A stretch of 33,916 nucleotides of DNA, taken from assembly GCA_035630755.1 (NCBI GenBank), contig DASQKC010000031.1, positions 1 through 33,916 on the forward strand, in the 5' to 3' direction. Position numbers and translations under genes: made by a program. The notes under the pieces are model-generated. The model worked only from the letters and a program-made list of their open reading frames with translations. It did no database searches and had not been told where the DNA came from. Source of the stretch: Actinomycetota bacterium (GTDB lineage: Bacteria; Actinomycetota; UBA4738; HRBIN12). Positions within the stretch are counted from its first letter, which is position 1. Each line of letters starts with the position of its first letter. This document shows, in pieces, positions 1 to 33,916 of this stretch.

Positions 1-551
1 TGGTTGTCCTCCCACACGTAGCATCGGGAACCGGGCGTGGGGTCGGAGTCCAGCCGGCAGTTGTTGAAGCTCGCGGAGTAGATGACGATAGGGATCGGGT
101 TCGCCGAACCCGGCGGTCCCCAGATCGCCGTGGCCTCGGTCGAGACCGTGCCGGTGTCCGGATAGCCGAGCACCGGCGCGAAGAAGAGATCCTGCGGCGC
201 CTGGTAGCGGACGCTGACGTAGCCGTTGGGCGCGGCCGAACCGCCGTCGCAGTTCGCGATCTGCACGATGTTCGTGGGACCGACGTTCACGTTGTCGACG
301 TTGTCGCCCGCCCACACGTCGGCCGCGGTCTCGGGGGGCTGCGTGTCCGACAGGAGCGTGCAGGTCTTCGCCGCGGCCAAGGCGGCGGCATCCGCTCCGT
401 TCACCATCGCACGTCGGCGGAGCAGCAGCCCGCCGACGTCCACGACGAGAACGACCATGCCGAACAGGGCGATGATGCACAAGACGACGATGACCGCCGT
501 CGCGCCTTCCTCGCCCCTCGCCCTGGCGAAGCGCGAGGTCAGGACTCGCAC
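1..551 (-). CDS. TadG-like Flp pilus assembly protein (Tad_N-type N-terminus); the 3' end runs off the window
   Basis: I checked the minus-strand frame codon by codon from GTG at 551 to the window edge and found no stop. It is absent from the ORF track because it is open-ended. The N-terminus VRVLTSRFARARGEEGATAVIVVLCIIALFGMVVLVVDVGGLLLRRRAMVNGADAAALAAAK has the membrane anchor plus ADAAALAAA motif typical of TadG/TadE-G-like proteins. Its start overlaps the stop of the tadE-like gene by 13 nt. Confidence 0.7.
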   Translation of the reverse strand, partial: MRVLTSRFARARGEEGATAVIVVLCIIALFGMVVLVVDVGGLLLRRRAMVNGADAAALAAAKTCTLLSDTQPPETAADVWAGDNVDNVNVGPTNIVQIANCDGGSAAPNGYVSVRYQAPQDLFFAPVLGYPDTGTVSTEATAIWGPPGSANPIPIVIYSASFNNCRLDSDPTPGSRCYVWEDN

Positions 552-967
552 CTGAACTCCCCGTGGATCGTCGTGTTGATGTTGATGGTCGGCACGAAGG
601 GGATGTCCACGCTCATGATGTCGCTGATGTTCCCCGGGAGATCGGGGTCCTGCGTGTTGATGGAGACGATAGCCGAGTCATCGAGATCCGGGGTGGCCGG
701 ACACGGGGAGATGCTGATGACGTTGGCGTTGGCAGGGATCGCCCCGAGTGAGGAGCTGTTCACCAACGCCAGAACGTCGCTGTTCGGCGCGCTCACGGCG
801 GCGAGCCTGGCTCCCTCGCGCGTCGCCGCACGCATGGTCTGCAGTTGGAAGAACGCGAGACCGAACTGCAGCATGCCGAAGATCAGCATCGCCAGCACGC
901 CCGCGATGAGCGCGAACTCGACCGCCGCGGCGCCGTCCTCGCGGCGGAGCGTAGGGGGGATCTTCAT
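539..967 (-). CDS. TadE-like pilus assembly (pseudopilin-like) protein
   Basis: The ORF track gives 539..1003. The motif GAAAVEFALIAGVLAMLIFGMLQFG is the TadE N-terminal signature. I prefer the ATG at 967 (MKIPPTLRRE...), which has GAGAGG about 9 nt upstream. The GTG at 1003 has no usable ribosome-binding site. Confidence 0.75.
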   Translation of the reverse strand: MKIPPTLRREDGAAAVEFALIAGVLAMLIFGMLQFGLAFFQLQTMRAATREGARLAAVSAPNSDVLALVNSSSLGAIPANANVISISPCPATPDLDDSAIVSINTQDPDLPGNISDIMSVDIPFVPTININTTIHGEFRCES

Positions 968-1065
968 GTTGTCCGACCTCTCGTTCGTCCGCCGGTCCCT
1001 CACGCTCTCGGGTTCGAGCCCGGGAGCGTGAGCGGCCGGCGGGCGGCCGCTCTGGTTCGTGTGGA

Positions 1066-1272
1066 TCAGCTGGCGCCGCCGACAGCGGTACCAACCTGGT
1101 TGAACTTGGAGCTCGCGTTGTTACCGATCAGCGTAACCGCCGCGATGATCACAACCGCGATGAGAGCCACCATGAGCGCGTACTCCACTGCGGTGGCGCC
1201 ACCCTCATCCTCGGCGCGAGTCTTCAGGTCGTTCCACCAAGTGGAAACGCCCGTGTAAAGACGAAGGAACAT
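1066..1272 (-). CDS. flp: Flp/Fap family type IVb pilin precursor
   Basis: This 68-aa ORF carries GGATAVEYALMVALIAVVIIAAVTLIG, the classic Flp prepilin G/XXXXEY processing motif plus hydrophobic helix. A strong ribosome-binding site (GAGGAAGGGGG) lies upstream of the ATG. The tadE-like and tadG-like genes follow it. Confidence 0.85.
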   Translation of the reverse strand: MFLRLYTGVSTWWNDLKTRAEDEGGATAVEYALMVALIAVVIIAAVTLIGNNASSKFNQVGTAVGGAS

Positions 1273-1302
1273 CTGTCACCCCCTTCCTCCGAAGCCCGTT
1301 GA

Positions 1303-1324
1303 CCGGATCTTCGAACGGATCCGG
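1303..1324. promoter_or_regulatory. Inverted repeat CCGGATC-N8-GATCCGG, 31-52 bp upstream of the flp start codon
   Basis: Read directly from the sequence: ccggatc ttcgaacg gatccgg. The spacer contains the TTCGAA palindrome. It lies in the flp / paralog-A divergent intergenic region. Confidence 0.3.
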
Positions 1325-1400
1325 GAGCGGATGCTACTCCGCCCACGGGAAGAGTAGAAGCAGTGGTCAGCGTGGGGAATTCCGAGTTTCCCTGACGTTC

Positions 1401-1423
1401 TCTACGTAGAACGACGTACGTAG
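1401..1423. promoter_or_regulatory. Tandem TACGTA-core palindromes (TCTACGTAGA, then ACGTACGTAG) upstream of paralog A
   Basis: Read directly from the sequence: tctacgtaga (a perfect 10-bp palindrome, 1401-1410), then acgacgtacgtag. The two TACGTA cores start 14 bp apart. Together they also form a 7-8-7 inverted repeat, CTACGTA-N8-TACGTAG. This is a locally AT-richer patch 30-50 bp upstream of the 1453 start. Confidence 0.3.
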
Positions 1424-1452
1424 CTGGTTCCACGCGGCCGGCGCCTCCCCCG

Positions 1453-2904
1453 GTGGTGCAGCGTAGTCCCTACCATGCCCGCGTGGGAACCCCCGGCCGG
1501 GAGCGTGGGCACCTGGACACCGCGTGGCGCTGGTTGCCGTGGCTCCTACCCGCCGCCGTCGCCCTGGTGGCGCCGCTCGGCACGCTCGACCTCGCCTATC
1601 ACTTGCGTTTGGGCGCCCAGATGCTGTCCACACGAACGATCCCCTCTGCGGACACCTTCACCTTCTCCGTGGAGGGTCGACCCTGGCTCGATCAGCAGTG
1701 GGGAGCACAGATCCTGCTCCGGATGGTGGACGTCGCGGGCGGGTGGTCGGGGCTCGCCCTGCTCGGCGCCGCGCTCATCGCCGCCGCGATCGGATCCATC
1801 TCCCTCGCGTGCGGCGCGCGCGGCGCGAGCACCCGCGCCGCCGCCGTGCTCGCCCTCGTCGGGTTCGTCGTCGCGGCGCCGACCCTCGCGGTGCGCCCGC
1901 AGCTGTTCGGGGTCCTCGCCGTCGCGGTGGCGCTCTGGGCGGTGACGACGCGCGCGACGCATCCGGCGCGGCGATGGCTGTTGCCCGCGATCGCCCTCGC
2001 CGTCGCGAACCTCCACGGGAGCTTCCCCATCATGGTGGTCATCGCGGCCCTCGCGGCGATCGAGGATCTGCTCCGTGGCGACCGGCGAGGCCTGATCGTC
2101 GCGATCGTCACGGCGGCCGCGACCCTCGTGAACCCCTGGGGGCCGCGGGTGTGGTCCTACGTCTGGGAGATCACGAGCGACCCCGTGATCAGGACGCAGG
2201 TGACCGAGTGGGCCGCGCCGTCCCTCGCCGAGGCGAGCGGGTGGCTCGCGCTGGCCTCGGTCGTCCTCGTGACGGTCGTCGGGTACCGAGAGCGCGCGCG
2301 CGTCCGGCCGATGGACCTCGTGTGGCTCGCCGCCTTCCTCGTGCCGGCGGTCGCGAGCCAGCGGGCCGTGGTGTGGTGGGCGCTCGTCGCGCCCGTCGTG
2401 GTCGCCGGATGGGTCGCGGAGCGGGAGGTCGGCGACACCGCGGAGACGGGACGCGGGGACGCGCGCTTCGCACGCACCGTGGTCGCGACGCTGGCCGTGC
2501 TGGTGATCCTCGCGCTCCCGTGGTGGCGGGGCGGCCCGCAGCTGCGCGACGCCCCCGACGGGGTCGCCGACGCGATCGGCGCATTGCCGTCGGACACCGC
2601 CGTGATGGCGTACCAGCCGTGGTCGTCGTGGATCGAACATCGCGCCCCGGCGCAACCGGTCTACGTCGACGCCCGGATCGAACTCTTCCCGGCGGACGTC
2701 TGGGCGCGCTACGACGATCTCCTCACGGATCCCATCGGGGTGCTGGAGGCGACCGGCGCGCAGGCGGTGGCGGGTCCCGCGTCGTGGGCACCGGTGGTGG
2801 CGGCCCGCGACGCAGCGGGATGGGAGATCGCGTACGACGGGGACGACGGGGTCGTCGTCGTGCGCGAGACGCTACTCGGCGACGGCGACGCCGACGAGAC
2901 CTGA
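1453..2904 (+). CDS. Polytopic membrane protein, uncharacterised family, 'paralog A' (putative GT-C-like glycosyltransferase)
   Basis: The 483-aa ORF has many hydrophobic helices plus a soluble C-terminal part. It shares co-linear motifs with ORFs 8968-10410 and 14571-15974: DLAY, DTFTF..G.PW.DQQWGAQ, RPQL, NLHGSF, EWAAP, RAVVWW and ELFPADVW. The start is uncertain; GTG at 1453 and GTG at 1483 are both possible. Confidence 0.75.
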   Translation: MVQRSPYHARVGTPGRERGHLDTAWRWLPWLLPAAVALVAPLGTLDLAYHLRLGAQMLSTRTIPSADTFTFSVEGRPWLDQQWGAQILLRMVDVAGGWSGLALLGAALIAAAIGSISLACGARGASTRAAAVLALVGFVVAAPTLAVRPQLFGVLAVAVALWAVTTRATHPARRWLLPAIALAVANLHGSFPIMVVIAALAAIEDLLRGDRRGLIVAIVTAAATLVNPWGPRVWSYVWEITSDPVIRTQVTEWAAPSLAEASGWLALASVVLVTVVGYRERARVRPMDLVWLAAFLVPAVASQRAVVWWALVAPVVVAGWVAEREVGDTAETGRGDARFARTVVATLAVLVILALPWWRGGPQLRDAPDGVADAIGALPSDTAVMAYQPWSSWIEHRAPAQPVYVDARIELFPADVWARYDDLLTDPIGVLEATGAQAVAGPASWAPVVAARDAAGWEIAYDGDDGVVVVRETLLGDGDADET

Positions 2905-3579
2905 GCGGGTGGCGGTGCGGATCGCCGCGAGCCGGCTGCCGACCCCCAGCTTCACGTAGATCCGTCCGAGGTGCGTCGTCACGGTGCGCTCGCGCACGCC
3001 GAGCCGATCGGCGATCTGCTTGGCGGTGAGCCCCTCGGCCGCCACGGTGAGCACCTGGAGCTCGCGCGTCGTCAGCCGCGCGTCGATGTCCCGCCGCCGG
3101 TCGAGCGCGACGGCGATGTCCCCCAGATCAGACGCCTCCGGTCCTTCGAGGATCATCTCGCCCCGCGTCGAACGTCGGATCGCGTCCAGGAAGCGGTCGG
3201 GCGTCACGCTCTTGTCGACGTAACCGTCGGCGCCCACGAACAGCGCGCGGGAGACCGCCGCGGCGTCGGCGTTCGCACCCATCGCGAGCACCGCGTGGGA
3301 CGGGAAGCGTTCCCGGATCGTGCGGATCACCCACCCGACGTCGAGGTCGCCGTCGAGCCCGAGCCCGACGACCGTCACGACGCGTGTCCGACGTATCCGA
3401 CCGAGGACCTCCAGCGCTTCCTCGCCGCCCGTCGCCGTGGCCAGGACCTCGAGGTCGGGCTGCTCGGCGACCAGTCGCTCGAGGCCAGCGACGACGACCG
3501 GGAAGGCGTCGACCACGACGACGCCGAGCGGGCGTCGGAGGGGTGTGACGGAGGCCTCGGGGGTAGGCGTTCGCTTCAT
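2872..3579 (-). CDS. LuxR/NarL-family regulator with atypical receiver domain (RR-1)
   Basis: The C-terminal GerE/LuxR HTH reads LTTRELQVLTVAAEGLTAKQIADRLGVRERTVTTHLGRIYVKLGV. The N-terminal domain has receiver-like layout, but DD is replaced by DA (VVVVDAFP) and a Gly sits at the expected phospho-Asp position (VVTVVGLGLDGD). I prefer the ATG at 3579, which has a GAGGA ribosome-binding site, over the track start at 3633. Confidence 0.8.
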   Translation of the reverse strand: MKRTPTPEASVTPLRRPLGVVVVDAFPVVVAGLERLVAEQPDLEVLATATGGEEALEVLGRIRRTRVVTVVGLGLDGDLDVGWVIRTIRERFPSHAVLAMGANADAAAVSRALFVGADGYVDKSVTPDRFLDAIRRSTRGEMILEGPEASDLGDIAVALDRRRDIDARLTTRELQVLTVAAEGLTAKQIADRLGVRERTVTTHLGRIYVKLGVGSRLAAIRTATRSGLVGVAVAE

Positions 3580-3673
3580 CTCAGGATCCTCGAGGAGCGT
3601 ACCGGTCCAGTGGTCGGGGCCACACCCCGACATCAGTCCTATCGGCGCGCCGGCGCGGCCTCCTGAAGCGGTC

Positions 3674-4333
3674 TCACTCGAGGTCGATGAGGCCCAGCGC
3701 CGCCCCCTTGGCCACCGCCTGGACGCGGCTGGTGACCTCGAGCTTGCGGTAGAGCTTCGCGACGTGGCTCTCCACGGTGCGTGGCGAGATCCCCAGGCGC
3801 CTACCCACCTGGCGCATCGTCAGCCCGTCGGCGAGCAGCCCGAGGATCTCGCGTTCGCGCGCCGTCACGGTCCCGTCCAACCGGGCCCCCGCTCGTGTCT
3901 GCCGGACGTAGCGTCCGAACTCGACGAGCACGTCGTCGCCGAGCGAGGGATCGAGGACCCGCTCGCCCGCCCGGGCCCGCACGACGGCATCGCCGGCGGC
4001 GCGGAGGCCGTCGGGCTTCAGCAGGTAGCCGGCGACGCCGGCCCGCAGCGCCCGGAGGACGGTGGCACCGTCGGCGCGGTCGGAGACCGCGACGACGGAG
4101 CGCCCGTTCGACGCCGCGGAGTGGATGAGGGTGAGTCCGTCCTCGTCGGGGAGCTCCAGATCCAGCACCACCGCGTCGGGCGCGAGGGCCTCCAGGGCCC
4201 CCGGGACCTCCGCCGCCGTCGAGACCTCGCCGATGACGCCCAGCGCCTCCCGCGACTCGACCGCCAGCCGAACGACCCCGAGGATGACGGGATGGCCACC
4301 CACGAGGAGGACGCGGGTCGCGGCGGGGGTCAT
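3674..4333 (-). CDS. LuxR/NarL-family response regulator with degenerate acidic pocket (RR-2)
   Basis: The 219-aa ORF has HTH REREILGLLADGLTMRQVGRRLGISPRTVESHVAKLYRKLEV. The receiver keeps AVVLDLELPDEDG and YLLKP, but the DD pair after beta1 is GG (VLLVGGHP). Confidence 0.85.
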   Translation of the reverse strand: MTPAATRVLLVGGHPVILGVVRLAVESREALGVIGEVSTAAEVPGALEALAPDAVVLDLELPDEDGLTLIHSAASNGRSVVAVSDRADGATVLRALRAGVAGYLLKPDGLRAAGDAVVRARAGERVLDPSLGDDVLVEFGRYVRQTRAGARLDGTVTAREREILGLLADGLTMRQVGRRLGISPRTVESHVAKLYRKLEVTSRVQAVAKGAALGLIDLE

Positions 4334-4370
4334 AGGCGGAGGCTACGCGGCGCGGCCGTCCGGCCGGATC

Positions 4371-5000
4371 TCAGACACCCGCGGGCACACCGGTGATGCC
4401 GACGCGCCACGCGACCCGCGCAGCCTCGATCTTCGTGTGGACGCCGAGCTTGGCCAGCAGGTTCTTCACGTGGCTCTGGACGGTCGCCGGGGCGATCCCG
4501 AGCGTCACCGCGACGTGCGTCGTGCTCGCCCCCTCCGCGATCATCCGGAGGACCTCGCGCTCCCTCGACGTGAGCCCGTCGAGGCGCGCGGCGTCGTCGG
4601 TCCGACGCGGCTGCCCCAGGGACCCGAGGATGGCGGCCAGCCGCCCGTCGGGGACGACGATCTCGCCGGCGGCCGCACGACGCAGGGCGTCCCAGCGGAG
4701 CCGCGGCTCCGGGGGGATGACGCCGCAGGCCCCGATGGCGAGCACCTCGGCGGTGACCGCGTCGTCGTCGGTCCCCGCGGCCATGACGCGGGTGGCCGGG
4801 AAGGCGTCGACGGTCTCACGGACCGCGGGCACGCCGCACACGCGGAGATCCACGACGGCGAGCTCCGGGGAGATCCCCGCCGCCACCGCGATCGAGGGTG
4901 CGAACGGTCCCCAGACCCGGACGCCGCGGCCGCGGACCGCCGCGACGAGCTCGCGCACCACCACCGCGTCACCGACCCCGAGGATCCCGCGCATGTCCAT
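4371..5000 (-). CDS. LuxR-family regulator with degenerate receiver-like N-domain (RR-3)
   Basis: This is the C-terminal part of track ORF 4371..6014. The HTH reads LTSREREVLRMIAEGASTTHVAVTLGIAPATVQSHVKNLLAKLGV. The upstream 338 codons of the track ORF are antisense to the yyaL-like gene and were rejected. The start is taken at MDMRG (ATG at 5000); alternatives are ATG at 4994 and GTG at 5003. Confidence 0.7.
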   Translation of the reverse strand: MDMRGILGVGDAVVVRELVAAVRGRGVRVWGPFAPSIAVAAGISPELAVVDLRVCGVPAVRETVDAFPATRVMAAGTDDDAVTAEVLAIGACGVIPPEPRLRWDALRRAAAGEIVVPDGRLAAILGSLGQPRRTDDAARLDGLTSREREVLRMIAEGASTTHVAVTLGIAPATVQSHVKNLLAKLGVHTKIEAARVAWRVGITGVPAGV

Positions 5001-5063
5001 CACCGACAGGCATCGGCACGTCGGGCGTCTCGCTGAACGCCGGGGCGCTGCCAGACTGGCGGG

Positions 5064-7073
<2,010 letters not shown>

Positions 7074-7079
<6 letters not shown>

Positions 7080-7090
7080 GGGACTCAGCC
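7074..7090. terminator. Short hairpin GGCTGAG-gga-CTCAGCC containing both convergent stop codons
   Basis: Read directly from the sequence. The TGA of the yyaL-like gene (7077-7079) and the TCA/TGA of the DUF362 gene (7085-7087) sit in opposite arms of a stem of 7 bp, or 8 with the flanking C:G. There is no U-tract. Confidence 0.25.
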
Positions 7091-8116
7091 GGTCGCCGCG
7101 CCGTCGAACCCCGGGGCGGGCGCCAAGGAGGCCTGCAGGCGCGACGGATCCTCGCCCCGCGTGTCGATCCGCTCGGGGTCGGCCTGCCCCAGGAACCTGG
7201 CGGCTTCGTCGAGGTACGCGATCGCCGCCGGGTCTACGCCCATGATCGAGGCCGCGACCACGTCGGTGGCGACGGGGTCATCGCCGACGACGATCGCGCC
7301 GACGGGGACGGGCTCCCCCGAGATGGGGCCGTTGCCCTCCATCGCCACGATGCCGTCCACGATCGCGAGATCGGGTCGGACGGCGGCCGCGACGTCCAGG
7401 ATCGACTGCTGGACGCCGTGGTAGTGCAGGACGTTCTTCGGCCAACCGTAGACGCGCGACGGGACGCACCCGAAGCAGTTCTTGAGGGAGAGCGTGACGC
7501 CGGCCCAGTGATGCGTCTTCATCTTCGGCATCGAGACCACGACGTCGGCCCGCGTGACCGACGTCGGGAGCCAGAGCTCGCCCAGGCGCGTGTACCGCGA
7601 TCGCAGCGGCACGGGCTCGACCGCGTCGAGGTTGAGGTCGACGAACGGGGCCTCGACCGCCCGGAGCGCGTCGCCGAGGCCGGAGCGCTCCACGACGAAC
7701 ATCGTGTCGCGCCGGTGACCCGGGCCCTCGCCGACCGTGACCGACGCGGCGCCCATACGCCGGAACGCCAGCACGGCGGCGGCCACGATCCGCGGATCGG
7801 TGTTGATCGACGTGCCGGGGTCGAACTCGACGAGGTTCGGCTTCAGCAGCACCGACGCGCCGCGGACGTCGGCGCCGATCTGGCGGAGAGCGTCCTCGAC
7901 GGGGCCGGCGAGGTCAGCGTCGTAGGACGACGCGGCGAGCACGGCGACGTGCGCGTCCCCGGGCGGGGGGAACGCCGCCTCGTCCCACGGCTCGGGCTCG
8001 AGCGCGCGCCGCACGCCGAGGCCGACGCCCACGGCGCCGACCGCGACCCCGGCGGCCACGGCGCCGCGGAGGAAGGTGCGCCGGTCGACCGCTCCATGCT
8101 CGTCGTGGTGGTGCAT
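7085..8116 (-). CDS. DUF362 domain protein with twin-arginine (TAT) signal peptide
   Basis: The sequence contains MHHHDEHGAVDRRTFLRGAVAAGVAVGAVGVGLG (an RRxFL TAT motif plus h-region). DUF362-like blocks follow: VLLKPNLV, SMPKMKTHHWAGVTLSLKNCFG and VDGIVAMEGNGP. The start at 8116 shares one nucleotide with the upstream stop (TGATG). Confidence 0.85.
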   Translation of the reverse strand: MHHHDEHGAVDRRTFLRGAVAAGVAVGAVGVGLGVRRALEPEPWDEAAFPPPGDAHVAVLAASSYDADLAGPVEDALRQIGADVRGASVLLKPNLVEFDPGTSINTDPRIVAAAVLAFRRMGAASVTVGEGPGHRRDTMFVVERSGLGDALRAVEAPFVDLNLDAVEPVPLRSRYTRLGELWLPTSVTRADVVVSMPKMKTHHWAGVTLSLKNCFGCVPSRVYGWPKNVLHYHGVQQSILDVAAAVRPDLAIVDGIVAMEGNGPISGEPVPVGAIVVGDDPVATDVVAASIMGVDPAAIAYLDEAARFLGQADPERIDTRGEDPSRLQASLAPAPGFDGAATG

Positions 8117-8919
8117 CACGTCACCGCCAGCCGTTCGAGCCCGTCCCCGAGCGCGATCACGAACCACGCGAGCGCGATCGTGTCCGCATCGGCGGCGGCC
8201 GCCTGTCGTTCACCCAGACGCCGCGCGACCTCCGCCGCGCTCCGGTGACCGATCGTCCGGAGGGCGGCCGCGGCGAGGGCGAGGGAGAGGAGGCCGTCCG
8301 CCTCGTGCGGCCAGATGGTGGCGAGCCGGTCGGCAGCCGTCGCGACCATCGGCTCGTCGAGCCCGTGGAGGGCGATGAGCGCGATGCCGGTCGTCTGGAC
8401 GAACGGCGGGAGCTCCTCGTCCAGGACGATCCGGTTGCCGTAGTTCCAGCCGCCGCCGACGCAGGCGCGGTCGCGGAGCACGGCGATCCCGTCGTCCACC
8501 TCCGGGCCGTCGTGGCCCATCACCCGCAACGCGAGCACGGACCACGCGGTGGGCTCCGCCCACCCGAACGTGTCGCTCGTCCAGGCCCATCCCCGGAGCG
8601 CGGGGTCGTGCGGGAGCGCGTCGGTGGAGGGCTCGGCGCGGGCGCGCGACGCGAGGATCCACCCCACGCCCGCTCGCTGCGCGGCCGGATCGCGCATCGC
8701 GAGCACCGCGGGCGCGGTGACGTCGCGAAAGACCGCCCCGGCGCGCATGCCGACGCTGCCGTCGTCGCCCTGGGCCGCCTCGAGCCACGAAGCGGCGGCG
8801 TCGTCGTCCAGCGCGAGCGCGGCGAGCGCGGTCGGCTCGGGCTCGGACCCGGCGCGGGGCACGGGTCCGTACCCCCCGTCCGGGTTGCGGCGCGCGGCGA
8901 GGTCGTCGGTGGCGGGCAC
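8116..8919 (-). CDS. Prenyltransferase/squalene-cyclase-repeat (alpha/alpha-toroid) protein, no signal peptide
   Basis: The 267-aa ORF has repeated NPDGGYG / GDDGSVG / VGGGWNYG glycine-aromatic repeats typical of terpene-cyclase/prenyltransferase beta-subunit-like repeats. The start is GTG with no ribosome-binding site. The gene is coupled to the DUF362 gene. Confidence 0.65.
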   Translation of the reverse strand: MPATDDLAARRNPDGGYGPVPRAGSEPEPTALAALALDDDAAASWLEAAQGDDGSVGMRAGAVFRDVTAPAVLAMRDPAAQRAGVGWILASRARAEPSTDALPHDPALRGWAWTSDTFGWAEPTAWSVLALRVMGHDGPEVDDGIAVLRDRACVGGGWNYGNRIVLDEELPPFVQTTGIALIALHGLDEPMVATAADRLATIWPHEADGLLSLALAAAALRTIGHRSAAEVARRLGERQAAAADADTIALAWFVIALGDGLERLAVT

Positions 8920-8925
8920 GGACTG

Positions 8926-8931
8926 ATTATC
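8926..8931 (-). promoter_or_regulatory. Candidate -10 box GATAAT, 6 nt upstream of the GTG at 8919 (possible leaderless start)
   Basis: The minus strand reads ...caccGATAATcagtccGTG. There is no Shine-Dalgarno sequence, and the patch is AT-rich within GC-rich DNA. No convincing -35 element was seen. Confidence 0.25.
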
Positions 8932-8967
8932 GGTGCCAGACCGGCATGACTTGGGCCCCGGCCGTCG

Positions 8968-10410
8968 TCACCCTCCCCGGAGGGCTCGGTCTCGGACGTA
9001 CACGGCGCCTGCGTCGGTCTCGGTCACCCTGCGCCAGCCCTCGGCATCCTGGAGCGCCTCGCGCAGGCCGGAGGCCTGGTCCGCCTCGAGCAGCAGCGCC
9101 CCGACGTCGGCCCGGTCGAGGATGGCCTCCCACCCGTCGGCGCCGGCCGAGACACGGAAGTAGTCGTCCCACACCTCGGCCGGGAACAGCTCGACCCGCG
9201 AGTCCACCATGTACCGGAACCCGGGCGCGGACAGCTCGGCCCACGACGCGTGGAGCTGGGATGCGAACACGTTGGACCCGGCCGGGGCCGCGTCGCGCAG
9301 CACCGCCACCAGGTCTTCCGGTGCGAACGACAGCATCCGCGGCGCGCCGGTCCGCTCGTCCACCCCGCGCGCGCCCACGAACGCGATGATCGCGACGACG
9401 CAGCAGACCGCCGCGAGGATGGTGGCCGGCGTCGTCGAGCGACCATCTGCGTCGTCACGCAGGTGCTCGGTCCCCCGGACGAGCACGCCGGCGATCACGA
9501 CCGGGGCGACGATGGCCCACCACACGACCGCACGCACGGCGACCGCGGACGCTCCGGCGAAGACGGCGAGCTCGACCAGGTCGATGGGACGGACCCCTCG
9601 GCGGAACACGAGCAGGGCCCCGGCGACGACCACGACCGAGGCGACGAAGAGGACGCCGGACGCCGACCCGAGCGAGGGCGGCGCCCACTCCCCGATGTGC
9701 TCGGCGACCACGGGGTCCGTCGCGAGCTCGACCACGTACGCCCAGACCGACGGCCCGAACGGGGTGAGAGCGGTGGCGAGGAGGCTCAGCGCCCCGACGC
9801 CCACGAGGCGACGCCTCGAGGCGCGATCGTGCCGGTCCTCCAGGAGGGCGAGGCCGAGGAGGACCAGGACGATCGGGAAGCTCCCGTGCAGGTTCACCAC
9901 CACGAGCGTGAGGAGGGGGATGCACCACACACGCCCGGGCGACCCAGCGCGCGATGCGAGCACCCAGACCACCGCCGCCACGGCCGTCGTCGCGACGAGC
10001 TGTGGCCGGAGCTGCGTCATCACCGGGGCGGCGACGGCCCAGCCGGCGAGCGCGAGGAGGGCCGCGCCCATCGGCGCGGCACCGCGCGACCGGCACGCGG
10101 CGTAGACGAACCAGACCGTGAGCCCGACCAGCGCGCCGCGGAGCAGGTCGAGGCCCGCCCATCCCCCGACACGGAACGCGGATCCCAGCAGGACCTGCGC
10201 GCCCCACTGCTGATCGAACCATGGCTGGCCGTCCATCGTGTACGTGAACGTGTCGGTGCGAGGTACCGCCGCGTGGTCGAGCGCCCCCTCACCCGCCCTG
10301 ATCTGGTAGGCGAGGTCGAGGGCCTGCGTCGGCGCCATCCACGTCAGCGCCACCGGGATCGCGACGGCGATCAGCGCCCACGCGACCGAGGCCGGCACAC
10401 GAACCGTCAC
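8968..10410 (-). CDS. Polytopic membrane protein, uncharacterised family, 'paralog B' (putative GT-C-like)
   Basis: This is track ORF 8968..10662 trimmed to the GTG at 10410, because the upstream 84 codons overlap the GT87-like gene. The GTG overlaps that gene's TGA (GTGA). It has the same motif set as paralog A: DLAY, DTFTYT..GQPWFDQQWGAQ, RPQL, NLHGSF, GEWAPPSL, RAVVWW and ELFPAEVW. Confidence 0.8.
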   Translation of the reverse strand: MTVRVPASVAWALIAVAIPVALTWMAPTQALDLAYQIRAGEGALDHAAVPRTDTFTYTMDGQPWFDQQWGAQVLLGSAFRVGGWAGLDLLRGALVGLTVWFVYAACRSRGAAPMGAALLALAGWAVAAPVMTQLRPQLVATTAVAAVVWVLASRAGSPGRVWCIPLLTLVVVNLHGSFPIVLVLLGLALLEDRHDRASRRRLVGVGALSLLATALTPFGPSVWAYVVELATDPVVAEHIGEWAPPSLGSASGVLFVASVVVVAGALLVFRRGVRPIDLVELAVFAGASAVAVRAVVWWAIVAPVVIAGVLVRGTEHLRDDADGRSTTPATILAAVCCVVAIIAFVGARGVDERTGAPRMLSFAPEDLVAVLRDAAPAGSNVFASQLHASWAELSAPGFRYMVDSRVELFPAEVWDDYFRVSAGADGWEAILDRADVGALLLEADQASGLREALQDAEGWRRVTETDAGAVYVRDRALRGG

Positions 10411-11543
10411 GTGGCCGGCTCCCGCCGCTCGAGCAGCCACGCGACCGGGATCGCGACCACGCAGATCGCGCGGACGATGGACAGGGCCTGCAGGGTCCGG
10501 ATGTCGCCCGCGATCTCCCAGTAGACGAGGAACGACGCCGCGGCGAGGACGCCGGCCACGACGGTCGCGGCGGTCGCGACGACGCGTCGCCGTTCCACCG
10601 CCGCGATGGCCATCCACGGGACGATCCACGCGACGTACTGCGCGGACGCGACCGGCGAACACGCGATCAGCGCCGCCACCGCGGCAGCGGCCGGCATGCC
10701 TTCGACCACCGCGTCATCGCGCGAGCGCGAGCGCCACCAGACGGCGACGAGGGCGACCGCCGTCGCTCCCCGCAGGGCCCAGGCGGCGGCGTCGGAGATG
10801 GACCCCACGCGCATCGTCCCCAGCTCGAACCGCGGGCTCTCGGCCCCCAACAACGCGACCACCGACCCGACCGTGCTCTCGATGTGCCACCCCTGGGCGC
10901 CCCGGAACGTCGTCACGTACCGGACGGCGTCGATCCCGCCCACCGCGATCCACACGAGGAGTCCCGCCGCCGCGATGCCCAGCAACAGGAGGGCGGCGCG
11001 TCGGCCAGCCCGGCGCCAGAGGACCGGGAGGAGGACGATCGGCCAGAGCTTGAAGAGCAGAGCCGCGGCGAACACGGCGGCGGCGGTCCGGCGCCAGCCC
11101 GCCGTGGCGAGTCCGAAGGACGCCAGGACCATCACGACGGACACCATGTCCAGCCGGAAGATCATGAAGACCTGGAGCGGGAGCGCGATCGCGAGGTAGG
11201 CACGACCGGCGCGCTCGCCGAACCACCGACGCACCATCCAGAAGGCGAGGACGTCGCACGTGGCGGCGATGGCGACGACGCGGACGGCGGCCTGGGACAA
11301 CGAGGTGTCGAGGACCCCGCGGATCAACAGGGCCTCCAGCGGCATGTACTCGACGGGGACGTCGCGGTACAGCGTTCCGGGCGCCGTGGCGATCTCGACG
11401 AAACGCGCCACGTCGTCGCCGACGGCCTCGACGGGGTGGAACGCGAGGACCGCGAGCCACACCAGTCCGTGTGCGACGAGCAGCGCCCACGTGAGGAGGT
11501 CCGGCCGCCGCGCGTGTGCTGGGACGGTGTGGTCGGCCTCCAC
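10407..11543 (-). CDS. GT87/DUF2029-like (PimE-type) polyprenyl-phosphate-sugar-dependent GT-C glycosyltransferase
   Basis: This is the C-terminal 379 codons of track ORF 10407..11927. It is polytopic, with LYRDVPVEYMPL in the first loop (the DUF2029-type Y.D...EYPP-like motif) and LLFKLWP. The part of the track ORF upstream of the GTG at 11543 is antisense to the arsR gene and was rejected. Confidence 0.7.
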   Translation of the reverse strand: MEADHTVPAHARRPDLLTWALLVAHGLVWLAVLAFHPVEAVGDDVARFVEIATAPGTLYRDVPVEYMPLEALLIRGVLDTSLSQAAVRVVAIAATCDVLAFWMVRRWFGERAGRAYLAIALPLQVFMIFRLDMVSVVMVLASFGLATAGWRRTAAAVFAAALLFKLWPIVLLPVLWRRAGRRAALLLLGIAAAGLLVWIAVGGIDAVRYVTTFRGAQGWHIESTVGSVVALLGAESPRFELGTMRVGSISDAAAWALRGATAVALVAVWWRSRSRDDAVVEGMPAAAAVAALIACSPVASAQYVAWIVPWMAIAAVERRRVVATAATVVAGVLAAASFLVYWEIAGDIRTLQALSIVRAICVVAIPVAWLLERREPAT

Positions 11544-11585
11544 CCCCGGACTGTAGCCCCCGCCCCCCGCCGACCGTGGACCCGC

Positions 11586-11618
11586 TTGACCCACCCCGAT
11601 GGTAAGTAGTAACTTACC
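11586..11618 (+). promoter_or_regulatory. Putative arsR promoter (-35 TTGACC) overlapping a 7-4-7 inverted repeat GGTAAGT-agta-ACTTACC (candidate ArsR operator)
   Basis: Read directly from the sequence: TTGACC at 11586-11591, and the palindrome at 11601-11618, ending 3 nt before the ATG at 11622. There is no room for a Shine-Dalgarno sequence, which suggests a leaderless or near-leaderless transcript. ArsR/SmtB repressors typically bind inverted repeats over their own promoters. Confidence 0.45.
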
Positions 11619-11621
11619 TTC

Positions 11622-11945
11622 ATGGAAGCGGCGGCGGTCCTGGATGCACTCGGCGATCCCACCCGTCGCCGCGTGCTCGAGCTGCTGCGCGACGATGGGG
11701 AACAGGCCGTGGGACAACTCGCGGCGAGGCTCCCCGTGTCCCGGCCCGCCGTCTCGCAGCACCTGCGTGTCCTCGAGGGCGCGGGCCTCGTGCGCGAGCG
11801 CCACGCCGGCACGCGCCACCTGTACGTCGTCGCCGACGATGGATTGGGCGCGCTCCGGGCGTACCTCGAGACCTTCTGGGACGCGGCGCTCGCCGCGTTC
11901 GCACGCGCCGCCGCTGCCGTCGATCACGAGGAGGGTCCGTCATGA
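11622..11945 (+). CDS. ArsR/SmtB-family transcriptional regulator
   Basis: The 107-aa ORF reads LGDPTRRRVLELLRDDGEQAVGQLAARLPVSRPAVSQHLRVLEGAGLV, a canonical ArsR winged HTH. Confidence 0.9.
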   Translation: MEAAAVLDALGDPTRRRVLELLRDDGEQAVGQLAARLPVSRPAVSQHLRVLEGAGLVRERHAGTRHLYVVADDGLGALRAYLETFWDAALAAFARAAAAVDHEEGPS

Positions 11946-12427
11946 ACGTGGAACCGATCCGGAAGCGCCTGCGCGTGCCCATCGAGCCGACCGACGCGTT
12001 CCGGCTCTTCACGGTGGACATGGGGTCATGGTGGCCCTACGCCACGCACTCTCGAGCGGAGGAGGAGCAGACGGTGGCGCAGGTCGTGTTCGAGGAGGGA
12101 GCGGGAGGGCGGATCTACGAGATCATGACGGACGGCACGGAGGGCTACTGGGGGACCGTGACCGCCTGGGAGCCCCCGTATCGCGTGGTCTTCGACTGGC
12201 GCCCGAACGACCGCGTGGGGCAGCCGTACACGGAGGTCGATGTCACCTTCATGCCAGGTGACGACGGCGGCACCGTCGTGGAACTGGAGCATCGGGGCTG
12301 GGAACGGCTCGGCGAGCAGGCCGAGGAAGCGAGGAAGGAGTACGCGGCCGACACCGGGTGGGGTCTCGTGTTCGATCAGGCGTTCGCCCGCGCCGCCGGC
12401 GGGTCCGACGCCCCGGCTCGGCGGTAG
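11942..12427 (+). CDS. SRPBCC/AHSA1 (Aha1-like) domain protein
   Basis: The 161-aa ORF has an ATGA overlap with arsR. Sequences such as FEEGAGGRIYE...WGTVTAWEPPYRVVFDW...VDVTF....GGTVVELEHRGWE are typical of the AHSA1/SRPBCC partners of ArsR regulators. Confidence 0.85.
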   Translation: MNVEPIRKRLRVPIEPTDAFRLFTVDMGSWWPYATHSRAEEEQTVAQVVFEEGAGGRIYEIMTDGTEGYWGTVTAWEPPYRVVFDWRPNDRVGQPYTEVDVTFMPGDDGGTVVELEHRGWERLGEQAEEARKEYAADTGWGLVFDQAFARAAGGSDAPARR

Positions 12428-12443
12428 GAGCGGGCGCCCGCGC

Positions 12444-13970
12444 TCAGGGCGCGTCGGTCTCGGTGGTGCGATCGAAGACGGTGACGACCGGCTCGTCGGC
12501 GGTCGGGATCCGTCGCGCCTCCCACCCCGGCCCGAGCACGCGGGCGAGCCACGAGTCGGTGCCCTCACCACCGACGAAGATGACGCGGTCGGCCGCCTCG
12601 ATGTCGGCTTCGATCTCGGGCACGATCGCCTCCGTCGCGTCGAGCGTCAGGTCCTTCGGCAACACCGCGACCGGACCGGTGATCGGATAGCGCGAGATCG
12701 GCGCCAAGAGGAAGGTACGCAGCTCGGGATCGCGCCGCCACGCCTCGACGTCGGACTCGGTGAACCCCGACTGCACCACCGTCAGGGACCCCTCGTCGAC
12801 CTGCGAGGCCGCGGCGGCGAGCGAGCCCCGCCAGTCCACGGAATGGTGCCGGCCGCCGAGGACGAGGATCGAGGACACGGCGAACACGAGCGCCAGGACC
12901 CTCCGCGCGTCCGCCGGGCGCACGGCGCGACCGGCGAGGCCGGCGAGCAGCGCTCCGGCGGGCGCTGCGACCGCCGCGTACCTGAGGTGGAGCACGCTCG
13001 CGGCGGAGACCGCCGAGATGAGGCAGAGCCCGCCGATGGGGACGATGAACCACGCCGCCGACAGCGCCACGAACGAACGATCGACGGGCGGGGCGACCAG
13101 CCGCCCGCCCATCCACAGCACCGCGATCCCACCCACGACGGCGGTCGAGATCATCGCCGCGGGCGTCGCCGCGGAGATGAGCCAGTCGATCGACACCGCC
13201 GCCCCCGAGGTCCACTCGGACCTGCGCTCCCACAGCTGCAGCACCTGCGCCGCCAACGGAGCCGTGAGGATCGCCAGACCGATCGCGGCCGCGGCGATCG
13301 AGGGCCATCGCACGCCGAGGGGCCCCCGCGTCCGCCGGTAGACGGCGTACACGATCCACACGGCGAGGACCGCCCCGTACAGGTAGTGGGTGTAGATGGT
13401 GAGCGCGGCGAGCGCGGCGACGCCCGTCCCGAGCAGCGCCCCGCCCCGTTCCAGCCACATGGCGAACGCCAGGGTCGCGGCGGTCGCCAGGAACAGCGCG
13501 AGCGCGTACGGCCGGTAGTCGATCGCCGCGAACGCCACCGCCGGCCACGCGACGAACACGAGCACGACGAGCCGCGCGTATTCGACGTCGAGCGCCCGTC
13601 GGGCGGCGCGGTAGAGCATGAAGGCCGTCCCCGCCGTCAGCGCCATCGACGGGAGCCGCAGCGCCCACTCGCGCTCGCCCGCCACCCGCCGGATCGCCCA
13701 GGCGAACAGGTAGTACAGCGGCGACTGGCCGTGGACCTCGAGGGCACGGTCGATGGCCTCGCGGGCACCGTCCTTCACCGCCCACCAGGTGCCGAGCTCG
13801 TCGATCCACAGGCTGGACGTGATCGGCCGGATCCACAGCGCGAGGACGACGAATGCGATGATCGCCCACAAGATGCGGGCGTGCCAGCGATCCAACGAGC
13901 TCCCCGCGTCGTCGTCGACGGCGACGGGCGTCGACGAAGCGGCCGTGCCCTCCGAGCCTGGATGGACCAC
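12444..13970 (-). CDS. GT39/PMT_2 (ArnT-like) GT-C glycosyltransferase
   Basis: The 508-aa ORF has TM1 followed by SSLWIDELGTWW, the acidic DE loop motif of the GT39/GT83 families. About 10 or more hydrophobic helices follow, then a soluble C-terminal domain of roughly 130 aa. The start is GTG. Confidence 0.75.
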   Translation of the reverse strand: MVHPGSEGTAASSTPVAVDDDAGSSLDRWHARILWAIIAFVVLALWIRPITSSLWIDELGTWWAVKDGAREAIDRALEVHGQSPLYYLFAWAIRRVAGEREWALRLPSMALTAGTAFMLYRAARRALDVEYARLVVLVFVAWPAVAFAAIDYRPYALALFLATAATLAFAMWLERGGALLGTGVAALAALTIYTHYLYGAVLAVWIVYAVYRRTRGPLGVRWPSIAAAAIGLAILTAPLAAQVLQLWERRSEWTSGAAVSIDWLISAATPAAMISTAVVGGIAVLWMGGRLVAPPVDRSFVALSAAWFIVPIGGLCLISAVSAASVLHLRYAAVAAPAGALLAGLAGRAVRPADARRVLALVFAVSSILVLGGRHHSVDWRGSLAAAASQVDEGSLTVVQSGFTESDVEAWRRDPELRTFLLAPISRYPITGPVAVLPKDLTLDATEAIVPEIEADIEAADRVIFVGGEGTDSWLARVLGPGWEARRIPTADEPVVTVFDRTTETDAP

Positions 13971-14054
13971 ATCGGCACCCTAGCCGACCCCCCATCGATG
14001 ACGCGGGTACGCTGGCGCGATCCTGTTCCGATCCGATGAAGGGAGCCCACCCCG

Positions 14055-14564
14055 ATGCCCACCGCCACGTTCGTCACCAACCGTGGTTCGTTCGTCGTGA
14101 ACCTGATGCCCGATCACGCGCCGCAGACGGTCGAGAACTTCGTCGGACTGGCCACGGGGACGAAGGAGTGGACGGACCCGCGCGACGGCGCATCGCGATC
14201 GGACGCCCTCTACCCCGGCACCATGTTCCATCGAGTCATCGACGGGTTCATGATCCAAGGAGGTGACCCGACCGGCACGGGCACGGGTGGCCCCGGCTAC
14301 ACCTTCGCGGATGAGTGCCCCCCCGACGGCCCGACCTTCAACCAGGCGGGTCGCCTCGCGATGGCCAACGCGGGCCCCGGGACCAACGGGTGCCAGTTCT
14401 TCCTGACGGTCGCCGAGACACCGTGGCTCAACGGCAAACACACGATCTTCGGCCAGGTGACCGAGGGCTACGACGTGGTCGACGCGATCTCGAAGTTGGG
14501 GACAGGAGCGATGGACCGTCCGACCGACGACGTGGTGATCGAGCGGATCGACATCGCGGACTAG
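14055..14564 (+). CDS. Cyclophilin-type peptidyl-prolyl cis-trans isomerase
   Basis: The 169-aa ORF has FHRVIDGFMIQGGDPTGTGTGGPGY...LAMANAGPGTNGCQFFLT...WLNGKHTIFGQV. A GAAGGGAG ribosome-binding site lies upstream. Confidence 0.95.
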   Translation: MPTATFVTNRGSFVVNLMPDHAPQTVENFVGLATGTKEWTDPRDGASRSDALYPGTMFHRVIDGFMIQGGDPTGTGTGGPGYTFADECPPDGPTFNQAGRLAMANAGPGTNGCQFFLTVAETPWLNGKHTIFGQVTEGYDVVDAISKLGTGAMDRPTDDVVIERIDIAD

Positions 14565-14570
14565 CGCGAC

Positions 14571-15974
14571 GTGGAGCGGCGGCGCCTCGACCACTGGGAG
14601 GTCCTGGCGTGGGTGCTGCCGGGCGTCGCGATCCTCATCGCCGCCACGGCGACCGTCGACCTGGCGTACCTGATCGAGATCGGCGACCGCATGATCGGCA
14701 GCGGCGCGATCATCCGCCGCGACGTGTTGACCTACACCGTCGCGGGCGCGCCGTGGACCAACCAGCCATGGGGTGCCTCGATCGTGCTGAGCGGGATCCA
14801 CTCGGCGGTGGGGTGGAAAGGCCTCGTGGTGTCCCGGGCCATCATCGTCTCCGTCTGCGTCGGCGCCACCTACCGGCGCACGCGTCGCGCGGGAGCGGAT
14901 CCCATCGTGGCCGGGTGCTTGGTGATGGGCGGTTTCGTCTGCGTGGCGGCCCTCCCCGGCGCGCTGGCCCTCCGGCCGCAGCTCCTGGTCGCTCCCCTGT
15001 TCGTGCTGACGTGCTGGCTGCTCGACCCCCCGCGAAGGTCCTCGGCCGCCGTCTGGGCGATCGTGCCCGTCGCGATCGTGTGGGCGAACCTCCACGGCAG
15101 CTTCGTCCTGGTTCCCCTCCTCGTAGCGATCGCGGCGATCGGAGAGCTCGTCGCACGGCGTCCGAGTGCATGGCGCCTCGTCGCCCTCTTCGCCTTGACG
15201 TGCGCCGCTCCGATCGTGTCGCCCTGGGGTACGGCGACGTATGCGTACGTCGTCGAGGTGACGACGAGCCCGATCGTGCGGGCGATCGACGAGTGGCGCC
15301 CGATCATGACCCGGTGGCCCGCCGGCGTCGCGTTCGCCGCTGCGTGCGTCGGCCTCGCCGCGATCCTGTGGCGCCGGGCGGTGCGGCCGGTCCCCCTCGA
15401 GCCCCTGCTCGCGATCGCCGTGTTCACCGTCCTGGTCCTGGTGAGCGGTCGCAACGTGGTGTGGTGGGGCTTCGTCGTCCCGCCCGCCGCCGGCATCGTG
15501 CTCGCCGGGTGGCGCGTGCCGACCCAGATCGGGAGTCGCCCGCGGCTCGTCGTCGTCGGCGTCCTCGTGGCCCTCCTGGCGATGGGCGTCCTCCGGGTGG
15601 CCGCCGCGCCGCGGGGCGAGACGCTGCTGGCCGATGTCCCGACCGATCTCACGAGCTCGCTGGCCGATCGGGTCGACGACGGCCGGATCTTCGCCGCCGA
15701 CTTCGCGGGGTGGTTCGAGTACGCCCTGCCCGGCACGCCGATGTTCGTCGATCCGCGCGTGGAGCTGTTCCCGAGCTCGGTCTGGGACGATTTCTTCGCG
15801 GTTGCGACGGCGGCGCCCGGTTGGGGAGATGTCTTGGCTCGGTGGGATGTGACCACGGTCGTGGTGGACCCGACCGTGCATCCCGACCTCGATCGTGCGC
15901 TCAAGGCGAGCGGTGACTGGGCGATGGACTACCGGGACGACCGCGGCGCGATCTTCGTGCGCGCGGGCCCCTGA
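14571..15974 (+). CDS. Polytopic membrane protein, uncharacterised family, 'paralog C' (putative GT-C-like)
   Basis: The 467-aa ORF starts 6 nt after the cyclophilin stop. It carries divergent versions of the same motifs: VDLAY, DVLTYTVAGAPWTNQPWGAS, LRPQL, ANLHGSF, DEWRP, RNVVWW and ELFPSSVWDDF. Confidence 0.8.
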   Translation: MERRRLDHWEVLAWVLPGVAILIAATATVDLAYLIEIGDRMIGSGAIIRRDVLTYTVAGAPWTNQPWGASIVLSGIHSAVGWKGLVVSRAIIVSVCVGATYRRTRRAGADPIVAGCLVMGGFVCVAALPGALALRPQLLVAPLFVLTCWLLDPPRRSSAAVWAIVPVAIVWANLHGSFVLVPLLVAIAAIGELVARRPSAWRLVALFALTCAAPIVSPWGTATYAYVVEVTTSPIVRAIDEWRPIMTRWPAGVAFAAACVGLAAILWRRAVRPVPLEPLLAIAVFTVLVLVSGRNVVWWGFVVPPAAGIVLAGWRVPTQIGSRPRLVVVGVLVALLAMGVLRVAAAPRGETLLADVPTDLTSSLADRVDDGRIFAADFAGWFEYALPGTPMFVDPRVELFPSSVWDDFFAVATAAPGWGDVLARWDVTTVVVDPTVHPDLDRALKASGDWAMDYRDDRGAIFVRAGP

Positions 15975-15986
15975 CACGGAACGACC

Positions 15987-17189
15987 ATGGACGCCGACGG
16001 ATCGAAGCGACCCACCTCCGACGTCTCGGTCGTCATGCCCTGCCTCGACGAGGCCGAGACGCTCGGCGCCTGCATCCGCGCGGCGAAGGACGGCTTGCGG
16101 GAGGCGGGGGTCGGGGGCGAGATCCTGATCGTGGACAACGGCTCGACCGACGGCTCCCCCTCGATCGCGGAGCAGCACGGCGCCCGGGTGGTGCAAGAGG
16201 AGCGACGGGGCTACGGCGCCGCGCTCCGCCGAGGCTGCGACGAGGCGACCGGTGACCTCATCATCATGGGGGATGCCGACGGCTCGTACGACTTCTCCCA
16301 GCTCGAACCCTTCGTCCGCGCGCATGGTGAGGGCGCTGACGTCATCATGGGCACGCGGATCAAGGGCACGATCTTGCCGGGCGCGATGCCCTGGAAGAAC
16401 CGGTACGTCGGCAACCCGGCGCTCACGACGCTGCTCAACGCGTTGTTCCGCACCCGGATCAGCGACGCGCACTGCGGGCTGCGTGCGGTCGACCGCGGCA
16501 CGTACCCCGACCTCGGCCTGCGATCGACCGGGATGGAGTTCGCGTCCGAGATGCTGATCAAGGCCGCGGTCGAGGGCAAGCGGATCGACGAGGTACCCAT
16601 CGTCTTCCGTCCCGACGGGCGCTCACGGCCGCCGCACCTGCGCCCGTGGCGAGACGGGTGGCGTCACCTCAAGCTCATCCTGCTGTTCAGCCCGAGCGCG
16701 TTGTTCCTGGTGCCCGGGCTGATCCTCATGCTGGCGGGGCTCACGCTGCTGACGCTCCAACTCGTTGCCCCCCCGGAGGCCCCCCTGGAGATCGGTGCCC
16801 TCCGCATGGACTTCCACTGGGCCGTGCTCGGCATGCTCATGGTGCTGGTCGGCTACCAGGTCATCGTCGTGAACTACTTCGCGAAGGTCTACGCCGTGAC
16901 GCACGGGATGCGGCGTGCCGACCCACGCCTCGAAAGGGCCTTCGGGGTGCTGACCCTCGAACGGGTCCTGGTGCTCGCCGTGCTCTGCGTCGCGGTCGGC
17001 CTCGTCGTGATCGGGGTCGTCGTGAACGCGTGGATCTCGAACGACCTCGGCAGACTGACGGCCGCGTCGACGCGACAGTTCATCTTCGGCGCGATGCTGG
17101 TCGCCGTCGGGACCCAGACGTTCTTCAACGCCTTCTTCTTCAGCATCCTCGGGGACGGCTACGAGCGCGCGCCGGGGTGGGACCGCTGA
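15987..17189 (+). CDS. GT2 polyprenyl-phosphate sugar synthase-like glycosyltransferase (DPM-synthase/GtrB-like) with 4 C-terminal TM helices
   Basis: The 400-aa ORF has VSVVMPCLDEAETL, IVDNGSTDGS, RGYGAALRRG and MGDADGSYD (a DXD motif), and AHCGLRA. Four hydrophobic helices follow residue ~235. This is the layout of polyprenyl-P-mannose/glucose synthases. Confidence 0.85.
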   Translation: MDADGSKRPTSDVSVVMPCLDEAETLGACIRAAKDGLREAGVGGEILIVDNGSTDGSPSIAEQHGARVVQEERRGYGAALRRGCDEATGDLIIMGDADGSYDFSQLEPFVRAHGEGADVIMGTRIKGTILPGAMPWKNRYVGNPALTTLLNALFRTRISDAHCGLRAVDRGTYPDLGLRSTGMEFASEMLIKAAVEGKRIDEVPIVFRPDGRSRPPHLRPWRDGWRHLKLILLFSPSALFLVPGLILMLAGLTLLTLQLVAPPEAPLEIGALRMDFHWAVLGMLMVLVGYQVIVVNYFAKVYAVTHGMRRADPRLERAFGVLTLERVLVLAVLCVAVGLVVIGVVVNAWISNDLGRLTAASTRQFIFGAMLVAVGTQTFFNAFFFSILGDGYERAPGWDR

Positions 17190-17770
17190 GCGGGCCGGTC
17201 GCGGCGGTCACCGGACCGCCGTTGACGGTCGTCGACCGTGCCATCCGCGCGTGGCGCATCCGGGTCGCCGCTCGGTACGTCCGCCGCGGATCGCGGGTGC
17301 TCGACGTGGGATGCCACGACGGGGCGCTGTTCCGGGCCTTGGACGGCCGGATCTCGTCCGGGCTGGGGGTCGATCCCGACCTGGAGGGCGACACGTCGAT
17401 CGGCCCGTACACGTTCACCCGGGCCTCGTTCCCCGGCGATCCGCCGATCGAGGGCGTGTTCGACGCGATCACGATGCTCGCGGTGCTCGAACACATGGAG
17501 CCGTCCGCGCTCGAGGCCGTGCATCGCACCTGCCTCCGGCTCCTCGCGCCGGGCGGGTCGGTCGTGATCACCGTCCCCTCGCCGCAGGTGGATCGGATCC
17601 TCCACTGGCTCCAGCGCGCCCGCCTGATCGCCGGGGTCGCCCTCCACCAGCACCACGGGTTCGACCCGGCGCTCGTCCCCGCGACGCTCGATCGGCCACC
17701 GCTCCGCCTCATCAGCCGTCGGCGGTTCGAGTTCGGGCTCAACAACCTGTTCGTGTTCGAACGGACGTGA
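17177..17770 (+). CDS. Class I SAM-dependent methyltransferase
   Basis: This is the C-terminal part of track ORF 16646..17770. It has VLDVGCHDGALF (motif I), FDAITMLAVLEHM and LLAPGGSVVITVP. The start is uncertain: GTG at 17177 overlaps the GT2 stop, and TTG at 17222 is an alternative. Confidence 0.7.
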   Translation: MGPLSGPVAAVTGPPLTVVDRAIRAWRIRVAARYVRRGSRVLDVGCHDGALFRALDGRISSGLGVDPDLEGDTSIGPYTFTRASFPGDPPIEGVFDAITMLAVLEHMEPSALEAVHRTCLRLLAPGGSVVITVPSPQVDRILHWLQRARLIAGVALHQHHGFDPALVPATLDRPPLRLISRRRFEFGLNNLFVFERT

Positions 17771-17783
17771 CCGCGCCGCGCCC

Positions 17784-18302
17784 TCAGGCGGACGCGGCGT
17801 CGCGCTCGAGCGACCACACCACGTGCGCCATCCCCGCGCGCACGGTCCCCCGCCACGGCCGGAACCCGAGCGCTCGGGCGACCGACCACGACGGCACGTT
17901 CTCGGGACGCACGAGGCTGATGAGGCGGGCCGGGTCGAGCGCCGCCCACGCGTGGTCGCGGCACGCCACGCCCGCTTCGGTCGCGTACCCGCGGCCCTGG
18001 CGGTCGGACCGCACGTGCCACCCGAGCTCCACGAAGTCCTCGCCGTCGACGGCCTGGCGCGTCGGGCCGCAGTCGCCGACCACCTCGCCGCTCCCCCGCT
18101 CCACGACCGCGAGGAGCCCGTAGCCGTCGGTCGCGTACCGCTCGAGGGTGCGGTCCACCCACCGCTCGACCGACGGCGGGTCGAACGGCTGCGGGTAGAA
18201 GCGCATCGATCGAGGATCGCCGAGGACGGCGGCGAGGGCGTCGACGTCGTCGTGGGTCATCGGACGCAGGACGAGCCGCTCGGTCTCCAGGTGCCAGGTC
18301 AT
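17784..18302 (-). CDS. GNAT-family N-acetyltransferase (RimJ/RimL-like)
   Basis: The ORF reads MTWHLETERLVLRPMTHDDVDAL...GWHVRSDRQGRGYATEA..., a typical Acetyltransf_3 pattern. The start is the third in-frame ATG of track ORF 17784..18356. Confidence 0.85.
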   Translation of the reverse strand: MTWHLETERLVLRPMTHDDVDALAAVLGDPRSMRFYPQPFDPPSVERWVDRTLERYATDGYGLLAVVERGSGEVVGDCGPTRQAVDGEDFVELGWHVRSDRQGRGYATEAGVACRDHAWAALDPARLISLVRPENVPSWSVARALGFRPWRGTVRAGMAHVVWSLERDAASA

Positions 18303-18403
18303 GGGGCCCGATCCTCCCATGACCGGGGGGCGGCCCGGCGGGCTACCCCCGCCCACGGCGGCCGTGGCAAGCTGCGGGTTCCCCGTCGAGGAGGCTGACC
18401 GCG

Positions 18404-19387
18404 ATGACCCGACCCAGCGTGCTGGTGACCCGCCCGATCATGGAGGCGCCGCTCGCGCGCCTGCGCGAGCGCTGCGACGTCACGGTGGACGAGAACGACT
18501 TCGGCATCCCGCGCGACGACCTGCTCGAGACGGTGGCGGGTCGCGAAGCCCTCATCACGATGCTGACCGAGCAGGTGGACGCCGAGCTGCTCGCGGCCGC
18601 CGGACCGCAGCTCCGGATCGTCGCCAACCACGCCGTCGGGTTCGACAACGTCAACCTGGCTGACTGTTCGGCGGCCCGCGTGATGGTGTCGAACACCCCC
18701 GACGTGCTCACGGAGACCACCGCCGATACCGCGTTCGCGCTGATCATGGCGGCGGCCCGCCGCGTGGGCGAGGGCGAACGGTTCCTGCGCCGCCGCGAGC
18801 CGTGGATCTGGGGGCCGCTGATGATGCTCGGCCAGGACGTCCACCACAAGACGATCGGCATCGTCGGGTTCGGGCGCATCGGCCAAGCGGTCGCGCGCCG
18901 CGCGAAAGGCTTCGGCATGGAGGTCATCTACACGGACGCGGTGACGCTGCCGGCCGAGGTCGAGGCCGAGACGGGGGCGCGTCGCGTCGAGATGGACGAG
19001 CTCCTGCGCGTGGCCGACGTGATCTCGATCCACACGAACCTCACCCCCGAGACGCGCCACCTGTTCGGCGCCGAGCAGTTCCGCGCGATGAAGCCCTCGG
19101 CGATCCTCGTGAACACGTCGCGCGGGCCGGTCGTCGACGAGGCGGCGCTCGCCGCGGCGCTCGCGTCCGGCGAGATCTTCGCGGCGGGGCTCGACGTCTT
19201 CGAGCGCGAGCCAGACGTGACTCCCGCGCTGCTCGATCTGGAGAACGCGGTCGCGATCCCGCACCTGGGGAGCGCCACGGTCGACACGCGCGACGCGATG
19301 GGGCACGTGGCCGTGGACAACGTGTTCGCGGCGCTCGACGGCGAGCGACCGCCGACCCTGCTGAACCCCGACGTGCTGGAGCGGTAG
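18404..19387 (+). CDS. D-isomer-specific 2-hydroxyacid dehydrogenase (glyoxylate/hydroxypyruvate reductase-like)
   Basis: The 327-aa ORF has VGFDNVNL, the NAD-binding sequence GIVGFGRIGQAVARRA, and NTSRGPVVDE...PHLGSAT. A GAGGAGG ribosome-binding site is present. Confidence 0.9.
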   Translation: MTRPSVLVTRPIMEAPLARLRERCDVTVDENDFGIPRDDLLETVAGREALITMLTEQVDAELLAAAGPQLRIVANHAVGFDNVNLADCSAARVMVSNTPDVLTETTADTAFALIMAAARRVGEGERFLRRREPWIWGPLMMLGQDVHHKTIGIVGFGRIGQAVARRAKGFGMEVIYTDAVTLPAEVEAETGARRVEMDELLRVADVISIHTNLTPETRHLFGAEQFRAMKPSAILVNTSRGPVVDEAALAAALASGEIFAAGLDVFEREPDVTPALLDLENAVAIPHLGSATVDTRDAMGHVAVDNVFAALDGERPPTLLNPDVLER

Positions 19388-19390
19388 GCC

Positions 19391-21847
19391 GTGGGCTCGC
19401 CGGGGGAAGGCCGTCGCACGCGGCCGGCGCCCGACGCGCTACGCCGCGACGTGCGGCTGCTGACCACCCTGCTCGGCGACCAGATCCGTGCGCACGACGG
19501 GGAGGCGCTGTACGCGACGGTCGAGGGCCTTCGGCGCGCGGTGATCAGGCTGCACGAACGCCCGACGCCGGCGCGCGCCGCAGGGGTGCGACGGCGCGTG
19601 GCGACCATCGATCCGGACGAGGCGATCCGGGTCGCCCGCGCGTTCACCGCCTTCTTCCAGCTGGTGAACGTCGCCGAGGACCGGCAACGCGTACGGGAGT
19701 TGCGCGCGCGCGGGGCACACGACCTGCCCTCGCCGATCCGGCGACCGGTCGAGCTGACCGAGGTGCTCACCGCCCACCCGACCGAGGCCAAGCGCCGGGC
19801 GGTCGTCGAGCACCTGTGGCGGATCAGCGACACGCTGGACTCGCTCGACGATCCGCGGTGCGCCGGACGCGTCCGGGCGGATCTGCAGCGCCGTCTCGCC
19901 GAGGACGTCGCGAGCCTGTGGCTCACCGATCCGGTCCGCCTGCACGCGCCGACGCCCCTCGACGAGGTCCGGGCGACGATGGCGCTCTTCGACCGGACGA
20001 TCTTCACGACCCTCCCCCGGCTACTCTCCTCGGTGGGGCCGGACGTCCGCGTCCGGTGGGCCACGTGGGTCGGCGGCGATCGCGACGGGAACCCCCGCGT
20101 GACCGCCGACGTCACCGCGGAGGCCGCCCGGATCGCCCGCGACCACGTGCTGCGCGGGTACGAGACGGCGTCCCGCCGGATCGCGCGGGCGCTCTCGGTG
20201 AGCGCGGCCGACGTCCCGCCGTCGACCGCCCTGCGACGATCGCTCACGCGGGACGCGCGCGCGTTCCCCGCCCGCGCCGCCGAGCTCGCGCGGACGCTGC
20301 CCGACGCGCCGCACCGCCGCAAGCTCGTCCTGGTGGCCGAGCGGCTCGCCGCCGTCCGGGAAGGCCGCGGCGGCGCCTACGAGGGGCCCGACGCGTTCCG
20401 ACGCGACATCGCGCTGCTCCGGGCGTCGCTCCGGGAGGGTGGGGCGGCGATCCTGGCCGAGGGCGAGCTCGCGCACCTCGCGTGGCAGGCCGACGCGTTC
20501 GGGTTCCACCTCGCCTCGGTCGAGGTCCGCCAGCACGCGGCGGTCCTGCGGCGCGCCGTCGCCGAGCCGGACGCGGAGGTGGATGCGACCTTCCGCACGA
20601 TCGCGGCCCTGCACCGCGACCTCGGCGTGGCGTCCTGCCCGCGGTTCGTCGTGAGCTTCACCCGCGCGGCAGCCGACGTGGCCGCCGTGTACACGCTGGC
20701 GCGGCGCGCCGACCGCGCGCTCCCCCGCCACCTCGACGTCGTCCCGTTGTTCGAGTCCGGCGCCGAGCTGGCGCGCGCGACCGAGATCCTCGACGCGATC
20801 GTCGCGGTGCCCGCGGTGCGGGCGCGCCTGCGCGCGAACGGCGACCGGTACGAGGTGATGCTGGGGTACTCGGACTCGGCCAAGGAAGCCGGCGTCCTCG
20901 CCGCGTCGATCGCCCTGTACGACACGCAGCGCCGGATGGCAGCGTGGGCGCGGCGTCGCGGGATCACCCTCACGCTGTTCCACGGGCGCGGCGGCGCGCT
21001 CGGTCGCGGCGGCGGGCCGACGGCACGCGCGATCGTGGCGCAGCCGCCGGGGAGCGTCGACGGCCGGTTCAAGGTCACCGAGCAGGGCGAGGTGGCGTTC
21101 GCCCGCTACGGCGATCCCGACATCGCGTGGCACCACCTCGAGCAGGTGGTCCGCGCGGTCGCCACCGCGCCGGGGCGTCGGACGCCCGACCCCGCCCGCG
21201 CGCACCCGCGGACCATCGCTACGATGCGCGACGCGAGCGAGCGCGCGTGGCGCGACCTCGTGACGACGCCGGGGTTCGCGCGGTTCGTGACCGCGGCCAC
21301 CCCGATCGCGCACATCGCGAGCCTGCCGATCGCGTCGCGGCCCGTGTCGCGCACCGGCACCGTCGAGGACCTCGACGCGTTGCGGGCGATCCCGTGGGTC
21401 TTCTCGTGGGCGCAGGCCCGCGTCAACCTCCCGGGGTGGTTCGGGCTGGGCGCCGGCCTCGAGGCGGTGGCCGACGAGCGCGGCGGTCTCACCGAGCTCC
21501 GGCGGCTGTACGCGGACTGGCCGTTCTTCGCGGTGCTGCTCGAGAACGCCTCGCTCTCGCTCGCCAAGGCCGACGCCGGCCTCGCGGCCCGCGCGCTGGC
21601 GCGCGCCGAGCGCCCCGACATCGCGGCCACGATCAAGGGCGAGTGGGACCGGACCGAACGCCTGATCCTCGCCGTGACGCGCGAGCCCCGCCTCCTCGCG
21701 AGCCGCCCGGGGCTGCTGGCCTCGATCGAGCTGCGCGCCCCCTACGTGGACGTCCTCTCGTACCTACAGCTGGAGCACCACGACGATCGCCGCGTCGTCC
21801 AGGCCACCATCGGAGGCATCGCCGCCGGCCTGCAGAACACCGGCTGA
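19391..21847 (+). CDS. ppc: Phosphoenolpyruvate carboxylase
   Basis: The 818-aa ORF has LRRDVRLLTTLLGDQI at the N-terminus, then TAHPTEAKRR, VMLGYSDSAKEAG, FHGRGGALGRGGGP and the canonical C-terminal QNTG. It starts 3 nt after the dehydrogenase stop. Confidence 0.95.
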   Translation: MGSPGEGRRTRPAPDALRRDVRLLTTLLGDQIRAHDGEALYATVEGLRRAVIRLHERPTPARAAGVRRRVATIDPDEAIRVARAFTAFFQLVNVAEDRQRVRELRARGAHDLPSPIRRPVELTEVLTAHPTEAKRRAVVEHLWRISDTLDSLDDPRCAGRVRADLQRRLAEDVASLWLTDPVRLHAPTPLDEVRATMALFDRTIFTTLPRLLSSVGPDVRVRWATWVGGDRDGNPRVTADVTAEAARIARDHVLRGYETASRRIARALSVSAADVPPSTALRRSLTRDARAFPARAAELARTLPDAPHRRKLVLVAERLAAVREGRGGAYEGPDAFRRDIALLRASLREGGAAILAEGELAHLAWQADAFGFHLASVEVRQHAAVLRRAVAEPDAEVDATFRTIAALHRDLGVASCPRFVVSFTRAAADVAAVYTLARRADRALPRHLDVVPLFESGAELARATEILDAIVAVPAVRARLRANGDRYEVMLGYSDSAKEAGVLAASIALYDTQRRMAAWARRRGITLTLFHGRGGALGRGGGPTARAIVAQPPGSVDGRFKVTEQGEVAFARYGDPDIAWHHLEQVVRAVATAPGRRTPDPARAHPRTIATMRDASERAWRDLVTTPGFARFVTAATPIAHIASLPIASRPVSRTGTVEDLDALRAIPWVFSWAQARVNLPGWFGLGAGLEAVADERGGLTELRRLYADWPFFAVLLENASLSLAKADAGLAARALARAERPDIAATIKGEWDRTERLILAVTREPRLLASRPGLLASIELRAPYVDVLSYLQLEHHDDRRVVQATIGGIAAGLQNTG

Positions 21848-21959
21848 CCCCATCCAGAGGTGCCGATTCGCGCGAACGCGCCGGCGGTGCTAGGAACGAG
21901 GGAACGGCTTCTTCCGGCGTCGCGCCCGGACGCCGCCGACGGGAAAGGGGATCCCTCCG

Positions 21960-23681
21960 ATGCGTCGACGCACCAAGCTGGGCGTCGGTCTCACGACCGC
22001 GCTCCTCACCGCCCTGGTCCTGACCCCCGCGATCGGCGGCAGCCCTGCGGCGGCGGTCGACCCCGCGACGCCATCGCGTGTCCTGCTGCTCGTCATCGAC
22101 GGCATGCGGGCGGACTACCTCGACCGGTACGACCTGCCGAACCTCGAGGCGCTCCGCGCGAGCGGCGTCGGCTTCTCGCGCAGCCAGGTCGGCTACATGT
22201 CGTCGATCACCGTGATCAGCCACAACGTGATCGCGAGCGGCCAGCTCCCCAAGCACCAGGGGTGGTCGAACGAGATCTTCCGCGACACCGAGAACGCGCT
22301 GGGCGGCGGCGCCGGCGGCCTGTACGTCATGTCGAGCGCGGCCTGCGACGACTTCCGACTGCTCACGACGCACGAGGGGTACCCCAAGCTCGCCGACTAC
22401 CTCGATGCGCTCGAGACCGACGGCGACGCGAGGTTCGTGTCGATCGCGACGAAGGACCGGTCGGCGTGCGGCGTCGGCCAGCCGGTCGCCAACGGATCCA
22501 ACGACATGATCGTCGGGATGGCGCGCCTGAGCGCCCCGGGCGTCACGTGCGACGGCATCCTGCACCGGTGGCGGGTCCCCCGCGGGGCGAACATCCCCAC
22601 CGGCCCCGGCGACATCGGCGAGGAGTGCGGCCGCTGGTACGTCAACAGCACGCTCGACTACGGCACGCTGTCCACCTCACCGGCGTGGCTGTACCCCCTC
22701 GACGGGAACCGGTTCGTCACGGGGTTCGACCCGGTGCGCAAGGGGGGCGACGTCTGGTCGACCGACGCCGCGCTCAAGGTGATGCGGGACGACTTCTCCG
22801 ACGCCGACGAGGACGACTGGCGCGGGCTGTTCGTCGGCCTCGCGGGGCCGGACAAGATGGCCCACATGTGGGGCCCCGACGACGACGTGACCGGGCCCAC
22901 GGCGACCGACGCGATGATCCACCTCCCGGGTGCCCTGGCCACCGTCGACGAGCAGGTCGGCAGGCTCCTCGACGAGCTCGAGGCCGAGGGGATCCTCGAC
23001 GACACGCTGATCGTCGTCACCGCCGACCACGGCATGACGGAGGCCGAGAGCTTCCACGGCAGGCCCGGGGTCGCGAACGTCACGGGACAGGGCGACCTGA
23101 ACTGGTACTTCGGCGCCGAGACCGGCTCGCGCGCCGATGAGTCCTACGTGAGCCCGAGCCCGGCGATCGCCGCGCTGGGACAGCGGATCGGCTCGAACCT
23201 GGCGTTCTCGTACCAGGACACGCACGTGGCGGTCTGGCTGAAGTCGGGGACGAAGGCGCAGCGGTCCGCCGCGGCCGTCGCGATGCGCCAGCTGCCGGAC
23301 GCGATCGCGACGTACCGGCTCAACGGCGCGATGGACGGGTACGTCCGGGACTGGGTGTCGCCGACGATGGCCTCGTCGGAGCGCTCGTGGTTCAACCGGA
23401 ACGCACAGCGCCTCATCAACACGATGGCCTCGCCCAACAACGCCGACGCCGTGGCGCTCCTGGCGAACGACGTCACCTACAGCGTCCAGGGCGACCACGG
23501 CGGTCACCAGCGCGACAACCAGATGATCCCGATCTTCTTCTCAGGACCGGGCGTGCCGTCGGGTGTCACCTCCGACGTCCCGATCGGCAACGTCGACATC
23601 CTGCCGACGATCCTCGAGCTGCTCGGGGTCGCGCCCACGGCGCCGTTGGACGGGGTCGCGTTCGACCTCCGCGCCGCGTAG
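21960..23681 (+). CDS. Secreted alkaline-phosphatase-superfamily protein (nucleotide pyrophosphatase/phosphodiesterase-like)
   Basis: The 573-aa ORF has the Sec-type signal MRRRTKLGVGLTTALLTALVLTPAIGG. LLLVIDGMRADYL is a metal-binding Asp block, and VVTADHGM is a DHG block. Confidence 0.8.
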   Translation: MRRRTKLGVGLTTALLTALVLTPAIGGSPAAAVDPATPSRVLLLVIDGMRADYLDRYDLPNLEALRASGVGFSRSQVGYMSSITVISHNVIASGQLPKHQGWSNEIFRDTENALGGGAGGLYVMSSAACDDFRLLTTHEGYPKLADYLDALETDGDARFVSIATKDRSACGVGQPVANGSNDMIVGMARLSAPGVTCDGILHRWRVPRGANIPTGPGDIGEECGRWYVNSTLDYGTLSTSPAWLYPLDGNRFVTGFDPVRKGGDVWSTDAALKVMRDDFSDADEDDWRGLFVGLAGPDKMAHMWGPDDDVTGPTATDAMIHLPGALATVDEQVGRLLDELEAEGILDDTLIVVTADHGMTEAESFHGRPGVANVTGQGDLNWYFGAETGSRADESYVSPSPAIAALGQRIGSNLAFSYQDTHVAVWLKSGTKAQRSAAAVAMRQLPDAIATYRLNGAMDGYVRDWVSPTMASSERSWFNRNAQRLINTMASPNNADAVALLANDVTYSVQGDHGGHQRDNQMIPIFFSGPGVPSGVTSDVPIGNVDILPTILELLGVAPTAPLDGVAFDLRAA

Positions 23682-23704
23682 CGATCGGGCCTGAACGCGG
23701 GTCA

Positions 23705-23729
23705 GCCGCCCGGCTACCGGCCGGGTGGC
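23705..23729 (+). terminator. GC-rich hairpin downstream of the phosphodiesterase gene (possible intrinsic terminator, no U-tract)
   Basis: Read directly from the sequence: GCCGCCCGGC-taccg-GCCGGGTGGC, a 10-bp stem with one G:U pair, 24 nt after the TAG at 23679-23681. Confidence 0.3.
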
Positions 23730-23798
23730 CGATCGCCCTATCCTCCGGCCTCCAGTCCCGCGCGGGCAGACCCGGCGGGATCCGATCGGGAGGAACCC

Positions 23799-24938
23799 AT
23801 GGCTGACCTGGTGACCACGATCCCCGCGCTCGACCCCGGCGACCGGCTCCTGTGCGGTCCCGGCCCGTCGAACGTGCACCCCGCGGTGCTCGACGCGATG
23901 CGCCTGCCCATGAACGGGCATCTCGACCCCGACTTCTGGGACATCCTGCTCGACCTGGTCGCCGGCCTGCGGGCCCTCTGGCGGGCCCCCGAGGACGGGC
24001 TCACGATCGCCCTGTCGTCGAGTGGTAACTCCGCGATGGAGGCCGGCTTCATGAACCTGATCGAGCCCGGCGACACGGTGATCTCGTGCCACTGGGGTTT
24101 CTTCGGGTCGCGGCTCAACGACTTCGCGCATCGGATCGGTGCCGAGGTCGTGGAGCTCAGCGCCGACCTCGGCCAGATCGTGCCCGTCGACCGGATCATG
24201 GAGGCGGTCGCCGCGCACCCCGAGGCCACGATCGTGAGCGTCGTCCACGCCGAGACATCGACCGGCGCCGACTTCCCGCTCGGCGAGCTGGGCGCGGCGC
24301 TCCGCGCGGTCGGCTCGGAGGCGCTGCTCTACGCGGACTGCGTCACGTCGCTCGGGGGCCAGCAGGTCGAGGCCGACGCGTGGGACCTCGACTTCGCCTA
24401 CTCGTGCTCGCAGAAATCGCTCGGGTGCCCGCCCGGGCTCGCGCCCGTGTCGATCAGCCCCCGGGCGATCGAGGCGATGCAGCGCCACACGACGCCGGTC
24501 CCCTACTACTACGACGTCGAGGAGCTCGCGAGGTACTGGATCGACCGGCCGATCACCTACCACCACACGATGCCGATCCTGCAGTACTACGCCCTGTACA
24601 CGGGGGTGAAGCTCGCGCTGGACGAAGGCCTCGAGGTGCGCTGGGCACGCAACGACGACGCGGGCCGGTACTTCCAGGAGCAGATCCGCGCCCGCGGGTT
24701 CGACCTGTTGGCCGCCCCCGACCACCAGCTCGTCGAGCTGACCGCCATCAAGGTGCCCGACGGCGTGGACGGCAAGGAGGTCCAGACCCGGATCCTCCGC
24801 GAGCACGGCATCGAGGTCGGGGGCGGGCTGGGGCCGAAGGCGCCGCCGATCTGGCGCGTCGGGCTGATGGGCGTGAACGCGAACCGCGAGACCGCCGACC
24901 GGGTGCTCGCCGCGTTCGACGCCGTCCTGCCCCGGTAG
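23799..24938 (+). CDS. sga: Class-V pyridoxal-phosphate aminotransferase (serine-glyoxylate / alanine-glyoxylate type)
   Basis: The 379-aa ORF has LLCGPGPSNVHPAVLDAM, SSSGNSAMEAG and DFAYSCSQKSLGCPPGL (the SQK PLP-lysine block). A GGGAGG ribosome-binding site is present. The specific substrate is inferred from gene context only. Confidence 0.75.
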   Translation: MADLVTTIPALDPGDRLLCGPGPSNVHPAVLDAMRLPMNGHLDPDFWDILLDLVAGLRALWRAPEDGLTIALSSSGNSAMEAGFMNLIEPGDTVISCHWGFFGSRLNDFAHRIGAEVVELSADLGQIVPVDRIMEAVAAHPEATIVSVVHAETSTGADFPLGELGAALRAVGSEALLYADCVTSLGGQQVEADAWDLDFAYSCSQKSLGCPPGLAPVSISPRAIEAMQRHTTPVPYYYDVEELARYWIDRPITYHHTMPILQYYALYTGVKLALDEGLEVRWARNDDAGRYFQEQIRARGFDLLAAPDHQLVELTAIKVPDGVDGKEVQTRILREHGIEVGGGLGPKAPPIWRVGLMGVNANRETADRVLAAFDAVLPR

Positions 24939-24944
24939 GCGGCC

Positions 24945-25910
24945 ATGGCCGACACCGCCCGGCTCCACCGGAGCGAGCTCGCCGTGCCCGGCACGAACGT
25001 GCGGGCGATGGCGAAGTCGCCGACCCTGGGCGCCGACGTCGTGTTCCTGGACCTCGAGGACGCCCTCGCGCCCGACGACAAGGAACAGGCGCGCGCGAAC
25101 GTCATCGACGCCCTCGGGACGCACGACTGGTCGGCGACCGCCGTGAGCGTGCGGATCAACGGCCTGGACACGCACTGGTGTTACCGCGACGTCGTCGACG
25201 TGGTCGAGGCGCGCGGCGACGTCCTCGACACGATCCTGGTCCCGAAGGTCGGCAGGCCGTCCGACGTCGAGTTCGTGGGGACGCTGCTCGACCAGATCGA
25301 ACAACAACGGGGGTGGGAGCCGGGTCGGATCGGGATCACGATCCTCATCGAGACCGCGATGGGGATGGCCAACGTCGAGGCGATCGCGCGCGCCCGACCG
25401 GACCGGCTCGAGGCGATGTCGTTCGGCGTCGCCGATTACGCGGCCAGCGTCCGGGCGCGGACGACGAACATCGGCGGCGCCACCCCCGGCTACGCCGTGC
25501 TCACCGACCCCGACGACGCGGGCGCCCGCGCGACGCACTGGGGCGACCAGTGGCACTTCGCGATCAGCCGGATGGTCGCCGCGTGCCGCGCCGAGGGCCT
25601 GCGCCCGATCGACGGGCCCTTCGGCGACATCGACGACGCGGACGGGTACCGGAGCGCGGCGCGGCGCGCCGCCGCGCTGGGGTGCGAGGGCAAGTGGGCG
25701 ATCCATCCGAGCCAGGTGGCGCTCGCCAACGAGGTGTTCACGCCATCGGCGGCCGAGGTCGCCCGTGCCGAGCGGATCCTGCAGGCGATGCAGGAGGCCG
25801 CGGCGCAGGGCAAGGGGGCGGTGGCGCTCGACGGCCGCCTCATCGACGCCGCGTCCATCCGGATGGCGGAGAACCTGGTGCGCAAGGTCGAGCAGATGCG
25901 CGCCCGCTGA
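24945..25910 (+). CDS. mcl: HpcH/HpaI-CitE family lyase, L-malyl-CoA/beta-methylmalyl-CoA lyase-like
   Basis: The 321-aa ORF has RSELAVPGTN, VFLDLEDA, VRINGLDT, ILIETAMG, MSFGVADYAAS and KWAIHPSQV. Its length and blocks match Mcl-type rather than short CitE-type enzymes. Confidence 0.8.
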   Translation: MADTARLHRSELAVPGTNVRAMAKSPTLGADVVFLDLEDALAPDDKEQARANVIDALGTHDWSATAVSVRINGLDTHWCYRDVVDVVEARGDVLDTILVPKVGRPSDVEFVGTLLDQIEQQRGWEPGRIGITILIETAMGMANVEAIARARPDRLEAMSFGVADYAASVRARTTNIGGATPGYAVLTDPDDAGARATHWGDQWHFAISRMVAACRAEGLRPIDGPFGDIDDADGYRSAARRAAALGCEGKWAIHPSQVALANEVFTPSAAEVARAERILQAMQEAAAQGKGAVALDGRLIDAASIRMAENLVRKVEQMRAR

Positions 25911-25929
25911 AGGGCGCCAGGAGGGGAAC

Positions 25930-27099
25930 GTGAACATCCACGAGTACCAGGCGAAGTCGCTGCTCCGCGGCTACCGCGTCACCACGCCGCGCGGCGAGGT
26001 CGTGTACACGTCGAAGGCCGCCGCGCGCGTGGCCGAGGAGCTGGGCGGCCAGCGATGGGTCGTGAAGGCACAGATCCACGCGGGCGGGCGCGGCAAGGCC
26101 GGCGGGGTGAAGATCGGGAACTCCCCCGACCGGATCGCCGAGCTCGCCGACCAGCTGCTCGGCTCGACGCTCGTCACGGCACAGACGGGGCCCGAGGGCC
26201 AGCGGGTCAGCCGCGTCCTCGTCGAACGTGCGTCGCGGATCGAACGCGAGTTCTACCTGTCGCTCACGGTCGATCGCGACGCGCAACGGATCGTCGTCAT
26301 CGCGAGCGCCGAGGGCGGCGTCGACATCGAGGCGGTCGCGTCGGCACGACCCGAGGCGATCCACACCGAGGTCGTGGACGCCGGCGTCGGGCTGCTCGAC
26401 TTCCAGTGCCGCAAGATCGCGATCGCGATCGGCCTAGGGAAGAAGACGACGTCGTTCACCCGGCTCCTGAAGCGCATGTACCGCCTCTTCCGCGATTCGG
26501 ACTGTCTCCTGCTCGAGGTCAACCCCTTCATCGAGACCGAGGACGGCGAGCTGGTGGCGCTCGACTGCAAGATGAGCTTCGACGACAACGCCCTGTTCCG
26601 TCAGGGCGACGTGGTGGAGCTGCGCGACTTCGACGAGGAGGACCCCAAGGAGGTCGAGGCCACCGGGCACGGCCTCAACTACATCGCGCTCGACGGCTCG
26701 GTCGGCTGCATCGTGAACGGCGCGGGCCTCGCGATGGGGACGATGGACGCGATCGTCCACCACGGCGGCCGTCCGGCGAACTTCCTCGACGTGGGCGGCG
26801 GGGCGAGCCCGGAGAAGATCGCGAACGCGTTCCGGATCGTGATGAAGGATCGGAACGTGCGGGTGATCCTCGTGAACATCTTCGCGGGGATCAACCGGTG
26901 CGACTGGATCGCGCAGGGCGTCGTGCACGCGACGCGGGACCAGGCGATCGAGGTGCCGGTCATCGTCCGGCTCGCCGGCACGAACGTGGACGAGGGCCGG
27001 CGGATCCTGGACGAGAGCGGTCTGGCGCTGATCCAGGCCGAGGACCTCGACGACGCCGCCGCGAAGGCCGTTGCCGCGGCCCGGGAGGTGGCGGCGTGA
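25930..27099 (+). CDS. mtkA: ADP-forming acyl-CoA ligase beta subunit (malate-CoA ligase MtkA-like, or SucC)
   Basis: The GTG at 25930 is preceded by AGGAGG. The sequence contains VNIHEYQAKSLL..., VVKAQIHAGGRGKAGGV and CIVNGAGLAMGTMD. The Mtk assignment over Suc rests on the adjacent mcl, sga and ppc genes. Confidence 0.7.
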   Translation: MNIHEYQAKSLLRGYRVTTPRGEVVYTSKAAARVAEELGGQRWVVKAQIHAGGRGKAGGVKIGNSPDRIAELADQLLGSTLVTAQTGPEGQRVSRVLVERASRIEREFYLSLTVDRDAQRIVVIASAEGGVDIEAVASARPEAIHTEVVDAGVGLLDFQCRKIAIAIGLGKKTTSFTRLLKRMYRLFRDSDCLLLEVNPFIETEDGELVALDCKMSFDDNALFRQGDVVELRDFDEEDPKEVEATGHGLNYIALDGSVGCIVNGAGLAMGTMDAIVHHGGRPANFLDVGGGASPEKIANAFRIVMKDRNVRVILVNIFAGINRCDWIAQGVVHATRDQAIEVPVIVRLAGTNVDEGRRILDESGLALIQAEDLDDAAAKAVAAAREVAA

Positions 27100-27995
27100 G
27101 CGTCTTCATCGATCGCGAGTCCCGGGTCATCTTCCAGGGCTTCACGGGCCAGCACGCGACGTTCCACGCCGAGGAGGCGATGTCCTTCGGCACGAACGTC
27201 GTGGGCGGCGTCACGCCCGGCCGCGGCGGCGGGGTGCACCTCGGGTTGCCGGTCTTCGACAGCGTCGAGGACGCCGTCGAGGCGACGGGTGCGACCGTCA
27301 GCGGCATCTTCGTCCCGCCGCAGATCGCCGTGGACTCCCTGTACGAGGCCGTGGAGTGCGGGATCCAGGTCGCGGTCATCATCGCGGACGGGGTCCCGGT
27401 CCAGGACATGGTCCGGGTGAAGCGTTACCTCGCCGGCCGGTCGACCACGATCATCGGGCCGAACTCCCCGGGGATCATCACGCCGGGCGCGTGCAAGGTC
27501 GGGATCATGCCGAGCCACATCTACGCCCCCGGGCGGATCGGCGTCGTGTCGCGGAGCGGCACGTTGAACTACGAGGCGGTCTCGCAGATGACCCGCCTGG
27601 GTCTCGGCCAGTCGACGTGCGTCGGGATCGGGGGGGACCCGGTCAACGGCACCGACTTCAAGGCGGTGCTCCAGGCCTTCGAGAACGACGACGATACGGA
27701 CGTCGTCGTGATGATCGGCGAGATCGGCGGGCAGCAGGAGGTCGAGGCCGCCGCCTGGGCGGCGCAGTACATGCGTAAGCCCCTCGTGGCGTTCATCGCC
27801 GGGGTGTCCGCGCCGCGCGGGCGGCGGATGGGGCACGCGGGCGCTGTCATCAGCGGCGACGCCGACACGGCGACGGCCAAGCTCGACGCGATCGAGGCGG
27901 TCGGCCACCAGGTGGTGCGCAACCCCGCCGAGATCGGCGACGCCGTACTCCGGGTCGCCAAGGAGGGCGGCGTGAGCGTCCTCCCCGCGTCATGA
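27096..27995 (+). CDS. mtkB: ADP-forming acyl-CoA ligase alpha subunit (MtkB-like, or SucD)
   Basis: The start has a GTGA overlap with the beta-subunit gene and a GGGAGG ribosome-binding site. The sequence contains VIFQGFTGQHATFH, GPNSPGIITPG, SRSGTLNYE and the phosphohistidine loop MGHAGAVISG. Confidence 0.7.
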   Translation: MSVFIDRESRVIFQGFTGQHATFHAEEAMSFGTNVVGGVTPGRGGGVHLGLPVFDSVEDAVEATGATVSGIFVPPQIAVDSLYEAVECGIQVAVIIADGVPVQDMVRVKRYLAGRSTTIIGPNSPGIITPGACKVGIMPSHIYAPGRIGVVSRSGTLNYEAVSQMTRLGLGQSTCVGIGGDPVNGTDFKAVLQAFENDDDTDVVVMIGEIGGQQEVEAAAWAAQYMRKPLVAFIAGVSAPRGRRMGHAGAVISGDADTATAKLDAIEAVGHQVVRNPAEIGDAVLRVAKEGGVSVLPAS

Positions 27996-28025
27996 CGGCG
28001 GATCAGGGCGGAAGACCTAGCCCTG

Positions 28026-28060
28026 TTGAGCTAGTCGATATCCCCCACATCTTGCATACT
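28026..28060 (+). promoter_or_regulatory. AT-rich island with promoter-like hexamers (TTGAGC ... CATACT) just upstream of ORF 28069
   Basis: Read directly from the sequence: ttgagctagtcgatatcccccacatcttgcatact. CATACT ends 8 nt before the ATG, which is compatible with a leaderless start. The 23-nt spacing to TTGAGC is too long for a canonical sigma-70 pair, so only the -10-like element is plausible. Confidence 0.25.
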
Positions 28061-28068
28061 GGCTGGTC

Positions 28069-28437
28069 ATGGCACGACGAGCCCTCTCCCGCGGACTCAT
28101 CGTCGCCCTCCTGGGGGCGACCGTCCTCGTCGGCGCGACCGCGGCGCCGGCGGCCGCCGTCACGACGAGCTGCCGCATCGTGGTGACCGATCTGGGCGGC
28201 ACGTTGAAGATCGTGTACACGGTCCGCAGCTCGCAGCCGCGCCGTGCGTACGGCGTGAAGATCGTGGTGAGCGGCGATCGCGTGTACCAGCACCGCCTGC
28301 GGACCGGTGGCGACGGCCGGCTACGGGTCCGGATCGACGTCGCCGACGACCCCGGCCGCGAGATGGTCGTGGGGAGCGCGCGCGACATCCGGACGGACGA
28401 CACCTGCGTCGCGCGGGTCCTCGCCCCCGCCGTCTGA
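28069..28437 (+). CDS. Small secreted hypothetical protein (signal peptide, two Cys)
   Basis: The 122-aa ORF has MARRALSRGLIVALLGATVLVGATAAPAAA as a signal-peptide-like N-terminus. The mature part is beta-strand-like with Cys near both ends (TSCRIVV ... DDTCVARV). I did not recognise a family. Confidence 0.55.
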   Translation: MARRALSRGLIVALLGATVLVGATAAPAAAVTTSCRIVVTDLGGTLKIVYTVRSSQPRRAYGVKIVVSGDRVYQHRLRTGGDGRLRVRIDVADDPGREMVVGSARDIRTDDTCVARVLAPAV

Positions 28438-28483
28438 CGCGGGGGCGCTCGCCTCACCCCGTCCGGCGTGCGAACGTAGCCGC

Positions 28484-29782
28484 ATGCCCGACGACGAGAT
28501 CCTCGAGGTGGATGGCCGCGAGGTGAAGGTGACGAACCCGGGGAAGGTCTTCTTCCCCGACGCCGACGGCGGCCCGGTCACGAAGGTGGACCTCGTGCGG
28601 TACTGGATCGACGTCGCCGACGCCGCGCTCGTGGGATGCGCCGAGCGCCCCGCGATCCTGCACCGCTTCCCGAACGGGGTCGCCGACGACGGCTTCTACC
28701 AGAAGCGCCTGCCCAAGGGCGCACCGGGGTGGGTCGGGTCGACGACCATCACGTTCCCGAGTGGCCGCACCGCGCAGATGCCGGTCATGGAGGACGCCGC
28801 GCACCTCGCCTGGTCGGCCACGCTCGGCTGCCTGGAGGTGAACCCGTGGCCGGTCCGGCGCGCCGACGTCGACCGTCCCGACGAGCTGCGGATCGACCTC
28901 GATCCCGGCCCCGACGCGCCGTTCGACTGGGTCCGCCAGGTGGCGCTCGTGGCCCGCGAGGTGCTGAGCGACCACGAGCTCCTCGGGTTCCCGAAGACGA
29001 GCGGCAAGCGGGGGATCCACGTGAACGTCCGGATCGCGACGCGCTGGACGTTCCCTGAGTGCCGGCGCGCCGCCGTCGCGCTCGCGAGGGAGATCGAACG
29101 CCGGGTCCCCGACCTCGCCACCTCCCGGTGGTGGAAGGAGGAGCGGCACGGCGTGTTCATCGACTACAACCAGAACGCTCGCGATCGCACCGTGGCGTCG
29201 GCGTACAGCGTGCGGCCGATGCCCGACGCGCGCGTCTCGGCGCCGATCGCGTGGGAGGAGGTCGCCGCGGTCGAGCCCGAGGCGTACACGCTCCGGACGA
29301 TCCCCGCGCGGCTCCGCGAGGAGGGCGACCCCGGCGCCGCGATCGCCGAGGCCGAGCCCGGCTCGCTCGAGCCCCTCCTGACGCTCGCCGACCGGCAGGC
29401 GGCGGACGGCCAGGACGACGCCCCCTGGCCGCCGCACTTCGCCAAGGGCGAGGATGAGCCGCCCCGCGTCGCGCCGTCGCGCCGCCGGTCGAGCATGCCG
29501 CTGATCGAGATCGCGCGCGCCGCCACGAAGGACGAGGCGCTCGCCGGGCTCGAGCGCTGGAAGGCGCGCCACCCCGAGGCGGCCCCCCACCTCGAGCCGG
29601 CCGACGTGCTCGTCGATTCGATGCGTGGTCGCAGCAGCACCTGGACGCGGATCCGGGTGAACCTGCGGCACGTCCCCGAGGACGACCGGCCCCCGCAGGA
29701 GGAGGTCGAGGTCGACTACGACCCTTGGGAGGGCGTTTCCTGGTCGGACCAGGACCAGGAGGGCGGCTCGAGCCCGAGCTGA
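28484..29782 (+). CDS. Stand-alone LigD-type primase-polymerase (AEP superfamily, Prim-Pol) with a C-terminal extension of roughly 130 aa
   Basis: The ATG at 28484 lies within track ORF 28307..29782. The sequence contains VTNPGKVFFP, HRFPNGV....FYQKR, DELRIDLDP, FPKTSGKRGIHVNVRI and VFIDYNQNARDRT.ASAYSVRP, the hallmark blocks of the LigD polymerase domain. Confidence 0.85.
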   Translation: MPDDEILEVDGREVKVTNPGKVFFPDADGGPVTKVDLVRYWIDVADAALVGCAERPAILHRFPNGVADDGFYQKRLPKGAPGWVGSTTITFPSGRTAQMPVMEDAAHLAWSATLGCLEVNPWPVRRADVDRPDELRIDLDPGPDAPFDWVRQVALVAREVLSDHELLGFPKTSGKRGIHVNVRIATRWTFPECRRAAVALAREIERRVPDLATSRWWKEERHGVFIDYNQNARDRTVASAYSVRPMPDARVSAPIAWEEVAAVEPEAYTLRTIPARLREEGDPGAAIAEAEPGSLEPLLTLADRQAADGQDDAPWPPHFAKGEDEPPRVAPSRRRSSMPLIEIARAATKDEALAGLERWKARHPEAAPHLEPADVLVDSMRGRSSTWTRIRVNLRHVPEDDRPPQEEVEVDYDPWEGVSWSDQDQEGGSSPS

Positions 29783-30810
29783 CCCCACGTGCACGACCGC
29801 GCGTCGCGGTCGGGACGCCAGCGGACGAAGGTCGCGGCGTGGCGCATCCGACCGTCCTGCATGCGGTCGAAGCTCACCTCGGCGACCAGACGGGGCTCGA
29901 GCGATACCCACTCCGTGTCCTTGCCCGCCGACCATCGGCTCTGCCCGCCCGGGGCCCGCATCCCCCCGAAGCTGTCGCCGCCCACGAGCGGCTGCAGTTC
30001 CTCGAGCAAGGCTCGGCGTTCGGCCGCCTTGAAGGACGAGGTGTGGCCGACGTAGTGCAGCTCTCCCTCGTCGTCGTACAGACCGAGGAGGAGCGCCCCG
30101 ACGCCGTCGCCGTTCTTCGCGAGCCGGTAGCCACCGACGACGCAGTCCGCCGTGGACCGGTGCTTCACCTTGATCCACCCGCGGACCCCCGGCTGGTACG
30201 GCTGATCCGCGCGCTTCGCGATGATCCCGTCCTGCCCGATCCCCGCCTCGTCGTCGAACCACGCGGTCGCGACCTCGACGTCGTCGGTCCACGGCGCGAG
30301 GGACAGGGCGGGCCCGGGCGGCACGTCCGCGAGCGACGTCGGCGCGCCCACGATCTCGAGGCGGCCCGCGAGCGTCGCGAGCCGGGCGCGCCGCCCGTCG
30401 AGCGGGAGCGAGGTGAGGTCCTCGCCGCCCTCGCTGAGGAGATCGAAGAGCACGAGCGTGGCGGGGATCTCGGCGGCCAGCTTGTTCACGCGCGAGGCCG
30501 CCGGGTGCAGCCGCAACTGGAGCATCCCGAAGTCCATCGCCCCGGGCGTGACCATCACGATCTCGCCGTCGGCGACGAACCGCTCGGCGCCGGCCGTCGC
30601 GCCCACCAGGTCGGCGACCTCGGGGAAGTAGCGCGCGAGGGGGCGGCCGGTCCGGCTCACGAGGTCGACGCCGGCGTCGCGGACCGCGACGATCGCCCGG
30701 AAGCCGTCCCACTTCGGCTCGTAGGTCCACCCCTCGCCGGTCGGCATCCCGTCCCGGTTGAGGGCCAGCATCGGCGTCGGCAGGCCGTCGGCGAACGTAG
30801 TCGTCGGCAT
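29716..30810 (-). CDS. ATP-dependent DNA ligase (LigC/LigD-ligase-domain type)
   Basis: The 364-aa ORF has the adenylation motif I EPKWDGFR, then FVADGEIV, GIIAKR, WIKVKH and an OB-fold tail. The ATG lies 5 nt downstream of the typA stop. Confidence 0.9.
   Translation of the reverse strand: MPTTTFADGLPTPMLALNRDGMPTGEGWTYEPKWDGFRAIVAVRDAGVDLVSRTGRPLARYFPEVADLVGATAGAERFVADGEIVMVTPGAMDFGMLQLRLHPAASRVNKLAAEIPATLVLFDLLSEGGEDLTSLPLDGRRARLATLAGRLEIVGAPTSLADVPPGPALSLAPWTDDVEVATAWFDDEAGIGQDGIIAKRADQPYQPGVRGWIKVKHRSTADCVVGGYRLAKNGDGVGALLLGLYDDEGELHYVGHTSSFKAAERRALLEELQPLVGGDSFGGMRAPGGQSRWSAGKDTEWVSLEPRLVAEVSFDRMQDGRMRHAATFVRWRPDRDARSCTWGQLGLEPPSWSWSDQETPSQGS
29738..29754. repeat. Palindrome TCCTGGTC-g-GACCAGGA inside the 67-bp convergent overlap of the Prim-Pol and ligase genes
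   Basis: Read directly from the sequence. Because of the palindrome, both proteins end with an SWSDQ-containing tail: ...GVSWSDQDQEGGSSPS on the + strand and ...PPSWSWSDQETPSQGS on the - strand. Confidence 0.6.
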
Positions 30811-30815
30811 CGCGA

Positions 30816-32651
<1,836 letters not shown>

Positions 32652-32809
32652 GGGACTCCTTGTCGAGCGGAGGGAAACCGAGCGAGCGCCCGATGCCCCA
32701 GTCTACCGACCATGACCCAGGGACAGCGCCGAGGGCCGAACCACGAGCGTCGCGACCGCCGGAGGTGTAGAAATGAGCCGTTCTCCCACGTCGGAAGGGG
32801 CACGAGGAA

Positions 32810-33916
32810 ATGTCGATCCACCCGCAGCATCCCAAGGAGCATCACCCCATCGACCGGCGCGCGTTCCTGCGTCGCGCTGCCGCGACAGGCATCGCGCTGC
32901 CTTCGATGGCCGCGATCCTGGCCGCCTGCGGCAGCGGCGCCCAGGACACCGTGGACACCGGCTCGGCGGCGCCCTCCGGCGAGACGGGCGCCAACCCCTA
33001 CGGCACCGGCGGGATCGAAGGAGCGCCGTATCCGCTGGCCCGGCCCGACGCGCCGGTCACGTGGAACGTCCAGAGTGACAACCCGGTGATCGAGAGCGAC
33101 CTGGAGCCCGAGAAGGGCGCGACCCTTCGCGTGCTCGCTTGGCCGTACTACCTCGCCCCGTCGATCTGGAAGGCCTTCGAGAAGAAGTACGACTGCAAGG
33201 TCGAGGTGACCGAGTTCGCCGACATGGACAAAGGGCTGGCCAAGATCAACTCGGGCCAGGGCGACTTCGACATGCTGTTCGGCATGAACGTGTGGGCCGT
33301 GGGACGTTCGATCGCGGCGACCCTGCTTCGCCCCATCAACCACGACTACGTGCCGAACCTGTCGAATTCGTGGGACCAGTTCACGAGCCCGTTCTACGAC
33401 CAGGGGTCGGTGTTCACCCTGCCCTACAGCATCTGGGACACGGGCATCATGTGGCGCAATGACATGCTGGACCAGGACATCGCGGGTATGGACAACCCGT
33501 ACGAGATCTTCTGGAACGGCGCGCCCAAGGACAAGACGCACCTGCTCTCCAACGCGCAGGACACCCTGGCGCTGCCGATGTTCCGTGACGGGCTCACCGA
33601 CGTGAACGTCACCGACCCGGCCACGATCACCACGGCGAAAGACGACATCGCCCAGGTGGTCGAGGCCACCAACGCGCAGTTCGATCACGTCGACTACACC
33701 GACATCCCCAAGGGCCAGGCGTGGTTGCATCAGTCATGGTCGGGCAACGTGGGCAGCGCCTTCCTGTTCCTGCCCAAGGGCGACGAGGCGCTCAACGTGT
33801 CCTACTACTGGCCCGGCTCCACCGACGGGATCCCCGGCAACGTGGACAACGACGTGATCGTGCTCCTCACGACCGGCCAGGCACCGGTGCTCGCGCACAT
33901 GCTGGCCAACGAGGTC
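32810..33916 (+). CDS. ABC-transporter extracellular substrate-binding lipoprotein (PotD/PotF-like family); TAT-type signal plus lipobox; the 3' end runs off the window
   Basis: I translated the frame by hand. It is open from the ATG at 32810 to the window end (369 codons), and it is absent from the ORF track because it is open-ended. The N-terminus MSIHPQHPKEHHPIDRRAFLRRAAATGIALPSMAAILAACGSG has an RR motif and an LAAC lipobox. It continues LRVLAWPYYLAPSIWKAFEKKYDCKVEVTEFADMDKGLAKINSG..FDMLF, typical of polyamine-type binding proteins. Confidence 0.8.
   Translation, partial: MSIHPQHPKEHHPIDRRAFLRRAAATGIALPSMAAILAACGSGAQDTVDTGSAAPSGETGANPYGTGGIEGAPYPLARPDAPVTWNVQSDNPVIESDLEPEKGATLRVLAWPYYLAPSIWKAFEKKYDCKVEVTEFADMDKGLAKINSGQGDFDMLFGMNVWAVGRSIAATLLRPINHDYVPNLSNSWDQFTSPFYDQGSVFTLPYSIWDTGIMWRNDMLDQDIAGMDNPYEIFWNGAPKDKTHLLSNAQDTLALPMFRDGLTDVNVTDPATITTAKDDIAQVVEATNAQFDHVDYTDIPKGQAWLHQSWSGNVGSAFLFLPKGDEALNVSYYWPGSTDGIPGNVDNDVIVLLTTGQAPVLAHMLANEV

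Follow-up and report, generated by a model that had tools for sequence, protein, structure and literature searches.

A predicted operon with six serine-cycle signature genes in an uncultured soil actinobacterium

Does an uncultured soil actinobacterium carry a serine cycle? This question is raised by a group of genes in the window, i.e., the whole stretch of 33,916 nucleotides analyzed here, which the initial annotation had interpreted as a glyoxylate/serine/malyl-CoA module. The serine cycle forms biomass from one-carbon units and is known mainly from proteobacterial methylotrophs. The known actinobacterial methylotrophs are described as users of the RuMP cycle. A search of the literature yielded no report of a serine cycle from Actinomycetota, and in a Mycobacterium methanotroph the genes of the serine pathway were not found (PMC12366331).

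The seven genes are located on the plus strand within positions 18404-27995, and their coordinates and identities were confirmed:

18404-19387, plus strand: hprA-like gene, D-2-hydroxyacid dehydrogenase of the GRHPR family (327 aa)
19391-21847, plus strand: ppc, phosphoenolpyruvate carboxylase (818 aa)
21960-23681, plus strand: inserted gene of the Phosphodiest/Sulfatase alkaline-phosphatase superfamily, outside the pathway (573 aa)
23799-24938, plus strand: sga-like gene, class-V aminotransferase of the AGXT (alanine/serine:glyoxylate/pyruvate) type (379 aa)
24945-25910, plus strand: mcl, L-malyl-CoA/beta-methylmalyl-CoA lyase with HpcH/CitE fold (321 aa)
25930-27099, plus strand: mtkA, predicted beta subunit of malate thiokinase (malate-CoA ligase) (389 aa)
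27096-27995, plus strand: mtkB, predicted alpha subunit of malate thiokinase (299 aa)

The distances of 3 nt between hprA and ppc, 6 nt between sga and mcl and 19 nt between mcl and mtkA had been given correctly before, as had the overlap of 4 nt between the stop of mtkA and the start of mtkB (GTGA, read directly in the sequence). The third-position GC is 0.94-0.96 in every one of the seven frames, which are thus real genes. Since the order hprA-ppc-sga-mcl-mtkA-mtkB is also present in four related MAGs (L004, L005, L008, L009), the arrangement is not due to chance. In these four loci the inserted gene is missing between ppc and sga, which are separated there by only about 40-150 bp (by match ends). 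Its product matches the Pfam families Phosphodiest (3e-24) and Sulfatase (1e-10), and a paralogue with 37% identity is located on contig C123 of the same genome. The remaining six genes are signature genes of the serine cycle, which seem to be combined here in one operon of an uncultured soil actinobacterium.

The lyase was compared with solved structures and matched the PDB entries 5UGR (4e-129, 434 bits) and 4L9Y (5e-92, 312 bits), whereas the Chloroflexus type reached 203 bits and the CitE types 128 bits at most (1e-36 or weaker). It is 66% identical to Mcl of Methylorubrum. The identity is 62-68% for Mcl from alphaproteobacterial loci, among them those of Methylobacterium, Methylorubrum, Methylopila, and Hansschlegelia, and 72-73% for Mcl of Methylococcaceae. 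Placement among the lyase families, which the initial annotation had left to be checked, gave the Mcl1 type, closer to the solved Mcl enzymes than to CitE or citramalyl-CoA lyases. An identity as CitE was rejected, because the solved malyl-CoA lyases match far better (4e-129 vs. 1e-36).

The ligase pair could also be merely a second succinyl-CoA synthetase, with its clustering next to glyoxylate enzymes having no pathway meaning. Close homologues are often called ADP-forming succinate-CoA ligase by PGAP and JGI, the beta subunit exceeds the cut-offs of the SucC models (536 bits vs. 370), and it is nearly as similar to SucC of Bacillus (54% identity) as to alphaproteobacterial MtkA (55%). With 552 bits it also stays below the equivalog cut-off of 604 of the NCBIfam malate-CoA ligase beta model (NF010647), for which the matches over the cut-off in this analysis were all alphaproteobacterial (plasmid genes named by PGAP). 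However, every genome tested also has a canonical sucCD pair. In the genome studied here this pair is located on contig C91 and shares 43 and 52% identity with the pair of the window, its SucC scoring only 337 bits with the same model. In the tree of the beta subunits, MtkA of the window falls into the clade of mcl-linked ligases apart from SucC (support 90/92; inner clade 100/99). The tree of the alpha subunits has the same topology (SucD group 96; clade of gamma/betaproteobacterial and actinobacterial Mtk 99), and in both trees the C91 pair groups with SucCD of E. coli and Bacillus. An AU test against a grouping of the window ligase with SucC was marginal, with p = 0.04 for groups that were defined when the tree was already known. 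Furthermore, the Mtk-type pair is strictly adjacent to mcl in all 46 loci of Actinomycetota and Pseudomonadota in which it was matched. The product of mtkB contains the Pfam domains CoA_binding and Ligase_CoA. The Mtk of Methylococcus capsulatus acts as malate thiokinase in E. coli (PMC5964204); it is assumed here to be the mcl-linked pair of that species, which lies in the nearest proteobacterial branch. These comparisons support a prediction of the ligase as malate thiokinase MtkAB rather than SucCD, and a second succinyl-CoA synthetase is considered highly improbable. As many public records name such genes succinyl-CoA synthetase, the pathway stays hidden whichever direction it runs.

The aminotransferase, a member of the Pfam family Aminotran_5, is most similar to 1VJO (1.9e-97), followed by animal AGT/SPT enzymes (about 1e-68), and matches the plant SGAT 6PK1 with 1.4e-30. 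Sga of Methylorubrum shows the opposite pattern (6PK1 9e-146, 1VJO 2e-39), and the window enzyme belongs to the AGXT1 type and not to the SgaA/plant-SGAT subfamily. The initial annotation had asked for its placement among SGAT, AGXT and PhnW; it falls into the AGXT group, away from PhnW and phosphoserine aminotransferases. An identity as PhnW (1.5e-17) or SerC (only 3e-7 with model TIGR01366) was rejected in view of the match to 1VJO. An aminotransferase of the AGXT type adjoins mcl in the clade of the window as well as in many loci of Thermoleophilia.

The reductase matches the Pfam domain 2-Hacid_dh_C (9e-61), and its top NCBIfam match is glyoxylate reductase with 345 bits, below the cut-off of 455. 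In the PDB it is similar to glyoxylate reductases of Pyrococcus (2e-93) and to the D-glycerate dehydrogenase 1GDH of Hyphomicrobium (6e-65), a serine-pathway enzyme related to the GRHPR-type reductase of the window. It shares 43% identity with the D-glycerate dehydrogenase of a serine-cycle cluster in Paracoccus and 32% with HprA of Methylorubrum. From family membership we infer that the two enzymes may function as serine-glyoxylate aminotransferase and hydroxypyruvate reductase. Since neither is an orthologue of the Methylobacterium genes, the cluster is a mosaic.

The PEP carboxylase is identified by Pfam PEPcase (6e-205) and by its similarity to the E. coli enzyme 1FIY (3.5e-93). It had been described as short, which is right; as the catalytic motifs are all intact (TAHPT at 127, GYSDS at 492, FHGRGG at 530 and a C-terminal QNTG), this is of minor importance. 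No second copy was found in this genome by tblastn. The ppc gene is only 54-71% identical to that of close relatives, whereas the neighboring genes mostly reach 76-90% (sga down to 65%). With ligase, lyase and aminotransferase all placed favorably, the reading as a glyoxylate/serine/malyl-CoA module is supported at the level of sequence comparison.

For the remainder of the pathway the genome itself, which is 73.9% complete, was analyzed together with four close MAGs of about 3 Mb. As the initial annotation had stated for the window, gck, glyA, eno, mdh, and the C1-transfer genes lie outside of it; they were found on other contigs of the same genome. GlyA, formate-THF ligase (FtfL), FolD, glycerate kinase (PF02595), and isocitrate lyase (ICL) are encoded in all five genomes, and enolase, malate dehydrogenase and a full GcvPHT set in the own genome. 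Crotonyl-CoA carboxylase/reductase (Ccr) exceeds its curated cut-off here (497 vs. 379 bits) and in relatives. At least five paralogues of THF-linked N-demethylases were identified (two of the SoxA type, three with DAO-FAO_M-GCV_T architecture) in addition to stand-alone GcvT paralogues. A selenocysteine formate dehydrogenase is encoded 2.4 kb from FtfL, and a tRNA-Sec is present. PQQ- and NDMA-dependent methanol dehydrogenases and the H4MPT marker Mch were found in none of the five genomes, and the search for MtdA gave no match. A Fch-like gene is probably a cyclodeaminase, because its neighbor encodes a formiminotransferase. RuBisCO and malate synthase (PF01274) were likewise not found in these five genomes, and for glyoxylate carboligase the nearest candidate is an acetolactate synthase. 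Among the genes named earlier for a genome search, glycerate kinase, glyA, FtfL, and formate dehydrogenase were thus recovered, whereas MtdA and the methanol dehydrogenases were not. Judged by gene content, the serine cycle is complete, but no recognizable methanol-oxidizing enzyme was found.

The best reading, held with slightly more confidence than doubt, is that the seven co-directional genes form one operon covering every step specific to the serine cycle, with THF-bound C1 units or formate as the input of the cycle. With serine as amino donor, the AGXT-type aminotransferase would convert glyoxylate to glycine and leave hydroxypyruvate, which the GRHPR-type reductase would convert to glycerate. 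PEP carboxylase would form oxaloacetate from PEP, MtkAB would activate malate to malyl-CoA, and Mcl would cleave it into glyoxylate and acetyl-CoA. GlyA (serine hydroxymethyltransferase), glycerate kinase, enolase, malate dehydrogenase, FolD, and formate-THF ligase would close the cycle, and isocitrate lyase could regenerate glyoxylate as in the icl-plus variant. Formate and THF-dependent N-demethylases (sarcosine-oxidase and dimethylglycine-dehydrogenase types), rather than methanol, would most likely supply the methylene-THF. The gene identities, the complete gene set of the cycle and the conserved gene order in relatives are shown by the analysis, whereas we infer the course of the flux, the origin of the C1 units and the role in physiology. 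The presence of ppc inside the operon and its linkage to mcl in loci of Gaiellales/Thermoleophilia (L035, L036, L076) fit a flow from PEP via oxaloacetate and malate to malyl-CoA, i.e., the direction of the serine cycle; ICL, too, is present in 17/17 Mtk-positive family members sampled. Against this reading stand the negative searches for methanol dehydrogenases, Mch and MtdA, the MtkA score below the equivalog cut-off and the 73.9% completeness of the own genome.

The main rival reading, which we regard as rather unlikely, is a glyoxylate hub replacing malate synthase. Mcl would then condense acetyl-CoA with glyoxylate from ICL or glycolate oxidation, and MtkAB would run in reverse, releasing malate and conserving one ATP, with PEPC being only anaplerotic. 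Surplus glyoxylate would be converted via glycine, serine and hydroxypyruvate to glycerate in a photorespiration-like C3 route, using the aminotransferase, glycine cleavage, GlyA and the reductase. Such a route agrees with the full GcvPHT set, the negative search for glyoxylate carboligase and a GlcD/GlcE-like oxidase pair, although GlcD does not reach its equivalog cut-off and no neighboring GlcF was observed. It also agrees with malate synthase being found in none of the five genomes and in only 1 of 21 family members, whereas ICL is present in all five and in 17/17 Mtk-positive family members sampled. At the order level, Mcl occurs in 3/11 published genomes with malate synthase vs. 45/61 without (5/14 vs. 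51/67 including unpublished genomes), but these counts are not phylogenetically independent. Moreover, four near-complete relatives (G052, G024, G064, G067) retain ICL without malate synthase and without Mcl/Mtk, so the family copes with glyoxylate without the module, and the lack of malate synthase predates it. The condensation also has no need of ppc in the operon.

A further alternative is that the lyase acts chiefly as beta-methylmalyl-CoA lyase of the ethylmalonyl-CoA pathway, an acetyl-CoA assimilation route marked by Ccr, with the other genes having accessory roles in glyoxylate handling. In Methylobacterium and Rhodobacter, lyases of the Mcl type have both functions, in agreement with the title of PDB entry 5UGR. 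Besides the Ccr score given above, a propionyl-CoA carboxylase beta-like gene and a thiolase near ccr in the relative G002 are in line with this reading, but ccr has no ethylmalonyl-CoA-pathway neighbors there. Ccr is present in 38 of 41 family members, whereas the mcl-mtk cluster is accessory, with about 40% of the family members sampled having it; the distribution of the one thus does not follow that of the other. This alternative is therefore judged improbable.

FtfL (41/41) and ICL (35/41) are, like Ccr, family-wide regardless of the operon, and all three are background rather than specific support for the serine cycle. In addition, PEPC is missing in 7 of the 17 Mtk-positive relatives, including a 98%-complete genome of the same genus (G011), which means that the closed cycle is not conserved across the clade. 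Soil metagenomes contain close homologues of the ligase in great number; the best 120 of thousands of matches are all at least 84% identical. A stronger claim is made only tentatively, with doubt somewhat outweighing confidence: a true assimilatory serine cycle in an abundant uncultured clade of soil Actinomycetota, fed by methylene-THF from N-methyl compounds and by formate, and assembled from an actinobacterial aminotransferase, reductase and PEPC and a malate thiokinase of gamma/betaproteobacterial type. If the flux follows the serine cycle, a widespread soil lineage would assimilate formate and methyl groups independently of methanol and would be missed by surveys based on methanol and H4MPT markers (mxaF/xoxF, fae, mch). 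If it runs in reverse, the module would be an ATP-conserving substitute for malate synthase in a family which has ICL but almost never malate synthase.

The clusters of alphaproteobacterial methylotrophs (Methylobacterium/Methylorubrum, Methylopila, and Hansschlegelia; L080, L062, L067, L079, L082) encode the same six enzyme functions (Mcl 66-68%, MtkA 53-56%, MtkB 52-54% identity). However, their gene order is sga-hprA-mtdA-fch-mtkA-mtkB-ppc-mcl, while the window lacks mtdA and fch, and neither PQQ methanol dehydrogenase nor H4MPT was found in its genome. Their aminotransferase (about 30% identity), reductase (about 33%), and PEPC (about 29%) are not orthologues of those in the window.

The mcl-mtkA-mtkB triads of Gamma- and Betaproteobacteria (Methylococcaceae, Ca. 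Nitrotoga, Ca. Thiodiazotropha, and Sedimenticolaceae; L014-L052) have the order and tight packing of the window and are the nearest relatives outside Actinobacteria (MtkA 60-65%, MtkB 64-73%, Mcl 62-73%). In both subunit trees, the ligases of Actinobacteria are nested among those of the triads. Unlike in the window, aminotransferase, reductase and ppc were unmatched within about 10 kb of the triads. Many of the triad hosts are known as Calvin-cycle autotrophs or RuMP methanotrophs, whereas in the lineage of the window no RuBisCO was found in the five genomes.

Plasmid-borne serine-cycle clusters are found in methylamine users, namely in Paracoccus alcaliphilus (p429813), with the order gck-mcl-RR-sga-mtkA-mtkB-hprA, and also in Aminobacter. 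Like the window, they comprise serine-cycle genes without methanol genes, and the D-glycerate dehydrogenase of Paracoccus is the one with 43% identity to the window reductase. The Paracoccus cluster differs by a glycerate kinase and a response regulator inside the cluster, by ppc being located outside and by an aminotransferase with only 25% identity.

Finally, sga-mcl modules with or without ppc are present in Thermoleophilia (Gaiellales, Solirubrobacterales, and Thermoleophilaceae; L011, L013, L025, L035, L036, L041-L081). Unlike the window they have no Mtk alongside, but as in the window an AGXT-type aminotransferase (54-61% identity) adjoins Mcl (64-77%), sometimes together with ppc or the reductase.

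The metagenome-assembled genome (MAG) comprises 2.08 Mb on 189 contigs (72% GC, completeness 73.9%, contamination 3.75%), of which the window is one complete contig (C31, 33.9 kb). The operon consists of seven genes on the plus strand at 18404-27995, with a third-codon-position GC of 0.94-0.96, and the spacings reported in the initial annotation, gaps of 3, 6 and 19 nt and a GTGA overlap, proved exact.

Genes at 18404-27995 in their order (assignments by Pfam and NCBIfam)
hprA-like, plus strand: D-2-hydroxyacid dehydrogenase, nearest to glyoxylate/hydroxypyruvate reductases
ppc, plus strand: PEP carboxylase
inserted gene, 21960-23681, plus strand: alkaline-phosphatase-superfamily phosphodiesterase/sulfatase-like protein
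sga-like, plus strand: class-V aminotransferase
mcl, plus strand: HpcH/CitE-fold lyase
mtkA, mtkB, plus strand: SucCD-type ligase, beta then alpha subunit

Unrelated housekeeping genes flank the operon: upstream there is a GNAT acetyltransferase, downstream there are LigD, an ATP-dependent DNA ligase and TypA/BipA. A scan of the high-GC DNA of the window for promoters and terminators found none. LuxR/NarL-type regulators are located at 2872-5000, 13 kb upstream of the operon. Regulators of serine-cycle operons have been described as SecR (PMC13199381), and a specific link to these does not appear for the three LuxR-type regulators, as two tblastn matches of about 27% and 29% to the response regulator of the Paracoccus cluster are equalled by other regulators of the genome.

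The ligase is not the only SucCD-type pair, since a second one, 43% and 52% identical to the subunits of the window, was found on contig C91. The NCBIfam malate--CoA ligase beta model scores the gene of the window with 552 bits vs 337 bits for the C91 copy, and some public records already call the beta subunit malate--CoA ligase. For phylogenetic analysis, ligases linked to mcl in 80 related loci and a second SucC-type copy from four of their genomes were combined with annotated SucCD references from E. coli, Bacillus and Azospirillum. In the final maximum-likelihood tree of the beta subunit (n=40, without the very divergent paralogue of locus L047), all canonical SucC, the C91 copy included, lie to the same side of a branch supported at 90/92. 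The mcl-linked beta subunits form two clades, one of alphaproteobacterial MtkA (99/98) and a second one (100/99), in which the actinobacterial MtkA (100/99) are nested among Methylococcaceae, Nitrotoga and Sedimenticolaceae. The tree of the alpha subunit agrees with this topology. A constraint that groups the actinobacterial ligases with SucC lowers the log-likelihood by 18 units (AU p = 0.04), a marginal result for groups that were named post hoc from the tree.

By sequence, the Mtk genes of the window are of the gamma/betaproteobacterial type, and the branch nearest to them holds pairs of Methylococcaceae. The mcl-linked pair of Methylococcus capsulatus is taken here to be the Mtk of that species. 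An acetyl-CoA auxotroph of E. coli was rescued by M. capsulatus Mtk together with an Mcl (PMC5964204).

Two further ligase-like sequences were observed. The L047 pair (L047:11153-13300), which adjoins mcl in another Actinomycetes MAG, is 30% and 38% identical to the subunits of the window; it had a branch length of 10 in the first beta tree and mis-rooted it. In the genome of the window, a third SucD-like fragment (contig C88, 1410-2030) is about 51% identical over 203 residues, with no beta partner detected.

The lyase is not CitE-like, as the solved malyl-CoA lyases 5UGR (4e-129) and 4L9Y (5e-92) match far better than CitE-type proteins (1e-36 or weaker). Similarly, the aminotransferase matches PhnW at just 1e-17 and the SerC model (TIGR01366) at just 3e-7; among solved structures it is closest to 1VJO, an alanine-glyoxylate aminotransferase from a cyanobacterium (2e-97), with animal AGT/SPT next. 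For none of the three enzymes, ligase, lyase and aminotransferase, was the identity found that the initial annotation had named as speaking against a serine-cycle-type cluster. The Mcl tree lacks a resolved backbone and does not indicate a direction of horizontal transfer. A 5.6-kb contig labelled Planctomycetaceae (JBLMXP010000045.1) carries an mcl-mtkAB 79-86% identical to that of the window and falls inside the clade of Actinomycetota in each of the three trees; mis-binning of an actinobacterial contig is the most likely explanation.

The order hprA-ppc-sga-mcl-mtkAB is kept in four close MAGs (loci L004, L005, L008 and L009), where the inserted gene is absent and the matches to ppc and sga end about 40-150 bp apart. 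The phosphodiesterase-like gene is thus an insertion private to the genome of the window. Its product starts with MRRRTKLGVGLTTAL, which is signal-peptide-like by eye, and has a 37% paralogue on contig C123. The close long-read MAGs contain frameshifts. In L009 (5825-9997), ppc and the aminotransferase form a single open frame of 1390 aa with the ppc match ending at residue 746 of 818, which may reflect either an error in long-read assembly or a genuine fusion or truncation.

Within the family, a Mtk-type ligase was found in 17 of 41 sampled genomes, the family and order tallies being samples of related, non-independent genomes that include the unpublished G013, G022, G035, G038, G039, G047, G057, G060, G081, G099 and G105. 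Its presence varies within genera (G011 has Mtk; G052, 97% complete, lacks it). PEPC occurs in 10/17 Mtk-positive vs 8/24 Mtk-negative genomes, and G011, which belongs to the same genus as the genome of the window, carries mcl-mtk without PEPC. This distribution points to sga-mcl-mtkAB as the stable core and to the fully closed gene set of the window as one state among several. When the unpublished G099 and G105 are left out, the counts for the family become 16/39 for Mtk, 33/39 for isocitrate lyase (ICL), 18/39 for PEPC, 39/39 for formate-THF ligase (FtfL) and 36/39 for crotonyl-CoA carboxylase/reductase (Ccr).

The remaining steps were surveyed in the incomplete genome of the window and four close MAGs of about 3 Mb. 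All five contain glyA, FtfL, FolD, a PF02595-type glycerate kinase, ICL and Ccr, the latter exceeding its cut-off in every genome where the gene is free of frameshifts. The genome of the window also has enolase, malate dehydrogenase and GcvP/H/T, and its sole PEPC found is the one in the operon. Malate synthase, PQQ and NDMA-dependent methanol dehydrogenases, the H4MPT marker Mch, RuBisCO and a MOFRL-type glycerate kinase were found in none of the five genomes; MtdA and a true glyoxylate carboligase were not found in the genome of the window. FtfL, Ccr and ICL are traits of the family as a whole and therefore background, not specific support for a serine cycle, which also rules out FtfL or Ccr as an operon-specific partner. 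Phosphoglycolate salvage, possible in Nitrotoga or Thiodiazotropha, was rejected because RuBisCO was found in none of the five genomes. Oxalate assimilation and a glyoxylate carboligase route were rejected as well: for the former the sole match was a family-III CoA-transferase with 29% identity to Frc, and for the latter the best candidate was an acetolactate synthase.

A small THF one-carbon island is located on contig C36 (11206-16051), where genes for a GcvT-like aminomethyltransferase, a formiminotransferase (FTCD_N) and a cyclodeaminase (FTCD_C) lie in a row, converging on FtfL. The FTCD_C protein is 40% identical to Methylorubrum Fch; as it adjoins the formiminotransferase, it is more likely a cyclodeaminase and was rejected as a methylotrophy marker. 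At 2.4 kb from FtfL (C36, 18450-20357), a formate dehydrogenase alpha subunit is encoded with one in-frame TGA within SCNRT-U-HAPS, which is conserved in five of five related genomes. A tRNA-Sec (anticodon TCA) is also encoded in the genome, and the enzyme is probably a selenocysteine formate dehydrogenase. Proteins of the sarcosine-oxidase-alpha and DAO-FAO_M-GCV_T types are of the kind that passes N-methyl groups to THF. The 2-Mb partial genome encodes five such large demethylase-type proteins (contigs C115, C95, C116, C33 and C160), two of them sarcosine-oxidase-alpha-like (Fer2_4, SO_alpha_A3, GCV_T) and three DAO-FAO_M-GCV_T fusions, besides further stand-alone GcvT paralogues.

At the level of predicted genes, this genome has a closed serine cycle. 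Glyoxylate would be regenerable by ICL, the likeliest C1 inputs would be methylene-THF from N-demethylation and formate via FtfL and FolD, and the formate dehydrogenase may have an energy role. Both the function of the operon and the direction of flux are what we infer from these genes. The direction PEP to oxaloacetate, malate, malyl-CoA and glyoxylate is favoured by the position of ppc within the operon and by the linkage between ppc and mcl that more remote Actinomycetota show. A serine cycle running this way, fed by N-demethylation and formate, seems slightly more probable than not. The main rival, a reverse reaction of Mcl and Mtk that substitutes for the missing malate synthase, is possible although rather unlikely. 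The rival is favoured by an inverse association of Mcl with malate synthase in the order, Mcl occurring in 3 of 11 published genomes with malate synthase vs 45 of 61 without. Most family members have ICL but no malate synthase (found in 1/21). It speaks against the rival that several near-complete ones (G052, G024, G064 and G067) lack Mcl/Mtk as well, so that the module is unnecessary to explain the missing synthase. Since Mcl and Mtk are reversible, a serine cycle and a malate synthase substitute are not mutually exclusive.

All enzymes of the operon are well known. In a full-text literature search, no description of a serine cycle from Actinomycetota turned up, and serine-pathway genes were not found in the strain of an actinobacterial methanotroph study (PMC12366331). 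What is new is that this known chemistry is encoded in a phylum for which no account of it was found, by a set in which two enzymes are non-orthologous and a classical C1-oxidation module is missing. The Methylorubrum cluster has the order sga-hprA-mtdA-fch-mtkA-mtkB-ppc-mcl. Compared with it, the identities are 66% for Mcl, 56% for MtkA and 53% for MtkB, but 30% for the aminotransferase, 32% for the reductase and 29% for PEPC, which has 818 aa and keeps TAHPT, GYSDS, FHGRGG and the C-terminal QNTG. Methylorubrum Sga groups with plant SGAT (6PK1, 9e-146), whereas the aminotransferase of the window shows the reverse pattern. The reductase belongs to the GRHPR family, with Pyrococcus glyoxylate reductases as best matches (2e-93) compared with 6e-65 for the serine-pathway D-glycerate dehydrogenase of Hyphomicrobium (1GDH), and is 43% identical to its counterpart in the serine-cycle cluster of Paracoccus. 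In Gaiellales, Solirubrobacterales and Thermoleophilaceae, many loci without adjacent Mtk have an AGXT-type aminotransferase beside mcl, sometimes together with ppc. Judged by these sequence comparisons, the operon is a mosaic and not a copy of a proteobacterial cluster.
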